From: a virus | Taxonomy: Duplodnaviria; Caudoviricetes | Length of the DNA stretch: 64,000 nucleotides | IMG/VR virus record: IMGVR_UViG_3300029288_000097 | Span: 49,977-113,976 of that record | Strand: one strand, 5' to 3' | Part shown: piece by piece, positions 1 to 64,000 of the stretch | Layout: every line of letters begins with the position of its first letter | Numbering within the stretch: the stretch's first letter is position 1 | Position numbers and translations under genes: made by a program | Notes under the pieces: model-generated | The model's database searches: none | What the model was told of the DNA's origin: nothing | The model's input: the letters and a program-made list of their open reading frames with translations, nothing else

Positions 1-264
1 AGTGCGACCTACTATGACTATGCGGGTAACGTATATGAGAGCGAAGCCGAACCTTTGGTCTTGACCGTGGGAGAATCTACCATTAAACGTGAATGGGTGT
101 CAGATGAGACACTTCCCTCATGGGCACAGATCGATGCAGCTGCAACAACAGGTCCGGGTGGTTGTGAAATCTTAGCAGACGGCAAGTTTCGCACATGGGT
201 TGAAGTCGCAAATAACGGAACTTCGGTTACACTTACATGCCGAGTCCGTTATCATCCACCTTGA
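1..264 (+). CDS. 5'-truncated hypothetical protein (C-terminal part)
   Basis: Frame 1 is open from base 1 to TGA at 262-264, followed by a terminator-like hairpin. Confidence 0.55.
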   Translation, partial: SATYYDYAGNVYESEAEPLVLTVGESTIKREWVSDETLPSWAQIDAAATTGPGGCEILADGKFRTWVEVANNGTSVTLTCRVRYHPP

Positions 265-353
265 AGTGAAACTACGGCTGTGACTACTGCTGACACTACA
301 ACTACCACTGTAGACACGGAAGCGCAAGTATCGCTGCCACAAGTAGAGTAAAC

Positions 354-397
354 CAGAAAGTCCCCTCAGCTTTATACCCAGCCGAGGGGACTTTCTG
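354..397 (+). terminator. intrinsic terminator-like hairpin
   Basis: CAGAAAGTCCCCTCAGCT / AGCCGAGGGGACTTTCTG inverted repeat. Confidence 0.65.
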
Positions 398-402
398 CAA
401 AA

Positions 403-447
403 CAGGTATATATACCAGTTGCATTTGGTTAGCTAATCAATTATACT
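403..447 (+). promoter_or_regulatory. CTGGTA-N4-TACCAG-type box abutting a sigma70-type promoter
   Basis: CAGGTATATATACCAG (403-418), TTGCAT (419-424), 17 bp spacer, TATACT (442-447). Confidence 0.75.
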
Positions 448-487
448 CATAGTGTGAGTAACAAAACTTAGACGGGAGGCATCATAG

Positions 488-1510
488 ATGGCAGTAGAAA
501 CGACAATGAAAGGTAGAGTAAGTTCTCAATTCGTTCAGAAGGGGGACGTAGGTCATATCTATGGGGGAGTTGAGATCACTGGCAAAGTCACAGCTGAGGA
601 AGCTCTGGTTTTAGCTGGAGCCAACTTTGAAGTAGCACAATGTGCCGCTCGTATGGGCGATAGAGATAGAACCAAAATTGATAATCTGTTCCACAATTTC
701 AGAACGGATGTCTCCGGCCCCGAGAAATATCTTGGCACAGTCAAGGGTGATTACCATGTCATCCAGAATGAACGTGCATTTGCATGGATCGATGAATTGA
801 TTGGAGATCGTACAGCATGCACCATCACTTCTGCCGGTACACTTTATGGTGGACGATGTGTTTGGGTGTGCATTGATCTTGGTGGCTACGAGGTGCTTCC
901 TGATGATGAAGTCCGGCACCATTTGCTAATCGTCAATTCGCATGATGGCAGCTCCAATATGATCTTCCAGCTACTTGATAAGCGTGTAGTGTGCCAGAAT
1001 GTCATATCTGTAACTGGTGGCGTACACGGTTCAAGTGAACCACTGAAGATTCGACATACACGGCTGGCTGAAATCCGAATGGAAGATGTGCAGCAGGCTA
1101 TCGAGTTAGCCGATACACACTTCAAAGAGGCCGAGGAAGCTATGAAGCACATGGCCCGTGTGTCTATCGATGAAGATGAACAAGACTTGCTTATATATGC
1201 TGGCTTGGGCGTATCAAAGAAGCAACTACGAATGCTCAGCGCGGGTAAGTTTACCAAGTATCCTCAGTGGGTAAATCAGGCAACGTTGGTCAAGGCTGCT
1301 GTTTTACAGGGGCCGGGAGCTGAGTATGCACAGGGCACAGTATGGGGTGTGCTTAATGGCTTCACTTACTACTACGACCACATGAGACACGTCCGTAACT
1401 CCGATACGCGCCCGGATGTGGCAGTAGAGCAAAAGATTCTTCGCGGGAAAGGTGTTCGGGGTAAGAAGCTGGCATTTGAAGCTTGTTTGAGCTTCTGTAA
1501 CCGGAACTGA
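488..1510 (+). CDS. DUF932-family phage/plasmid protein
   Basis: Motifs YHVIQNERAF, SAGTLYGGRCVW, LLIVNSHDGSS, RVVCQN, IRHT, GTVWGVLNGFTYY; GGAGG RBS. Confidence 0.8.
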   Translation: MAVETTMKGRVSSQFVQKGDVGHIYGGVEITGKVTAEEALVLAGANFEVAQCAARMGDRDRTKIDNLFHNFRTDVSGPEKYLGTVKGDYHVIQNERAFAWIDELIGDRTACTITSAGTLYGGRCVWVCIDLGGYEVLPDDEVRHHLLIVNSHDGSSNMIFQLLDKRVVCQNVISVTGGVHGSSEPLKIRHTRLAEIRMEDVQQAIELADTHFKEAEEAMKHMARVSIDEDEQDLLIYAGLGVSKKQLRMLSAGKFTKYPQWVNQATLVKAAVLQGPGAEYAQGTVWGVLNGFTYYYDHMRHVRNSDTRPDVAVEQKILRGKGVRGKKLAFEACLSFCNRN

Positions 1511-1537
1511 CACAACTAAATAACGAAAAATATAGGT

Positions 1538-1572
1538 AAAACAGCTGTCAGACTACCTCTGGCAGCTGTTTT
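1538..1572 (+). terminator. bidirectional-type terminator hairpin
   Basis: AAAACAGCTGTCAGA-ctacc-TCTGGCAGCTGTTTT. Confidence 0.7.
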
Positions 1573-1671
1573 GCTATGTACTTTTTCCAAATAATTTTTT
1601 TGATAGGACACCCTATTCGCTTGCAAGTTTGTTAAGCTAGATTCAGCGACTCATAAAAGGAGCGATTTGCT

Positions 1672-4600
1672 ATGGCAGAAACACTGTTAGCAATGGCCCG
1701 AGCATTACCGCTCTTGCTCGAAGACCAAGGGATTAAGAAACGTAAAGACGTTAGCCCCAAGGAAGGCGAGAAAGAATACGGTGATGTGACCTTTGCTGAT
1801 CCAACGAACAAGAAGTATCCGTTGGATTCTGAGAAGCACGTCAAGGCTGCCTGGAGCTATATTAACATGCCTCGGAATGCAGGTAAGTATAGTTCCAAGG
1901 ACTTGGGTGCTATCAAGGGCCGAATCAAAAGAGCTGCCAAGAAGTTCGGAGTTGCTATATCGGAAGATCAGGACTTCGGTTATGATATTCCGATAACCCA
2001 GGATCATTACCACTTGTATGGTTCGGTGGAAGATGTCCTTACCCGTATCAATCTGGCGTTTCACCAGTGGAGACGCACGCTAGAAAGTGAGATCGAGTAT
2101 CGTTACAGCTCAATACTGGGCGTTTACACCGATCATATCGTTTTCTACACAGATAATTGGCGGGAGGGATTGATCTACTACACAGTCAGCTATACGGTTG
2201 ACACCACCAATGGGAGTGTCACCATTCTCAATGACGTTAATCGCGTGGATGTGACTGTGATAGTTACCGATCTTGCCAGTGTTGGTGACGATGGGGATGG
2301 CAATGCTCCAACTCAAACCGCTACGGAGGACAAAGCGATGGCTGAGGACAAGAAAACCCCAGAAGTCGAAGCACAGGATGGAAGTACCAGCACGACAGTT
2401 GTTAAGACTGATGCCCCTGTGGGTACCAGTGCTGACAGCCCGACTGTTGAACAGCCTAAGACTGATGCTTCGTCTGCTGGACCATCCGTACCGGATGCCT
2501 CAACTGAGGCCACCAGCGGCTCTCCGGTCGAGAAGTCTGATGACATTCCGGTCGGTCCGAGCGGTAGCGATGGTAGCAGCACCGGCACGGTAGCGGGTGC
2601 ACTCTCTGATGGTGGAGCTGGCACAAAGCAAGCACAGGAGTTCGAGGGCAAAGACGAGTTCTTTGTTCAATCGGATAACTATGATGCTGCAAACCAGCCC
2701 ATGAGTTACATCAAACTCCAAGCAGTCGAGGAGAAAGATGGTAAAAAACTCATGACCATCCAAGGCATTGCCACTAGGGGTGACATTGTGAACTCCAAGG
2801 GGCAGGTCTACCCAACCGAAGTATGGCAAGAAAACTTGCCGAGAATGAACGAATTGGCAACTCAAGGTAAGTTCCTTGGGAAGCTGGAACATCCGAAAGT
2901 TGAGCAAGGGCTGGTTGACGCTGCTCTTAAGTTCAACAAGTTCTGGATACAGAACAATGACGTTTGGTTTGAGGCAGTAGTTATGCCTACGGAACCGGAC
3001 GGCAAGAATCTGCAGACCATGATCGAATCGGGTGTGCAGGTTGATCTTAGCTCTCGTGGCTATGGTCAATTTGTTCAGTGTGATTGGCGCGGAAAGCAGC
3101 GACAAGTCATGCAAAAAGGCTTCATCTGCACAGCTATCGATGCTGTATGGATGGGTGCCAGCACCGGTTCCGGTGTAACAAGCGTCACATATCAAAGCGA
3201 CTCAAAAACGGTCGCGGATCAAGGAGACAGTCCAGTGGACAAAGAGAAGAAGGACGAAACCCAGGTTCAGTCTGCTGAGGATCGTGCAGCAGCTATCCGA
3301 GCAAAGGGTGCCTTCGATGAGACTAAAAAGTGCCTCCTTCAGCAGTCCGGCCTTAGCACGGACGGGCAGAGGGCATATCAGGCCGCCCTTGATAAGGCGA
3401 CCGATGGTAGCATTGAGTCTCTGATGGGTGCATCCGATGCAATCTTGCCGAGTTTACAGTCGGTATTCCCGGTAACTCAGTCTGAGACGACCGAGGAAGC
3501 CGCAACTCAGTCCGAGACCTACTCTCCGGTATTCTTCTCCAAGCAGAATGCCGAGGAGTTGGCACCGAAGACAGTTGGCGAGATGATCGACAGAATGGTA
3601 CGCGACCTGCCGGAGCGTTATGAGGGTCAGTCTGATCCGGTGCATAAGGTGCCTTCACACCTTACCAGCCCGAGAGAAGCCTGCCGTCTGATGCTTCAGA
3701 ATGTCGCTCGACTTACTGCGCCTTCATTCCATGGCCCATCCGCAGCTCGCGGACTCTTGGCCCTGGAACAGGGCAAGATTGACAGAGCACAGGACATCCT
3801 CACTCAGGGTGCCGAGTATGCTCTGCAGTCACTTCCAACCGGAGCAACTACGGTTGCTGGAGACGGTGCTCCGCTCTCCAATTATCTGATCTTCCCGCTC
3901 ATTCGCCGGGTGTTCCCGCAGTACATCCTGAACGAGATCGCTTCGATCCAGCCTATGGATAGGCCGAACGGTAAGATTTTCTGGCTTGACCAGTATCGAA
4001 CCGAAGACCCGTCTGCAGGTGAGGTCACCCGAATCGATCTCAACACATCGTCCAGCCCGTTCAATACGAGCTATGCCGATCAGGACACTGAAGGCGAAAC
4101 TGCCAAGATCATCCGCATGAAACTGTCCAGTCAGTTGATCGAAGCGCATACCAAGAAATTGGGTGCAGCCTGGTCAATTGAAGAGATGCAGGATTTGAGA
4201 GCCTATCATGGTCTCGATGCTGCACAGGAGCTTCTTGCAGGTGTGGCACGTGAGCTGGCATTGGAGATCAATGCTGAAGTTCTCAACGACATGATTCTTC
4301 AGGCTTCCGCTGGAGCCCTGGAGTTTGGAACCACAATGCCGACAACTGGTTTTGATAACCAGCCGGAGTGGGATGCTTACATCTGGAACTATGTGTCCAA
4401 GATGGAAAACATCATCTTCAGCAAGCGCAACGGTGGGATCACTCACCTGATCTGCGGTATGGACGCCGCTCTCGCTCTCGCTAAGTCGAACCGAATGGCA
4501 ATCTCGGTTGCCACTGGTGGCGATGGTGCAATGAACGAGCAGTATCCGGGTGTGGCCGTCATGAATCTGGTTTCTGGCACCGGTCAGAGATACCGTATTC

Positions 4601-4848
4601 TGAAGACCAACTTCTGGGGTAGTGGCACCACCAATGGTGCTAAGATCATGGCGTTCCGAAGAGGAACCGAGTGGAATGACGTTCCTTACGTCTACGCGCC
4701 GTACGCGGACTTCACCACTCCGATGTTCACTGACCCGCTGACATTCGATCAGAAGCAGGGTGTTATGTCTCGCTTCGCCAAGAAGTGCGTGACCCCTGAT
4801 GCTATCGGAACCATCGAGGTCAAGAACCAGACTGGCGCACTCGTCTAA
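1672..4848 (+). CDS. capsid polyprotein: DUF6582-like domain, acidic linker, T4 gp21-like prohead protease, scaffold, T4 gp23-like major capsid protein
   Basis: N-terminal FADPTNKKYPLDSEKHVKAAWSYIN; protease motifs NSKGQVYP, GKLEHP, LSSRGYG; capsid motifs FPLIRRVFP..IASIQPMDRPNGKIF, AHTKKLGAAWSIEEMQDLRAYHGLDA, YVYAPY, DPLTFDQKQGVMSRFA. Confidence 0.85.
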   Translation: MAETLLAMARALPLLLEDQGIKKRKDVSPKEGEKEYGDVTFADPTNKKYPLDSEKHVKAAWSYINMPRNAGKYSSKDLGAIKGRIKRAAKKFGVAISEDQDFGYDIPITQDHYHLYGSVEDVLTRINLAFHQWRRTLESEIEYRYSSILGVYTDHIVFYTDNWREGLIYYTVSYTVDTTNGSVTILNDVNRVDVTVIVTDLASVGDDGDGNAPTQTATEDKAMAEDKKTPEVEAQDGSTSTTVVKTDAPVGTSADSPTVEQPKTDASSAGPSVPDASTEATSGSPVEKSDDIPVGPSGSDGSSTGTVAGALSDGGAGTKQAQEFEGKDEFFVQSDNYDAANQPMSYIKLQAVEEKDGKKLMTIQGIATRGDIVNSKGQVYPTEVWQENLPRMNELATQGKFLGKLEHPKVEQGLVDAALKFNKFWIQNNDVWFEAVVMPTEPDGKNLQTMIESGVQVDLSSRGYGQFVQCDWRGKQRQVMQKGFICTAIDAVWMGASTGSGVTSVTYQSDSKTVADQGDSPVDKEKKDETQVQSAEDRAAAIRAKGAFDETKKCLLQQSGLSTDGQRAYQAALDKATDGSIESLMGASDAILPSLQSVFPVTQSETTEEAATQSETYSPVFFSKQNAEELAPKTVGEMIDRMVRDLPERYEGQSDPVHKVPSHLTSPREACRLMLQNVARLTAPSFHGPSAARGLLALEQGKIDRAQDILTQGAEYALQSLPTGATTVAGDGAPLSNYLIFPLIRRVFPQYILNEIASIQPMDRPNGKIFWLDQYRTEDPSAGEVTRIDLNTSSSPFNTSYADQDTEGETAKIIRMKLSSQLIEAHTKKLGAAWSIEEMQDLRAYHGLDAAQELLAGVARELALEINAEVLNDMILQASAGALEFGTTMPTTGFDNQPEWDAYIWNYVSKMENIIFSKRNGGITHLICGMDAALALAKSNRMAISVATGGDGAMNEQYPGVAVMNLVSGTGQRYRILKTNFWGSGTTNGAKIMAFRRGTEWNDVPYVYAPYADFTTPMFTDPLTFDQKQGVMSRFAKKCVTPDAIGTIEVKNQTGALV

Positions 4849-4870
4849 ACCCGAGTCGTCACTGTGAGAA

Positions 4871-4906
4871 GCAAAGCCCCGGACTATATATAGTCTGGGG
4901 CTTTGT
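4871..4906 (+). terminator. terminator after capsid gene
   Basis: GCAAAGCCCCGGACTA-tata-TAGTCTGGGGCTTTGT. Confidence 0.75.
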
Positions 4907-4920
4907 GCTATAATGAAGCC

Positions 4921-5118
4921 ATGAGATATGTCCTGAATCCAACAAACAACCCAAGATACTATGGTACAAGCACAGTAATCCCAGCACACAATTATGGTGT
5001 TGTCAGCGATGAACAAGCAGATTTACTAAGCAAGCCTGTTCTGGTTGAGGGAAGTTCTGAGTTCAGGCCATTGTTCGTGTCCAATGATCCGGGCCGAACA
5101 CCAAATCAAATACCATAA
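4921..5118 (+). CDS. small hypothetical protein, probably leaderless
   Basis: TGCTATAAT at 4906-4914 lies 6 nt before ATG 4921; no SD. Confidence 0.5.
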   Translation: MRYVLNPTNNPRYYGTSTVIPAHNYGVVSDEQADLLSKPVLVEGSSEFRPLFVSNDPGRTPNQIP

Positions 5119-5129
5119 GGAGACAGATC

Positions 5130-5474
5130 ATGGCAAGCATGAAAGACAATGTAACCAGCATCATTAACTGGCTACACCAGGCTATCGACATGCTTATCGT
5201 CCTCATCAGAGGTGGTAAAATTGAAGAGGCCGTCGAGTTGATCCAAGATGTACGTGATGTCATCTCGTCCTATCTTGGTGTCTTTCAGAGTTTCGTTCCA
5301 GACAATGCCATTACGACTATGCCTGGTAACTTCTGGAAGAAGCTGAAATGGATCGCGGATAATACTGGTTGGATTCAAGCTCTTGCACTTCTCACCAGTA
5401 GCACCAATCCATTTGAAGCATCAAAGACACGAGCAGCTGCCGTGGCCTCAAAGTGGGGCTTTACGACAACGTAA
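5130..5474 (+). CDS. hypothetical protein
   Basis: AAGGAG RBS, 114 aa ORF. Confidence 0.7.
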   Translation: MASMKDNVTSIINWLHQAIDMLIVLIRGGKIEEAVELIQDVRDVISSYLGVFQSFVPDNAITTMPGNFWKKLKWIADNTGWIQALALLTSSTNPFEASKTRAAAVASKWGFTTT

Positions 5475-5512
5475 CCACTTCCCTCGATGATGGGAAGCAA
5501 GGAGGAAGTACA

Positions 5513-6439
5513 ATGTATCGAATCATAATTGTAATGCTGGCAATCTTGCTGAGCTTCACACCATCGAAGGCGAGCGTAGACAAGCTACCTGCCTCACATG
5601 ATGACCACGTGAGGCAGGTAGAAGCTGCCAAGACTGCTACCCATAGTGACCCGCCATGGGCTGAACGAGAAGGAACAATAAAGCATGCTTTGACTTTAAC
5701 CGATGGCAGTTCTGTATCACTCGATTGTGTGCGTGTAGCTGCAATCTATAAGACTCCAAAAGAATACTTTGTCATCACTGAATGGTGGGATAATAGCGAA
5801 GATCATGCGATCATAGTAAATCACGCAGCAGCCACAACTATGCTCCCCGGACAAACCATTGATGTAAGTGGCACAATCAGCTCCCTATCCGATGGAAGAC
5901 GCCTTATAGATTATCCTCGTGTCCTTGGCTATACAGACAAAGAGGGCACTCTACTTGTTAAAGGTGGCCCATGTATAAAAGGCATCGATAAGCCTGTAGA
6001 ATGGGCCTGGAAGACTGTACTTTTTACAACTACTCAGCCAAAAACCTACAAGACAGCAACTTCTAAAGTGGGTGTTAGAGCTGTAACAGCAACTACACTT
6101 GACTCAAGTCCCTACTCGATTAAAGGTCTAACCACATATGAGACTATTCAGGCTCTCATTGATGCAAAGCCAGCAGAGGGTGCATGGGTAAGATTACGTA
6201 AGTTGAATATCCATCTAACAGCCACAGACGACACAAATGGACATTATCTTGTGGTTACTGACAAAAGCGATCAATACCTCCAGGTATTCACTACAGCTGC
6301 CCCTAAAGTCTCCACAGCACGAGTTGGACGCCTTATTGGTAAAGTGCACCTGTTGGACGAGAAGATAGTTTTACTGGTTGACAGTGGGCCGACATTTGAT
6401 GCACAATTGGGCACCGGTGACATCTGGATTATCGACTAG
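5513..6439 (+). CDS. secreted OB-fold-like repeat protein
   Basis: AAGGAGG RBS before ATG 5513; signal peptide MYRIIIVMLAILLSFTPSKA; two beta-rich repeats (PGQTIDVSGTI, GRLIGKV). Confidence 0.65.
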   Translation: MYRIIIVMLAILLSFTPSKASVDKLPASHDDHVRQVEAAKTATHSDPPWAEREGTIKHALTLTDGSSVSLDCVRVAAIYKTPKEYFVITEWWDNSEDHAIIVNHAAATTMLPGQTIDVSGTISSLSDGRRLIDYPRVLGYTDKEGTLLVKGGPCIKGIDKPVEWAWKTVLFTTTQPKTYKTATSKVGVRAVTATTLDSSPYSIKGLTTYETIQALIDAKPAEGAWVRLRKLNIHLTATDDTNGHYLVVTDKSDQYLQVFTTAAPKVSTARVGRLIGKVHLLDEKIVLLVDSGPTFDAQLGTGDIWIID

Positions 6440-6447
6440 GAGGCATC

Positions 6448-7569
6448 ATGCGTCGAATATTCCTCGTATTACTGCTCTTATTGAGCATACAGTCAACATG
6501 TTTTGCACAGTGGACACCTCCACTTGGAGAAGCATCTACTGGTGATCCTTTACCATCAGCTCCACCAGCTGAGCATTCTATCGCATGGGCGAAAACCTTA
6601 ACTGATGGAACTGCTCTCGATGAACCTATCATCGATAAGGTTGTAACCCGTACATTCCCTGAGTTTGGCTATTTTTATATTCAGGAAATCGGAGCCGGTT
6701 TTGGACTACGAATCAAGTCGGCAGCTTGTCCTAATCCCGGTGATGTTGTAACAATCACAGCGGGCACTTTACAGACGGTTGAGTGCCAACGCTATGTTGA
6801 TAGTGCATCTTATACCATATCTGAGCATAACCATACGTCCTCAGCCGTTGGTATGTCAAACAAAGCATTTGGTGGTGGGGATTTTCTTTATGATGAAGGA
6901 CCACCCATCAGTGGACAGCAAGGCTTTTGGGATGGCAATGGCCTAAATACAATCGGCATGCTGGTTCGAGTATGGGGTAAAGTGACAGAAATTGACACCA
7001 GGGCCGCTCCGCTTTACTACTTTATCGATGATGGCTCTGGCGTAGACATGGCCGTCGATCTCGAAGTTGCCCCAAGCCAACCTATTCCTTTCACAAGTAG
7101 TGTTGGTGATTACGTTTCTATAACTGGCATAAGTTCATGCTTACCCGTTGACGGCTGGCCTGTAAGAGTTCTTCGTCCTTGTGCTCCATCTGTAAAAATC
7201 GCAAAAAGTACGGGTCAATCTGATCCGGCCACCAAGAGCCCAATTAAGTTTACAATTACGTTCAGCGAACCTGTCTCGGGATTCGTGAACAGTGATGTTA
7301 AGTTTTCGGGTAGTGCCAAGCCAACAGCAGCTCAAGTAATAGATAGTGGCGATCATACTTCCTACTCCGTTGAAATAAGTGGGATGTCAGTCACCGGCAC
7401 AGTCGGTGTAAGATTGGACTATGGAGCTGCAAAAAGTGTATACTATGAAGGGGACTCCTTATCAGGGGCAACCACCACAATCAACTACCAATCCTACGTG
7501 CCCTACCGCACGTTAAATAAACGTATGGGTGTAGGAAATGGCAGGTATCAACGTAAACCATTAAAGTGA
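6448..7569 (+). CDS. secreted protein with OB-fold-like repeats and C-terminal Ig-like domain
   Basis: Signal peptide; FYIQE..GLRI, PGDVVTITAG, GLNTIGMLVRVWGKVT..IDDGSG; Ig-like FTITFSEPVSGF. Confidence 0.7.
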   Translation: MRRIFLVLLLLLSIQSTCFAQWTPPLGEASTGDPLPSAPPAEHSIAWAKTLTDGTALDEPIIDKVVTRTFPEFGYFYIQEIGAGFGLRIKSAACPNPGDVVTITAGTLQTVECQRYVDSASYTISEHNHTSSAVGMSNKAFGGGDFLYDEGPPISGQQGFWDGNGLNTIGMLVRVWGKVTEIDTRAAPLYYFIDDGSGVDMAVDLEVAPSQPIPFTSSVGDYVSITGISSCLPVDGWPVRVLRPCAPSVKIAKSTGQSDPATKSPIKFTITFSEPVSGFVNSDVKFSGSAKPTAAQVIDSGDHTSYSVEISGMSVTGTVGVRLDYGAAKSVYYEGDSLSGATTTINYQSYVPYRTLNKRMGVGNGRYQRKPLK

Positions 7570-7576
7570 GTAAGCC

Positions 7577-8581
7577 ATGAATGCTGTTCAAAGCACAATA
7601 ACTTGGTTACCTGCTCTACTACAAGATAAAGATACAGGTGCAGGCTTAACCGGCATCGTATGGAATGCTTCAGGTATGGTAGTAAAATATCAGAAGCAAG
7701 GTAACGGCATTGTCACAAAGACCCTTACGATAAATGATTGGGCTGAAGGTATAGACGGGTCTTACAATATCCGTTTTACAGCTGCCGAATTAGACACTCT
7801 TGGTCTTTTCAGCTATTGGGTATCTCATCCCAGCTCAACAACATATCCGGGTGCCATAACAGTAGTTGAAGCTATTGCCTCTGATATAGCATCTGAGACT
7901 ACATTAGATGCTGTAAAGACAGCAGTTGATGGACTACCTACTGATGTAGCTTCAAGCCAAGCCGTCTCGGAGTTATCCACAAAGATTGATAATATCGATG
8001 TGGCTGTCAGTGTACCTGCTGCTCCAGTTGGAGTTGGGTTTACTGTAAATACAACTCAACGAAAACAGACTTGGGTACCGGTACAATTGACCAATAGTGC
8101 GACTGGTTTAGGCATCAGTGGCATAACATTCGATCAGGTAACTGTACAGTATCAAAAGCCAGGCGAAGAAGTCACTGTTAAAGTTTTAACTGAGGAACAA
8201 TGGAGCGAAGGTGTAGATGGCTCCTATAGCGTATGCTTTATATCAGATGAAATAGATATGCTTGGCACCATGCACTATTGGGTGGAATACTCAACGGCAG
8301 CAACATACCCTGGCATTATTCTTGTCACTGAACCTGGAGCTGGCCCTGGATCAGTTGAAAAAACAATCAGAGTCAGTGTCAAAGGCCAACCTATCGAAAA
8401 CTGTGAAGTCTGGATAAGTAGTGATGCTGCCGGACGTGACAAAATTGCAGGGCCACGTTATACAAATGTGCTTGGTGTAGCAACATTCTACCTTGATCCA
8501 GGAGAATACTGGGTACACTATCGCAAAGCTCGTGAGGTTGAGTACGATAGACAACAATGGAAGGTGACAAGCGATGGCTGA
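7577..8581 (+). CDS. putative virion protein with an internally duplicated ~95-aa domain
   Basis: Two copies of TW.P..L....TG.G..GI......V.YQK.G....K.LT...W.EG.DGSY...F...E.D.LG...YWV......TYPG.I.V. Confidence 0.65.
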   Translation: MNAVQSTITWLPALLQDKDTGAGLTGIVWNASGMVVKYQKQGNGIVTKTLTINDWAEGIDGSYNIRFTAAELDTLGLFSYWVSHPSSTTYPGAITVVEAIASDIASETTLDAVKTAVDGLPTDVASSQAVSELSTKIDNIDVAVSVPAAPVGVGFTVNTTQRKQTWVPVQLTNSATGLGISGITFDQVTVQYQKPGEEVTVKVLTEEQWSEGVDGSYSVCFISDEIDMLGTMHYWVEYSTAATYPGIILVTEPGAGPGSVEKTIRVSVKGQPIENCEVWISSDAAGRDKIAGPRYTNVLGVATFYLDPGEYWVHYRKAREVEYDRQQWKVTSDG

Positions 8582-9353
8582 TCTTGATATTCTGGGCTAT
8601 GCCCCAAATGGTTTAACTGGAGTCACAGTCGAACAGATAACGGCCAAGCTTAACGGTCGTAATTTTCCAGTCTCTATGCTCGACATAGATAGCATTCTTG
8701 ATGATGCTCTTGGTCAGTTGAACCTATATTCTCCGATTACCATGTTTGCTCTATTCGAGACAGTAGCCGACCAGCAGGATTACTATATATTCGATCCTGA
8801 TGATCCGATCACGTCTGGATTTGCTGAGCGAGCAACTGCAATTCGAGAGGTTTACTGGAATCCGACTACAGATTTCTTCGATATTAGCGTATTCTCACCA
8901 GGATGGACGGAGTTCAACCAAGTGCTGCTTCTAGCGACCAGCAACTTCCACCAGCCATCACAGATGATGATTCTTCGTGCTAAGATTCTAAAATGGAAAG
9001 ATCAATTTGGAGATCAAGGACACGACATTATAGGTGCTGTAGGTGAACCTGGCTCAGTTCTACGCTTATACCCTACACCAGTGGATACAGGCACGAAAGT
9101 GTTGGTAGAATACTCAGCTGGCACTACTCTTGAACTTGTAGCAGCTGCTCAAATATCTGCTCTTATGGATTGGGTATGTTACTATGCAGCTGATGCCCTG
9201 GCAAATAAATATGCTACAACGGCAGGAATCACCTTACTCGGGTTTGCAGACTCTACATCAGCAATGCGTTATTGGGAAAATAAGGCAAAACAGTACAAAG
9301 CTGATGCACTCGAACGACAAGGTGGACTGCATGGAGAGGTAGCACGGTCATGA
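8574..9353 (+). CDS. putative head-tail adaptor/neck protein
   Basis: Synteny between head and tail; LRLYPTP motif typical of neck proteins. Confidence 0.55.
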   Translation: MADLDILGYAPNGLTGVTVEQITAKLNGRNFPVSMLDIDSILDDALGQLNLYSPITMFALFETVADQQDYYIFDPDDPITSGFAERATAIREVYWNPTTDFFDISVFSPGWTEFNQVLLLATSNFHQPSQMMILRAKILKWKDQFGDQGHDIIGAVGEPGSVLRLYPTPVDTGTKVLVEYSAGTTLELVAAAQISALMDWVCYYAADALANKYATTAGITLLGFADSTSAMRYWENKAKQYKADALERQGGLHGEVARS

Positions 9354-9832
9354 CGATCTATGCTGACTCCAGACAAGCAGCAATGCACGCTAGACTTGCA
9401 CAGGTGCTCGGGGCATTGATCGAGCAAATGCCTGATAACGTCAAGTTTATCGATCTCTGGCGTCCTGCCGTAGTAGATCATTCGGGTTTCGCTGACGACC
9501 AAACTGAAGTTTGGGTACGCATGGCTGAAAATGTTTTTGCCTTTAAGATGGAAAAAGCCGAACACTGGGTGCATACTCCAGCAGGCAAAGTTATGAAACC
9601 TAAAGGCACATATCTTATTCTTGCCGATGATTATGGACTTATGCCGGACGATCATGTCATACTCGATGGTATACCCTACATTATCGATGAAGAAGAGGCC
9701 AATAGTAGTATTCAGAAACTAACACTCGATAAACAGGGGAGCCGCTTTGTGCAGCCTACCAGAACTGATGTAGATGGTGTGCCTGCCAGTCTAACATATC
9801 GGCAAATAGGTATGAAAGCCAGGATAGCATAA
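9350..9832 (+). CDS. putative head-closure protein
   Basis: Synteny and size; DDHVILDGIPYII beta motif. Confidence 0.45.
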   Translation: MTIYADSRQAAMHARLAQVLGALIEQMPDNVKFIDLWRPAVVDHSGFADDQTEVWVRMAENVFAFKMEKAEHWVHTPAGKVMKPKGTYLILADDYGLMPDDHVILDGIPYIIDEEEANSSIQKLTLDKQGSRFVQPTRTDVDGVPASLTYRQIGMKARIA

Positions 9833-10302
9833 TGGCACAGATGTCTCTTCTAAAATCAAAACGAGTTCCCAAAGCATCACTTGATCGACTCTGGAAAGAT
9901 ATACAACAAGCTGAAGTTGAGACACTTAATGCGGCAAAACCAGTGGTAAATGAAGTCATTCGCTTTGTAGTAGGAACTCGATACTATGATCTTAAGACTC
10001 TTGCTCGTATGGGACATCCTTATGCAACACATGCTCCTGGTGGCTTAAATCCGGGTGTTATCAATGTCCAGAGTGGTGAGTTCTTTAGATCATTCCGAAT
10101 AACTGGCCCTGAAGTTACACGATCTCGAACAACAATTTTTGTATCAAACTCTTCATGGAAAGGTGATCTGCTAATCGCCGGTGGTGGTAGAATGATACCT
10201 CGTCCATGGGACACATATTTGATGTGGCATCTACAAAGAGCACTTCGTCCTAAACTTGGTGCTTTATTTGCTTCACGCTTAAAACTGCGTAAACTTGATT
10301 AG
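9832..10302 (+). CDS. putative tail completion protein (HK97 gp10-like)
   Basis: Basic; PGVINVQSGEFFRSF and GGGRMIPRPW motifs; synteny. Confidence 0.55.
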   Translation: MAQMSLLKSKRVPKASLDRLWKDIQQAEVETLNAAKPVVNEVIRFVVGTRYYDLKTLARMGHPYATHAPGGLNPGVINVQSGEFFRSFRITGPEVTRSRTTIFVSNSSWKGDLLIAGGGRMIPRPWDTYLMWHLQRALRPKLGALFASRLKLRKLD

Positions 10303-10312
10303 GTGGTCAACT

Positions 10313-10717
10313 ATGGCTGATGCCGGAGCATTCATAAATCAAATACGAAGTCGTATAGTAGAACAACCTCAGTTCACAACAGGTTTCAATGCCGAGCTGA
10401 TCTATCGTCAATACTTGCCGACTGTAAAAGAGCCCAAGTTTCCTTGCATCACCTTGGTTTATGAAGAAGAAAGCGAGGAAGTATTTGCACCTCTCTCCAA
10501 TGGTATGCTTTACATTGGAATACATAAAAAAGATTTTAATGCGGTACAATCTGCTATCTATTGGATTGGACAATGCCTCCACAACTATATGGTTTCTGTG
10601 CCTGACGTAGTTACCATCTTCCAGTGCCATAAAAAAGGTACACCTCCATCTCCTGTATGGAATGACGATCAACAGTCATGGGGAGCTATGCTCGCCTTTG
10701 AAGTGAGATTTGGTTAG
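10313..10717 (+). CDS. putative tail terminator protein
   Basis: P..KFPCITL motif; immediately before the tail tube gene. Confidence 0.55.
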   Translation: MADAGAFINQIRSRIVEQPQFTTGFNAELIYRQYLPTVKEPKFPCITLVYEEESEEVFAPLSNGMLYIGIHKKDFNAVQSAIYWIGQCLHNYMVSVPDVVTIFQCHKKGTPPSPVWNDDQQSWGAMLAFEVRFG

Positions 10718-10803
10718 AAAAATAGTTCCGACAGGACAGGTCTGACGCTTCCTTTTATGCTAAGCTAGTAGTGGCAAATCCTATAGAAAGGGAGACAAAG
10801 CTA

Positions 10804-11400
10804 ATGTCAGTCAACGTAGAGAACATCTCCCTTGGCATCGGTAACCTCGAACTCGGGTCTTTCACAGCCTCAGTATTCGATGGTTATACGGATGTAGGTG
10901 CTATCAAGAGTGAAGTAAACATCGAGCACACCCGCGAAGTGCTGGACTTTGAGTCTGGTCGTCCGCTGGTGACCCTGTTGCAGGAAGTCATTCGTGAATC
11001 TGTTACAGTCACAGCGACTCTCGCGGAACTCAGCCTTGCCACTCTTAAGATGGCCCTCGGCCAGGGGAACATCACATCGGGGACGACTACCTCATTCCTT
11101 GACGGATCGTCTGACGCTATGCGGGGTGATTTGCAATCCGGCAAAGTAGCTCTCGGCACTGGTGATCTGTTCAAGTTTGGTGGAACGCCCACACATGCGT
11201 ATGTCGGCTTGCGCTTTACTCACCGTAAAGCCAGCGGAAAGCGACATATCTTTGAGGGCTATAAAGCGTCACCCCAGGGTGCACTTACCCTCCCATTCCG
11301 CGAGTCGGACTGGAACACTTATAGTGTAACGTTCCGACTCCTGGCAGACACGACAAAAGCAGCGGGAGAGCAGTACTACCAGCTCTTTATCGAGACGTAA
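10804..11400 (+). CDS. major tail tube protein (non-contractile type)
   Basis: DVGAIKSEVNIE, VTVTATLAELSLATLKMALG, YSVTFRLL; GGGAG RBS before ATG 10804. Confidence 0.75.
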   Translation: MSVNVENISLGIGNLELGSFTASVFDGYTDVGAIKSEVNIEHTREVLDFESGRPLVTLLQEVIRESVTVTATLAELSLATLKMALGQGNITSGTTTSFLDGSSDAMRGDLQSGKVALGTGDLFKFGGTPTHAYVGLRFTHRKASGKRHIFEGYKASPQGALTLPFRESDWNTYSVTFRLLADTTKAAGEQYYQLFIET

Positions 11401-11434
11401 TTAAGTTGAGTTCTGTCGTGCCGGTATGCTATAC

Positions 11435-11470
11435 TGAGAGCAGGTAATTGTACCAGATTACCTGCTCTCA
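11435..11470 (+). promoter_or_regulatory. 14-bp hairpin containing a CAGGTAATTGTACCAG box, just after a TTGAGT-18-TATACT promoter
   Basis: TGAGAGCAGGTAAT-tgtaccag-ATTACCTGCTCTCA; -10 at 11430-11435. Confidence 0.55.
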
Positions 11471-11491
11471 ATTCATTTAGGAGGCATCAAA

Positions 11492-12007
11492 TTGGCTAAA
11501 GAAGAGAAAGACACAGCTGTAAAACCGGAAAAGAAGTTCAAGTGGGATTCTACCTGTCTTGAACGCGATGAGTGCGAGATTGATCTGCGCAATGCTGATT
11601 CTAATGGACGGCCCTTTAAGTTTCTTGAGCTGTCACGCACTCCACTACTGAAGTTTGTTGAAGAGTGCATCGACCGGGAGTTTCTAAATGAAAAGGGTGA
11701 GCGTGAAGAGTTCACCAAAATTGCAGACTCACAGTTGGATGTACTTTGCCGGTATTTCTCAGAATCTACCAAGACCCCGAGTTTGGTAGTAAAGGGTGAC
11801 TATGATCCCACAATGGATAAAAATTACAGGTCACCTGAGTTCTTCAAAGAATTAGACATTACAGCTCGGGTATTCGGCGACCTGATTGAACAGTTCTTCA
11901 ATGTGCAGCATCTTGAGGAGATACTGTCAACGGGGGGAAACTGGCTGATGATTCCGACCGTCAGACGGGTTCAGAGACAGACGGAATCAGAAGACGCCAA
12001 CAACTAG
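11492..12007 (+). CDS. tail assembly chaperone (gpG-like)
   Basis: Between tube and tape measure genes; in-frame slippery site G GGA AAC at 11935-11941. Confidence 0.7.
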   Translation: MAKEEKDTAVKPEKKFKWDSTCLERDECEIDLRNADSNGRPFKFLELSRTPLLKFVEECIDREFLNEKGEREEFTKIADSQLDVLCRYFSESTKTPSLVVKGDYDPTMDKNYRSPEFFKELDITARVFGDLIEQFFNVQHLEEILSTGGNWLMIPTVRRVQRQTESEDANN

Positions 12008-12339
12008 ACTCATCCTCGATCCCAGGTAGTGATTTTGCTGGAGTAGTTGATTGTATTACAGGTGATAAAGGCTGGTCATTAGAATATGTGCTCAGTCTTA
12101 CATTTAGGCAAATAGCAACCTTATGGGAACGCTACTGGGATCGAACTATGTGGAACCTGAATCAACAAGCCCGTCTTGGTGGTTTAGGATTGCTTGGTGG
12201 TCTCGGCAGTAGCAGCTCTACCGATAATACTGAATCAGCCAATACCCAAAAAGTGATCGATGCGACATCAGATGATGGTGTGGCAGAAATGGTTGGTTTA
12301 GGACTTCCTGTGAAGTTCATACCAGCCCAAGAGGGTTAA
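11941..12339 (+). CDS. -1 frameshift extension of tail assembly chaperone (gpT-like)
   Basis: The -1 frame is stop-free from 11941 into ORF 12088-12339 (GWSLEYVLSLTFRQ). Confidence 0.7.
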   Translation: MADDSDRQTGSETDGIRRRQQLDSSSIPGSDFAGVVDCITGDKGWSLEYVLSLTFRQIATLWERYWDRTMWNLNQQARLGGLGLLGGLGSSSSTDNTESANTQKVIDATSDDGVAEMVGLGLPVKFIPAQEG

Positions 12340-12346
12340 GGTTACT

Positions 12347-15300
12347 ATGCGCATACCAATTGAGATAGATTCATCTGCAGTATCTCCAGGATTACGGCAA
12401 GCCGAAAATCTTGTTGATAGTGCAATGGCTCGTATGCAAGCTCGAATCAATGCCGTCAAAGGCCCGTCCTTCGCTGGAGGAGCCGGAGGCGGTCTTGGTT
12501 TGGCTACTGATCTACGTCTGGCTAATAAAGAGGTCAGTGGCATTGCAAAAACGCTCACTGGTATGGGTAGCCTTACTACAGGACTTGGAATAGGTGCAGC
12601 AGTCGGTGGAGCTGCACTGCTTGAACAAAGTCTCGAACGATCTATCCGCAAGGCAAAAGAGTTTCAAACGGCTACATTGGCTATCGCGGCCACCATGGGT
12701 TCTATCGGCGAGTGGAAAAGTGGACCTGGTGGCAAAGCTCTAGCTCCTGTTCAGCAAAACCAACGTAATATGTGGGAAGCTGAAAAATACAGGATGAAAA
12801 TACTTGAGCGATCAGCCAAAAACATCCTCACATTTGAAGAACAGCTTAGTGCTTTCCAAGCAGGGCTTTCTTCAGGTGCTCGAAAAGGTTTGAATCCTGA
12901 CCAGATCATGAAGTTGACCGAGCAAACTGCCGTAGTTGCTAAAACTCTCGGTTTGCGCGGTGAGCAGATTGCAAACGCCTCACGTCTTATGATGGGTGGT
13001 GGTGTCAATATTGCACGTTCTACTATAGGACGAGCTTTAGGTATCACCAATGCAGATATTGCTACCCGACAAGGACCAGAACTTGCTAAGTTTCTTAACC
13101 AACGCATGAAGGGTTTTGAAGCGATGCAGGGACAGTTCGAGAACTCCATAGAAGGTTTAACCTCTACTCTGGAAGCTAAAATTGATGTACTAGCTTCCAG
13201 AGTTGGTGAAAAGTTCTTCAAGGGCATTGCACCTACAATGAAACAGATCGGGTTACTTGGTGAACCTGATCGTTCTGAGTATCGCTCTGATGCTGAATAT
13301 AAGAAAGCTGTAGCCAGCTATCAGAAGCAATCACAGACAATGGATAAAGTTGTCGGAGCTGCTGCTGAAGCATTCAATGGTCTTTTTGAGGGAGTAAAAG
13401 GTGTCGTAGAATCGGACACATTCCAGACTCTACTCGAAGTGCTTGTACAGATAGCCAAGGTATCGAAGACTATTATGCTGGCAGCTATTTTCAGCAAAAT
13501 AGCTGGTGCTGTCGGAGCTGCTACTGGTGCTCTTCAAAAGTTTCTAGCTATGGCCCGTAGTGTAGGCACTATAGGTGGTGGAGGTGGTGGAACAGGTGCC
13601 AGTGGCATCATGCCAGCCGACATCGTAGCCAGTGTCTTGACAGGTGGTGGTCGTGGAGCCAGAGGTGTTGGTGCCCAAGGTCTTGGAGCTGAATTAGGTT
13701 TAGCTGGTTTTAGTGGAGCATCTGCAGAAGATGTTGCACGGCGTTTTGGTGTAAACCCAGAGGCCAAATATGCCACTCGTATGCGCCAGGTTCGAGGTAT
13801 AGTTGGTGGTCGTTCTGCTATGGCTGAGGCAATGGTTATGGCTCTCGGCTATGGTGCTGCGGGTCTACCTCAAACTCAACGTTATGGTGCCAATTTCTCA
13901 GCTGAAGTAGAAAGACAGGCAAAAATTGCCGGTAAGCGTGACTACTACAGTATCAAAGGTGGTATACGTGGCCTAAGCGAAGAGGAAGCTGTTCTCTCGA
14001 ATAGATCACAATTTCTTGGTGGAACTGAACGCCAAGCTGCGATGGAACGATTAAATGCCATCAATATGGAAAAGATGGCTCTCGCGCAGCAAATGACAAT
14101 GATACCTTATGCCTCTCTTCCATTTGCAGGTAAGATGGGCCGTCGTTGGAGTGGATTCACTGGACATGCACAAGAAGCTCTTCCTATTGCTATGCTTGGC
14201 CTTATGGGTGGTCAGATGGCAAAAGACATCATTCCTGGCACAATAGGAGATGTCATAGGGAATGTTGTTCAGGGTGGCTCTCTCGGATATTTAGGTAAAG
14301 GTATCAGACCAGGTTTAACTACCAAAGGTGCTGTTGGAGCTGGTGTTGTTGCTGGTATTGGCTCAAGTCTTGTAGACTACTACCAAAAGAAGTCTATGGA
14401 AGACTTGAACAAAGGCACTACAGGTGGGCAATATGCAGGCATGGCTCTTGGCGGGGCTGCTAAGTGGGGTGCAGCTGGTTTTATGGTTGGTGGCCCTCTG
14501 GGAGCAGCTGCCGGAGCCATCGGTGGTGCTGTACTTGAGCCTCTTATCTCTTCTATGAAAAAAGCACAAGCTCAAGCTGAAGCTTCTGCTAAAGCTCTTG
14601 AAGAGATGTCTGCCAAGTTCCCACAGGCAGCTCAAATCACAAAAACCAGTCAACAAATACGTAATATAGATAGACAATTACAAACAGGCCGGAAACCAAG
14701 TACAGAACGTGATCCAAATTGGTTTGCACGTCAGTACTGGGCTTTATCTGGTTGGATGGGTGCACCTGTTAAAGTAACGGAACCCGGTCGAAAACTCACA
14801 GCAGAAGAACAGAAAGACTTAGCTGCTCGCCGTGATGCTCTAAAAACTCGCCGGGAGCAAGAACGTCAAGTTGCAATATTTGAAGGCGATCAGGGACTCA
14901 CTGAAGACCTGAATAGACGCAAAGCACAACTCGATCTCATTTCCCAGTATGGTGGAAAGAGTATCGATACTCAGATGCGCATTGCAAAGCTTCAAGCTGA
15001 GTATTCAGCAAAATCTCTGGAAAAAGACAAAGCTCAGATTCCAGTTGATTTCAATATGGAAGCATTCGGCAAGCGCATGAAAGACAAGAGTAATCCTCAA
15101 TATCAACAGTGGCAGAAGGAATACCAAAAGTGGCGACTCGGACGCACAGATGAAGAAATCAAAAATGGCAAAGCTGATTATGCTTCATTTATCTCATCCA
15201 AAGCTGACGAAGAAGTAAGGAAGCTGCAAGAAGCAGCCTTACCCGCTCTTAAAGCAGAAGTTCGTGCAGCAGGCGAAGCTACTGTTAAGTCACTACAGCT

Positions 15301-17131
15301 ACAGTCAGGTGCTATGCAAGCTGCCGGACAAGATCGAGGATCACTGGCAGCTTATAAAGAATATCAGGCCAGCCTTTATGAAAAAGCTCCTTTATTCAAG
15401 GGTGGCATGGGTAGCACTGAGTTTAAGCAATATCAATCTGGCATGCTCGGTCAGTATAAGCGTGACCTACGAGAACAATATGATGTTGGTATGCTCGGGC
15501 TGCAAAGCAATAACTTGGAACGTACTAAGTTAGGGCTTGAACGCACACGTCTACGTGAGGATGTATCACTGAAACTTTCTCATCTTCAGTTAGATGCACA
15601 GCGTATCGACATTACCGGCCAGCAGACTCAACTTGAATCAAGACGACTTAATCTGCAGGGACAACAACTCGATCTCACAGGCCAAAAGCTCGGTTTACAA
15701 GCTCAAGCCTTACAAGATGAACGTGCTCAAACTCTTTTAGGTATCGCTAAGGGTCAGCAATCGATGAAACGGGTTACCGAAGATTATCAGATTGCTAAGC
15801 CTGAAGCACAATTGAACTATCAAGGGGCTCTTCTCAACGAGCGGAGAGCCAACATATCACCACAACTATTTTATGGTAATCTCGGCCCAACATCAGAAGC
15901 CGCAAGTGCTATTCGATATAAGGTTGAAGCTGAGTTTGCCAGTAAGTTTGATCCTGGAAAATATGAATCTGCTTATCGAGAAAGTCTGAAGATTCAAGAA
16001 GAGCAGATGGGTGTTGATAAGCAGCTGGCCGAACAAAATACAAAACGAGCTGCTTTAGGGCTTGATCGTGTTGAAGAGGATTATGCTTCTGCAATGGCCG
16101 ATCTAACTGTTCAGCTACGTGGCATGGAACGTCACATGGCTGAAATTGGGATCAGCGAAAAAGAGAATGCAATCGCTCAAGAAAGTAACAAGATCGATAA
16201 AGATGAGAATGCACTTGCGAAAAAGGGTGTGACTCTTAAAGAGCAGGAAAACGAACTTGCTAAGAAAGAGAATGCTATCTCCCAGCAACGCACTGTGCAA
16301 GATGCCCAAATCACCGATAAAGAGCTTGCCATTAAACAGAAGAGTTTAGACATCCAGGACAAAAAACAGCGGCGTGATATAGGTGAACTTGGTAAAACAC
16401 TCAAAGACATTGGTGGCACAAATATACCAGGTTTACCAGGCGTTGGTGGTGTTCCGACCTTGACTGGAAAACTGCCTACTGGAGTTCCTACAGGTAGTCC
16501 ACAATTCACCATGCCTGCTGGAGTTCCTGGAGGTATGGGTGGTGCACCAATCAAGCCTGGACAAACAATTGATATGGGTGGTGGAGTAAAAGCTATTGCC
16601 AAGATGACCACTGATGGCAAACTTATGTTTGAGGGTGCCAACGGTTATTCCATTATGGATCAGACTGCCAAGGGTAAGTTTGTAAATGCTCTTGAATCTG
16701 GAAATGTTGGTGAGGCACTTAATCTCAGCAATCCGACAATGACACAGGCTAAACTCGAACGAATAAGTTCTCTCCCTGAGCTTGGTCAAAAGTTCGGACT
16801 TGAAAATACAGCCATACATGCTGCATATGCTAAGCCACTTGGCTCTAAAAAAGACTGGGAGCGTGTGCGTGAATTGATGGATAACGGCATGACCAAAGAA
16901 CAGGCCAGCCAACAAGTTATCAATTCTAATGCTCAACGTGCTTATCAAGATGATGTTGCTAAACAAAAAGCGGCCTCTGGTGGTGGTAGAAAAGAAATGG
17001 GTAGCATCACAGTTAATGCACCAGTCAGTATAACATCAGAACAGAAAATTGATCCATCATCTCTTCGCCGAGACTTTGAAACTTGGCTTAATGATTGGTG
17101 TAAGACTCAACAACTGAAAGGAGGCGGCTAA
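12347..17131 (+). CDS. tape measure protein
   Basis: 1594 aa, Ala/Gly-rich helical and coiled-coil segments, follows the chaperone pair. Confidence 0.85.
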   Translation: MRIPIEIDSSAVSPGLRQAENLVDSAMARMQARINAVKGPSFAGGAGGGLGLATDLRLANKEVSGIAKTLTGMGSLTTGLGIGAAVGGAALLEQSLERSIRKAKEFQTATLAIAATMGSIGEWKSGPGGKALAPVQQNQRNMWEAEKYRMKILERSAKNILTFEEQLSAFQAGLSSGARKGLNPDQIMKLTEQTAVVAKTLGLRGEQIANASRLMMGGGVNIARSTIGRALGITNADIATRQGPELAKFLNQRMKGFEAMQGQFENSIEGLTSTLEAKIDVLASRVGEKFFKGIAPTMKQIGLLGEPDRSEYRSDAEYKKAVASYQKQSQTMDKVVGAAAEAFNGLFEGVKGVVESDTFQTLLEVLVQIAKVSKTIMLAAIFSKIAGAVGAATGALQKFLAMARSVGTIGGGGGGTGASGIMPADIVASVLTGGGRGARGVGAQGLGAELGLAGFSGASAEDVARRFGVNPEAKYATRMRQVRGIVGGRSAMAEAMVMALGYGAAGLPQTQRYGANFSAEVERQAKIAGKRDYYSIKGGIRGLSEEEAVLSNRSQFLGGTERQAAMERLNAINMEKMALAQQMTMIPYASLPFAGKMGRRWSGFTGHAQEALPIAMLGLMGGQMAKDIIPGTIGDVIGNVVQGGSLGYLGKGIRPGLTTKGAVGAGVVAGIGSSLVDYYQKKSMEDLNKGTTGGQYAGMALGGAAKWGAAGFMVGGPLGAAAGAIGGAVLEPLISSMKKAQAQAEASAKALEEMSAKFPQAAQITKTSQQIRNIDRQLQTGRKPSTERDPNWFARQYWALSGWMGAPVKVTEPGRKLTAEEQKDLAARRDALKTRREQERQVAIFEGDQGLTEDLNRRKAQLDLISQYGGKSIDTQMRIAKLQAEYSAKSLEKDKAQIPVDFNMEAFGKRMKDKSNPQYQQWQKEYQKWRLGRTDEEIKNGKADYASFISSKADEEVRKLQEAALPALKAEVRAAGEATVKSLQLQSGAMQAAGQDRGSLAAYKEYQASLYEKAPLFKGGMGSTEFKQYQSGMLGQYKRDLREQYDVGMLGLQSNNLERTKLGLERTRLREDVSLKLSHLQLDAQRIDITGQQTQLESRRLNLQGQQLDLTGQKLGLQAQALQDERAQTLLGIAKGQQSMKRVTEDYQIAKPEAQLNYQGALLNERRANISPQLFYGNLGPTSEAASAIRYKVEAEFASKFDPGKYESAYRESLKIQEEQMGVDKQLAEQNTKRAALGLDRVEEDYASAMADLTVQLRGMERHMAEIGISEKENAIAQESNKIDKDENALAKKGVTLKEQENELAKKENAISQQRTVQDAQITDKELAIKQKSLDIQDKKQRRDIGELGKTLKDIGGTNIPGLPGVGGVPTLTGKLPTGVPTGSPQFTMPAGVPGGMGGAPIKPGQTIDMGGGVKAIAKMTTDGKLMFEGANGYSIMDQTAKGKFVNALESGNVGEALNLSNPTMTQAKLERISSLPELGQKFGLENTAIHAAYAKPLGSKKDWERVRELMDNGMTKEQASQQVINSNAQRAYQDDVAKQKAASGGGRKEMGSITVNAPVSITSEQKIDPSSLRRDFETWLNDWCKTQQLKGGG

Positions 17132-17502
17132 TGTCAGATGTAGTGCTTAATGGCATCACTCTTCCATGTGATCCTGACGATCTAAACTTCGGCGGGAAAA
17201 AACGTGGAGCCGTCTTTAAGACTATTGATGGTGGCATAGTAGTCCAGGATCGTGGATTTAACACAGGTGACCAAACAATTCAATTGAAAGGTCGTCTCAC
17301 TGGAAACTCCATAGTTCAGGCTCTTTATGCTTTATATAGAAGTACCGGTACCACATTCTCGTATACCGACTTCAAAGGTAACTCAGCCACGGTTGTATTT
17401 ACCCCTGGAGCCGAATCTCTGCGTGTACGTCCTATTAAAGGCTCGAACACTGGTTACGAATATGAAATGTTCCTCACCGTAGTTTCTGGCTCAGTGTTTT
17501 GA
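17131..17502 (+). CDS. putative distal tail protein
   Basis: Directly after the TMP gene; small beta-rich protein. Confidence 0.5.
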   Translation: MSDVVLNGITLPCDPDDLNFGGKKRGAVFKTIDGGIVVQDRGFNTGDQTIQLKGRLTGNSIVQALYALYRSTGTTFSYTDFKGNSATVVFTPGAESLRVRPIKGSNTGYEYEMFLTVVSGSVF

Positions 17503-17550
17503 CGAACGGTATTTCTTGTGCTATATTAAGATAGCTGGGAGGCATACCAC

Positions 17551-18507
17551 ATGAGCCAGAAACACACCATACTCCTTATACGTCAACGTCCTGCTTTCGG
17601 CGATGCTTTACTTCTCGGCCCACTTATCCGTACTATCAAAAATATCTACCCCACCAGCACGCTTACAGTAATGACCGATTCAACCTATATGGCCGGAGCA
17701 TTACCCTTAATCTTTCGAGGAGTTCCTGGTGTAGATCGCGTAGAATGTGTTCCAAGTCTTGAATGGACTACAGACAGCAATAAATGTGTTGATCCTATTC
17801 TACGAGGTGCAGGTATTGAGGCTCCTTATAGTGTGACACACGCTAATCTCGTAATGGATTGCAATGGAGCTTATATGGCTTTTGAAAGACAGTATGGTGG
17901 AGATATACCATACGGCATCCAGGAGTTCTGGCTTAAGCATTTCAATTACTATGATAGTACCATCGATCTTCGCCCCAAATGGAACATTCCTGCCACTGCC
18001 TTAGAAGCTGTAGATGAATGGCTGACCTCTGTAAATCTACAGAATAAACCTATGGTGGGTATTGTGTTACGAGCCGGTGATAAAGTTAGAGACTGGAATT
18101 ACAGTAAACACTCAACTGACATTGCCGATTGGCTGCATACTAAAGGTATATTACCAGTTGGTATCGATCCATTTATAAATCTTCGTTCGATCTATGGTGT
18201 CTCCTGCATCGGACGCCAGCTTGACTTTGTAGCTGCTCTCATACAACGTTGTAAAGTGATCCTTACACCTGACACAGGGTTATTACACCTCGCAGAAGCC
18301 GTAGGAACGCCTACAGTGGGCCTCTGGGGTATTATGCGACCAGAACTAAGGGTCGCAGGCTATCGCTGCAATATCGTGCCAAAAACAAGCTTAGGGCAAT
18401 GTGACCAGCAAGGTTGCCCATGTTGTAGCTGGAAGTTCCAACGCTGGTCATGTCTCAACAAAATCACACTCCCTATGATTCTTAATGGACTTCGAGAAAG
18501 TCTATAA
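17551..18507 (+). CDS. glycosyltransferase family 9 (heptosyltransferase-like)
   Basis: AFGDALLLGPLIRTIK, ILTPDTGLLHLAEAVGTPTVGLWG, C-terminal Cys cluster; own promoter TTGACG-17-TATATT (17499-17527). Confidence 0.85.
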   Translation: MSQKHTILLIRQRPAFGDALLLGPLIRTIKNIYPTSTLTVMTDSTYMAGALPLIFRGVPGVDRVECVPSLEWTTDSNKCVDPILRGAGIEAPYSVTHANLVMDCNGAYMAFERQYGGDIPYGIQEFWLKHFNYYDSTIDLRPKWNIPATALEAVDEWLTSVNLQNKPMVGIVLRAGDKVRDWNYSKHSTDIADWLHTKGILPVGIDPFINLRSIYGVSCIGRQLDFVAALIQRCKVILTPDTGLLHLAEAVGTPTVGLWGIMRPELRVAGYRCNIVPKTSLGQCDQQGCPCCSWKFQRWSCLNKITLPMILNGLRESL

Positions 18508-19241
18508 TGATGAAAACCAGACCTACGGCTACACTCACGGAGCCTCAAGTTATTGAAGTTCTCCGTAGACTGGATGCAGGTGAATATCAGCATGTCATTG
18601 CCAAAGATTATGGTGTGAGTATAAAAACGATCAGTCGTATAAAGACTGGCGAAACATGGAATGAAGTCACACAACGTTTTCGTTCTAAGCATCCACTGGC
18701 AAACATAACACAACCTATTATTCGACTGATGCCGGTAAAAGCTGAAACTATTGATACCATCGATACTGTAATAGCCATCAAAAATCATTTTGGTTTTGAC
18801 TTTGCACAGCCGATTCACTGGGGATGGTTCGATGGGTGGGATGGTTTACACGCTATTGCCTCTGATGGTATCATACTTTGGGAGTCCACTGATCTTGTAC
18901 ATTATGCACAGCATTTAGCTGAATCACAGATAGATGCCCACCCTGTTTGGGCAAATAGAGCAGAAGAACTTCCGACATTTGATCTTGAAGACATCATGAC
19001 CCTTCCTGTAGGAGACAAGTTTGATATAGAATTGGAAATCGATGGTATTGCAAAACTAACCTGTAATAAGCACCAAGCATTCATCCAACAACGATTCATA
19101 AATATAGCTCGTAAAATGAAATTAGACATTCGGGTGGCCGGTAAGCAAGAACACTTCGTATATCTTACCAAACAAAAACCTAAGTCACCCTTGAACACTG
19201 TGCATGTTGTAATAGCATGCCTAGCGACAATGACCGATTAG
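18507..19241 (+). CDS. protein with N-terminal HTH domain
   Basis: LTEPQVIEVLRRL..GEYQHVIAKDYGVSIKTISRIKTGETW. Confidence 0.65.
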   Translation: MMKTRPTATLTEPQVIEVLRRLDAGEYQHVIAKDYGVSIKTISRIKTGETWNEVTQRFRSKHPLANITQPIIRLMPVKAETIDTIDTVIAIKNHFGFDFAQPIHWGWFDGWDGLHAIASDGIILWESTDLVHYAQHLAESQIDAHPVWANRAEELPTFDLEDIMTLPVGDKFDIELEIDGIAKLTCNKHQAFIQQRFINIARKMKLDIRVAGKQEHFVYLTKQKPKSPLNTVHVVIACLATMTD

Positions 19242-19252
19242 GAGGCATCAAA

Positions 19253-19525
19253 ATGAATGAAATCAGTGACGGAAGTGGAGGATTCCCGGAAGGAGTCCCT
19301 ATCAAGACAGAGAAACTTGGCACAGAGCCAATCCAACGCTCAGTAGCCAACCAGACCAAGGTAAATGGCATCAAAGACATGCTCACCTATGTTATCAAGG
19401 AAGAAGAGATCGACGCTTTCTTCCTTGAGTTTATGGGCACAGCAGCCAAGATGGGGTATCGTCTCCAGGCTGAACCCAAGGTTCTACTCGCTCAAATCGA
19501 CAAAGCAGCAGAGGCAGGCGCGTGA
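19253..19525 (+). CDS. hypothetical protein
   Basis: AGGAGG RBS before ATG 19253. Confidence 0.6.
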   Translation: MNEISDGSGGFPEGVPIKTEKLGTEPIQRSVANQTKVNGIKDMLTYVIKEEEIDAFFLEFMGTAAKMGYRLQAEPKVLLAQIDKAAEAGA

Positions 19526-20532
19526 CAGCTCGAAAACCTTACGTTCTCGTAGTTAGGCAACTCGGAGGCGTAGGTGACGTTATTATGCTGAGCTGTGTGT
19601 TCCGGGGACTACGTGAAAAGTACCCGGAACACACAATCAAATATGTAACAGCACACATCTACCTTGGAGGAGCCCTCACTGACATTGCTGACCACAATCC
19701 TTATATCGATGAAGTTATCTGGATTGAACCATACGAAGGTTGTAGTTTACGAACACGGGAGGTATGGGGTCAATACTATGGTGGCTGTCCTCCAATCGAA
19801 AATGAAGTGTTGTGGCAAAAAGCAGACTTGGCCGTTTGCTTAAATACCCCATGCGTAGACTATGAATGGGAACATATGCACGATAAAGCTGTAGAAAAGC
19901 CTCGATACCAGATATGGTGTGAAGCAGCTGGAGTTGTGCCAAGTTCATATGCTCCAATCTATCGAATAACTGACGAAGAACGCTTAAAAGCTCATAAAGT
20001 ATTCGATGAACGAGGCTGGACAGGTCAACGTGTAGTTGGTGTAGGCATCAATGCTTGTGATCCAAAGCGCGGAGTTGCTGCCGCAAAAACTCAGCAAGTA
20101 TGTGTTGGACTGCAAAAAGCCGGTATCATACCAGTTACTATCGACAATAGTATGTCCATTCCTGGTATTCAATCAATCATAGGACATCGATTACGTGATC
20201 TAATTCCCTTACTTGAGTTAATGGATGTTGTCGTGTCTGTCGATAGTGGTCTGATTCATATGGCCGGAGCTGTAGGCACTCCTGTAGTCGGTTTATTCGG
20301 GCCAACAGACTATCGAATGCGCATGGGAAACTACCTTGGTAGTGCAACAGATAGTCGAACACTAATGCCTTGTGCACCTTGCTGGTATACATTCCAGTGC
20401 CGAAAAGACATCAATCCTGCCCGGCATGTGGAATGCCTACAAAAAATAACTCCAGAGTGTATAATAGAAGAGACATTACGTTGGGTAGACAGAGGCCGAA
20501 AAGTTCCACTTAATGAGGCTTCTGTGCTATAA
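19522..20532 (+). CDS. glycosyltransferase family 9 (heptosyltransferase-like)
   Basis: GGVGDVIML, VVSVDSGLIHMAGAVGTPVVGLFGPT, CAPCW..C..C. Confidence 0.85.
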   Translation: MTARKPYVLVVRQLGGVGDVIMLSCVFRGLREKYPEHTIKYVTAHIYLGGALTDIADHNPYIDEVIWIEPYEGCSLRTREVWGQYYGGCPPIENEVLWQKADLAVCLNTPCVDYEWEHMHDKAVEKPRYQIWCEAAGVVPSSYAPIYRITDEERLKAHKVFDERGWTGQRVVGVGINACDPKRGVAAAKTQQVCVGLQKAGIIPVTIDNSMSIPGIQSIIGHRLRDLIPLLELMDVVVSVDSGLIHMAGAVGTPVVGLFGPTDYRMRMGNYLGSATDSRTLMPCAPCWYTFQCRKDINPARHVECLQKITPECIIEETLRWVDRGRKVPLNEASVL

Positions 20533-20539
20533 TGAACTT

Positions 20540-20914
20540 ATGGCATCTCAGATAGAATTACAAGATGATACCGGCACAAGTATAACCAACTTCGACTTCG
20601 GTGCCATTGATGGTGGAGACGATCTTGAGATCAAGTTCTACGTCAAAAATATAGGCGCGACATCTGCAAACTCAGTTCGAGTTTATGCGCAGCGTCTTTC
20701 TCAGAATGATGGAATTGATCTCATATTGATGGCCTTCGATAATGGAGGTAATCCCGGCTCCTACATCAGCACTCTGTCAGAAGGACTTGCATTCGGCACA
20801 ATAGCTGCCGGAGAATCACAGCCGTTTTGGATAAAAGTAACGGTTCCCACAGGCACGACTCCTGCCGGAAACCCAAGACTTTTCAACATAATGGTCGAAT
20901 ACACAGGAACGTAG
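20540..20914 (+). CDS. putative virion protein (Ig-like)
   Basis: FDFGAI, FYVKNIG, GTIAAGESQPFWIKVTVP; TGCTATAAT 6 nt before ATG 20540. Confidence 0.6.
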   Translation: MASQIELQDDTGTSITNFDFGAIDGGDDLEIKFYVKNIGATSANSVRVYAQRLSQNDGIDLILMAFDNGGNPGSYISTLSEGLAFGTIAAGESQPFWIKVTVPTGTTPAGNPRLFNIMVEYTGT

Positions 20915-20926
20915 GAGGAATACACC

Positions 20927-21430
20927 ATGCCTGCAACCTTTGCATGGGCACAAACAGTCGGTGCACCACCCGGAACCAGATCATCTTTAGGTTCGACCGG
21001 AAACTTGGCGAACTTTAAGAATATCGATTCCGTTGGAACCAGCGACTATGCAACTCACCCGATCCCAGCGGGTAACAATTCGTATGAAGTATGGCTGCAA
21101 GGCTATTTCAGTGGAAGTTTCAACTTCATCTATGATCTTCGATTCTGGATGTCAACAGACTTCTCACCGAATACGGGCTTGACTGTTCGAGCAAATATGA
21201 CACAGCAAACATTCGCGCAGCCAACCAATGCAACTTCATCCATTGCTACATCTACGATTGGCACCAGCGATCCGGGAGCTGCAAATGTCTCCATAGGCGG
21301 GAGTCTTAACTCTTCGTTGTCGAGTAGTGGTTATACTGACTACCTCGTGCTGCAACTGCAGACAACAACTGCGGCTGCCGCAGGAGATACATCACTCGCA
21401 ACATTCTCTCTGTCCTATATCGAAACCTAA
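20927..21430 (+). CDS. Ser/Thr-rich putative virion protein
   Basis: AGGAGG RBS; NSYEVW, TDYLVLQLQT motifs. Confidence 0.6.
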   Translation: MPATFAWAQTVGAPPGTRSSLGSTGNLANFKNIDSVGTSDYATHPIPAGNNSYEVWLQGYFSGSFNFIYDLRFWMSTDFSPNTGLTVRANMTQQTFAQPTNATSSIATSTIGTSDPGAANVSIGGSLNSSLSSSGYTDYLVLQLQTTTAAAAGDTSLATFSLSYIET

Positions 21431-21441
21431 AGGAGGCATAC

Positions 21442-22242
21442 ATGACTGTAACACCAGTGGAGATTCCTGAAGACAAGAAACTCCAGGCGTTTTGTGACGA
21501 CTTACGCCAGCCAAAAGTAACATTTGGTCGTTGCGCAATCACGGGTGAATGGGGTAAAGTGGCTGCCATAGATTTGGGCGACATCAGTATCAACGTTCCC
21601 AATATCGAAGATGGTGTTCTCTACGATCCTGACACAAAAGAAGTGACATTCACCAAAGCCCGGCCTGTGATTTTTCAGAATCAAGCTCTGATTTCACGCA
21701 CAGGTTTAGAGAAATTGATCGCCTATTTGGATGACCAGACTAACCCCATTCCATCCGTCACACCCGAACTGGTTTATAAATGGCAGGTAACCTATACTGA
21801 TGGTTCTGCTTTAAGTCAGTTTAGAACCAAAGTCGGCACCAATGATGAGGAAGAAGTAATTTCCAGTGAAATTGACTTCCCCAGAATTGCACAATTATCT
21901 GTTGTTCCTAACTTTCCAGCCGTCCCTCGGGCAGAAGGACTTCCCACTTACACATTTGTCCGTGAGACTGGTCAAGTCTATCGTAATGGTGAAGTACTCG
22001 ATCTGATGTTCGATGCTGTTTACCCGGCAGAAATAGATATAATCTATGCTCGGAAAGTGAATATCACTTTTGGCTCCGGTATGGCACCCAATAGTCTTGA
22101 TCGAAATATTGTAGCAGCACATACATCCGTGTTACAACTACTTGGCTGGAAAGTGGGTGGATTGCACGGTGATGGCCCTGGGTGTATCATTGCTATCGAT
22201 GAACGGGGTAATTGGCGTCCATATGAGTATATAGAGGGCTGA
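21442..22242 (+). CDS. hypothetical protein
   Basis: AAGGAGG RBS, 266 aa. Confidence 0.65.
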   Translation: MTVTPVEIPEDKKLQAFCDDLRQPKVTFGRCAITGEWGKVAAIDLGDISINVPNIEDGVLYDPDTKEVTFTKARPVIFQNQALISRTGLEKLIAYLDDQTNPIPSVTPELVYKWQVTYTDGSALSQFRTKVGTNDEEEVISSEIDFPRIAQLSVVPNFPAVPRAEGLPTYTFVRETGQVYRNGEVLDLMFDAVYPAEIDIIYARKVNITFGSGMAPNSLDRNIVAAHTSVLQLLGWKVGGLHGDGPGCIIAIDERGNWRPYEYIEG

Positions 22243-22243
22243 G

Positions 22244-22828
22244 ATGAGCACATCATTCCCTACTAACTTGGATAATCTATCAAATCCTACCGGGTCTACA
22301 GAAACATATAATGTGGACCCGGCTCTTGGTCATGCCAAACAACATACCGATGCAAATGATGCGATAGAAGCTATCCAAGCCAAAGTAGGGATCGATGCTT
22401 CAGCCAACACCGATAGTTTAGACTACAAAGTTCGTAATGGTGGATCAATCAGAAAAACAGTCCAGGTGACAACTGATAGTATAGCAGCTGAGGCTACTGA
22501 TTCTGCCAAGACTCTAACTTTAGGCAAAACTTGTATTGCCTTAAAGATTGAGACTGACTACCCAGCATGGGTCAGAGTATATTCTTCGACAGCCGCTCAA
22601 ACAGCAGATGCCAGTCGAGAAATTACAGCTGACCCCACAGGAGAACATGGAGTTTTACTGGAAGTATTAACTACCAGTGCTAATCTAGCTTTGGACCTTG
22701 CACCGGCTGCCATGTGCTATTCGCTTGAATCGAGTCCGGGCACAACGTTACCAATTACGGTGACCAACAAAGACTCTTCAAGCCGAGAAATCACTGTAAC
22801 TGTAACAGTGGTTCCAATGGAAGGTTAA
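22244..22828 (+). CDS. putative tail fibre/structural protein
   Basis: N-terminus MSTSFPTNLD..NPT..HAKQHTDANDAIEAIQAKVG typical of phage fibre N-termini. Confidence 0.55.
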   Translation: MSTSFPTNLDNLSNPTGSTETYNVDPALGHAKQHTDANDAIEAIQAKVGIDASANTDSLDYKVRNGGSIRKTVQVTTDSIAAEATDSAKTLTLGKTCIALKIETDYPAWVRVYSSTAAQTADASREITADPTGEHGVLLEVLTTSANLALDLAPAAMCYSLESSPGTTLPITVTNKDSSSREITVTVTVVPMEG

Positions 22829-22829
22829 A

Positions 22830-23714
22830 ATGGCAAAAACAAGCTTTGTTTCAGTATCAGGCTGCACAAGTGATGCTGCGTTTAGAACACTTGGACTACT
22901 AATTAGTGGGGCACTTGAAGCAGTTGGCTTAATAAAAACTGCGGACACTGGTCAAATAGACTGGGGTACCGTTACAAAACCTACAACTACTTATGCAGTT
23001 GCAGGCTATGAGATACGTACATTTCCAGCTGGAACATTGCAGACAGCTAACCCACTCATTGTTAAAGTGAATTATGGTAGCACAAATAATAGTGCTAATG
23101 TGATGGGCATTCAGATTCAAGTAGGACACGCTACTGATGGAGCTGGAAACTTCACAGGAGATTACTCAGATACCTATAGTCTATACCCAAGCTCCAGTAA
23201 CTCTAATGGGGCTCAATGTTATGTAAGCTGTGACACAGAACATCTTACCATCGCACTGTTTTTAGGCATATCTGGCACCACAACAAACTACTCGATTGTA
23301 TGTAGTATGGATCGTCTACGTGATTCCGATGGTGTGGCTCTTGATACTGGAGTCAATATCCTCACTATGTACTCCGGCTACTTCGGCCAGCGTATGCTTC
23401 CAGCCACAGGTGCACAATTCCCATCCTCAGCCTTAACCCAACCAATGGCTTTATTCCCTGGTGGTTCCGGGGCACAAACAGTAGTTGGTAAAAATATATG
23501 TTTTTCAAACGTCTACCCATACTTAGGCTGCACTGGAAACCCTGACATGAATGCAGTTGTATATCCAGCTGGTAATATGCCTATAAATGGTGGTGTTGTC
23601 ATTCAATTCCCAGTCTATGGTGTCCTACATGATTATGTTCTTGTTGGTCCATATGTAGGAACTTATGGTGGTAATACTACGGCACAGTGGGGGCTAGGAG
23701 TCCGATATGAGTAA
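22830..23714 (+). CDS. putative virion protein, paralog A
   Basis: Shares ALEAVG.IKTADTGQIDW..V..P....AGYEIR and VG..TDGAGN with the next ORF. Confidence 0.65.
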   Translation: MAKTSFVSVSGCTSDAAFRTLGLLISGALEAVGLIKTADTGQIDWGTVTKPTTTYAVAGYEIRTFPAGTLQTANPLIVKVNYGSTNNSANVMGIQIQVGHATDGAGNFTGDYSDTYSLYPSSSNSNGAQCYVSCDTEHLTIALFLGISGTTTNYSIVCSMDRLRDSDGVALDTGVNILTMYSGYFGQRMLPATGAQFPSSALTQPMALFPGGSGAQTVVGKNICFSNVYPYLGCTGNPDMNAVVYPAGNMPINGGVVIQFPVYGVLHDYVLVGPYVGTYGGNTTAQWGLGVRYE

Positions 23715-24570
23715 AACAGTCTATTCAGTGGCACCAACCAACAGTTCTACTGCGACATTCCGCTTATGGGGCAAAGCACTTTCTGATGCACTAGAAGCTG
23801 TAGGCTTCATAAAAACAGCAGACACCGGACAAATAGACTGGACTTCCGTTTCAGTTCCCGGAACAAGTACATATGCTGGTTATGAGATTCGTCGTCTGTC
23901 CGATACACTTCAGGCTACTACACCAGTATTCGCAAAAATCGAATATGGCACAGGCTCATCATCTACTTATCCTAAGTTACAGATCACAGTTGGACGTGAG
24001 ACAGATGGTGCAGGCAATATTATAGGTGTATCGGCGACTGCTATAACATTTGGTGGTGGTGCTCAATCTGCAACTGCTTACGACTGCTATGTTTCAGGTG
24101 GTGAGGGTTATGTAGCATTCGGACTTTACATAACCTCCTCAACAACAAGTCATCCTTGGTTATTTTATCTTGCACGACCTCGTGATGCAAATGGTACGCT
24201 TAATGAACAAGGTATCAATATAGTAGGACAATCAGCCAGTGCAACATTCTACCACCAATGGTTACCCGAGATTGGCTCTCCAGTTCCTTATACACCTGCA
24301 GGTGGTCCATTTTGTTCTGGACCAAAATCAGGAACAGGTGCTTATGGAAGTACAGTAGGCATATTTCCTATCTTTACAAATATGGGTTTTGCTGCACACC
24401 CAGATGGTATAGGAATTGCTGTTTTTGCTGCAGACATCGGAGCCGGTGGTCAAGTTATATCAGTTTCAGTTTTTGGTGCAAACCATGACTTTGTATCATG
24501 TGGTGTCGGAAGTGGTGGTTTTATCAATGGTAATTCTACTGCCAGCACACTACTTCTCAGGTGGGAATAA
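23707..24570 (+). CDS. putative virion protein, paralog B
   Basis: Tandem paralog of 22830-23714. Confidence 0.65.
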   Translation: MSKTVYSVAPTNSSTATFRLWGKALSDALEAVGFIKTADTGQIDWTSVSVPGTSTYAGYEIRRLSDTLQATTPVFAKIEYGTGSSSTYPKLQITVGRETDGAGNIIGVSATAITFGGGAQSATAYDCYVSGGEGYVAFGLYITSSTTSHPWLFYLARPRDANGTLNEQGINIVGQSASATFYHQWLPEIGSPVPYTPAGGPFCSGPKSGTGAYGSTVGIFPIFTNMGFAAHPDGIGIAVFAADIGAGGQVISVSVFGANHDFVSCGVGSGGFINGNSTASTLLLRWE

Positions 24571-24756
24571 ATGGCAATCACAGCGGGAAGCATGGGTGCA
24601 GATACAACTGACCTTTATATATCAACAGAACGATCCATCTGCACAGAACCAACCTATATGAAAGAAGATACTTGCACGAGAACCTATGTCGATGGATTCC
24701 CGAGCACAGGAGCCGTACGTCCAACTGAAGGCCAATTACTACCAAGATCAACGTAG
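24571..24756 (+). CDS. small hypothetical protein
   Basis: Fills the gap between flanking genes; translationally coupled. Confidence 0.5.
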   Translation: MAITAGSMGADTTDLYISTERSICTEPTYMKEDTCTRTYVDGFPSTGAVRPTEGQLLPRST

Positions 24757-24768
24757 GAGAACAATGCC

Positions 24769-27700
24769 GTGGCTACTCAAACAATCGGCCTTAGCGCATT
24801 CATCCTACATGAGCGTGGTGGTCCCCATACCTACGATCAAGCTGGTTTAACTTACGACCAGCTCGGGATTCTATACGACAGTAATCCACCCTACATCAGG
24901 TCTTTCCAAGGCAAAGCTTACCTGATGAATCCATTCAGCTACCAAACCATCCAATTTCAAGCACGAATGTTGGGTGCTAATGTAGCCACACTAAGCATGC
25001 GTTCACGCCTGGCAAATCAAACTATCGCAACCTTGTCCATGCGAACATTCATACGAAACACGGCTTTTATCAGCTCACAAAGTCGTATTTCTGTTGTGAC
25101 TAATCAATCAATCAACTTTACTGGTCGAATTACTCCTTGTGTTCGATTTACAGCACAAGCTCGAATCAGTCAAGTAAGACCTGTAGACATACAGTTCATG
25201 GCTCTTTTACGGCCAGCCGGACATATTCGTCTTCAAGCACGAATATTGCACTACCACCAAGAAGAACTTTCCAGTCAAGCTCGACTTTCACAGTATAATG
25301 TCTTCACAACCACCACTCGTGCTCGCATAATTTATTTGAGCACGATTGATCTGCTGGCACGTATAAAGCAACATTACACACAACTACTTGCCAGCAGAAC
25401 TCGCATAGCCAAGAAATCAACGAAAACTGTAAGAATCAGAGGTAAAATCTGGCCTTACTCTCGTTTGATGGCACGTGCTCGAATCAAAGATGTTTCCTGG
25501 AAGCGAAGATACATAAATGCTCTAACAAAACCTTTGGCACAAGGCACTATTCCGGGCCGTGGTGATCTTCTCAGACACACCAATGGAAACATCTATTGTG
25601 TCTATGCTGATGTTTATATGAATGCTGTAAGTGAGCGCAGGCTTTATCTTTCGATCTCAACGGATAATGGTTTGACATGGGGCACTCGGATTCAACTGAC
25701 TTCCGGTTATATTGACAATATGCCAAGTCTCCTACAGTTGGATACCTCCAGCACAACATCGGACATAGGTATTGCCTTTGTCAGGGGTAACCCACGCAAC
25801 ATCTATCGTTTAATATTCACCACAACCGGAACTGTGAGTTTTAGCCCACAACCGATTATGTATGGTGCTTATACAACTAATAATGCTATATACCCTAATC
25901 TAGTGAAGCTTACATCGGGCAAATACCGAATCTACTATCTATCCAATGCGCTCTCTTCCTACCTGGCATACTCAGACAGTCCGAGCACGGTTTATACTGG
26001 CACAACACAATGGAGCAGTGTTGCTGCTAAATATCCCGGTGGAGTGAGTAGTAATTACATGGCAAGCCTATCTGTAAGACGCCATGCTGACTCTGGGCAT
26101 TTCATAGCAATCGTAACATATATGACTGCAAAAGATGGTGCAACAAGTCCTGTATCTTACCTCGATGCAAATATGGTCTACGCATTAGCCATGACTGCAT
26201 CAGCTGATGAAGGTGTCAACTGGTCAACTCTACAAGTAATGGATAGTTCATCAGATACTCATTTACTGTCCTTAAAAGAGAAATCCTGTCCAATCTCTGG
26301 TGACTTCACTGAACTAAGTGATGGGAGTATTGGTTTACTCTATCAGAAAGGTGATGTACACCAAGTCATAGATACTCAAACCTCTGTTACGTACGATAGT
26401 TACACTCGTTGTGCTGGCGTTATCTATGACACATTGCGTGAGACTCTGATTATTGCTGAAGCGAATACAGATTCGTACGGAGATCGTACTTTATACGGTG
26501 GTCTCCTATTCTGCAAACGAAATACACAAGGTGTATTTGAGGTAACTTTTGAGCTTAATCCTCGATCAACACCTCCTGTATGGTCCACAATTTTACGTGC
26601 AATAGCACTTAGCCCCGATAGTCGCTACTTACTATTAGCTGCTGACGGTGGTATATCAGTGCTCGATATGCAAGCCGAAAGCCATGAAGATTGGACATTT
26701 CAAGAGTTTCGACAATCAACATGTTCATTCCTTAAAGGAAATGACATTGCATGGGCTGACTGGCTATCAAATACAAAAATAGCCTTTGGGTATAGCTCAG
26801 GACAAGCCTCTGGTTATACATGGGGAGGAGCTTTTGATCTTACTGATCCTGAGAGCACTTACTACGGTCTGTACGCCACTTCTAGTGGTAGTAATAACTG
26901 GTCTACCAACCATACCTGTATCATCCAAGATGGAGTTATTTTCGCCATATGCAATGGCTATCTGGTTGCTTCTGATGCAAACACAGGTGCATTTTTAAGC
27001 TCATACTATCCTGGTTCAAGTTTAGGTTCAAATACTCTTGTTTATGATGCTTTGAATAGTGAGTGTCTGGTATCCACTTCAACAGTACTTTACTGTGTAG
27101 GATTTAATTGGATAACCAAAGTGCTATCACTCCAACGCAGTTTTTCAGAATCAAGTGGTAACCCACGTATACTCCAAAGTGGAGACTACTTTGGGAACGC
27201 TGAAAATAACATCATAATCCCACCAGAATCAAATGCCAGTGATTACTCGGTTAGTGTGTACAATCCATTAACTCAAACCGTTATCGGGTTCATCCATGGA
27301 ACTGACATCACACCTGGCTTAAGCATATACGATGACAATAATCAGTATAGTAATCCAAAAATCCTCGATGTAGATGGTAAACAATGGCTGATATGGACTG
27401 GGGGATCGGCGGGTCTATGCTTCATGCCAATCAAAAATATAGGTAAGCTTCGCTATGGGGTTTTTGTCTATAATCAGACGACAAAACAACTGGAAGAAGG
27501 CGATGCTGCATTCTATGATATTGAAAATGTGCGTACAATCAACTCTGAAGACTACAATCAGCTAGAGTTTCCACGTTTAGTCTCTCGAACTGATGGTGCT
27601 TTACTAATCTACTGTCGTCTATCAGACATCACACGTGCAAGTCAGCCCTTTGCCCCAATCATAGCTCTTGGCTGGACAGATGGTATGACTCTAAGCATGC

Positions 27701-28755
27701 GCGGTCGAATTGTGCTACCTACTTCAATCTATATGCGTGGACGCATATCATTCTCATATACAAAAACACTAAGCTTACAAGGTCACCTTGTCCCCGCTGG
27801 ACATATTCAATTTCAAAGTCGTATCTTGAATAGCTACACAAAAACGTTCGATATGACTGCCCGAATTAAACAGACTTATAGTGCTACCCTAGACATGCAG
27901 GCATTCTTACGAGGAGCTGGTCACTTTGAAGCCCGTGCAAGGCTGCTACACGCCCGATCCTACGCTTTTACAGCAAAAGCCAGGATATTAGTCACTCCAC
28001 TACGTACAGTGGCTTTCAGAGCGCGTCTGACACATTTACAGAGCTTAACACTTAAAGCTCGGTTGATTCCCAAACGATCTATCTATTTGCGTGCTAAGAT
28101 CAGTCACAGCTACACAAAAACATTATCGAGTAAAGCACATATCCATATACTCGGACGCCCAACTATAAGTTTCACGGCTATCATCCAAAAACAACAGTTG
28201 AATACCTTGGCCCTCCAAGGTTATCTAATGCATGGATCAGCTCCCGAGATGCGCGGACGTATAGCTCAACGCCAGGGTTGGCCGGAACCAGATAGTGGAG
28301 ATGAACAGTGGTATGTTTTCACTGAAACAGCTCTCAGAATCAGAGCAAACATTGGAGATGTTACTTACAGCAGTGCTTCGTTTAGTGGTCGTGGTCGTAT
28401 CAGACCATTCCGATTGACTACTTTATCAACTATGGCAAATGTAGTGCTTTGTAACTCAATACAGATGCAGGCAAATATCAAACCATGGCGATCCTACGTC
28501 TCACTACCGTGCACCTTTGATGTTCAAAAACTGGTAACCAAACGCATTCGTATGGTATTCTATACTCAAGGATTCTACAAAACAAGTGCGCTTACTATGC
28601 GAGCAAATATCGAACGGACGATCACGGCTCGCTTCACAGGACACTTTATTGTTCCTGCAGCTACTATCACAAGTTCAGTTATTACAGTATCCTACAGTAG
28701 CCAGCTTAAGTATGTAAGACAATTCTCAATCAAAGCATTCATACTGGATCAATAG
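24769..28755 (+). CDS. large tail protein: Asp-box beta-propeller core flanked by Arg-rich RARI-type repeats
   Basis: Asp boxes STDNGLTW and SADEGVNW; many xMRARI-like repeats at both ends. Confidence 0.7.
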   Translation: MATQTIGLSAFILHERGGPHTYDQAGLTYDQLGILYDSNPPYIRSFQGKAYLMNPFSYQTIQFQARMLGANVATLSMRSRLANQTIATLSMRTFIRNTAFISSQSRISVVTNQSINFTGRITPCVRFTAQARISQVRPVDIQFMALLRPAGHIRLQARILHYHQEELSSQARLSQYNVFTTTTRARIIYLSTIDLLARIKQHYTQLLASRTRIAKKSTKTVRIRGKIWPYSRLMARARIKDVSWKRRYINALTKPLAQGTIPGRGDLLRHTNGNIYCVYADVYMNAVSERRLYLSISTDNGLTWGTRIQLTSGYIDNMPSLLQLDTSSTTSDIGIAFVRGNPRNIYRLIFTTTGTVSFSPQPIMYGAYTTNNAIYPNLVKLTSGKYRIYYLSNALSSYLAYSDSPSTVYTGTTQWSSVAAKYPGGVSSNYMASLSVRRHADSGHFIAIVTYMTAKDGATSPVSYLDANMVYALAMTASADEGVNWSTLQVMDSSSDTHLLSLKEKSCPISGDFTELSDGSIGLLYQKGDVHQVIDTQTSVTYDSYTRCAGVIYDTLRETLIIAEANTDSYGDRTLYGGLLFCKRNTQGVFEVTFELNPRSTPPVWSTILRAIALSPDSRYLLLAADGGISVLDMQAESHEDWTFQEFRQSTCSFLKGNDIAWADWLSNTKIAFGYSSGQASGYTWGGAFDLTDPESTYYGLYATSSGSNNWSTNHTCIIQDGVIFAICNGYLVASDANTGAFLSSYYPGSSLGSNTLVYDALNSECLVSTSTVLYCVGFNWITKVLSLQRSFSESSGNPRILQSGDYFGNAENNIIIPPESNASDYSVSVYNPLTQTVIGFIHGTDITPGLSIYDDNNQYSNPKILDVDGKQWLIWTGGSAGLCFMPIKNIGKLRYGVFVYNQTTKQLEEGDAAFYDIENVRTINSEDYNQLEFPRLVSRTDGALLIYCRLSDITRASQPFAPIIALGWTDGMTLSMRGRIVLPTSIYMRGRISFSYTKTLSLQGHLVPAGHIQFQSRILNSYTKTFDMTARIKQTYSATLDMQAFLRGAGHFEARARLLHARSYAFTAKARILVTPLRTVAFRARLTHLQSLTLKARLIPKRSIYLRAKISHSYTKTLSSKAHIHILGRPTISFTAIIQKQQLNTLALQGYLMHGSAPEMRGRIAQRQGWPEPDSGDEQWYVFTETALRIRANIGDVTYSSASFSGRGRIRPFRLTTLSTMANVVLCNSIQMQANIKPWRSYVSLPCTFDVQKLVTKRIRMVFYTQGFYKTSALTMRANIERTITARFTGHFIVPAATITSSVITVSYSSQLKYVRQFSIKAFILDQ

Positions 28756-28756
28756 C

Positions 28757-31405
28757 ATGCCAACAATCAATGACAGCTTACGAGATGGACGGGGTATTAA
28801 GATACTTGATACCCAATTAGACAGCACTGCCAACCAGGTAGGAAGATATGATCTTCTCTATCATACCAATGGCAACGTCTATATCGTTTTCGCTCGTAAT
28901 TGCCAAACTTATGCGTCTGGAGCTGTTGCTGACCGCCAGATTTGGGCCGCTGTTTCTGCCGATGGAGGTACAACATTCTCAACTCCAGTGCAGATCACCA
29001 ATCGAACTGGTTACTGGCATGATTACCCATGCATATGCCAAATCGAACCGGATGACATTGATTCTCCGATTGGGGTCATATACCAGTCTGCTTCTAATTG
29101 GAACAGCACATACAGTGCTGCTCAAAATAAACCAATTCCATACAGATTTCTTATTGACACTGATCTAAATAGAATCAGTCCTATAGATGTATTAACCAAC
29201 TATATGTCTGATTGTTCAGAAGGATCATTACTCCGAGCCAGTAATAGTTTTATCTACTTTACACTTAGTAGCACAGATGACGCTTTTTACATATGGGAAA
29301 ATCAAATTGTTGAGTTAAACTCGGCTGATGGCTTCCTTGATAATGCATGGACACGTCGATATGTGTCAAACTTTGGTGGAACAAACGATGTATTATCCTT
29401 TCAAGTTCGCATTCTAAGTAATGGCGATCTTCTGATGGTATTTGCGGGCAAGACCGCTTCTACAGGAGACTTAGAACTCACAAATCTGTTTTATACAATC
29501 TCAGCAGATGAAGGTTATACATGGAGCACCCCAGTTGCATTAACCAGTTACACAGGCACACCCGCCATCGACATTGTAGGGCTCACAAGTGTGCTGGCTA
29601 CTGATGCAGCACAACTATCTGATGGCTCTATTGCTATTGCGTTCCAAGAAGGTATTCCACCACAATCGATAGGCTACTACAGTTCTCCATCTTATAGCAT
29701 TGGTTCATATGGACGAACACCAGTAGTGCTCAATGGGCATAATTATATGCTTCTTCCCGTCTCCTCGGGTACTATTAGTGGCTTAAACGTTTATGATTTG
29801 ACCACACAAACAATACTACTTAGAATCACAACATCGAGCACTCCTCCTGTATGGAGCCAATCAATATACCGAATTGCTGTGAGTCCTGATGAAAAATATC
29901 TTGCTGTTGCAACAGATTTAAGTCTGGATATTTTTCATATCGAAGACTCAAATCCTGCCAACTGGACAGTAACCAGCCTACGCACTACAACTACACCAGC
30001 CTTACGCGGTAGCACAATCTATTGGGTTGAGTTTGTAGATGATACAACGCTTCTTTTTGCTTATTCATCTTCGGGCACATCATATGTATGGGGTGGCAAA
30101 GTAGATGTGACAAACATTGCTGGAGGAATTACAGACCTCTACAGTGCCGGTCGAAGTGTAACAGGTTTTAGCTATCCAACCATGCTTACGCCTTACATCG
30201 ATGCCACAAATGATCGAGTATATGTATCAGGTGGATCAGCTATATGGAAGACAAAAATATCAGATGGAACAGCAGACTATGGCTTATCTATTAGCACTTC
30301 CGGGTTAGAGTTTATAACTTATGATTCAGTAAATAATCAATATGTGATAGCTGGTTCATCTGGCATCTACAGATATTCAGACACAGGATCAACTTTCTCA
30401 TTCATTGATTCAATAACATTAACGTCTACACCAAACATGCTACCTGCTAATATCTATTCTGCTATTGCTTACCCTGATAGTGGCATAATGTTTCACTTTA
30501 ATGTGGCTCCTGGTTGGTATGATTTTGTCACACGGCAGTGCATTGGTCCGTTAATTAGTACAAACGATGATCTACTAGGGCTTCGACAGTACTCAGATAA
30601 CCCTAATAATCCACCACGCTTTTGCCGAAATGGGACATGGGTCACACTTGGTGGTTCTGACTATGTACGTTTCTTTCCGATCTTAAACGTTGGTCGATTA
30701 CGTTGGGGCATATTCTCCTATGATCCTATCACAAAAACCTTAGACACAAGCAGTTCAGATTTCTATAATCTCGTAGATGATACATGGGTTCCAGCTGCAG
30801 ACTGCGATCAACTCGTAATCCCTAAAATATGCCCTGCACCAAGCGATAATGTGGTCTTGGCTGCATTCCGATACCAACCAGGGCATATCGGTGGACGTGC
30901 TTTAGCTTTTGTCACAGGTGTTATGAATCTGGAGCATCAGCAGCTCAGTATGCGAGCTTCTATCGCTAAACGTGAACCAGCTGAAACTACCACAATGCGT
31001 GGCCGAATTGCACAAACTACAATCAGAACTCTCGGAATGAAAGCACAAATCCATATGGCTCAGTGTCTTAAAATGCGTGCCTGGATTATCCCAGAACAAA
31101 CACAGACATGCACTATGCGTGCTTCAATCCGAGCACTGAAATCCCAAAGCTGGTCAATGCAATTTACTGTCCAACAGCTCGTGAAAACTCGTAGATTCCG
31201 ATTGCGGTTCACAGTCAATACGGGGTATACTGGTAATTGGCAGATGACGATGCGTGCCAAGATTCTTGGCTACAACTACTACCGTTTCACAGGACATTTC
31301 ATAGTTACAGCATCACCGGCTACTACCGGTGCATATTCATTCACTGTCGATACATCTGGACGTAGAATGTTGACAATGAAAGCTTATATAGGATCACCAG
31401 CATGA
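28757..31405 (+). CDS. paralogous Asp-box beta-propeller tail protein with C-terminal RARI-type repeats
   Basis: SADGGTTF, SADEGYTW; DLL.HTNGN.Y and STPPVWS shared with the previous ORF. Confidence 0.7.
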   Translation: MPTINDSLRDGRGIKILDTQLDSTANQVGRYDLLYHTNGNVYIVFARNCQTYASGAVADRQIWAAVSADGGTTFSTPVQITNRTGYWHDYPCICQIEPDDIDSPIGVIYQSASNWNSTYSAAQNKPIPYRFLIDTDLNRISPIDVLTNYMSDCSEGSLLRASNSFIYFTLSSTDDAFYIWENQIVELNSADGFLDNAWTRRYVSNFGGTNDVLSFQVRILSNGDLLMVFAGKTASTGDLELTNLFYTISADEGYTWSTPVALTSYTGTPAIDIVGLTSVLATDAAQLSDGSIAIAFQEGIPPQSIGYYSSPSYSIGSYGRTPVVLNGHNYMLLPVSSGTISGLNVYDLTTQTILLRITTSSTPPVWSQSIYRIAVSPDEKYLAVATDLSLDIFHIEDSNPANWTVTSLRTTTTPALRGSTIYWVEFVDDTTLLFAYSSSGTSYVWGGKVDVTNIAGGITDLYSAGRSVTGFSYPTMLTPYIDATNDRVYVSGGSAIWKTKISDGTADYGLSISTSGLEFITYDSVNNQYVIAGSSGIYRYSDTGSTFSFIDSITLTSTPNMLPANIYSAIAYPDSGIMFHFNVAPGWYDFVTRQCIGPLISTNDDLLGLRQYSDNPNNPPRFCRNGTWVTLGGSDYVRFFPILNVGRLRWGIFSYDPITKTLDTSSSDFYNLVDDTWVPAADCDQLVIPKICPAPSDNVVLAAFRYQPGHIGGRALAFVTGVMNLEHQQLSMRASIAKREPAETTTMRGRIAQTTIRTLGMKAQIHMAQCLKMRAWIIPEQTQTCTMRASIRALKSQSWSMQFTVQQLVKTRRFRLRFTVNTGYTGNWQMTMRAKILGYNYYRFTGHFIVTASPATTGAYSFTVDTSGRRMLTMKAYIGSPA

Positions 31406-33234
31406 GCCAGGACTTAAACATAATTGAAGTATCTATAGAAGACTCACTTGGTCAAATAGCCAAAACTTGCACATTAACTTTGGCTCCGGCTTCTGCTGTC
31501 ACTGCACCAGTTGCAGAGTTTGGACGCCCTGGCGATACTCCACGCCTATGCTCAACTGATATACGACCTAATGGCGTGATATTCGATATTGTGGCTGGCT
31601 ACGGAGGCGTTGTCCCTCATGTAATCTTTAGTGGCTCTATCGAATATATGGATGATCTTGATGATGCCGAAGCTATGACATTCAAAATCATCCTATCAGA
31701 AGTTCCAAGAGGTTTTCCTCATAGGCAAAAACGAAGTGCTGTCTGGAATATGACTGATAAAGGCGAAGACAGCATGGAGGCTGTAAGTGCTCACCAGGTT
31801 TTATCCACAATCTGTGGAAAGGCTGGTATTGGCGTAGGTCGATGTGACTTCCCAGACTATAATATCTGGGGTACATACGAAGTGGCCCAACAATCTCCCA
31901 TAGAAGTGGCTCAAAGTCTTTATGGCCCATTCAATATCAGTGACCATTTGAAATACTTTACTCGAATCGATAGAAATGGTCTGAATGTCATTGCCGTCAA
32001 CTACGCCAAAGCATCTGGTATAGCACACTACGAGCCCGCTTCACTGCTTAAAAGACAATCACACTATGAAGTATTTGTGCCCGAAATCACCAACAATGGT
32101 GACATCCTACTCACTGGTGGAGATCGTTACACGAATAAAGCTGATGCTTTAGGGCATTGGGAAGTAGACTGTTATCATACTTACTATGAAAACTCCTCCG
32201 ATCTGACAGAAGGTGCCGGTGTCACTCGTGAGACAGAGAAATGGTCAGATTTTCAATTCAGAGTTGAGCTTACTATCCAAAAAGAAGTAATAGGAGACAA
32301 CACCACAATCAATATCCCAGCCATTCCCGGTGGAGATATTGATACCGTAGTTGCGGCAGTAAAAAATGGTGATTTTGATACATGCACCATTCTTGAAAGC
32401 TTTTGCACTCATATATTCGAGCAAGTATCAGGTGATATTCGTGGCAGCTATATGGTAATGCAGGAACGCGAGACCAATGTTACCTATGAAGAGAAAAACT
32501 TCAATGGAAACGGTATGCTTGCAACTTCTTTTATGGATACTACGAAACTTGTCCCGACTTATGATGAGATGGTAGAATCCCATAGCTGTGGTGATGGATT
32601 AGCTCCAACACATATGGTGCGAAACTGGTACTTCTATGATGAAGTAGGATCACCGTCTGCAACTGTTACAGCCGAATATTATTATGCCCGAGGGTGGCAT
32701 CTAGCAAAGACCAGTGTTCAAAGTGGTGAGAACATGGGTATGACTAATGCTCAGATTCAGTTCTACCTAAATGCCTGGAATGCTTTAGAGAATCCACCTG
32801 CTGTACAGATTCCAAAGAAAGGTGTCCGATTCACCAGCAGTAAGACTCCTCTTTGTAAATACATGCTTCTTAACGGGACAAAGCTTGAACCGTTAATTAT
32901 GCCCAAACTTCAAGCAAATCAGTCGTTTATCATAGACGAAGCATACTGGGCTGCTCTTGCAAAGTCACGTGCTGCAAAACAAATCAGTGGTCCTGGTATG
33001 GATTATGGTGGTCTTGGTAAAATCTGGAGTATAGTAACACAAGCTATGGCTTACCATACAGGTAGTTTCTACTGGCTCGTTGTCTCCGGGACTTACAGTA
33101 TTGACACAACTCCTGTAGTTGGGGAATCAATCAAAGTAGGTGGAGCTGCTGGCATTTGTGAATCATATAAGCATATGATTACATCAGATGAAGCAATCAC
33201 ACAAATTACACTAAGGAGGCTGGCATCAGACTAA
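31402..33234 (+). CDS. putative tail hub/baseplate protein
   Basis: N-terminus IIEVSIEDSLGQIAKTCTLTL..IFSGSIE resembles hub proteins; synteny. Confidence 0.5.
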   Translation: MSQDLNIIEVSIEDSLGQIAKTCTLTLAPASAVTAPVAEFGRPGDTPRLCSTDIRPNGVIFDIVAGYGGVVPHVIFSGSIEYMDDLDDAEAMTFKIILSEVPRGFPHRQKRSAVWNMTDKGEDSMEAVSAHQVLSTICGKAGIGVGRCDFPDYNIWGTYEVAQQSPIEVAQSLYGPFNISDHLKYFTRIDRNGLNVIAVNYAKASGIAHYEPASLLKRQSHYEVFVPEITNNGDILLTGGDRYTNKADALGHWEVDCYHTYYENSSDLTEGAGVTRETEKWSDFQFRVELTIQKEVIGDNTTINIPAIPGGDIDTVVAAVKNGDFDTCTILESFCTHIFEQVSGDIRGSYMVMQERETNVTYEEKNFNGNGMLATSFMDTTKLVPTYDEMVESHSCGDGLAPTHMVRNWYFYDEVGSPSATVTAEYYYARGWHLAKTSVQSGENMGMTNAQIQFYLNAWNALENPPAVQIPKKGVRFTSSKTPLCKYMLLNGTKLEPLIMPKLQANQSFIIDEAYWAALAKSRAAKQISGPGMDYGGLGKIWSIVTQAMAYHTGSFYWLVVSGTYSIDTTPVVGESIKVGGAAGICESYKHMITSDEAITQITLRRLASD

Positions 33235-33425
33235 TGGCTGACCAACTCTTAGAATACGGCATAGTTATCGCTTTAAGCAAAAATCCTGACTGGTGTACTA
33301 TCACAGACGGTTACTTCAGTGCGTCAGCATATATCTCAAGCGGAGTAACTGTTCAAGTAGGTAAAAGCTACATGGTCCATAAACGTGGCACTACTTACTA
33401 CATAGGTCAGGAGATTCAAAGCTAA
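33234..33425 (+). CDS. small tail-associated protein
   Basis: Coupled to both neighbours. Confidence 0.5.
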   Translation: MADQLLEYGIVIALSKNPDWCTITDGYFSASAYISSGVTVQVGKSYMVHKRGTTYYIGQEIQS

Positions 33426-36400
33426 ATGAGCGATCCAGTCGTATGTAAAATATGCGGTTTTGCAAAAGAATCAACCGCAAAAGAACAGACACAGGCTGTT
33501 AAGAGTCAGGAAGATGAAAGTACTGAAGCTTTAACAGGTGGATTTAACCGTGCCTACCACAAAGCAGACGCAGCCATCGTTTTTGTCTTGGGTTATAAAA
33601 CCAAAGATGGTGGCGTAAAAACTCGACAAATAGACGTTTTCTCTGCCATGAATGGCTATCATATTCGCTCAATGCCTGATCGCCGATACCGTAATCCTGT
33701 AATGGTTGGTGGTGGCGACAACTTCATTGCTGTTGTAGATCGCTTCCAGGATACCGATGTCATCCGAATCACGGATAAATACTTTGGTCTTACTGAAGAT
33801 GACTTCGATGACTATGGTCTTCCTCGGGAAGAAATAGACCTTGATAAAGTCGATGATCTACTGCAAGTTACAACACCCCAGGGCAGCCGAGTGACCGGAC
33901 TTACCATCCTTCCCCGTGGGATTTTAATAGCTAACATCACAAAAGAAGATGGTATCCCACGCTACATCAAAGTTGATGTACGCACAACTTTAGGACAAGA
34001 CACACAGCCTGGTTTCAATGGTATAGATACCCTGACAGACCCTTTCTATTCGTGGGGTAACATGATAGGGGCTCCGGCTCCATATGACATTGCTCTCGGC
34101 TCCAGTATGCTTCTCTTTGCTACAATCATAAGTGATGGTCAAGATAAACATGGAGTAGCCATAGTTGATCTTACATTGGGTGAAGTAATAGCCTATGTCG
34201 GTTTACCAAGTAAGTATACACCTCTTCAGGTATCACACGGGCAAGGAGTTATCCATGTTCTTGTAAAAGATGAAGATGCACCGGTATCTGATAACGAGAC
34301 TGATCCTACGTTCGGTAATAAAGTTCTCCGTATCCCAGTCATCTATGGAAATTACATGCTCTCTGGCGGTCTTGAAAACGATGCTATGATTCTGGAACCG
34401 CAAGACTACCAAGTTTCAAAAACCTATCAGGTTAAAGATGCTGCGAGTGAACAAGACACAGATTTACCCGCTTACATAGAAGGTGCTCGTCAACTGAATA
34501 GCAACTATGATGTCGATGCAATCGGAGACAAGGTGACAGCCGAAGATATAAGTGTAACGGCCCCTAGCGGCCTCTCAGAGGGCCAAAATACGGCTTCTAG
34601 CACAGAGCTTGCCTCCAGACCTCAGACCACGGATTCTGATGCAGCAAGCAACACCTATGACGATTCTCGAAATATACCTGTGAAAGTTATCACTCTACCT
34701 GATGACAGACGCATATTTGCTATCGGAACTGTTGGAAATACATTAGTTGAGGGTGGTTATGCATGGGATGAGGCTAATACAGAAGACCCCAGAGACACCA
34801 GCAAACCTCTCTTCTTCGTATTTCACAATTCACACTATGACTATCTGTCTGATGGTGGATTCATCTACGGTTGCGTAAAAGAGGTAAATAAAACTGATGC
34901 AAGTGGAAACGTAATCAACGGCTCCGATGGAGAACCTGAAACTGAATATAAAAGTGTAGTTGTCACAAACGATTTCACTCCAATAGCTATGGGATTCGAT
35001 AACCAAGCCGTCCCTGGTGTGCTACGCACTTTACCTGACATGGGTGTGGTCTTAGTCGATGCAAAAACAAATCGTCCTATGTATCGGCATCCAAAAAATC
35101 TTGGAGTAAAAGTCTATGCTGGCTCATACGCCAGTGCTCAATACACTGATGAGAATAAAGTCATTCGTTCAGTATGTTCCGATGAAGCTGACAGTTTGGC
35201 TACTACATTAGATGGCATCACACGACCTATAACGCCACCAGCAGCTCGAAAACCAGAACGCGATCCTACACCGCATGAAATACCTGGTTATGATCCAGAC
35301 TACTATCCTGTAGAAGCCTATGGAAATGCACACGAGTATGATATGCCTTTTGAGGTATTAAGCAGAAGTGTGGTGCCTGGCAGTGATAAAGCTCTTGTCC
35401 AGCTGGCTCATAGTTCATGGAGTATGCGTGAAGATAACATAGCAGCTATCACTCCCGCCTTACTCCCTGAATGGCGTGATGGCCTTATATTTGATATGGA
35501 GCCAGTTGTCACTATCGACAAAAACTCAGAAAATGGCGAGACATTCTGGGAAAAAGGGTCTTCATCCAATGATCCAAGTTTTGTCGCTACAGCAGCCGGT
35601 GGTTTCTGGTTCCTTGACTTACTCAAAGTCCGCACTCGTTTGAAAGACGAATATGAAGAAGACCTTATAGAGCTACAAGAGCAGCTTCAGACTCTCCAGG
35701 ATCAAAAACAAGCCTATGAAGATGAATTGAACGGTGATCCAGCTCCTACTAATGAGCGAAAAACACAACTTCAGAGTCTTATAACGAGCATAGAAAATCA
35801 AATTACATCTGTTGAAAACCAGATCGATGCAAAAAAAGATGCCATAGCTGAGTGTGGTGATGACTACGACAGTAATCCAGTAATGTTTCGCACTCCCCGG
35901 AATATCTTAAACAAAGTCTACAAGCTGGATGCTCATAATGCACAGACCATTGATCCTATAGAAGGCACTCAAAACATCAAAAGTGTCACTCCCATTGATG
36001 AAGGAAATGGTGCATGGGATTCCTGTAATGTTGAGATAGTTCGACACGATACTGAACTGAACACAGACGTAACCGAAACAAAAGAATGCGGCATTCTTGT
36101 TGATCCCGGCATCCGTAGTTGGATTGGTCTCGATGTCAAATGTAATTACTGGGGAGTCTTTGTAAATGGTATAGCTGGCTACTCTTTCGATGAGACCATA
36201 GAAAACGGTCTTGGCCGATGTGCTGGCACAAATAGAGTATATTCACACTCACCCGGAGATAATCCCTTTGATTGGGTTGATGGTAGCATCTATGAAGCTG
36301 GTTACATTTGCAGCCCATGGGGAGATGGTGCCTGGGGTCGATTTGAAGTACTTGTCGAGTTTAATGGTAAGCCAGCCAAGAAAATAGCAACCAGAGTTAC

Positions 36401-36956
36401 CTACTATGAACAGCTATATGATCTGGCTCCATCTGAATTACAAACTCGTCTTATGGCTGATATGTTGGTCGAAGATGATGTAGAGAATGGATTTCACGAT
36501 GGAAAAGTCTATTATTCTGACGAGATAATCGATGAAGTCCGTATCCGTATACGGTTAGTCAACTATGCTACCGATGTCTTTATGATCGGCTTCAAAACGC
36601 TCTCTATCGATCATCCTTGGTGGTGGAACTGTCCTGGATATGATCCAGGGTATCTGGCAGGTAATAACTGTGAAGCCATGGGTTGTGGTAATCTTACGTG
36701 CACATCTCTGATGTTTGGTGGCGATCATAAGCTCTACCCAGCCCAAGAGTCAATACCACTGACACGACAGCTTATATGGGAAGGTGAGGCCACATATACC
36801 ATCAAAGATTCTGACAATCCTTATCTTCAGGATGGTTTACAAGTTGGTTATTTTATGGACTGTTATTTCAATTTTGATCTTATGGCACCTATGACAGCTT
36901 ATCGTGTTGACATCAGTGAAGATACATACAAACCCGGCGAAACAACAGGGCTATAA
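33426..36956 (+). CDS. large acidic tail tip protein with central coiled coil
   Basis: 1176 aa; heptad segment LIELQEQLQTLQDQK...IDAKKDAI. Confidence 0.6.
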   Translation: MSDPVVCKICGFAKESTAKEQTQAVKSQEDESTEALTGGFNRAYHKADAAIVFVLGYKTKDGGVKTRQIDVFSAMNGYHIRSMPDRRYRNPVMVGGGDNFIAVVDRFQDTDVIRITDKYFGLTEDDFDDYGLPREEIDLDKVDDLLQVTTPQGSRVTGLTILPRGILIANITKEDGIPRYIKVDVRTTLGQDTQPGFNGIDTLTDPFYSWGNMIGAPAPYDIALGSSMLLFATIISDGQDKHGVAIVDLTLGEVIAYVGLPSKYTPLQVSHGQGVIHVLVKDEDAPVSDNETDPTFGNKVLRIPVIYGNYMLSGGLENDAMILEPQDYQVSKTYQVKDAASEQDTDLPAYIEGARQLNSNYDVDAIGDKVTAEDISVTAPSGLSEGQNTASSTELASRPQTTDSDAASNTYDDSRNIPVKVITLPDDRRIFAIGTVGNTLVEGGYAWDEANTEDPRDTSKPLFFVFHNSHYDYLSDGGFIYGCVKEVNKTDASGNVINGSDGEPETEYKSVVVTNDFTPIAMGFDNQAVPGVLRTLPDMGVVLVDAKTNRPMYRHPKNLGVKVYAGSYASAQYTDENKVIRSVCSDEADSLATTLDGITRPITPPAARKPERDPTPHEIPGYDPDYYPVEAYGNAHEYDMPFEVLSRSVVPGSDKALVQLAHSSWSMREDNIAAITPALLPEWRDGLIFDMEPVVTIDKNSENGETFWEKGSSSNDPSFVATAAGGFWFLDLLKVRTRLKDEYEEDLIELQEQLQTLQDQKQAYEDELNGDPAPTNERKTQLQSLITSIENQITSVENQIDAKKDAIAECGDDYDSNPVMFRTPRNILNKVYKLDAHNAQTIDPIEGTQNIKSVTPIDEGNGAWDSCNVEIVRHDTELNTDVTETKECGILVDPGIRSWIGLDVKCNYWGVFVNGIAGYSFDETIENGLGRCAGTNRVYSHSPGDNPFDWVDGSIYEAGYICSPWGDGAWGRFEVLVEFNGKPAKKIATRVTYYEQLYDLAPSELQTRLMADMLVEDDVENGFHDGKVYYSDEIIDEVRIRIRLVNYATDVFMIGFKTLSIDHPWWWNCPGYDPGYLAGNNCEAMGCGNLTCTSLMFGGDHKLYPAQESIPLTRQLIWEGEATYTIKDSDNPYLQDGLQVGYFMDCYFNFDLMAPMTAYRVDISEDTYKPGETTGL

Positions 36957-38221
36957 TGATACTCTATACCACATTCAATCAAATATTGGCTGCCATGGAA
37001 GACGCCACAACATACCTAAAGTGGATCGAAGATAAACTTACAGGTAATCGAAACACCTATGGCTTAGATACGCCCATTTACATCCTCGATGTGTTGAATA
37101 CTATGGGGATTCATGATGCTCTCTTACTGATGGACTGCTGTATTCAAGATGTCACTGCTATTCGGAAAATCATCGGTATAGACCTTGCACGTAATTTCCA
37201 GGGAGCATGGCAAGCTTACACCTCTGCTGGGGATATGGGCAAATTAGATAACCTACTTGTATTTGCTGAACGCTGTATGGATGCTCAAAGTGCTGATACC
37301 ACACGCTATGACTACTGTGGTGATCCTATCCCAGGCAGCGGTGATGTGACTTCAGCTCAAGTAGATACATTGATTACTCAAATAACTGCCATTTACGATG
37401 AATGGGTTTACTCTATACCAGTGCAGCCAATCTATAGCTGGACACCTGTCGGGGCTACTACGCGTACAAATGATAGCATACCAGCCTATCAGCAAGATGA
37501 ATGGGCTTATGAAACTGAAGCTTATGTAGATTGGATGAATCCTGGTAGTTCACTCAAATCGAGTGATGTTGCTTCTATGGGAAATAAAGATATTGCTCAA
37601 TCCATGGCAAATGATCCTGACACATTCTACAACATCTCCCTACAACTCCAACAGAAAATACTTGATACTACCAACTACCTTTACCAGCGAGTTAAAATCT
37701 GGCCGAGAGGTAGTGATACTATGGTTATCAACCATGAAGCACAAGCTGCTCAATATGCAGCCAAAGCAGCTATTGCAGCTGCACGTCTCGCTTCCAGGGG
37801 TATAGGCAGCCTCACAACAATTATGCTATACTGTCAACGAGCACAAGCATCTACCAACTCGGCCAACTATCGAGCAATAACTCGTGCTATGTTACGAACC
37901 AGAGAACTCGGCTCTATGATAATGCCCTATCCGGCATTCCCAGCTGATGATCCGGCTTACGATATTGAAGTGGACATCATCAATCAGGCACAGAATCTTA
38001 GGGCTTCATTGTTCCGAGACCAAGCATTCATTACCCAGTATGATGCAGATTATAACGGTGACTTGAATGCTACTGAGTTCATAGCCCTCGAAAATGGGGT
38101 AAGAACAGCTATGAAAGCAAAGGCAAAAGAACTGTCCGATGCTTATTATGCTGCACAAACTTCAGGTGGCACAGATTTAGTAGCCACGATTGACGGTATA
38201 CTCAGAGGGTATCTGGTGTAA
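36956..38221 (+). CDS. hypothetical protein
   Basis: 421 aa, coupled to the previous gene. Confidence 0.65.
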   Translation: MILYTTFNQILAAMEDATTYLKWIEDKLTGNRNTYGLDTPIYILDVLNTMGIHDALLLMDCCIQDVTAIRKIIGIDLARNFQGAWQAYTSAGDMGKLDNLLVFAERCMDAQSADTTRYDYCGDPIPGSGDVTSAQVDTLITQITAIYDEWVYSIPVQPIYSWTPVGATTRTNDSIPAYQQDEWAYETEAYVDWMNPGSSLKSSDVASMGNKDIAQSMANDPDTFYNISLQLQQKILDTTNYLYQRVKIWPRGSDTMVINHEAQAAQYAAKAAIAAARLASRGIGSLTTIMLYCQRAQASTNSANYRAITRAMLRTRELGSMIMPYPAFPADDPAYDIEVDIINQAQNLRASLFRDQAFITQYDADYNGDLNATEFIALENGVRTAMKAKAKELSDAYYAAQTSGGTDLVATIDGILRGYLV

Positions 38222-38256
38222 AATATATCTAAAGCTATTTCCAGGAGGCATCTATA

Positions 38257-38646
38257 ATGCGTCGATTGAATGAACTGCTATTACATACAAGCACGGAATA
38301 TGCAGAACTTCTCCTGGGAGTAATATCAACATTCACAGGCATTTGGCTGTGTTTCCCCGTTTGCCATGCTGGTTTCTGTGACTGGCAACTCCAACAACAT
38401 GTCCCGGAATATTGGGGTGTTATGCTCCTGATCGCTGGTCTCCTCAAACTATCTGGAATCCTCTGGTTGGTATTCAAAATCCGTCAAACTTCATGTGGGA
38501 TTGCAACTCTTGTATGGTTCTTTCTTACCTTGACCTTTTTTATGTCTAACCGACCTGAGTTCTGTACGATGGCGGCTCCTCTAACCCTTGTATTAGCCGT
38601 CTTCAACGCCCTAATCTACATCAAACTATGGATGGTAACTCGATGA
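38257..38646 (+). CDS. four-TM membrane protein (holin candidate)
   Basis: Four hydrophobic segments; AGGAGG RBS; follows the tail module. Confidence 0.5.
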   Translation: MRRLNELLLHTSTEYAELLLGVISTFTGIWLCFPVCHAGFCDWQLQQHVPEYWGVMLLIAGLLKLSGILWLVFKIRQTSCGIATLVWFFLTLTFFMSNRPEFCTMAAPLTLVLAVFNALIYIKLWMVTR

Positions 38647-39014
38647 ACTGGGAAACTCTAGTGGTGGCCCTCCTTGGTGGAGGACTCGTACAAGGCATTG
38701 CAAGTCTGGCAAGTTATTATGTAAGACGAAAAGAAATCAAAGTCACTGATGATGCTGGTGTGCGCGATTCACTTCAAAAACAAGTGGACGGTCTTATGAA
38801 AGAGCGAACCCAACTCATAGCTGAGATTGACAAACTTTCTGATCGATGTGGTGACATTGAAAAAGAAAATCGTGAGCTGAGTCGGCAAAATAGAGAGCTA
38901 AATGAGGAAATAACCAAGTTACGTAAAGAGAGTTTCGATAAAGAGTGTGAAATGACATGTAAAATCGATACTCTTAAACAAGAGGTCGAGAAACTGAAAA
39001 ATGCGTCTTGTTGA
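38643..39014 (+). CDS. N-terminal TM plus coiled-coil protein (holin/spanin-like)
   Basis: WETLVVALLGGGLVQGIASL then heptad repeats. Confidence 0.5.
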   Translation: MNWETLVVALLGGGLVQGIASLASYYVRRKEIKVTDDAGVRDSLQKQVDGLMKERTQLIAEIDKLSDRCGDIEKENRELSRQNRELNEEITKLRKESFDKECEMTCKIDTLKQEVEKLKNASC

Positions 39015-39282
39015 TCGCATAAAACGAGCTGCTACAGCCAAACTTAAGCATATTCGCTTCGATGGTAGTATCAGCACTGACATTACCCATTACTGCCCGG
39101 AATGCGGATTCCCCAAGCCGGAACGTACAGTGCTGCCCGGAGTAGATTTTGACGAGCATGGCTGGTATCAGGTAGAACAGTATACCTGTCAAAATACTGA
39201 TTGTGGTCATACTTGGAAAGAGAAAGTTATCGTTCAGGGTGGTGGCCGTGTTCACTACTATGGAGGTAATCCACGTGGCTAG
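39001..39282 (+). CDS. zinc-ribbon protein
   Basis: CPEC ... CQNTDCGH. Confidence 0.55.
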   Translation: MRLVDRIKRAATAKLKHIRFDGSISTDITHYCPECGFPKPERTVLPGVDFDEHGWYQVEQYTCQNTDCGHTWKEKVIVQGGGRVHYYGGNPRG

Positions 39283-39670
39283 AGCAACTGAACTGAAGAA
39301 TCCTGATGGATCACATGGTGGTTACTGTGTCTTTTGCCCGGCTTGTAAATGTGGGCATATGTTCGATAGTCGTTGGGAGTTCAATGGCGATATGGACAGA
39401 CCTACATTCCGACCATCTATGCTTGTCCACGAACACAAGTTTGGTAATCGTATCAGACCGGCTTGCCACTCATTCATAACCAATGGCTTTATCACATTCC
39501 TTGATGACTGTGGTCACGAACTGGCCGGACAACAAGTAGAGCTACCTGATTGGGATGAAATGGAAAAGCAGCCTTGCATCCCTTGTGAAGAATGTGCCAA
39601 AGAGCCATGCTGTGAAGATCATAAAGAAAACCCCAATGTAGTTGGCTGCATCGACGGTGTACGCCTCTAA
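39275..39670 (+). CDS. DUF6527-like Cys/His protein
   Basis: CPACKCGH, WEFNGD..RPTF.PSML, CHSFITNG.I.FL.DC.H.LAGQ.V.LPDW; GGAGG before GTG 39275. Confidence 0.65.
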   Translation: MARATELKNPDGSHGGYCVFCPACKCGHMFDSRWEFNGDMDRPTFRPSMLVHEHKFGNRIRPACHSFITNGFITFLDDCGHELAGQQVELPDWDEMEKQPCIPCEECAKEPCCEDHKENPNVVGCIDGVRL

Positions 39671-39673
39671 ATC

Positions 39674-39718
39674 CCCGCATTTGTACCAGGTGTCTCTTTC
39701 TTCGATCCATGCTATACT
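39674..39718 (+). promoter_or_regulatory. degenerate box with extended -10 promoter, leaderless
   Basis: CCCGCATTTGTACCAG ends 23 bp before TATACT (39713-39718); ATG at 39725. Confidence 0.55.
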
Positions 39719-39724
39719 GTCCCT

Positions 39725-40159
39725 ATGTTACAGCGTTTTGTGGCTTGCATGCTATTGATATTGAGTAGCGTACAGCCTTTATCTGACAGTCCAAAACCCA
39801 TACTTCCCACACCCAAAAAGAAGATTGTGCAGAAACAACCTGCCGAAGTGTGGTATGATGGACAGGTCACAACCTATGCGAAATACTTTGAAGGTCGCCG
39901 AATGGCCTGTGGACGTATATTCAGGCATTCGGGGCACGACATAGCTTGCCGTGGTGGGATTTTAGGCCGTAGGGTAGAACTTCGATATGGCAAAAATGGC
40001 CGATCCGTGTGTGTCATTTCAGATCGTGGCCGACTGCCTTTCCATCAACCGTCCTGCTGGCAATTCGACGTACCCAAACAAGTGGCTCGTGAGCTTGGAC
40101 TATATTCACTCAAAAACGGGAAAACCGACCGTAAAATCCGTTGGAGGTATATCGAATGA
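39725..40159 (+). CDS. RlpA-like double-psi beta-barrel lytic transglycosylase with signal peptide
   Basis: GQVTTYAKYFEGRRMACG..F, IAC, V.VISDRG, FDVPKQVARELG. Confidence 0.7.
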   Translation: MLQRFVACMLLILSSVQPLSDSPKPILPTPKKKIVQKQPAEVWYDGQVTTYAKYFEGRRMACGRIFRHSGHDIACRGGILGRRVELRYGKNGRSVCVISDRGRLPFHQPSCWQFDVPKQVARELGLYSLKNGKTDRKIRWRYIE

Positions 40160-40440
40160 CTCATTACTTTGCCGACTGGCGTTTGTGGCTCCTATCATTA
40201 CTCATGGGGCCAATTGCATGGATCATCATTATCAAAACCTATCTCGTTTTAAGCAAACAGCTTGGCTACATCCGCAAATGGTATGTCGGCCTCCCAGTTT
40301 ACTACTGGTTCTGCATGCTTCTCATCATTCTCGGTGCCAAGAATCTTAGCCCTAAGCATTGTGAATGGCGTAGATTGGACGGTAAGTGGTATGTAACCGT
40401 AAACACGCCAGGATTCCAAGCAGAAGGGCCAAAGAAATGA
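40156..40440 (+). CDS. two-TM membrane protein
   Basis: GGAGG RBS; two hydrophobic segments. Confidence 0.55.
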   Translation: MTHYFADWRLWLLSLLMGPIAWIIIIKTYLVLSKQLGYIRKWYVGLPVYYWFCMLLIILGAKNLSPKHCEWRRLDGKWYVTVNTPGFQAEGPKK

Positions 40441-41657
40441 CAACACCCATCGTCCTGTACACGACACCAACACTCGAAAAGACAGACTCGACCGGAAAGA
40501 CCTTATTCTGGGAAGGCTATGCATGCCAAAACCCAGAAGAAGGCTATTGCTATATCTATTCAATCTCCTGGCAGTCACTCAAAAGTGGTGGCTCTTCAGC
40601 CCGAGTTACAAGTGACCATAGTAAGGTCAAAGGCAAAAATGTGGGCCGTGCCAATGAGACCTCGGACGAAGAGCAGGCTATCTTCGAGATCGGCGTTAAA
40701 GAGCGCGAGAAGCGCGATTCTGGCTATCATGAGGCCGGACAAGAGGCTGACATCCTACCACTGCCAATGCTGGCCCACGTATTCTACGATGTGATGGCCT
40801 ACGAGTTCGACAAAAAGGGCAATCTTATCCGTGAATATGTGAAGACCAAAGGTCAAAAAGCCAAAATCAAGTTCCCATGTGGAGCCCAACCCAAGTTTGA
40901 TGGCGTCCGCTGCCTGATGGACAGTGAAAAAGCCTGGAGCCGGAACGGTAAACTCTGGAAACCTGAGATCGTAAGACACCTGATGTTCGATACCAATGGT
41001 AGTATACTCGATGGAGAACTGATTCTGGCTCCTGAAGCCGGAGGATTCCAGAAAACCACATCTGCAGTCAACAAAGTATCGGAGCTGACACCCCACCTGC
41101 AATACTACGTTTATGACTGTCTGCCGGACGAACACAACATCGATGAGCATACGCCTTACAAGCAGAGGTATGCATACCTGCAATATATGTTCAGAAGTGC
41201 CAAAATGAGCGGCCTACTGCCCGAAAACGTGATTCTGGTCAAGACCGTAGAGGTTCGAGACGAAGATCATGCCGTTAGAATGCACGATAAAGCTGTTGCG
41301 ATGGGCTATGAGGGACTTATTGTCCGAAATTGGAATGGTAATTATGGCCTGGACAAACGCTCTCATAACCTGCAGAAAATCAAAGTATTCGTTACCGAGG
41401 AGTTCAATATCGTTGACTGTATAGATGGCCGGGGTGCAGATGAGGAAGCAATCATCTATGTCTGTGAGACAGACGAAGGTAAACGCTTCAAAGCCCGTCC
41501 TGGTGGCACCATTGAGAGTCGTAAAGGACTCTGGCTATCATTCTGCGAGGGTTCTTATGATCCAATTGGCAAGAAACTCACCGTCAAGTTCCAGAATTAT
41601 ACCGATGCAGGTAAACCCCGGTTCCCAGTAGCCCTGGCAGTGAGGGATTATGAGTAA
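40437..41657 (+). CDS. lig: ATP-dependent DNA ligase with N-terminal WGR-like domain
   Basis: Motif I QPKFDGVRC, ILDGEL, YYVYD, GYEGLIVR, KRS..LQKIK, C-terminal OB fold KPRFP. Confidence 0.92.
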   Translation: MTTPIVLYTTPTLEKTDSTGKTLFWEGYACQNPEEGYCYIYSISWQSLKSGGSSARVTSDHSKVKGKNVGRANETSDEEQAIFEIGVKEREKRDSGYHEAGQEADILPLPMLAHVFYDVMAYEFDKKGNLIREYVKTKGQKAKIKFPCGAQPKFDGVRCLMDSEKAWSRNGKLWKPEIVRHLMFDTNGSILDGELILAPEAGGFQKTTSAVNKVSELTPHLQYYVYDCLPDEHNIDEHTPYKQRYAYLQYMFRSAKMSGLLPENVILVKTVEVRDEDHAVRMHDKAVAMGYEGLIVRNWNGNYGLDKRSHNLQKIKVFVTEEFNIVDCIDGRGADEEAIIYVCETDEGKRFKARPGGTIESRKGLWLSFCEGSYDPIGKKLTVKFQNYTDAGKPRFPVALAVRDYE

Positions 41658-41922
41658 GATACTCCGAGTAAAGATCATAGCACCCAAACATGCACACTAT
41701 GGCGAAATAGGCACCATAGAAATCCCCAGAATAGCTATTATCGGAGCCACAGGGATATTTGACAACTATGAATCCTACATACGAGTCAGACGCGACGGCA
41801 TCATACCAAAATGGAGCCACATGTATCTGGTCACACTCGAAAGTGGTATTCAATGCTTTGCCCAACGGGGCACACTTAAGGAGATAGCTTATGACGAATC
41901 ACCAAATGGTCTGGCCCGCTGA
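41650..41922 (+). CDS. hypothetical protein
   Basis: Overlaps the ligase stop; 90 aa. Confidence 0.5.
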   Translation: MSKILRVKIIAPKHAHYGEIGTIEIPRIAIIGATGIFDNYESYIRVRRDGIIPKWSHMYLVTLESGIQCFAQRGTLKEIAYDESPNGLAR

Positions 41923-42523
41923 CTTTCTCAACTGGGCAAGAGATCATAAAACGCTCAACATCGCGTTTACCGGCCATCGCCCGGACAAGTTAGGTGGGTA
42001 TGGCTCAATCCGAAATATATACCTCAATAACACAATGCGGCTTTTAGACCTCATCGGCATCGAACGTATCCGATGGGCTTATGACGGCATGGCCCAAGGG
42101 TATGATTGGGAGGCTCTGAAAGCCTGTTTTCAGCTTGGTATCGCAGTCGTAGCCTGCAAACCCTCGGACCATCAGCACATCATATGGCCCGAACGTGCAC
42201 AGCAGCTCTATAGATCGCTCCTGAACCAGCTTAAAGCCTCCGGTGGCCGTATTGTCGATATAGAACACTGCATCCTGAAGCCTACAGTAGGTGAAAGTGC
42301 TTATTGGAGCCAGAAGTCCGGCCTCATTGAAGCCTATCATAAATCGAAATCCAGTAAACACCAGGCAGCACTCTTATGTGAACTGCGCAACCAGTATATG
42401 GTCGATTCAGCTGATCTTGTTATCGCATGCTGGAACGGCAGTCCCGGTGGCACAGCAAATTGCATCAAGTATGCTGAAAAACTTGGTATACCCTGGATAA
42501 ATATAATGGAGTTGAGCAAATGA
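41891..42523 (+). CDS. SLOG-superfamily (YspA/DUF1273-like) protein
   Basis: IAFTGHRPDKLGGY, GMAQGYD, RNQYMVD, WNGSPGGTANCI. Confidence 0.85.
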   Translation: MTNHQMVWPADFLNWARDHKTLNIAFTGHRPDKLGGYGSIRNIYLNNTMRLLDLIGIERIRWAYDGMAQGYDWEALKACFQLGIAVVACKPSDHQHIIWPERAQQLYRSLLNQLKASGGRIVDIEHCILKPTVGESAYWSQKSGLIEAYHKSKSSKHQAALLCELRNQYMVDSADLVIACWNGSPGGTANCIKYAEKLGIPWINIMELSK

Positions 42524-43164
42524 TGAGAATTGGTTTCGTTGGAGTCCCTGGATCAGGTAAAACGTCCACAGCTCGCGGCCTGGCCTCAGTCTGTCGAAGT
42601 ATACCTGGTCTGAACAATGTTGAGCTATCTGCAGAGTATGCTCGACGTTACATCATCAAATATGGTGATATTACCAATATCTGGGAGCAGTTCCGTATTC
42701 TGAAGAAGCAGATGGACTGGGAAGATTCTGTTGGTGATGCAAATATAGTCATCACAGACGCCCCGATCTTCATGGGAATGGTCTACGCACGCATGTTATC
42801 CCAGGGCACGCCCAAAGATATTATGGTTCTCAATGACCTGTTCAGCGAGTTGAACAAAGCCAACCATCCCCAGCCTCGGTATGACATCATATTCCACCTT
42901 CCACCGATCCTGAAGCCGGTCAATGACGGTGTTCGCCCAAAGAGCAACTTTGATCGCACATGGCGTCAAGATACTGATAACTCGATCTTGGGTGTTTTCG
43001 AGATATTCAAGCCGTTGCTGTTCTACACGGTGGACCTTCCCGACCTTGAAAGTCGAATCACCTGGTGCAAAGAATGTCTGGCTACCTACATACGAGATTG
43101 CAATGAAGCCGGAGCCACCCTGGGCCAGGCCAACTTCACTCCTCCGGCGATGGGAGGCATATAA
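42520..43164 (+). CDS. NadR/AAA_28-type P-loop nucleotide kinase
   Basis: GVPGSGKTS, EYAR, YDIIFHL, DGVR. Confidence 0.8.
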   Translation: MMRIGFVGVPGSGKTSTARGLASVCRSIPGLNNVELSAEYARRYIIKYGDITNIWEQFRILKKQMDWEDSVGDANIVITDAPIFMGMVYARMLSQGTPKDIMVLNDLFSELNKANHPQPRYDIIFHLPPILKPVNDGVRPKSNFDRTWRQDTDNSILGVFEIFKPLLFYTVDLPDLESRITWCKECLATYIRDCNEAGATLGQANFTPPAMGGI

Positions 43165-44126
43165 TGGCTATTCTCGTCACCGGTGGCTGTGGTTACATCG
43201 GCAGCCACACGGTCAAAGCTCTTCTTGCTGCGGGCGAACAGGTCATCGTGCTCGATAATCTGTGCCAAGGCCACCCTGAAAGTATCGGTGATGCCCGGCT
43301 GGTAGTCGGAAATTATGGTGCACCACATGTAGTTGGTAAGATATTCAGTACCAACGAGATCGAAGCTGTAATTCACTTCGGAGCATTCGCATGTGTTCCC
43401 GATTCTGTGGTCAATCCCAGCCGGTATTATGACAATAATGTCGTAAAAACACTCAATTTACTCAATACCATGCACCGATTTGGCTGTAACAAGATCATTT
43501 TCTCGTCCAGCGCGGCTGTCTACGGCGATCATGGCGACAAAATCATCACCGAAAGTGATCCAACGGTGCCTATCAATCCTTATGGGTGGTCAAAACTACT
43601 GATCGAGCAAATCTTGGCCGATTATGACATAGCCTACGACCTGAAATCCATCAGTTTTCGCTACTTCTGTGCTGCCGGAGCCTCCCTCGATGGTTCTATC
43701 GGCGAACAACACAGCCCCGAACATCATCTGATCCCTAATATCATGCACACCCTCGTTGGAGATCAGCATTTACTCAAAATCTACGGTAGTTCGTGGCCTA
43801 CTCATGACGGAACTTGTGTCCGGGATTTTGTCCATGTCTGTGACATAGCAAATGCGCATATTGCAGGTTTGAATGCGCTCAGAGATGGACATAATAGCGA
43901 TGTTTACAACATCGGCAGTGGCACCGGATACTCGGTTCATGACGTAATAAATGTCATAGAAAATGTCACCCAACGTGTAGTAGCTTATACCTACGAAGAA
44001 GCACGCCCCGGCGATCCCGCGATGCTTGTTGCGAGCAATACAAAGCTCCGGGAAATCTACACTGTCAAACACGATCTGGAGTGCATCATACGCACGGCCT
44101 GGATGTGGCACGCGAGGAATCACTGA
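43164..44126 (+). CDS. galE: UDP-glucose 4-epimerase
   Basis: TGGCGYIGSH, FSSSAAVYG, PYGWSK, FRYFCAAG, DGTCVRDFVHV. Confidence 0.92.
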   Translation: MAILVTGGCGYIGSHTVKALLAAGEQVIVLDNLCQGHPESIGDARLVVGNYGAPHVVGKIFSTNEIEAVIHFGAFACVPDSVVNPSRYYDNNVVKTLNLLNTMHRFGCNKIIFSSSAAVYGDHGDKIITESDPTVPINPYGWSKLLIEQILADYDIAYDLKSISFRYFCAAGASLDGSIGEQHSPEHHLIPNIMHTLVGDQHLLKIYGSSWPTHDGTCVRDFVHVCDIANAHIAGLNALRDGHNSDVYNIGSGTGYSVHDVINVIENVTQRVVAYTYEEARPGDPAMLVASNTKLREIYTVKHDLECIIRTAWMWHARNH

Positions 44127-44455
44127 TGCTAAGTATATTCTGGAGAATCTTCTGGCGCACAATCAATCGTAGAGCCCTCTACGTGGTCAAAAAACGCGGT
44201 ATCCGGCAAGAATCAGGTGGTTGGGTGTATCAAACCTCAAATATGAGGATCGAAGCTCCTGGAACTGCCGTAAGAGTATCTGTACCGGTACGTCCGGGTG
44301 AAACTGCTTTAGTGGACGATGGAAACAAATACTGGCGTATCGTCTACTGGCTGGACAATGGAGTCATAAAAATATGGAAGTTCGGCCCTTGGGCGAAACA
44401 AATAGGACAGGTATGTTGGAGAATAAAGAGGCATAATAGAGGTAAGATTCTTTAA
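44126..44455 (+). CDS. hypothetical protein
   Basis: Coupled TGATG start; GAGG RBS. Confidence 0.5.
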   Translation: MLSIFWRIFWRTINRRALYVVKKRGIRQESGGWVYQTSNMRIEAPGTAVRVSVPVRPGETALVDDGNKYWRIVYWLDNGVIKIWKFGPWAKQIGQVCWRIKRHNRGKIL

Positions 44456-44471
44456 CCGGGAGGGTAACACC

Positions 44472-44876
44472 ATGAGGATCGTAGCATGTGGTGGCTGTTT
44501 CGATGTGATCCACGCCGGTCATGTCAAACTGCTCGAAGAAGCAAGGAAGTTAGGCGACATGCTTGTCGTACTCGTCAATGAAGATGCGTACGTGGCCCGT
44601 AAAGGCCCGAATCGACCGATTATGCCACTGGAGGACCGGATGGCTATTCTGCGGGCACTGAGGCCCGTCAGCGCGGTCCTGAGCTTTCCCGATGACACTC
44701 CGTGCAGGATGCTCGAATTGATGGAAGTAGATGTGTTTGTGAAGTATATCGAGTACCAGGGTCAAGACATCCCCGAAGAAGCCACAATGAGAAAGATCGG
44801 TGGCGAGGTAGTCTATATCGATTCAGGTATCGATGTGCACAGCAGCACCCTTATAGGGGATAATATTGAGCACTGA
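44472..44876 (+). CDS. RfaE/HldE domain II-like adenylyl/cytidylyltransferase
   Basis: GGCFDVIHAGHV, KGPNRPI, HSSTLI. Confidence 0.85.
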   Translation: MRIVACGGCFDVIHAGHVKLLEEARKLGDMLVVLVNEDAYVARKGPNRPIMPLEDRMAILRALRPVSAVLSFPDDTPCRMLELMEVDVFVKYIEYQGQDIPEEATMRKIGGEVVYIDSGIDVHSSTLIGDNIEH

Positions 44877-45159
44877 ATATAAGACGATCAAAGCAAAGGA
44901 TGTTCTGGCCCTCTACTACCCGGAGCGCGAGACATTTGTCGGTATCAAAGCAAAAACTCGTGAGTCAGTTCCAGGGCTTCTGATATTCGAGGATATGGCC
45001 TCTCTGACGCTGTATCAGTGTGCAACCAATGAACATACGGATGCCACACCAAAAGTTTTGGAAATTGAACAGGCCAGAGACATTGTGCGTATCTGCCCTG
45101 CATTCAATGCACTGATATTGTTTAAGCCACCAAAAAAGCTGGTAGTAGAGTTTCTGTAG
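44866..45159 (+). CDS. hypothetical protein
   Basis: Last ORF before a terminator. Confidence 0.5.
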   Translation: MSTEYKTIKAKDVLALYYPERETFVGIKAKTRESVPGLLIFEDMASLTLYQCATNEHTDATPKVLEIEQARDIVRICPAFNALILFKPPKKLVVEFL

Positions 45160-45195
45160 AACCCTCGGTACCCTCGCTGGGGCCGGGGGTTTTTT
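45160..45195 (+). terminator. intrinsic terminator ending the plus-strand block
   Basis: AACCCTCGGT..GGCCGGGGG stem followed by T tract. Confidence 0.75.
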
Positions 45196-45392
45196 GTGCC
45201 TGGGTTTAGAGGTCTAAGTTTTTGTACTTCAGAGACATGATTATAGCTGATAGATTATAGCCCATAGTCCATAGCGTCTGAACCTAGCAGACTGGTATTT
45301 GTAACAGGCCAGGGTATGGGGGTTTGTCACAACCTGAACACATGTCTGACATATTCCCACACCCTGGTATTTATAACAGGTGCCTGGTAAAC

Positions 45393-45902
45393 TTACCGGG
45401 CCTCCAAGGTTTTTCTAGCTCGCTTTAATATCTTGTTCAGCTCTCGCGTATCCATGCTAGCTTCAAAAGTTGTTAATCGATCCATCACATACTCAACATC
45501 TCTCAAAACACTATACATTCTACTGGGTTTCAGTGTACCACTTGCTTTAGCTCTACACATTGCCCTGCAAGCGGCGACTATGTATGTTATCTCATCACCA
45601 AACCCCATAAGTACATGAAGCTCTGGCAATGACTTTTGGTACCCTGTGTTTGGAAAACTATCCCATGCATTGCCAAAATCAGCAGGTACAGGTTTGCCCC
45701 ATAAAGTCTTGACTATAACGCATGCTAGTGAATGATGCCCCGAACCATAGTTTAGTATTCTAATGCACTCCTCAAGCTTGTTTGCACGGAATAGCCTCAA
45801 GAAGTTCTTAAACATCTGACTAAACACTGTAACCGACTTCTCATTCACTCTTTTTGTGCTTACATTATTGCGTACCTTTTTTGTGCTTGCCTTAACTGTC
45901 AT
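45393..45902 (-). CDS. cassette gene, basic hypothetical protein
   Basis: CTTGGAGG RBS; box 45964-45979 is 23 bp from CATAAT. Confidence 0.75.
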   Translation of the reverse strand: MTVKASTKKVRNNVSTKRVNEKSVTVFSQMFKNFLRLFRANKLEECIRILNYGSGHHSLACVIVKTLWGKPVPADFGNAWDSFPNTGYQKSLPELHVLMGFGDEITYIVAACRAMCRAKASGTLKPSRMYSVLRDVEYVMDRLTTFEASMDTRELNKILKRARKTLEAR

Positions 45903-45985
45903 GATCGTAACCTCCAAGCTTGCCCTACATGTATATTATGCCATGTATAGCTCAGTCTGGGAACTGGTAAATGTACCAGTTTTTA

Positions 45986-46099
45986 CTAATGTCCAAGCAA
46001 GGCATGAATCGAATTATACAGGCCGATTCCTGCGTAAACTATAGGCACAAGCAAAATGATAATACCGATCAATGTTACTTTCCAATTCATTGTAGACAT
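45986..46099 (-). CDS. 37-aa single-TM peptide (not in the ORF track)
   Basis: MSTMNWKVTLIGIIILLVPIVYAGIGLYNSIHALLGH; GGGGG RBS; upstream GGCATAATATACATGTA identical to the neighbouring promoter. Confidence 0.55.
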   Translation of the reverse strand: MSTMNWKVTLIGIIILLVPIVYAGIGLYNSIHALLGH

Positions 46100-46180
46100 A
46101 GTATATATCCCCCGTTCTAAGTTGCTTACATGTATATTATGCCGTACCCTACATGTAAGCAACCTAGTACTTATACTTGA

Positions 46181-46489
46181 TTATGCTATGAACTCTTTAA
46201 GCTCATGTTTTGCCCTTGCCTGTTGAACCTCATGGGCTGTAACAGTAACTAAGTGTGTACCACTATCAGCGGCATATTCACCCTTACCATTGACCATGAG
46301 CAAGCCGTATTTACAATGGACTATGAGACCATCATGCCCATGCACAAAGTCCCATGTATTCTTGACCGTTTCCTCGTGCTCTATACGCTCTATAAGCCCG
46401 TTTCCTGCGAGTCTGTCATGCTCTATAAGGTAGCAATGACCGTTATACATTCCCTCATAATCGCCTTGTGTGTTGTTTCCTGCGTTCAT
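46181..46489 (-). CDS. cassette gene, hypothetical protein
   Basis: CTTGGAGG RBS; box 46561-46576 is 22 bp from CATAAT. Confidence 0.75.
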   Translation of the reverse strand: MNAGNNTQGDYEGMYNGHCYLIEHDRLAGNGLIERIEHEETVKNTWDFVHGHDGLIVHCKYGLLMVNGKGEYAADSGTHLVTVTAHEVQQARAKHELKEFIA

Positions 46490-46721
46490 GATTCTAACCT
46501 CCAAGTATCAAGCGTTTTTGCCTTACACTTAGATTATGCCTTGTTTCGAGAGAATCATCACAGGTAAAAATACCGGTTTTCCACACACCCAAAACCCCGT
46601 ACTTTTACCAGGGTCCGAAAACCCAGTAATTGTACCAGCTGGTACACCGATCCGTATTTATACCAGCTGGTACAATTACCAGGTCCGCAGCAGTCTTCGC
46701 AGCCCGCAGCACACACGCAGC

Positions 46722-46765
46722 CAAAAAAAGGCGGGCAAGACCGCAGCCCATACGCAGCCTTGCCC
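46722..46765 (-). terminator. terminator of cassette 46795-47352
   Basis: Minus strand GGGCAAG..CTTGCCC gcc TTTTTTT. Confidence 0.55.
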
Positions 46766-46794
46766 AAGTAAGAGGAATGACCACCAACCAAACA

Positions 46795-47352
46795 TTAAAG
46801 CCGTTCGACTTTATAAAGCAGTTTTTCGTAAAGCTCTGATCCCAGAAAAAACTTCAACTCCTTGGCCGTATCACCACAGCCCTTGTATATGCTTTCAGCT
46901 TTTCGGGAATCCTCATCATACCCAAAATCAGCGCAAAAATCTTCAAAGTTCCGAGCACAATCATAAGCCGAAGCATCAGACGCCAAACAATCAATAAGCT
47001 GTTGTACTTCCGGCTTTACCGGGTCACAGCAGTCTATAAGCCATTTAGCACCGTTTTTGCTCATCATGGCCTTATTCTTCATCTGTTCAATCTCGCGCTT
47101 ATCAGGCCAAAAACCACGGGCATGAGCGATCTTGTTTCTATCCGGTGTTCTAAGCCCTAAGCCGGTTTTGAACTCAGTACTCATGGTTTTGCCCGCCATG
47201 CTCAATGTAACTAACCAACCATCCATAGAATGAGGCTCTTTTACACCTTCCCGGTTTTTCTCCATTGTCGTTTTAATCCCGGTATGCACAAAATCGGCCT
47301 TTATACCGTGCTCAGTGCAAAACTGTTCCATTGTGATTATGACTTCTTCCAT
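46795..47352 (-). CDS. cassette gene, conserved-looking phage hypothetical protein
   Basis: CTTGGAGG RBS before ATG 47352; CLASDAS..NFEDFCADFGYDEDSRKAE.IY motif; box 47417-47432 is 23 bp from TATACT. Confidence 0.8.
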   Translation of the reverse strand: MEEVIITMEQFCTEHGIKADFVHTGIKTTMEKNREGVKEPHSMDGWLVTLSMAGKTMSTEFKTGLGLRTPDRNKIAHARGFWPDKREIEQMKNKAMMSKNGAKWLIDCCDPVKPEVQQLIDCLASDASAYDCARNFEDFCADFGYDEDSRKAESIYKGCGDTAKELKFFLGSELYEKLLYKVERL

Positions 47353-47617
47353 ACCCGTTACCTCCAAGCAACTTGAGTGTATAATTAAGTATACCGCAAA
47401 AAACGCGCCTTTTGAACTGGTAAAAATACCAGAAAAACAAAAGTAGTGACCAAACGGGGAGGCATCAGCCCGTCCAGCCACTACATGGTAATTTTACCAG
47501 GTTTGGCTGAAAAATGGCCGTCAAACTGGCTGAAAGTGTACCAGCTGGTACAATTACCAGGTACAAGCGAAAACCCAGTATTTCTACTGGGCTCGCCTTG
47601 CCTATCGCTTGGAGGTT

Positions 47618-47905
47618 TTAGGCAAAACTGTATTTGACTGCTTCGGTGCGCATGCCGTCAAGCCAAGCACAAAACGACCGTTGAGCATCGGGTGTACGGA
47701 ACTTGAAGAGCTTCTGTCCATTTATTCGCCTTCCGTTATCCTCAAAACACTCTACTGACACCTTATGAGTCACAAAAGCTTCTGTACATCGCTTGTCACT
47801 CCATACTTCAATATGAACTGATGCACAAGCCTTGAAAGTATCAAGCCAAAAGCCCGAAGGCCGATCACTAAGCCCTACATAATCGAATGATGGTTCATTT
47901 ACCAT
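47618..47905 (-). CDS. cassette gene, hypothetical protein
   Basis: Third ORF of the 48316-47618 unit. Confidence 0.55.
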   Translation of the reverse strand: MVNEPSFDYVGLSDRPSGFWLDTFKACASVHIEVWSDKRCTEAFVTHKVSVECFEDNGRRINGQKLFKFRTPDAQRSFCAWLDGMRTEAVKYSFA

Positions 47906-48122
47906 CGATCAATACCCCCATATCCCGGAGAAGTGCTTCAAAGTCATGCAGGACTGCATCACGACTTCCGCGAAGATCAAACTCCCGCTTTATGATAGCG
48001 TAAGCCGATTCCCCGTGACTTCGGCGCATGCCCTTGCATTCAAGCTTCAGAGCACCTTTAAGCGACAATAAGCGATAAGCTTCTAACTTAGTAGGAGTAT
48101 CAGCGACAATAACCTTACCCAT
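47895..48122 (-). CDS. cassette gene, hypothetical protein
   Basis: LKGALKLECKGMRRS..SAYAIIKREF; second ORF of the unit. Confidence 0.65.
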   Translation of the reverse strand: MGKVIVADTPTKLEAYRLLSLKGALKLECKGMRRSHGESAYAIIKREFDLRGSRDAVLHDFEALLRDMGVLIDGK

Positions 48123-48124
48123 GA

Positions 48125-48316
48125 CTATGCCCCTTCCTCGAAGTCAAACTCTACCTTGCCCACGGTGTTACCATTTATATCACGTATTCCATGATAATAG
48201 GTATGGTCTTGGTTTGTCTCTATGTCCTCGGCTATCTTCCGAAGAATGCGGGCACATTCCGCATGGTCACTAACGGCATTCTCATTATTTACCTTGATTC
48301 TCAAATTAAACGGCAT
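48125..48316 (-). CDS. cassette gene, hypothetical protein
   Basis: CTTGGAGG RBS; ARILRKIAE..IRDINGNTVG motif; box 48381-48396 is 23 bp from TATACT. Confidence 0.75.
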   Translation of the reverse strand: MPFNLRIKVNNENAVSDHAECARILRKIAEDIETNQDHTYYHGIRDINGNTVGKVEFDFEEGA

Positions 48317-48451
48317 ACCAGTTACCTCCAAGCAACTTGATTGTATAACTAAGTATACCGCACATTTTAAGCCAAGTCACCTGTCAAAAATACCAGTATT
48401 TCAATACCCGGTAAATGTACCAGCTGGTACACATTTTCACGCACAAAAATA

Positions 48452-48625
48452 CGGGTAAGTTGATGGTTGCAACGTCCGCGAGCTGAACCTTCACCTGTTT
48501 TATATCCACATGGGACAGGTACTCAAGTGCTCCTTTCGGGCATCAACTTACCCGCGCCATATAGCACTATGCGCATAGTGACACATCTATATGGGTACTA
48601 CTCAATTCCCTGTGCTGGGAATCCT
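48452..48625 (-). ncRNA. candidate structured RNA at the 3' end of a cassette
   Basis: 14-bp perfect stem 48452-48465/48541-48554 enclosing ACCTGT/ACAGGT and a GAAA-loop hairpin; palindrome CACTATGCGCATAGTG 48565-48580; no ORF. Confidence 0.4.
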
Positions 48626-48631
48626 TACGAC

Positions 48632-48811
48632 TTACCCACCATACGCTTTATAGTGAGCGGGCTTTTTGCCGGAAGTCACATTATTGATACATGAAACAAG
48701 TTCGGCGCGATTCTCGCGTATAAACTGACTCTTGCTCATGTGCGAAGACTTCCACCAATTGTAAAGCCCTTCATCGTTGTCAATCCACTGTGCTATGTCT
48801 CTATTGCTCAT
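48632..48811 (-). CDS. 59-aa cassette gene (not in the ORF track)
   Basis: MSNRDIAQWIDNDEGLYNWW...; GGAG RBS; overlaps the upstream stop (ATGA). Confidence 0.65.
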   Translation of the reverse strand: MSNRDIAQWIDNDEGLYNWWKSSHMSKSQFIRENRAELVSCINNVTSGKKPAHYKAYGG

Positions 48812-48996
48812 GGTCTCACTCCATCAATGTATTGTTGAGCACATTCATGCTCGGAGAAACCTGCTTCAAAAGCGGGCATTAAGTAACTCTCTTCGATGTC
48901 CACATCGTCAAGATCAATGTCAACACCTTTTTCTTCTAATATCCTTTGAACTTCAATAGCATAAAAGTCAAAATCTTGGTGAACTCTACCACTCAT
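48808..48996 (-). CDS. acidic cassette gene, hypothetical protein
   Basis: GCTTGGAGGTAACGCATG leader identical to that at 49167-49184. Confidence 0.7.
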   Translation of the reverse strand: MSGRVHQDFDFYAIEVQRILEEKGVDIDLDDVDIEESYLMPAFEAGFSEHECAQQYIDGVRP

Positions 48997-49010
48997 GCGT
49001 TACCTCCAAG

Positions 49011-49169
49011 CTAATCTATTGCATGTTCAGGCAATCCCACTTCGTACTCATTCCCACAAGATGCACATGTAACTATCTGACTTGAGGGATATGCTATCAT
49101 CTTATTAAGTGTTTCACAATTCGGGCATTCCCACTCATAGCCGGATGCTATAATATCTACACTTTCCAT
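49011..49169 (-). CDS. 52-aa zinc-ribbon protein (not in the ORF track)
   Basis: MESVDIIASGYEWECPNC...CASCG; CTTGGAGG RBS; box 49232-49247 is 23 bp from TATACT. Confidence 0.7.
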   Translation of the reverse strand: MESVDIIASGYEWECPNCETLNKMIAYPSSQIVTCASCGNEYEVGLPEHAID

Positions 49170-49332
49170 GCGTTACCTCCAAGCAAATTGATTATATACT
49201 TAAGTATACAGCATAAAACGCGCCTTTTGAACTGGTAAAAATACCTGTTTATTTCACCCTGGTAAATGTACCAGCTGGTACACATTTTCACAAAGCCAAA
49301 ACCTGGTATTTCTACCAGGATCGGCATTCACC

Positions 49333-50187
49333 CTAATGATGAGCTGATATTGATATACGACTTTGCGGGTCTTTCATATCCGGGTCATAGTTTATCGCTA
49401 TGGCACCTGCGTACAACCATCTTGACGTATCCTGCAAATGCCAATTCCATGACACATCGGGCTTGAACTCTGGACTGTTGTCATTCACATTAAAGAATGC
49501 CGTTGACTGTCGGGCTTGATCCGACACCCGATCAAAACGACCAAAGCCGAAACCCAGTTTTGTTACAGGCACGTCTACCCATTCCTTATGATCTTCATTA
49601 TCGGCATCCTTAAGCTGTACCCGTTTTGACCTAAGCCGAAGATACCCAAGAATGGTATCACGTTCCCGGTTGTACCAATCTTGAAGCTTGAGCACATGAG
49701 GCTGTATTGTATTCCCGGTATGCTCATCATATACCCGGTACTCGAATGCTTCACGCATGTGCTCTGGTATTGAACCTCTAAGCTCATCAAACGATACCAT
49801 GAAACCATCGGCATTATTAAAGTCGGGTATAGGTTGAAAACCTGCCTTTTTTGCTTCATCATGAAGCATTATACCCGCCATATCACCCGAAACCGTATCA
49901 ACAGTAGTTAGTTCAATTCCGGGTTTGACAATAAAGAATACATTCCCTTGATTGTTTATGCCCGTGAAGTAAGACAAAGCCGACCACGGGTCATTTATAA
50001 AGCGATAGTAAGACGATGAGGTTATACTACCCCACTTTGTCACGACAATGACCGTAAGCACGCTCATAGAGTCCATAGACGGCCTGTCATACTCATTGAC
50101 AGACTGCGTTATACGTTCCCGTGCTTCCTCGTCAAATACCGTGCACTCATGCACAGCGTCTAAAAACATATCAGCAATACCTTTCAT
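49333..50187 (-). CDS. cassette gene, hypothetical protein
   Basis: CTTGGAGG RBS before ATG 50187; box 50246-50261. Confidence 0.75.
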   Translation of the reverse strand: MKGIADMFLDAVHECTVFDEEARERITQSVNEYDRPSMDSMSVLTVIVVTKWGSITSSSYYRFINDPWSALSYFTGINNQGNVFFIVKPGIELTTVDTVSGDMAGIMLHDEAKKAGFQPIPDFNNADGFMVSFDELRGSIPEHMREAFEYRVYDEHTGNTIQPHVLKLQDWYNRERDTILGYLRLRSKRVQLKDADNEDHKEWVDVPVTKLGFGFGRFDRVSDQARQSTAFFNVNDNSPEFKPDVSWNWHLQDTSRWLYAGAIAINYDPDMKDPQSRISISAHH

Positions 50188-50190
50188 GCC

Positions 50191-51032
50191 ATACCTCCAA
50201 GCTGAGTATATAATCAATTATCCCGCAAAAAGCACGCCAAGTCACCTGTCAAAAATACCAGTATTTCAATACCTGGTAATTGTACCAGCTGGTACACTTT
50301 AAGGATGAAACCACGACCTGGTAAATATACCAGGCCGCAGTCTTTAGAAGTCGAATGTTAATGTCAACTCATCGGGCTTTACATCGGGGAATGACTCTCG
50401 CAGCAAGTCCGATAAATGAGAATCACTATAACAGCCTTCAGCCGGATCATAGTCCATTATGGCATCAGCCACAAGCCCGCGTACAACCTCTTCATCTTCG
50501 GGCTTAGGATCATAACAACCATCTTCATCTAGTAGAATCTTAATACCCCGTTCTTCGGCCATTTTAGCGACTTCATACCTTGCCCATGCATCATAAGCAC
50601 TACATGCCTGCTCATACTCCCGGCTTGCCCAATCTTCTTCGTCAAGTACAGGATAGTCGTCAAGCTTGTCTATCAGCTCAAGCACTCTTTCCATGGTCTT
50701 GGTTGCTGTAACTCTAACCATGATATGCTCATACCATCCAACAGCCCAATGATTAGTACGCATAATCTGGACTGACTTACCGGATACCCGCCTAAGTTCC
50801 TTGTATGCAGCATCAAAGTTACTTTGTGCGAGCAAGTCAGAATCACGATGTTGACCGAACGGGGCAAAACCCCAAACGGTCAAGTCAAGATCACCCCAGT
50901 ACATAAAATCTTTTGGGCGTTTCAGCATACCCTCTTTTAACTCTGTAAGGTTCATGACCTATACCTCCAAGCTGAGTATATAATCAATTATCCCGCAAAA
51001 AGCACGCCATGTCACCTGTCAAAAATACCAGT
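50191..51032. repeat. 72-bp direct repeat (box, promoter, RBS) at 50191-50262 and 50961-51032
   Basis: Identical except one base; the two copies flank gene 50344-50955. Confidence 0.9.
50344..50955 (-). CDS. cassette gene, phage hypothetical protein
   Basis: RDSDLLAQSNF, HWAVGWYE, LDDYPVLDEED motifs; CTTGGAGG RBS. Confidence 0.8.
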   Translation of the reverse strand: MNLTELKEGMLKRPKDFMYWGDLDLTVWGFAPFGQHRDSDLLAQSNFDAAYKELRRVSGKSVQIMRTNHWAVGWYEHIMVRVTATKTMERVLELIDKLDDYPVLDEEDWASREYEQACSAYDAWARYEVAKMAEERGIKILLDEDGCYDPKPEDEEVVRGLVADAIMDYDPAEGCYSDSHLSDLLRESFPDVKPDELTLTFDF

Positions 51033-51148
51033 TTTTCCAGAGAGCAAAATGTGTACCAGCTGGTACAATTACCAGGTATGAGAAAACCCGGTAATTGTAC
51101 CAGGATTCTCTCTATGCCGCAGCCGCAGTCATGCCGCAGCCGCAGTCA

Positions 51149-51490
51149 CTATTCACCTATACCCCGTTCAATGGCTAATTCAGCTTCACCCTTGTTCCAG
51201 TCCTCTTCTACCCCACTGATAGCCCAATAATCATTGTAAATCATCATATAAGGCTTTCCACGAGTGATCTTAGCCGTACGTAAGTACTGTTGACATTTAT
51301 CTACCATATGCCCGTCTTTGTGCATACGTTTCTTGATAAGCCCAAGATTATACGGTTCCTTGTTCAGAATGCCCTTAAGCCAATACAGGAAACGGGATTC
51401 ACCCCGAGCAAGGTTTACCCCATAAAACTTCGGGTCACCCGGTTCCCTCTTAACCGTCAATCTATCCTCTGTTATTGTGATCTTAGGCAT
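51149..51490 (-). CDS. cassette gene, hypothetical protein
   Basis: Last of a 4-ORF unit; IKKRMHKDGHMVD motif. Confidence 0.7.
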   Translation of the reverse strand: MPKITITEDRLTVKREPGDPKFYGVNLARGESRFLYWLKGILNKEPYNLGLIKKRMHKDGHMVDKCQQYLRTAKITRGKPYMMIYNDYWAISGVEEDWNKGEAELAIERGIGE

Positions 51491-51491
51491 G

Positions 51492-51689
51492 TTACCCAGC
51501 CCTTTCATACAAGTGTGGTTTAGTCCGACAATCATAGACGTATTGACCAGACTTCACAGGCATGGCATTATCCCAGCCGTAAAGCTTCCTCATACCCGTA
51601 AGGTTCCCGTTTGGGCCAAAGTTCGGAAGGCCATGTAACTGTCGTGCAAACGGGTCTTTTGTTGACAGATAACGCATAGGGTACTTCAT
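51492..51689 (-). CDS. cassette gene, hypothetical protein
   Basis: Coupled ORF; PNFGPNGNLTGMRKLYGW. Confidence 0.6.
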   Translation of the reverse strand: MKYPMRYLSTKDPFARQLHGLPNFGPNGNLTGMRKLYGWDNAMPVKSGQYVYDCRTKPHLYERAG

Positions 51690-51973
51690 CTTGCACTTTC
51701 CGGTTTAGAACATCGGGGCAAAAAGAAGTCATACAAAACCGGTCCCATGCCCGTTCGGTTCATCTTATTCTGGATTCCCACAACATCATGGCAAAAATCA
51801 AATTGAGGGAATGACAATAGCCGTTCAAAGTCGAGTGGTATACCATTGCAATGAACCGCTTCCAAGTCCATTGTAAGGCTCAAAGAATCGTCAACAATAT
51901 TGTATTCCCATGCACGTGATACAATCTTCTGTATCAATTCATGCTCTTCACGAGTCGCGTTAAACTCCCACAT
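51686..51973 (-). CDS. DUF6874-like protein
   Basis: SLTMDLEAVHCNGIPLDFERLL.F..FDF.HDV.GI...MNR...FLPRC; GGAGG RBS. Confidence 0.7.
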   Translation of the reverse strand: MWEFNATREEHELIQKIVSRAWEYNIVDDSLSLTMDLEAVHCNGIPLDFERLLSFPQFDFCHDVVGIQNKMNRTGMGPVLYDFFLPRCSKPESAR

Positions 51974-52139
51974 ATTCCGATTCCTCCCGATAACGTATGC
52001 CGTACTTGGCAAGCAAGGCACGCGCTTCATCTTTAGTCATACCTCCCATGATCCTTGCCCCTGCATCACTCATGGCAAGAGTCCGTTTGGCTATCTTGAG
52101 TCGGTGTTTTTCAGGAGTGCTCAAATGACTTTTTCCCAT
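51960..52139 (-). CDS. cassette gene, small basic protein
   Basis: CTTGGAGG RBS before ATG 52139; box 52202-52217. Confidence 0.7.
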   Translation of the reverse strand: MGKSHLSTPEKHRLKIAKRTLAMSDAGARIMGGMTKDEARALLAKYGIRYREESEYVGV

Positions 52140-52312
52140 TGACTTCAACCTCCAAGTTGACCATATACTCAAGTATACAGCATAAACCAAGCCAATGTCA
52201 CCTGTAAAAAATACCAGTTTTCCATAGGCCGGAAACCTGGTAATTGTACCAGCTGGTACACTTTTTATGTGCAGAGAAAACCTGGTAATTGTACCAGGCT
52301 TCCTCGCTGCTG

Positions 52313-53011
52313 CTATCCGTTGGCAAGCCGCAGTTGTCCCGCAGCCTCTTGAGCTTTTGTCAATGCCGCAGCCGCATCACTTACTGCCTTCTCAGCTCTG
52401 CTTACCGCGCCTTCCTTCCAGCGTGGAGCTATACTTTCAGCCGCCGATTCTGCTTCCTGTTTACAAGCATCTATGCCATAAAAACCCCAGCAACTATCGG
52501 AAAGATCATCCATGTCATTCCCATTCTCATCCTTGATTATATAGCCGAATATCTCCCCGTTTGCCCATTGAGAATAGGTTTCCACTTCGGCATTCATACA
52601 CTTGCGGGCTTTTTCCCTTACCGTGCGCGTAGCACGCTTTTTACCCCATTCCTCTATCATTGTGCGATGTTCGCAAAGGATAAAGCCTACTCTTCCCCAA
52701 TCCCAGCCGTGTGAGTCGTATGCTGAAAACCCTGTGGTATTGTAAGCAACACCTGAATGCTCATAACGGAACACGGGAAGAATCTCACAGCCGGGATAGC
52801 ACGCCATGACAGCCTTGTCAAGTTCATCCCAGCCGGAATAGTCCTGCGTAGGAAAGAACGTACCGCCAAGCTCATTCACTCCTATGTGGTTTCTACCCTC
52901 ATAAATGACAAGCTTGCCTGCATTATCCCATTCCCTCGGAGATTCCCCACACTCATCGGGATGAATCTCTATTGTCAGTCCTGCATGTTCGTAAGTCTCA
53001 ATTGCTTCCAT
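52313..53011 (-). CDS. cassette gene, phage hypothetical protein
   Basis: SPREWDN, LPVFRYEHSG, GWDWGRVGF, DSCWGFYG motifs; CTTGGAGG RBS; box 53073-53088. Confidence 0.8.
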   Translation of the reverse strand: MEAIETYEHAGLTIEIHPDECGESPREWDNAGKLVIYEGRNHIGVNELGGTFFPTQDYSGWDELDKAVMACYPGCEILPVFRYEHSGVAYNTTGFSAYDSHGWDWGRVGFILCEHRTMIEEWGKKRATRTVREKARKCMNAEVETYSQWANGEIFGYIIKDENGNDMDDLSDSCWGFYGIDACKQEAESAAESIAPRWKEGAVSRAEKAVSDAAAALTKAQEAAGQLRLANG

Positions 53012-53144
53012 CGTATCCTCCAAGCAAGTTGATTGTATAACTAAGTATATCGCATAAATTGCGCCTTGTGACCTGCTAAAAATACCTGTTTTTTACCGGC
53101 CAAAAACCTGGTAATTGTACCAGCTGGTACACTTTTTGGCTGAA

Positions 53145-53178
53145 AAAATGGCTGAAACTGTCACATTTCAGCCATTTT
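53145..53178 (-). terminator. hairpin after the RuvB-like unit
   Basis: AAAATGGCTGAAA-ctgtcaca-TTTCAGCCATTTT. Confidence 0.6.
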
Positions 53179-53188
53179 CCGTTCACTT

Positions 53189-53449
53189 TTAGTGCTTTAT
53201 GTCAATTTTTGCCAATACAGCCTCAAGCCGGGTTTGGAACTCATCATGCTTGACCCGCTTGGTTTTGTCTGATTGCCAATAGTTCAAATGCTTGCCCGTG
53301 GTCGTGCTCCACACGTTTTCAGAGACCACTGTACCCTCACCCGGCGCGTAGAATCCCACACATGTTTCGTAGGAAAAGTACAGCTCAATTAGCCCTATGG
53401 TCACTTCATACTGAGTCGGTGAATTAACGTTCTTGAGTTTAACTTTCAT
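53189..53449 (-). CDS. phage hypothetical protein
   Basis: YFSYETCV, WSTTTGKHLN motifs; AGGAG RBS. Confidence 0.75.
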   Translation of the reverse strand: MKVKLKNVNSPTQYEVTIGLIELYFSYETCVGFYAPGEGTVVSENVWSTTTGKHLNYWQSDKTKRVKHDEFQTRLEAVLAKIDIKH

Positions 53450-54342
53450 GCTTGTCTCCTTCCTCTACTTGATTGTTTAACTAACACCCTACCTCTGTTA
53501 GTCGTCATGAGTAAACCCATGAAAATAAGATGGCTTTCCATCATCTCGATAATAGGTTTAGATTCTCGAAGTGCACTCGCTATGTTATTAAGGGATAACG
53601 GTCTATCAGCTTCGGCCAATAGATTCAGGTATGCCAAGTCTTTTTGGTCAAGGCCAAGTTCGTTAATACCCCGCATGTCAAAATACTCTTCAGACTTAAT
53701 GCCATAACGTTGTATTGATTCCCCATAACTGATAGCCAAACGGGGCACGCCTTTTGACCGTCTGGCTACATCATGTATAGTCTCATCTGATAACTTTGGA
53801 AAGTTACGTTTGATTATTTCCTCAATATCTTCTACAGGATAAGCCGTCAAGTGGAATTGTAAAGCTAACCGATCCCGTAAGGGTGCACTCATTTTTTCCG
53901 GGTTTGTAGTGCCAAAAAAGTAACATATATCAGGCAACCAATTGATTAAACCATCATCTGGTGAATAGGTATGACCATCCTCGATAGGACGAAGTAAAGC
54001 GTCAGAAGCACTTGCACTGAGGCCATGCGCTTCGTCTATCATGAGCAAGGTTTTCCGGGCATTCTTACCGGCTACACCCTTAGCATCATAGCCTTCGATG
54101 GATAATGACATAAGCAACTTGAATATGTCCGATTCATCCCAATTAGGCTGTGCCACACATTCCCTGAAGTCACAGTTTGGTATCTCACTTGCAAGGGCAC
54201 AAGCCAATGATGTTTTGCCTAAACCGGGGCCACCATATGCCAGAATTGATCTCGGGAAACCCGAAGCTAACTCCATCTCAAGCACTTTTTTCACGACCGA
54301 TTGACCGACATATTCATGCAAGCAAGTTGGACGTTTACTCAA
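53446..54342 (-). CDS. ruvB: RuvB-like AAA+ Holliday junction branch-migration ATPase
   Basis: RP..L.EYVGQ, Walker A GGPGLGKT, Walker B IDEAH, GTTN, PLRDR, RSKGVPRLA, C-terminal winged helix with T.RGR. Confidence 0.8.
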   Translation of the reverse strand: MSKRPTCLHEYVGQSVVKKVLEMELASGFPRSILAYGGPGLGKTSLACALASEIPNCDFRECVAQPNWDESDIFKLLMSLSIEGYDAKGVAGKNARKTLLMIDEAHGLSASASDALLRPIEDGHTYSPDDGLINWLPDICYFFGTTNPEKMSAPLRDRLALQFHLTAYPVEDIEEIIKRNFPKLSDETIHDVARRSKGVPRLAISYGESIQRYGIKSEEYFDMRGINELGLDQKDLAYLNLLAEADRPLSLNNIASALRESKPIIEMMESHLIFMGLLMTTNRGRVLVKQSSRGRRQA

Positions 54343-54421
54343 AATGTATCACCTGCCTTTCCCTCCCATGATGCCATGAAGCATGGTGCATGTCAACAGG
54401 TAAAAGTACGGGGATTCAAAA

Positions 54422-54486
54422 CCCTGGTAATTGTACCAGCTGGTACACATGAACACAATGTGTACCAGCTGGTACAATTACCAGGG
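54422..54486. repeat. perfect 29-bp inverted repeat with 7-nt loop (double palindrome)
   Basis: CCCTGGTAATTGTACCAGCTGGTACACAT-gaacaca-ATGTGTACCAGCTGGTACAATTACCAGGG. Confidence 0.95.
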
Positions 54487-54577
54487 TGCATGTTTCTATG
54501 GGTGTATGTTTATGTGAGGTTCGCAGCAGCCGCAGCTCTCATGACATGTCGCTCGCAGCCTATACCCACTCGCAGCT

Positions 54578-54922
54578 TCAGTCCTTACTCGTTTGGTTTC
54601 GACAGTCCTTACACACGTACTTGAATCCACTCGACTGAAACTTATCACGATGATAGTATTCATCTGTTAATGGTAAAAGCTCCTCGCAGCTCTTACATCG
54701 CCGCAGCTTAGTTCCATCAGGACGTGTCTCAGTGCGTTCGTTGGGTTCCCGCAGGATCACATCAGGTGATGTTGCTAAGATACGGCGTACCATGGTATAT
54801 GACATCTGCAAACCTTTAGCTATTGCTCGCAGCGAATAATGTTGCTCATCATAATAATGGATCACTGCAGCCCGCACTCTATCTTCATCCCACTTCGGGT
54901 ATTTGCCGGATTTAATTGCCAT
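54578..54922 (-). CDS. HTH plus C4 zinc-finger protein (candidate regulator)
   Basis: YSLRAIAKGLQMSYTMVRRIL helix-turn-helix; CKSC...CKDC; box 54958-54973 is 23 bp from TAGACT. Confidence 0.7.
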   Translation of the reverse strand: MAIKSGKYPKWDEDRVRAAVIHYYDEQHYSLRAIAKGLQMSYTMVRRILATSPDVILREPNERTETRPDGTKLRRCKSCEELLPLTDEYYHRDKFQSSGFKYVCKDCRNQTSKD

Positions 54923-54972
54923 ACCCCTAGTCTATCACAACGCTCGCAGCTATGCTACTGGTATAAATACGG

Positions 54973-55195
54973 GTTTTGGCCGTTTGATTCACAGTTTTGG
55001 CCGTTTGATTGGCTACTTGATTCACAGTTTTGGCCGTTTGATTGGCTACTTGATTCATGGGTTTTGGCCGTTTGATTCACGAAAAAATAGGGCATGCCAC
55101 GAAAAAGTGAATCAAGTAGCCAATCAAGTAGCCAATCAAGTAGCCAATCAAGTAGCCAATCAAACGGCCAAGAGCATAAATCATACGGCCAAAAC
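54973..55195. repeat. symmetric inverted iteron-like array (12-mer AATCAARYRGCC, 6 reverse and 6 forward copies); candidate origin or terminus
   Basis: GTTTTGGCCGTTTGATT at 54973, 54994, 55027, 55061; AATCAAGTAGCC x4 at 55110-55157; central GGCATGCC 55091-55098; extra copy at 55450. Confidence 0.9.
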
Positions 55196-55643
55196 GTAAA
55201 TTATGGCGTTCCCAGACCTATATAAAGTCGTACTAAGTCCACTTTGGCCCCCACGTTTATGGCCGTTTGAGAACTTGCATGTTCAAAATAACAAAAGTCC
55301 GTCTTTTGGCCCGCACGATTCCTAGAAAACTGTAAGTTTGGGCGTATTTGGCTAAAACCCACCCACCCCTATAATTACAGAGTCCGCAGCCTAGCATGTC
55401 GCTATAAACCATATAATTTGGCCCCATGATTCACCTATTTTGACCCATGAATCAAGTAGCCAAGAAATCTCCTTATATATAGACACTTTCACGTATAAAA
55501 GACGATACTTACACTTTTATATACCTTAACCCCACACAATCGTGCTCCCTTATACTACTATACTACTTTCTAAAGCAAATATACATATACATATACACCG
55601 CAGTTCTGTGATTATAATTCGCGCTCCGCACAGATTCATACTA

Positions 55644-55673
55644 TTGACGACACATGGGTTTTGATGCTATAAT
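55644..55673 (+). promoter_or_regulatory. sigma70-type promoter
   Basis: TTGACG-18-TATAAT with TG extension. Confidence 0.65.
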
Positions 55674-55710
55674 ACAGTGATTTTCAGATTTTCGCACACA
55701 AGGAGTGAAC

Positions 55711-56943
55711 ATGAAGCCTACTATTCGTTCTCAGCCGGGCATTACGCCTACAGATCATACCCCACTTGCGCTCGCAGCCGTTGCGATCACTCAACTGTAT
55801 CGAGAAGAGCAGGACTGGCGAGCAGTCTACTACAGCATGAAACGTACCGAGTTATTATCTGCAGCTGCTACGGGACAATTCCTACCGCAGCCTACCGACC
55901 TCCAACAAAAACTCAACGACTTAATTGGTGGGGTCAGTGAAGCACACCTATACCTTCCCCGTTACGAGCATGATGAACCGACGCACTACGTCTCCATCAT
56001 TCGTGACCCGGACACACAACTATGGCGACTACGCCACACCAAAGTAAGGGCCGTTGCCGACCGAAAGTCATTTGGTGCCATGATCTACTGGAAACAGATC
56101 ACACCGATACCCGATGTCTGTATTGAACTTACACCCGCGCTCACCCCTGTCATCAAGGGTGCCGGAGCCTATGATGCTTTTGTATCCGCAGTCACAGGCC
56201 ACGACCTTGCCACTCAGCAACAACTTTCGCATTCCATCATCGTATCCAAGCTTTTCGGGGCTACCACTACTCATCGTTCACCTATCTGGTTCTCGAATGC
56301 CAGAAACCAGTTCACTGAAAACTGCACACGGGTATCATTCCTCGTGGACGAGAATACAGACGGCTGGACTCTACCTTTCGCGTTTGGGGCTCCGGCCATC
56401 CGCAAGGGGCTACCATTCTCCACCAAAAAGAATGTCTCCATAATCCACACGGACAAGGGCATATTCCCCTTTACCTCAAAGCTCCTACCAGTAGAACCAC
56501 ATAAACTTGGCGACCTTTCCTTCGTTCTTGAGCAATTACTCATCGCAGCCAGACTCACACCATTCGTAGGTGTCACACTCGACGGCCAGACCGTTCAGCT
56601 CTACACCGCATTCTACTATCTCGACACCGAAACCCCCGAGATCGTCCAGATTGCTAAGGGCAGGCGCATGTCCAATTGTGAGAGCATCCCGGTCATCAAG
56701 CCCTGGCAGAACTACAATGGCTACTGGATACCGACACTGCCTCTCACGGCCATCCTACATTACTACACTCTCCTGGATGACCGGGCTGCACGTGTGATGC
56801 CATACTTCGGTGCATCCAAGATCACATCCTACAACAAAATCTTCGGGCGTTATGGCATGCCGCTCGCAGCAGAGGAACTTGAAAAATTAGACAGCAATAC
56901 CGGTATTATTACCAGTTCCAATATAGTTCAGCCCGAGGTATAA
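55711..56943 (+). CDS. hypothetical protein (about 410 aa) next to the repeat array
   Basis: AAGGAG RBS before ATG 55711; no recognised motif. Confidence 0.7.
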   Translation: MKPTIRSQPGITPTDHTPLALAAVAITQLYREEQDWRAVYYSMKRTELLSAAATGQFLPQPTDLQQKLNDLIGGVSEAHLYLPRYEHDEPTHYVSIIRDPDTQLWRLRHTKVRAVADRKSFGAMIYWKQITPIPDVCIELTPALTPVIKGAGAYDAFVSAVTGHDLATQQQLSHSIIVSKLFGATTTHRSPIWFSNARNQFTENCTRVSFLVDENTDGWTLPFAFGAPAIRKGLPFSTKKNVSIIHTDKGIFPFTSKLLPVEPHKLGDLSFVLEQLLIAARLTPFVGVTLDGQTVQLYTAFYYLDTETPEIVQIAKGRRMSNCESIPVIKPWQNYNGYWIPTLPLTAILHYYTLLDDRAARVMPYFGASKITSYNKIFGRYGMPLAAEELEKLDSNTGIITSSNIVQPEV

Positions 56944-56944
56944 T
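56900..56944 (+). promoter_or_regulatory. box plus promoter
   Basis: CCGGTATTATTACCAG (56900-56915), 23 bp, TATAAT (56939-56944). Confidence 0.75.
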
Positions 56945-56966
56945 GAGCGTATGAAAAGGAGAAACA

Positions 56967-57512
56967 TTGATGCTTAAGGATTTTATTGCAGAGATAGTAA
57001 ACAACAACTCGGATTTCATCAAGAGTCAGATACTACGTGGAGTGGAACTTATCTCCATAAACAAAGATCATGAACTTATACTTGATGAATATATGGATTC
57101 CGCTGAAGAGTTTGCCGGGACCACAATGGAACGGGAAGACACTCTCGAACAGATCATAGACTTCCTGTATTCCAGTGCTGTGTGCAAACGGTTGACCACA
57201 CTTATTGCGCCACAGGTCAAGCTTGCTTTTGAGGCACAAGGTGAGAATGGTGAAGCTTTGTCCTATGTTTTACAGGATGTAGCGGCACAATTGATGGTCA
57301 TGGGCTATACACGAGAAATCATCGAGCTAGTTACTGACCACAATCTCATTGATTATCTGGAAGTAGATGAGCGTGAATATGATGCCTACAGAATGCAGGT
57401 TTCCGTTTTCTTGAAGGCTGTGTATCTGCACAATGCACCAATTCCAACAGCTAAGCTCTACTTTGTTTTACCTACGCCTGAAAGCATCGATACTGATGGG
57501 TGGTGGGTATGA
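56967..57512 (+). CDS. acidic hypothetical protein
   Basis: AAGGAG RBS. Confidence 0.7.
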   Translation: MMLKDFIAEIVNNNSDFIKSQILRGVELISINKDHELILDEYMDSAEEFAGTTMEREDTLEQIIDFLYSSAVCKRLTTLIAPQVKLAFEAQGENGEALSYVLQDVAAQLMVMGYTREIIELVTDHNLIDYLEVDEREYDAYRMQVSVFLKAVYLHNAPIPTAKLYFVLPTPESIDTDGWWV

Positions 57513-58096
57513 TACACAAACTCGGTATAACCATCGGCGAAGAGGAACACGTCCTCACACATGAGCATTTGCTCAACATGATGGGTGAAGCATATGAATG
57601 GATGGTTGCCAACATCAATACTTACGGCGAGTGGACGATGTACTTTGGATGGAATCCCGTGAAATCCGAGTTCACTGTTTACTCAGCTCTACCGAAGGGT
57701 TCATCCATAGAGTCTCTTGTAGCCATAACCACAGACTTGAAGGCTCCGATCCGCTGGGCCGGGACCATATTCAACGAGCTATGGGATCGTGAGTTTCCAC
57801 TGCACGTCAAAATGAAGTCGCTGCAGGCACAGTCTCAGACCTGTGGAGAACTGCTCGAATGGCTGCACGACACCAAGGGCATTTTGTTTGCCAAGTATCA
57901 TGAGCATACAGATGACTGCTATGACGAAGAAATATGTCCACCACTCTTCAAAGACTCCCGGCCACCATACTGCGGCATGTCCGATCAGATGGTATACCCG
58001 ATCAACACACAGGTGACCGACTTGCTGCACGAGTTCTTCGGCATTGACCGGAAGGCTTTTGATCGTGAGAAGCAGAGAATGTTGGACACACTATGA
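57509..58096 (+). CDS. hypothetical protein
   Basis: ATGA coupling; SQTCGELLEWL and LLHEFFGID..AFDREK motifs. Confidence 0.7.
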   Translation: MIHKLGITIGEEEHVLTHEHLLNMMGEAYEWMVANINTYGEWTMYFGWNPVKSEFTVYSALPKGSSIESLVAITTDLKAPIRWAGTIFNELWDREFPLHVKMKSLQAQSQTCGELLEWLHDTKGILFAKYHEHTDDCYDEEICPPLFKDSRPPYCGMSDQMVYPINTQVTDLLHEFFGIDRKAFDREKQRMLDTL

Positions 58097-58770
58097 TAAC
58101 ATTCAAGGCCAATATGGTAGCTATAGAGCTGACACGTAGGTGTAACATGGCATGTGGGCACTGTATGCGAGGTGATCCACAACCTATCGACCTTGACCCG
58201 GCATATCTTGGGCCGTTCTTTCGACAGATCGACTTCATAGATACATTGGTTTTGTCAGGTGGAGAACCATCACTGGTGCCGGAGATCATAACAGCTGTTA
58301 AGCAGGCACTTAACGATGCTTGCACCAAAGTCTATTCGCTTGAGATTGTAACGAATGGAAAGGTTGTATCTGTTCCGTTCATCAATGCACTTGCAACGTT
58401 GGATATAGCCTCCACTTATAATCTTGCCTATGGTGGGATATACCATGAAGAAGTTCCGAAAGTAAACATAAAAAGACTGAAGAACAATCTTTGCCCGAAG
58501 TGGACTGTGCATCCACAGGGCATTCATGGGAAGTTTTTAAGTAAGCAGGGTCGATCTAAGGAAGGCACGGAGCCGGACTTATATAGTCCATTTCTGATCT
58601 CGACATTACACTCGACCTATGTCACTGGACGACCAGTGTACCTGAATGCTGAGGGTTTTATAGTCCCGCATTGTGACTTATCATATGAGAACCAGGCCAA
58701 GCATATAATGTGCCGGGCTGATGAATCCATATTTGATGCTGTGGTGGCATTTAATACGAGGGTAGAGTAA
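58093..58770 (+). CDS. radical SAM protein
   Basis: IELTRRCNMACGHC (CxxxCxxC), SGGEPSL, VTNG. Confidence 0.85.
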   Translation: MITFKANMVAIELTRRCNMACGHCMRGDPQPIDLDPAYLGPFFRQIDFIDTLVLSGGEPSLVPEIITAVKQALNDACTKVYSLEIVTNGKVVSVPFINALATLDIASTYNLAYGGIYHEEVPKVNIKRLKNNLCPKWTVHPQGIHGKFLSKQGRSKEGTEPDLYSPFLISTLHSTYVTGRPVYLNAEGFIVPHCDLSYENQAKHIMCRADESIFDAVVAFNTRVE

Positions 58771-58792
58771 GATTGAAAGGAGCCATACCAGA

Positions 58793-59500
58793 ATGACAAC
58801 ATGTGAGTGCTGTGACAGCACACCGGAGTATTATATCCACTATGTTATTAAGCACGGGAGCTTTGAGGGTGGTGAAAAGAGATTCGTCAAACTCTCTTGT
58901 GCTGCACATTTGACCGAGGTGATAGCTTCGGCAGCGAATATGCAGGGTAAGCCCGCAGTCATAGTCGAAAGTATCGCCGGACGCGAGGAATGGAAGACAA
59001 GAGTATTTGCTCAACACTACGGTGGTAAGCCATCCTCGCTTAAACAGCTTGTTGTAGAAGATATAAACCCTGATCCAGAGACGATCAAGCCTGTCTTGAT
59101 TGTACGTTCAAAATGGGGTAGAATGTTCCATCTGCACACGGGCTTACAGCTTCGGTGGTGCAAGGAACGTGGGCCGGATGGTCGATCAACAGGCAAGCCG
59201 AGTAAGCACAGATTTGAGTTCGGGCAGTTTTTGCTTTCATTCAACAAGAACCGTGACCGTATGGAAACTTATGCTCGGGAGATCACAGTTGAGCAATCGC
59301 TGGAGTTACAACAATTGGATGCTGAGGCCGAAGTCTGTTACAAGCATACCAATATGCTCTGTAAGAAGCGCAACGATCTTCTTGCCACATGTTTCGAGAC
59401 CGGGCGACCGGTGCAAATGAATGAAATACTAACGCTATTGAAAGGAGAGATGGATGGACGAGATAATCACCAGGGAACAGGCGATTCAGGAGATCAGTGA
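58793..59500 (+). CDS. hypothetical protein
   Basis: AAGGAG RBS, 235 aa. Confidence 0.6.
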   Translation: MTTCECCDSTPEYYIHYVIKHGSFEGGEKRFVKLSCAAHLTEVIASAANMQGKPAVIVESIAGREEWKTRVFAQHYGGKPSSLKQLVVEDINPDPETIKPVLIVRSKWGRMFHLHTGLQLRWCKERGPDGRSTGKPSKHRFEFGQFLLSFNKNRDRMETYAREITVEQSLELQQLDAEAEVCYKHTNMLCKKRNDLLATCFETGRPVQMNEILTLLKGEMDGRDNHQGTGDSGDQ

Positions 59501-59714
59501 TAAGTTGGGCCGGACGCTTGATGAGGCCAAGGCTGTTTACGAGAAAGTCTATGACCTCATTGAAGCTACTCTCAAGGGCTCTGCTACAGTAATGGGCGAG
59601 CATGCGAAGATCGCTGCAGTTGTTTCGACAATGCAGATGAATGAGCTTCCGACCTTCATCTTCACGAAGACCTGTGCTCACTACAAGGCGTATTTCCTTG
59701 AGGTGCAGCTGTGA
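59454..59714 (+). CDS. hypothetical protein
   Basis: AAGGAG RBS. Confidence 0.6.
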   Translation: MDEIITREQAIQEISDKLGRTLDEAKAVYEKVYDLIEATLKGSATVMGEHAKIAAVVSTMQMNELPTFIFTKTCAHYKAYFLEVQL

Positions 59715-59902
59715 GGCGTGAAATGGAAAATCCTTATGCTGACATCCGAGTAGTCACCCAAAACATTCTTATGGAGCTTCAGGCCGTGAAGAATCGGAAT
59801 CGTGGGTGCCTGGACGAGGAGATGCGGACTGCTACAAAAGCCGTGCAAGCACTTTCTCGGGCCGCTGCTGATGCAGTGATACAAGGAGCACAGAACAAAT
59901 GA
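59711..59902 (+). CDS. hypothetical protein
   Basis: GTGA coupling; GAGG RBS. Confidence 0.45.
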   Translation: MRREMENPYADIRVVTQNILMELQAVKNRNRGCLDEEMRTATKAVQALSRAAADAVIQGAQNK

Positions 59903-60078
59903 GTAACGGTATCAAAAATCGTGGTTTTGCCAGTATGACTGAGGAACGACGAAAAGAGATTGCCCGGAATGGTGGTCGTGCTGTCCAGGCAAGAGGCACT
60001 GGGCACAGATGGGATAGTGATAAAGCTTCGGCTGCTGGCAAGAAGGGCCGGGCGAAGCAGTTGGAGACGGACAAGTGA
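59899..60078 (+). CDS. KGG-motif stress-induced protein (YciG/YmdF-like; not in the ORF track)
   Basis: MSNGIKNRGFASMTEERRKEIARNGGRAVQARGTGHRWDSDKASAAGKKG; AAGGAG RBS. Confidence 0.8.
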   Translation: MSNGIKNRGFASMTEERRKEIARNGGRAVQARGTGHRWDSDKASAAGKKGRAKQLETDK

Positions 60079-60332
60079 TGCAGTGTGATAGATGCCCTGC
60101 TCAATTCCAGGAGGGATATTATGAGCTTCCTCTTGACTTTGGAGAAGGTGTCAAGATAACTGTTAAGCAATTGCTCAACTTCAATATATGCCCACAGTGC
60201 TTTGCCTCTGATCTTCAGGATTGCATTGACAATGGTGATCCAAAGATACGTGACCAGATGCGTAAAGAACTGCGAGAAGGTATACTACCTAATAAGGTCT
60301 CTATCGGGTTTCATTATGAAGCTGGGAGATAA
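60078..60332 (+). CDS. CxxC-pair protein
   Basis: CDRC ... CPQC. Confidence 0.55.
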   Translation: MQCDRCPAQFQEGYYELPLDFGEGVKITVKQLLNFNICPQCFASDLQDCIDNGDPKIRDQMRKELREGILPNKVSIGFHYEAGR

Positions 60333-60507
60333 AGTCATCATACAGAAAAGAGTCTTGGATGACCTTAATAAGTGGCACGAGCCGGGGGAGGAGGCCACGG
60401 TTAAAGTGCATGCGGCAAGCAACGTGCAGGTTGAGTTTGCCGGATGTGTCTTTAACCGTGGCCGGGCTGTTTTAGACGTAAAATACGTGGAGGTGAAAGT
60501 TGGTTAA
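60316..60507 (+). CDS. small SH3/KOW-like hypothetical protein
   Basis: MKLGDKVII.. start; fills the gap. Confidence 0.45.
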   Translation: MKLGDKVIIQKRVLDDLNKWHEPGEEATVKVHAASNVQVEFAGCVFNRGRAVLDVKYVEVKVG

Positions 60508-60877
60508 ACAAACAAGTAGAGGGTTCAACTACATTGAGTTCACTGATAAAGCAGGGACACAATGCAACTTGCAGGAATCCAGCTCCGCTGAGGAGCCATC
60601 TATATGGCTTGGTGCCGAGAACATCGGGCTTAAAGAGTTCGTAGCATTTAGGGCACCATCGGCTTGGGAAGATAGACCTGAGTTCGATGAGTTTGATGAG
60701 AAGCATCACTTTGTGGCGAATAACCGCATGCATTTGAATCAGGAACAGGTCAAGGCTCTGTTGCCTTACCTACAGCGTTTCGTTGAGACAGGAGCGGTCT
60801 GTGAAGAAGGAAGTGAAGAAGATAACACCCCAGGACCGGACAATGCCGGTGAGTCCGTTTGTGGTTCCGGTTATTGA
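60500..60877 (+). CDS. conserved-looking phage hypothetical protein
   Basis: RGF.YIEF.D......LQESSSAEEPSIWLG, RMHLNQEQVKALLP.LQRFVETG; GGAGG RBS. Confidence 0.7.
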   Translation: MVKQTSRGFNYIEFTDKAGTQCNLQESSSAEEPSIWLGAENIGLKEFVAFRAPSAWEDRPEFDEFDEKHHFVANNRMHLNQEQVKALLPYLQRFVETGAVCEEGSEEDNTPGPDNAGESVCGSGY

Positions 60878-61127
60878 TTGGGGTAGTTTTCCACGGTCAG
60901 ATGTTCTTAAATACATAGCCTGCCACGGTCAATCACGTGTAAGGGTCGTATGCTGTGAGTGTCAATGCGAGCAGGACTTTTACCTGTGGTCTATGGCCGG
61001 GCATGGAGTAGGAAAGTGCAAGGGCTGTGGTGTAGCGATCTCATATCATGGGTATCATACGGTGCCTGCTGACCTCTATAATGAGGTTCACAAAGATCGC
61101 AAGAAAAAAATCACTAAAACCACTTGA
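60843..61127 (+). CDS. zinc-finger protein
   Basis: CCEC ... CKGC. Confidence 0.5.
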   Translation: MPVSPFVVPVIDWGSFPRSDVLKYIACHGQSRVRVVCCECQCEQDFYLWSMAGHGVGKCKGCGVAISYHGYHTVPADLYNEVHKDRKKKITKTT

Positions 61128-61152
61128 CACGGTAGTGATATGGTGTTATGAT
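61124..61152 (+). promoter_or_regulatory. strong sigma70-type promoter of the Y RNA/Ro60 operon
   Basis: TTGACA-17-TATGAT; predicted +1 coincides with the first RNA stem (about 61158). Confidence 0.8.
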
Positions 61153-61157
61153 ATGTT

Positions 61158-61291
61158 TGGTGGTGACCACGAGACGGTTACTTCGCTTTGGGAGCGCGTG
61201 GTCGCAGGTTCGAGTCCTGTTGGGGTCCACATGGACCCTATAGCTCAGTTGGTAGAGCGCGTAAACTTTCCGTCTCACCTTTATCCCACCA
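61158..61291 (+). ncRNA. YrlA-like Y RNA containing a circularly permuted tRNA-Pro(UGG)-like domain
   Basis: Outer stem TGGTGG/CCACCA, inner GAGACGG/CCGTCTC; anticodon arm CGC-TTTGGGA-GCG, T arm GCAGG-TTCGAGT-CCTGT, closed acceptor TGGGGTCC-acat-GGACCCTA, D arm GCTC-AGTTGGTA-GAGC; upstream of Ro60. Confidence 0.8.
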
Positions 61292-61304
61292 TTTATGTAA
61301 TTTT

Positions 61305-61418
61305 TGCCGGTGACCAGAAGAGGGTTACTTCGTCCAATTGGTAGGACATCAGTCTACTAAACTGAATGTTGCAGGTTCAAGTCCTGTAGTGTTATTCCCT
61401 CTTCAGCTTTTCCCGGCA
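61305..61418 (+). ncRNA. Y-RNA-like RNA with D, anticodon (ACT) and T arms; acceptor stem replaced by the scaffold stem
   Basis: TGCCGG/CCGGCA, GAAGAGGG/CCCTCTTC; GTCC-AATTGGTA-GGAC; TCAGT-CTACTAA-ACTGA; GCAGG-TTCAAGT-CCTGT. Confidence 0.75.
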
Positions 61419-61423
61419 TTATT

Positions 61424-61489
61424 TTTGCTGATGACCAGTGCAGAGCTACTTCGTGCATTTGAATACTCTGTTCAATTTAACTCAGCAAA
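61424..61489 (+). ncRNA. minimal Y-RNA-like module abutting the Ro60 RBS
   Basis: TTTGCTGA/TCAGCAAA and CAGAG/CTCTG stems with the same TGACCA and TACTTCG motifs as the two preceding RNAs. Confidence 0.6.
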
Positions 61490-61502
61490 GGATAGGAGAA
61501 AA

Positions 61503-62924
61503 ATGGCTAAGTTCAACACTGCACCTGTCGATAGGAGCAAAACCATCAACCGAGCTGGCGGTCCGGCTTATGCGAAGTCTACTAAGCTGGAACTTGTCAG
61601 CTTTTTGCTGACCTCATTTGTCAAGGATCAGTTCTACCGATCTGCGGATCAGGGATTGAAAGCCTTGACCAATCTGGTTGCAGACAATCCTCTGTTCGCA
61701 GCGAAGGCAGCGATCTATGCCCGGACTCAGTTCGGTATGCGTAGTGTATCGCATGCAGTTGCAGTCGATCTGATGGAGTTTGCAAAAGGCCATGCGTGGG
61801 CAAAGCGATTCTATGATCGCGTGATCTTTCGACCTGATGATATGACTGAGATTCGATCTCTGTATCAGACCAGGACCAAGAAGAATGGTTTGCCTCACGC
61901 AGTCAGCAAGGGCTTTGCTGCGGCCTTGACCAGGTTCGACGCTTATCAGCTTGGTAAGTATCGAGGTGAGGGCAAGGGCGTGTCTCTTGTAGACATCGTG
62001 AACTATGTTCACCCTCAGCATTCGGAAGCACTGCAGGCTCTTGTAAAAGATGAACTGCGGGCGACTGGCACCTGGGAGTCCAAGTTGACTCAGGCTGGGC
62101 AGCAGGGTAGTGATGAAGAGGAAGTCAAATCGCTCAAGCGTGATGCGTGGGCCGAGCTGATCTCTTCAAAGAAGTTGGGCTACTTTGCATTGCTGAGGAA
62201 CTTGCGAAACATCATCGAGCAGGCACCGGAGTGTGTAGACGCTGCATGTGCTATGCTTGTTGATGAGAAGCTGATTCGGAAGTCATTGGTTATGCCGTTC
62301 AGGTATCAGACTGCAGCTGATGAGATCAGGAAGTTGGGTGGTTCCAATACCCGTCCGGTTCTTAAGGCTCTGAATGAGGCCGTGGATAAGTCTGTAGCCA
62401 ATGTTCCGAGGTTTGATGGTCGAACTTTGATAGCGTTGGATGGAAGCGGATCGATGAGTGACGTTCTTGCAATCGCTACTCTGTTCGCCGCTGTGCTCTA
62501 TAAGTCTCAGGATGCAGACTGTATAATCTACAGTGATTCTGCGGAACAACATAGCTACACTGTCGAGGATTCGACTCTGACTATCGCTTCTCAGATGAGC
62601 AAGGACTGTCCTATGAGCAGCACTGATTTCAGTGCAGTATTCAGACTGATGACTGAGCCCTATGATCGGGTTATCTTTTTGTCTGACATGCAGTCCTGGG
62701 TAAATAGCCGGGGCATTCCGACTTACTTTAACAGGTATGTCGAGAAGATCGGTAAGAGACCGAAGCTATACTCTTGGGATTTGAGCGGGTATGGCACTCT
62801 GGAGTTCCCGGAGCGTGATGTTTACGCTCTGTCCGGCTTCTCAGAGAAGGTTTTTGATCTGATGAAGCTGCTCGAAACCGATAGAAATGCTATGGTGCAC
62901 GCTATTGAGGAAATAGAGCTGTGA
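61503..62924 (+). CDS. Ro60/Rsr-like TROVE-domain RNA-binding protein with C-terminal vWA domain
   Basis: NRAGGPAY, DQFY, YARTQFGMRS, FDAYQLGKY, TWE..L, MIDAS-like DGSGSM, ALLRNLRN, FLSDMQ, GFSEKVF; AGGAG RBS before ATG 61503. Confidence 0.92.
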   Translation: MAKFNTAPVDRSKTINRAGGPAYAKSTKLELVSFLLTSFVKDQFYRSADQGLKALTNLVADNPLFAAKAAIYARTQFGMRSVSHAVAVDLMEFAKGHAWAKRFYDRVIFRPDDMTEIRSLYQTRTKKNGLPHAVSKGFAAALTRFDAYQLGKYRGEGKGVSLVDIVNYVHPQHSEALQALVKDELRATGTWESKLTQAGQQGSDEEEVKSLKRDAWAELISSKKLGYFALLRNLRNIIEQAPECVDAACAMLVDEKLIRKSLVMPFRYQTAADEIRKLGGSNTRPVLKALNEAVDKSVANVPRFDGRTLIALDGSGSMSDVLAIATLFAAVLYKSQDADCIIYSDSAEQHSYTVEDSTLTIASQMSKDCPMSSTDFSAVFRLMTEPYDRVIFLSDMQSWVNSRGIPTYFNRYVEKIGKRPKLYSWDLSGYGTLEFPERDVYALSGFSEKVFDLMKLLETDRNAMVHAIEEIEL

Positions 62925-63091
62925 GCAACCATAAAAACAACAAGGCCGTCGAGGAAGACACACGCTTGACGGCCTATGTTCCACCCCAAGACTACCGTAA
63001 ACTCCGCATAAGCCTAATCAAGCACGGCATGAGTGTATCTGAGTGGGCACGACAGATGATCCACAGATGGTTTCAAGAGCACGATGAATAA
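62921..63091 (+). CDS. 56-aa ribbon-helix-helix-like protein (not in the ORF track)
   Basis: RLTAYV-PPQDYRKLRISLIKHG-MSVSEWARQMIHRW; GTGA overlap with the Ro60 stop; GAGG RBS. Confidence 0.55.
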   Translation: MSNHKNNKAVEEDTRLTAYVPPQDYRKLRISLIKHGMSVSEWARQMIHRWFQEHDE

Positions 63092-63137
63092 CTGGTATTT
63101 TTGCCAGTTGTTTTTTGCCTCTAGGCTGAGCTATACT
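63092..63137 (+). promoter_or_regulatory. box plus promoter
   Basis: CTGGTATTTTTGCCAG (63092-63107), 24 bp, TATACT (63132-63137). Confidence 0.7.
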
Positions 63138-63170
63138 ATAGTTGATAGATCAATCTAATGGTGAGGGATA

Positions 63171-63542
63171 ATGAACAACACTGTGCGTAAAATGCAAGAA
63201 ATCATATTCCGGGGTAACGTATCAAACGCTGCAGCTATAGCGATCAGACAGGCTCTTTTACAACTGATAGAGCTTAAAGCATGCACTGAGGAAGAGTTCA
63301 TATCTCTTATTGATCTCGACCAGCAGAATGATTGGTGTAAGATCGCAGCTGACATAGCAGAAAAGGTTGAACCACATATACGCTCCGGTAGGTTACACCC
63401 GAATACCATAAAGCCCTGGCAGCTGTGCAAGAATTATCGAGATACGTTTGCACAGATTGTCCACATACGGGCGTGGAGATCGGCAAATGCGGCTATTAAC
63501 TCGATCATTAAAGCCATAACTGTCAGGTTTGAACATGTATAG
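63171..63542 (+). CDS. hypothetical protein
   Basis: GAGGG RBS; downstream of the boxed promoter. Confidence 0.6.
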   Translation: MNNTVRKMQEIIFRGNVSNAAAIAIRQALLQLIELKACTEEEFISLIDLDQQNDWCKIAADIAEKVEPHIRSGRLHPNTIKPWQLCKNYRDTFAQIVHIRAWRSANAAINSIIKAITVRFEHV

Positions 63543-63999
63543 GACAGATGATATTGTTTCTTTTGAAGATGATTATATAACCTATCTTCAAGGTCAAGTG
63601 GAGAAGCATGGCTCTATCGGTGGCACAGGGCTCAGCCCAATTGTAAATGCTAAGCATACAGCCAAGTTGGGGCCATACAAAGCTTTAGAGGATAAGTATT
63701 ATCCTGGGCAGAGACCACAGCCTGAGCCGGTTTGTATAAATATTTACCCTGAGACTCTGGGTATATTTATGCCAAAGCCTGAACCTAATCCTGAGCATAT
63801 GAAGTTGCTTGGTAATCTAGTGCCTCCAGACGGTAGTCGAACAATTAGATTGCCGGAGGATGCGGATACAGGGGCAGGGCATGCTTACCCGGCAGGAACT
63901 ATATGCACTGTTGTTTGGGAAAATCAAACCAAGATGCTTGTGAGACCTGATGATATGTTTCCTCTCAGGTTTATAGCTTTAGATAAGAAGGACATTTGA
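63535..63999 (+). CDS. hypothetical protein
   Basis: ORF overlapping the previous stop. Confidence 0.55.
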   Translation: MYRTDDIVSFEDDYITYLQGQVEKHGSIGGTGLSPIVNAKHTAKLGPYKALEDKYYPGQRPQPEPVCINIYPETLGIFMPKPEPNPEHMKLLGNLVPPDGSRTIRLPEDADTGAGHAYPAGTICTVVWENQTKMLVRPDDMFPLRFIALDKKDI

Positions 64000-64000
64000 A

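What the first reader, a model, noticed from the sequence alone, without database searches (positions are those of the whole stretch)
61158..62924. Three tandem RNAs share one scaffold but carry different tRNA-like cargo upstream of phage Ro60
Seen: each module reads outer stem, TGACCA, inner stem, YTACTTCG, cargo, inner stem', pyrimidine-rich bulge, outer stem'. The stem sequences differ between modules yet pair in each, which is internal covariation. Cargo 1 is a permuted tRNA-Pro. Cargo 2 has D, anticodon (ACT) and T arms in normal order with the scaffold replacing the acceptor. Cargo 3 is a short loop. Short AT-rich spacers separate the modules and one TTGACA-17-TATGAT promoter drives all. 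Known: Y RNAs tether Ro60 to effectors such as PNPase. Inference: a modular Ro60 RNP system in which interchangeable RNAs present different tRNA surfaces, possibly to counter tRNA-targeting defence.
Basis: partly seen in the sequence, partly recalled or inferred. Interest (0 to 1): 0.85.

Follow-up and report, generated by a model that had tools for sequence, protein, structure and literature searches.

The report
Phage Ro60 with three tRNA-mimic Y RNAs
An uncultured 114-kb phage encodes, in front of its Ro60 RNA-binding ring protein, three small partner RNAs (Y RNAs) that share one docking handle; two of them display a whole tRNA look-alike with its anticodon loop, a form of Y RNA that I did not find described in print.

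Summary
Three tandem modules lie between a near-consensus promoter and a TROVE/Ro60 gene: 61159-61290, 61305-61418 and 61424-61489, + strand. A covariance model built only from other loci finds all three (36, 23 and 18 bits; next best 6). The same handle occurs 128 times in 66 of 73 viral Ro60 loci, always on the Ro60 strand. It gave no hit in 655 kb of control viral DNA.

- **Module 1** is a complete circularly permuted tRNA-Pro(UGG) mimic. Its chain ends sit inside the anticodon stem, between nt 28 and 29, and covariation not used in selecting the sequences supports this.
- **Module 2** is a normally ordered tRNA body (anticodon ACU) with the handle in place of the acceptor end. About 15 other loci carry this type.
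- **Module 3** is a YrlB-like hairpin.

These are Y RNAs, a diverged branch of the known YrlA/YrlB/Yrn1 kind, not a new system. Tandem Y RNAs beside bacterial and phage Ro60 are published. The intact anticodon loops, shown in two topologies in one operon, are the new element.

The proposed anti-tRNase role is untested; one preprint links a phage Ro60-like protein to counter-defence. This scan has reported the same handle and design on other DNA.

The parts
61124..61152 (+). Sigma-70-type promoter TTGACA-17-TATGAT with TGn. The predicted start, near 61159, coincides with the first base of module 1.
   Evidence: 11 of 12 matches, TG before the -10 hexamer. It is the only strong site between 60500 and 63100. 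The start position is inferred.
61159..61290 (+). Y RNA module 1: the handle plus a complete circularly permuted tRNA-Pro(UGG) mimic. Order: anticodon hairpin, variable loop, T arm, closed 7-bp acceptor hairpin, D arm. The chain ends lie between tRNA positions 28 and 29.
   Evidence: Rfam YrlA 41.4 bits, E 9e-8. Model R1 23.3 bits. Covariation of pairs 27-43 and 28-42 across 28 relatives. The rejoined sequence is called tRNA-Pro(tgg) by ARAGORN.
61305..61418 (+). Y RNA module 2: the handle plus a normally ordered class I tRNA body. It has a D arm, a 5-bp anticodon stem with the 7-nt loop CUACUAA, a 5-nt variable loop and a T arm. Only 3 bp of acceptor stem remain, and the handle takes the place of the acceptor end.
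   Evidence: Rfam tRNA 48 bits over model positions 5-66. ARAGORN reads anticodon ACT. Model R1 36.1 bits. The minimum-energy fold equals the centroid and shows handle plus cloverleaf, z -3.6. The same design occurs in about 15 other loci.
61424..61489 (+). Y RNA module 3: the handle closed by a short hairpin (YrlB-like). It ends 13 nt before the Ro60 start codon, just ahead of the AGGAG ribosome-binding site.
   Evidence: Model R1 17.6 bits, E 0.0045 with filters off. Fold. Sequence.
61503..62924 (+). Ro60 / TROVE plus vWA protein gene, 473 aa.
   Evidence: Pfam TROVE E 3.7e-15 and a weak vWA_Ro60 match. phrog_850 E 8.8e-41. Best solved relative is Thermus phage phiLo Ro60, 9L5Y/9KOP, E 2.3e-11; also Xenopus, human and D. 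radiodurans Ro60.
62921..63091 (+). 56-aa ORF whose GTG start overlaps the Ro60 stop codon (GTGA), so it is probably translationally coupled. Possibly a ribbon-helix-helix protein.
   Evidence: ORF list. Weak NikA-like match, E 0.0016, below the curated cut-off.
63086..63116 (+). Terminator-like hairpin followed by a U run; the likely end of the operon.
   Evidence: Fold -13.9 kcal/mol, z -4.2. The consensus terminator scan did not list it.

Best explanation
The region is a phage Ro60-Y RNA operon. One promoter most likely transcribes three Y RNAs, the Ro60 gene and a small coupled ORF.

The precursor is probably cut in the AU-rich spacers into RNAs of about 132, 114 and 66 nt.

Each RNA carries the same docking handle:
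- an outer stem;
- a short helix with fixed pyrimidine mismatches (GACCA here, AGYGA in most relatives);
- an 8-bp inner stem;
- the invariant UUACUUCG.

The handle is inferred to bind the phage Ro60 ring.

The variable cargo is the effector side. Module 1 shows a whole L-shaped tRNA-Pro mimic with a sealed acceptor end and a free anticodon loop. Module 2 shows a tRNA body with a free anticodon arm but no acceptor end. Module 3 is a plain hairpin.

By analogy with D. radiodurans, Salmonella and Thermus phage phiLo, these RNAs would tether Ro60 to host tRNA- or RNA-binding proteins such as PNPase, and gate the ring.

Shown here: the sequences, the folds, the covariation and the genomic linkage to Ro60. 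Inferred: transcription as one unit, processing, Ro60 binding and the partner proteins.
For: - The Ro60 identity of the gene is firm.
- An independent covariance model finds exactly the three modules in the window.
- The same model gives 128 hits in 66 of 73 viral Ro60 loci. All are on the Ro60 strand, and nearly all lie within about 1 kb upstream of the gene.
- It gives 0 hits in 655 kb of viral DNA chosen only for carrying the bare motif.
- In the three whole bacterial genomes with any hit (14.4 Mb), 7 of 8 hits lie inside the Ro60 locus. Two further genomes gave none.
- Module 1 matches Rfam YrlA at E 9e-8.
- The handle stems covary. That set was chosen for pairing, so the control matters more: the mismatch helix and pairs 27-43 and 28-42 were not used in selection and also covary.
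- The 5' internal-loop motif is more alike within a locus than between loci, while the stems differ. Mismatch fraction is 0.32 within versus 0.63 between, and 0 of 2000 permutations reach this. This fits co-evolution with each locus's Ro60.
- Both tRNA-like bodies keep the Levitt pair in its two covarying forms: G15:C48 in module 1 and A15:U48 in module 2 (read).
- Published precedent: multiple Y RNAs cut from a single precursor upstream of rsr (PMC4201824), and phage phiLo Yrl1 and Yrl2 binding Ro60 and PNPase (PMC12135203).
Against: - There is no expression, processing or binding evidence.
- The published Ro60-binding motif GNCGAAN0-1G is absent; UUACUUCG sits at its aligned position.
- The Rfam YrlA score of 41.4 bits is below the curated threshold of 69.
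- The window's handle variant TGACCA occurs in no other of 184 loci.
- The nearest Ro60 is only about 53% identical, so orthologous conservation of each single module cannot be checked.
- The effector proteins are unknown.
Confidence: 0.85

Rival explanations
1. One reading: the Ro60-bound tRNA mimics act as decoys, competitive inhibitors or sensors for host tRNA-targeting defences. These would include anticodon nucleases such as PrrC, RloC, colicin-type enzymes or PARIS, or another defence system. On this reading the operon is a counter-defence module. This is a claim about purpose and can hold together with the Y RNA reading.
For: - Both tRNA-like modules keep canonical 7-nt anticodon loops with U33 and a purine at position 37. 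The acceptor end is sealed or absent, so they could be recognised but not used in translation.
- Anticodon triplets differ widely among relatives while the loop shape is kept.
- A phage Ro60-like protein, Bas63 gp130, was found experimentally to counter the Ppl defence system and sits next to tRNA genes (PMC11482910).
- YrlA was proposed as a competitive inhibitor of an anticodon nuclease (PMC7790460).
Against: - Nothing was tested here.
- Mimics with Ser- and Leu-type anticodons, including the window's ACU, have short variable loops, so they are not faithful copies of those tRNAs.
- The anticodons show no evident enrichment for known nuclease targets.
- The same RNA design occurs in bacterial chromosomes, where a phage counter-defence role does not apply.
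- The phage has no RNA repair genes.
Confidence: 0.2
2. Modules 1 and 2 are working tRNA genes: a permuted tRNA-Pro gene matured through cleavage and CCA addition, and a tRNA-Ser(ACU) as ARAGORN calls it. On this reading they supply decoding capacity and are not Ro60 partners.
For: - ARAGORN calls module 2 a tRNA, and the Rfam tRNA score is above threshold.
- Module 1 has a full 7-bp acceptor stem. M. smegmatis YrlA with such a stem is cut by RNase P and receives CCA in vivo (PMC4201824).
Against: - ARAGORN's acceptor stem for module 2 has only two Watson-Crick pairs. The competing 8-bp and 5-bp handle stems are perfect.
- The Rfam match covers only positions 5-66.
- A Ser tRNA needs a long variable arm, but this one has 5 nt.
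- Module 1's acceptor is closed by a loop and lacks an encoded CCA.
- The handle, with its Ro60 linkage, would serve no purpose in a tRNA gene.
- The phage's genuine tRNAs (Asn, Gln) lie elsewhere and score 57-67 bits over the full model.
Confidence: 0.05
3. The array, or at least module 3, is mainly a cis-acting leader. On this reading Ro60 binds its own 5' untranslated region next to the ribosome-binding site and sets its own translation, and the modules are not free-standing RNAs.
For: - Module 3 ends 13 nt before the start codon, directly ahead of AGGAG.
- In most relatives the last module also abuts the Ro60 start.
- No terminator was found between the modules and the gene.
Against: - In some loci the modules lie downstream of Ro60, for example L047 and the Hymenobacter-type loci.
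- Published Y RNAs encoded upstream of rsr accumulate as discrete RNAs.
- A leader role would not explain the tRNA-like cargo.
Confidence: 0.1
4. The tRNA-like pieces are relics of tRNA genes, such as an integration site (attP) or decayed tRNA genes, that happen to lie by the Ro60 gene.
For: Phage attachment sites often copy the 3' part of a tRNA gene. Module 1 does begin with a tRNA 3' part.
Against: - There is no tyrosine integrase in the complete genome.
- Both halves of the tRNA are present in a conserved rotated order across 28 loci, with compensatory changes.
- Every copy is framed by the conserved handle.
- The tRNA core nucleotides are intact, not decayed.
Confidence: 0.02

Closest known systems
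YrlA / YrlB Y RNAs of bacterial and mycobacteriophage Ro60 (Rsr) loci (Rfam RF02553; Chen et al. 2014, PMC4201824; Wang et al. 2018, 10.1101/312249)
   Same: - Encoded beside Ro60 on the same strand, several per locus, and cut from a single precursor in M. smegmatis.
- The 5' and 3' ends form the protein-binding stem.
- One RNA carries T arm, closed acceptor hairpin and D arm in rotated order.
- Another RNA is a plain hairpin.
- Module 1 aligns to RF02553 end to end.
   Different: - Published YrlA 'lacks the anticodon loop': its anticodon stem runs on into the Ro60-binding stem.
- Here, and in at least 27 relatives, a 3-bp stem with a 7-nt anticodon-type loop stacks on pairs 27-43 and 28-42, so the whole tRNA is present.
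- UUACUUCG replaces the GNCGAAN0-1G motif.
- The score is below the Rfam threshold.
- Chen et al. noted a 'fourth stem-loop upstream of T' and read it as a variable arm. Here the strand that pairs with 27-28 follows that hairpin, and that order does not fit a variable arm.
Deinococcus radiodurans Yrn1 (Chen et al. 2013 and 2014)
   Same: Same order as module 2: D-like region, then an 'anticodon arm' with a 5-bp stem, then the T arm. The RNA ends sit in the Ro60-binding stem, where the acceptor stem would be.
   Different: Yrn1 has only partial D-loop features, a 6-nt loop and no variable region. Module 2 is a near-perfect class I tRNA body: 48 bits on the tRNA model, a 7-nt loop, U8, A14, G18-G19, the TΨC sequence and an A15:U48 pair.
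Thermus phage phiLo Ro60 with Yrl1 and Yrl2 (NAR 2025, PMC12135203; PDB 9KOP, 9L5Y)
   Same: - A phage Ro60 with Y-like RNAs encoded just upstream.
- It is the closest solved relative of the window's protein.
- Ro60-RNA and Ro60-RNA-PNPase complexes were shown in vitro.
   Different: - The phiLo RNAs were picked by a CGAA motif in a large internal bulge and are not described as tRNA mimics.
- There are two RNAs, not three.
- The protein similarity is distant (E 2e-11).
Bas63 gp130, a Ro60-like protein that counters the Ppl defence system (PhageMaP preprint, PMC11482910)
   Same: A phage Ro60-type protein beside tRNA-like genes, with the only experimental phenotype for such a protein that I found.
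   Different: - Similarity to Ro60 is by predicted fold only.
- Its partner RNAs are not defined.
- The defence system it counters is not known to target tRNA.
- Its relation to the window's protein was not tested here.
Circularly permuted tRNA genes of Cyanidioschyzon merolae (from my own knowledge)
   Same: The tRNA 3' half is encoded before the 5' half.
   Different: Those genes are matured into normal tRNAs through a circular intermediate. Here the acceptor end is sealed, and the ends are clamped by a protein-binding handle inside the anticodon stem.

Membership tests
Bacterial/phage Y RNA (Ro60 partner RNA) | Encoded next to a Ro60/TROVE gene on the same strand | tested here: met
   The modules lie 13-344 nt upstream of a TROVE gene. 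The family gives 128 of 128 hits on the Ro60 strand in 66 of 73 viral loci. In whole bacterial genomes, 7 of 8 hits lie in the Ro60 locus.
Bacterial/phage Y RNA (Ro60 partner RNA) | The 5' and 3' ends pair into a long stem holding a conserved bulged or mismatched helix | tested here: met
   Outer and inner stems pair in all three modules and covary in 28 relatives (that set was selected for pairing). The mismatch helix was not used in selection and shows AU/GC and GC/CG/UA exchanges around a position that never pairs.
Bacterial/phage Y RNA (Ro60 partner RNA) | Conserved 5'-strand motif GNCGAAN0-1G (bacteria) or GGUCCGA (animals) that Ro60 contacts | tested here: not met
   In the Rfam YrlA alignment the motif position is filled by GGUUACUUCG. 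UUACUUCG is invariant in the family. The sequence differs while the position is the same.
Bacterial/phage Y RNA (Ro60 partner RNA) | Physical binding to Ro60, and dependence on it for accumulation | not testable with these tools
   Needs a pull-down or gel-shift assay. The only indirect hint is that the handle motif tracks the locus.
YrlA (Rfam RF02553) | Score at or above the curated gathering threshold of 69 bits | tested here: not met
   Module 1 scores 41.4 bits, E 9e-8, over the full model length. Relatives score 34-42 bits.
YrlA (Rfam RF02553) | T arm, closed acceptor hairpin and D arm in rotated order; no anticodon loop | tested here: inconclusive
   The rotated order and closed acceptor are met. 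However, an anticodon hairpin is present, which published YrlA lacks.
tRNA (module 2) | Cloverleaf core with D, anticodon and T arms and the invariant core nucleotides | tested here: met
   Rfam tRNA 48 bits against a threshold of 29. U8, A14, G18-G19, U33, GTTC and the A15:U48 pair are read.
tRNA (module 2) | A 7-bp acceptor stem with a free 3' end | tested here: not met
   The Rfam match covers only positions 5-66. ARAGORN's acceptor stem has 2 Watson-Crick pairs, 3 G-U pairs and 2 mismatches. The same bases form the perfect 8-bp handle stem.
tRNA-Ser (ARAGORN's label for module 2) | Long variable arm (class II tRNA) | tested here: not met
   The variable loop is 5 nt, AUGUU.
Anti-defence tRNA decoy | Protects phage or tRNA from a tRNA-targeting system | not testable with these tools
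   There is only circumstantial support.

The most novel reading that the evidence does not exclude
This clade of phage and bacterial Ro60 partner RNAs is a 'tRNA display' system. One protein-docking handle presents entire tRNA mimics, anticodon loop included, in two complementary ways: handle on the anticodon stem with a sealed acceptor end, or handle in place of the acceptor end. Anticodon-reading host factors, such as anticodon nucleases or position-37 modification enzymes, would then be captured, inhibited or sensed by the Ro60 particle. In phages this would be a programmable counter-defence whose specificity is set by swapping cargo.
Probability: 0.2. Interest if true: 0.85.

Novelty: new variant of a known kind. 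Interest (0 to 1): 0.6.

Why it matters
What the tRNA-like part of bacterial Y RNAs binds is a long-standing open question. Published YrlA lacks an anticodon loop, so work has focused on the tRNA elbow.

This phage, and a large uncatalogued clade around it, keeps the whole tRNA, with a canonical anticodon loop whose triplet varies freely. It shows that tRNA in two different attachments to the same Ro60 handle within one three-RNA operon. That narrows the search for partners to proteins that read the anticodon arm, and it gives a compact construct of about 2 kb to test this.

It also shows that the Rfam YrlA model misses most of this clade. Many phage 'tRNA' calls next to Ro60 genes, such as tRNA-Ser(ACT) here, are probably Y RNAs.

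Tried and rejected
- **Close relatives.** DNA similarity to deposited phages found only short tRNA-like matches. Protein-based searches of viral, metagenome and genome collections found no Ro60 above about 53% identity. The test 'module 2 is a decayed tRNA in close relatives' therefore cannot be run.
- **Handle variant TGACCA.** An exact scan for module 2's handle found nothing. A looser motif scan returned only single chance matches, none confirmed by the model. That set then served as a negative control.
- **RNA-repair context.** The genome has no RtcB, Rnl2-type ligase or CCA-adding enzyme.
- **attP idea.** There is no tyrosine integrase.
- **Own-genome search with the model.** The genome search returned nothing. 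Its first-look step misses hits with large inserts, and the direct cmsearch does find the modules, so I disregard it.
- **My motif-and-stem finder.** It gave one extra call at 45204-45339 that the covariance model does not support. I rejected it as chance.
- **Long-cargo class as RNase P-like RNA.** I considered this because of an AAAGTCCGG block. There was no Rfam hit, and the partner strand for a P4 helix is missing. Rejected.
- **Papers not held.** Burroughs and Aravind 2016 and two Wolin reviews could not be read.
Full report
**Setting.** The window is the last 64 kb of a 113,976-bp IMG/VR virus record that CheckV rates as complete. The ORF 61503-62924 is a Ro60 protein:
- Pfam TROVE at E 3.7e-15, with a weak Ro60-type vWA match;
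- phrog_850 'RNA-binding protein' at E 8.8e-41;
- solved relatives led by Thermus phage phiLo Ro60 (9L5Y/9KOP, E 2.3e-11), then Xenopus, human and D. radiodurans Ro60.

A 56-aa ORF overlaps the Ro60 stop codon (GTGA). A hairpin with a U run follows at 63086-63116. The only strong promoter-like site is TTGACA-17-TATGAT with TGn at 61124-61152. Its expected start, near 61159, is the first base of module 1.

The stem sequences all differ and all pair.

I tested this without circularity. I built covariance model R1 from 27 short-cargo modules of other loci, with no window sequence.
- R1 finds the three window modules at 36.1, 23.3 and 17.6 bits. The next best hit in 6 kb scores 6.4 bits.
- With default filters, only modules 2 and 1 reach E<=10 in the whole 64 kb, on either strand.

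**The handle is a Ro60-linked family.**
- The window's Ro60 has relatives at 40-53% identity in 73 viral contigs, 26 metagenome contigs and 79 genomes.
- R1 gives 128 hits in 66 of the 73 viral loci. All are on the Ro60 strand, and nearly all lie within about 1 kb upstream of the gene, in arrays of two to six.
- R1 gives no hit in 655 kb of viral DNA that merely contains TGACCA-N8-TTACTTCG.
- In the three whole bacterial genomes with any hit (14.4 Mb), 7 of 8 hits lie in the Ro60 locus. Two more genomes, with more diverged handles, gave none.
- The two 'bulges' are really a short helix. In 28 short modules the flanking pairs switch between A-U and G-C, or among G-C, C-G and U-A. The central position never pairs in any of the 28, and three extra bases sit on the 3' side. 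None of this was used to pick the modules.
- The window's GACCA version has two mismatches and is found in no other of 184 loci. This explains its modest scores.
- The loop motif is more alike within a locus than between loci, while the stems differ (mismatch fraction 0.32 versus 0.63; 0 of 2000 permutations). This fits a contact surface that follows each locus's own Ro60. Recent duplication could add to this signal.

**Module 1.** Rfam YrlA aligns to it end to end at 41.4 bits, E 9e-8, below the curated 69 bits. A first-reader note on this window led me to check for an anticodon arm.
- In 28 relatives, the CG of UUACUUCG plus one base pairs with three bases after a 7-nt loop.
- The next two bases pair with the two bases that follow the D arm and position 26.
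- Those last two pairs were not part of my selection. They are 98% paired, with four pair types each: A-U 19, G-C 4, C-G 3, U-A 1; and G-C 18, C-G 6, A-U 2, U-A 2.
- The RNA is therefore a complete tRNA whose chain ends lie between positions 28 and 29 of the anticodon stem, with the handle attached there.
- In the window the loop is UUUGGGA: anticodon UGG with G37.
- The acceptor stem has 7 bp and is closed by a small loop.
- Rejoined in silico, the sequence is called tRNA-Pro(tgg) by ARAGORN.

Published YrlA 'lacks the anticodon loop'. Chen et al. noted a 'fourth stem-loop upstream of T' and read it as a variable arm. In this clade the strand that pairs with 27-28 follows the hairpin, and a separate 4-5-nt variable loop comes after it. 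That order does not fit a variable arm.

**Module 2.** The Rfam tRNA model matches positions 5-66 at 48 bits. ARAGORN labels it tRNA-Ser(ACT).
- It is a near-perfect class I tRNA body: D arm, anticodon stem UCAGU/ACUGA with loop CUACUAA, a 5-nt variable loop and a T arm.
- It keeps U8, A14, G18-G19 and an A15:U48 pair. Module 1 has G15:C48.
- It is not a tRNA gene. ARAGORN's acceptor stem has only two Watson-Crick pairs. The same bases form the perfect 8-bp inner stem and 5-bp outer stem of the handle, which is both the minimum-energy and the centroid fold (z -3.6). A Ser tRNA would also need a long variable arm.
- The same normal-order design follows the handle motif within a few bases in about 15 other loci, from phages, Verrucomicrobiota and Acidobacteriota. 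Examples are L001 (Rfam tRNA 47 bits), L053, L080, L132, L150 and L160.
- The loops start with U33-type turns but carry different triplets.
- This order is that of D. radiodurans Yrn1, which has only a partial D arm and a 6-nt loop.

**Module 3.** This is the handle closed by a short hairpin, like YrlB or Yrn2. It ends 13 nt before the Ro60 start codon.

**What it most likely does.** These are Y RNAs of an uncatalogued, diverged branch. The most likely course is:
1. one transcript from the promoter;
2. cuts in the AU-rich spacers, as for M. smegmatis YrlA and YrlB;
3. handle binding to the phage Ro60;
4. cargo recruiting host proteins.

PNPase is the documented partner in D. radiodurans, Salmonella and phage phiLo. 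All of these steps are inferred.

The phage has no RtcB, Rnl2-type ligase, CCA-adding enzyme or tyrosine integrase. It therefore depends on host factors, and the tRNA pieces are not an attachment site.

The counter-defence idea remains open.
- In its favour: intact anticodon loops on molecules that cannot be charged; a published suggestion that YrlA inhibits an anticodon nuclease; and a Ro60-like phage protein that counters the Ppl system.
- Against it: the design also occurs in bacterial chromosomes; the Ser- and Leu-type mimics have short variable loops; and no test was possible.

**Novelty and limits.** I found no paper describing anticodon-bearing Y RNAs or this handle. Several key reviews, and the supplements of Chen et al., were not available.

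Earlier notes of this scan report the same handle and the same 'opened inside the anticodon stem' design on other DNA. This window is therefore one more member, not a first sighting.

Noticed in passing
L017:2199-2419, L012:2146-2416, L024:2182-2436 and about 20 more viral Ro60 loci (alignment A5): In these loci the module next to Ro60 carries a 160-220-nt insert on the same handle. The insert has conserved blocks (for example GGTGAAAAAGTCCGGA and GAGTGAGATGGTCAC) and a few covarying hairpins. It has no Rfam match and no tRNA features, so it is an unexplained fourth cargo class.
   Followed up: partly
L004:1067-1574 (own genome, G000:C1:21674-22181) and G000:C1:25996-26067: ARAGORN calls a 427-nt tmRNA with a 31-residue tag ending in LLAA, directly before a genuine tRNA-Asn(GTT). 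A tRNA-Gln(TTG) lies 4 kb further on. The tmRNA call was not checked with Rfam.
   Followed up: no
window 62921-63116: A 56-aa ORF is coupled to the Ro60 stop codon (GTGA overlap) and has a weak ribbon-helix-helix / NikA-like match (E 0.0016). A 12-bp hairpin with a U run follows. It may be a regulator co-expressed with Ro60.
   Followed up: partly
L053:1738-2461; L044:1730-2468: Up to six tandem handle modules lie in front of one phage Ro60 gene. In L053 they mix a normal-order tRNA mimic, three permuted mimics (one with an extra hairpin after the D arm) and two hairpins.
   Followed up: partly
alignment A4, columns 33-39 (anticodon-type loops of 28 permuted modules): Most loops end in either U-A-A or G-G-A at positions 36-38. 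From my own knowledge, these are the contexts of t6A37 and m1G37 in real tRNAs. The window has one of each: module 2 ends in UAA and module 1 in GGA. This may reflect relatedness and not selection; no statistical test was done.
   Followed up: no
window 58093-58770: This ORF has a weak radical-SAM match (phrog_1802, E 1.7e-7), 2.4 kb upstream of the Y RNA array. The other neighbours 55705-61127 have no family match, except phrog_3849 (unknown function) at 60500-60877.
   Followed up: no
window 45204-45339: My motif-and-stem script called a fourth 'module' here. The covariance model gives no hit, so it is a chance match. It lies in the palindrome-cassette region that other notes of the scan describe.
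   Followed up: yes
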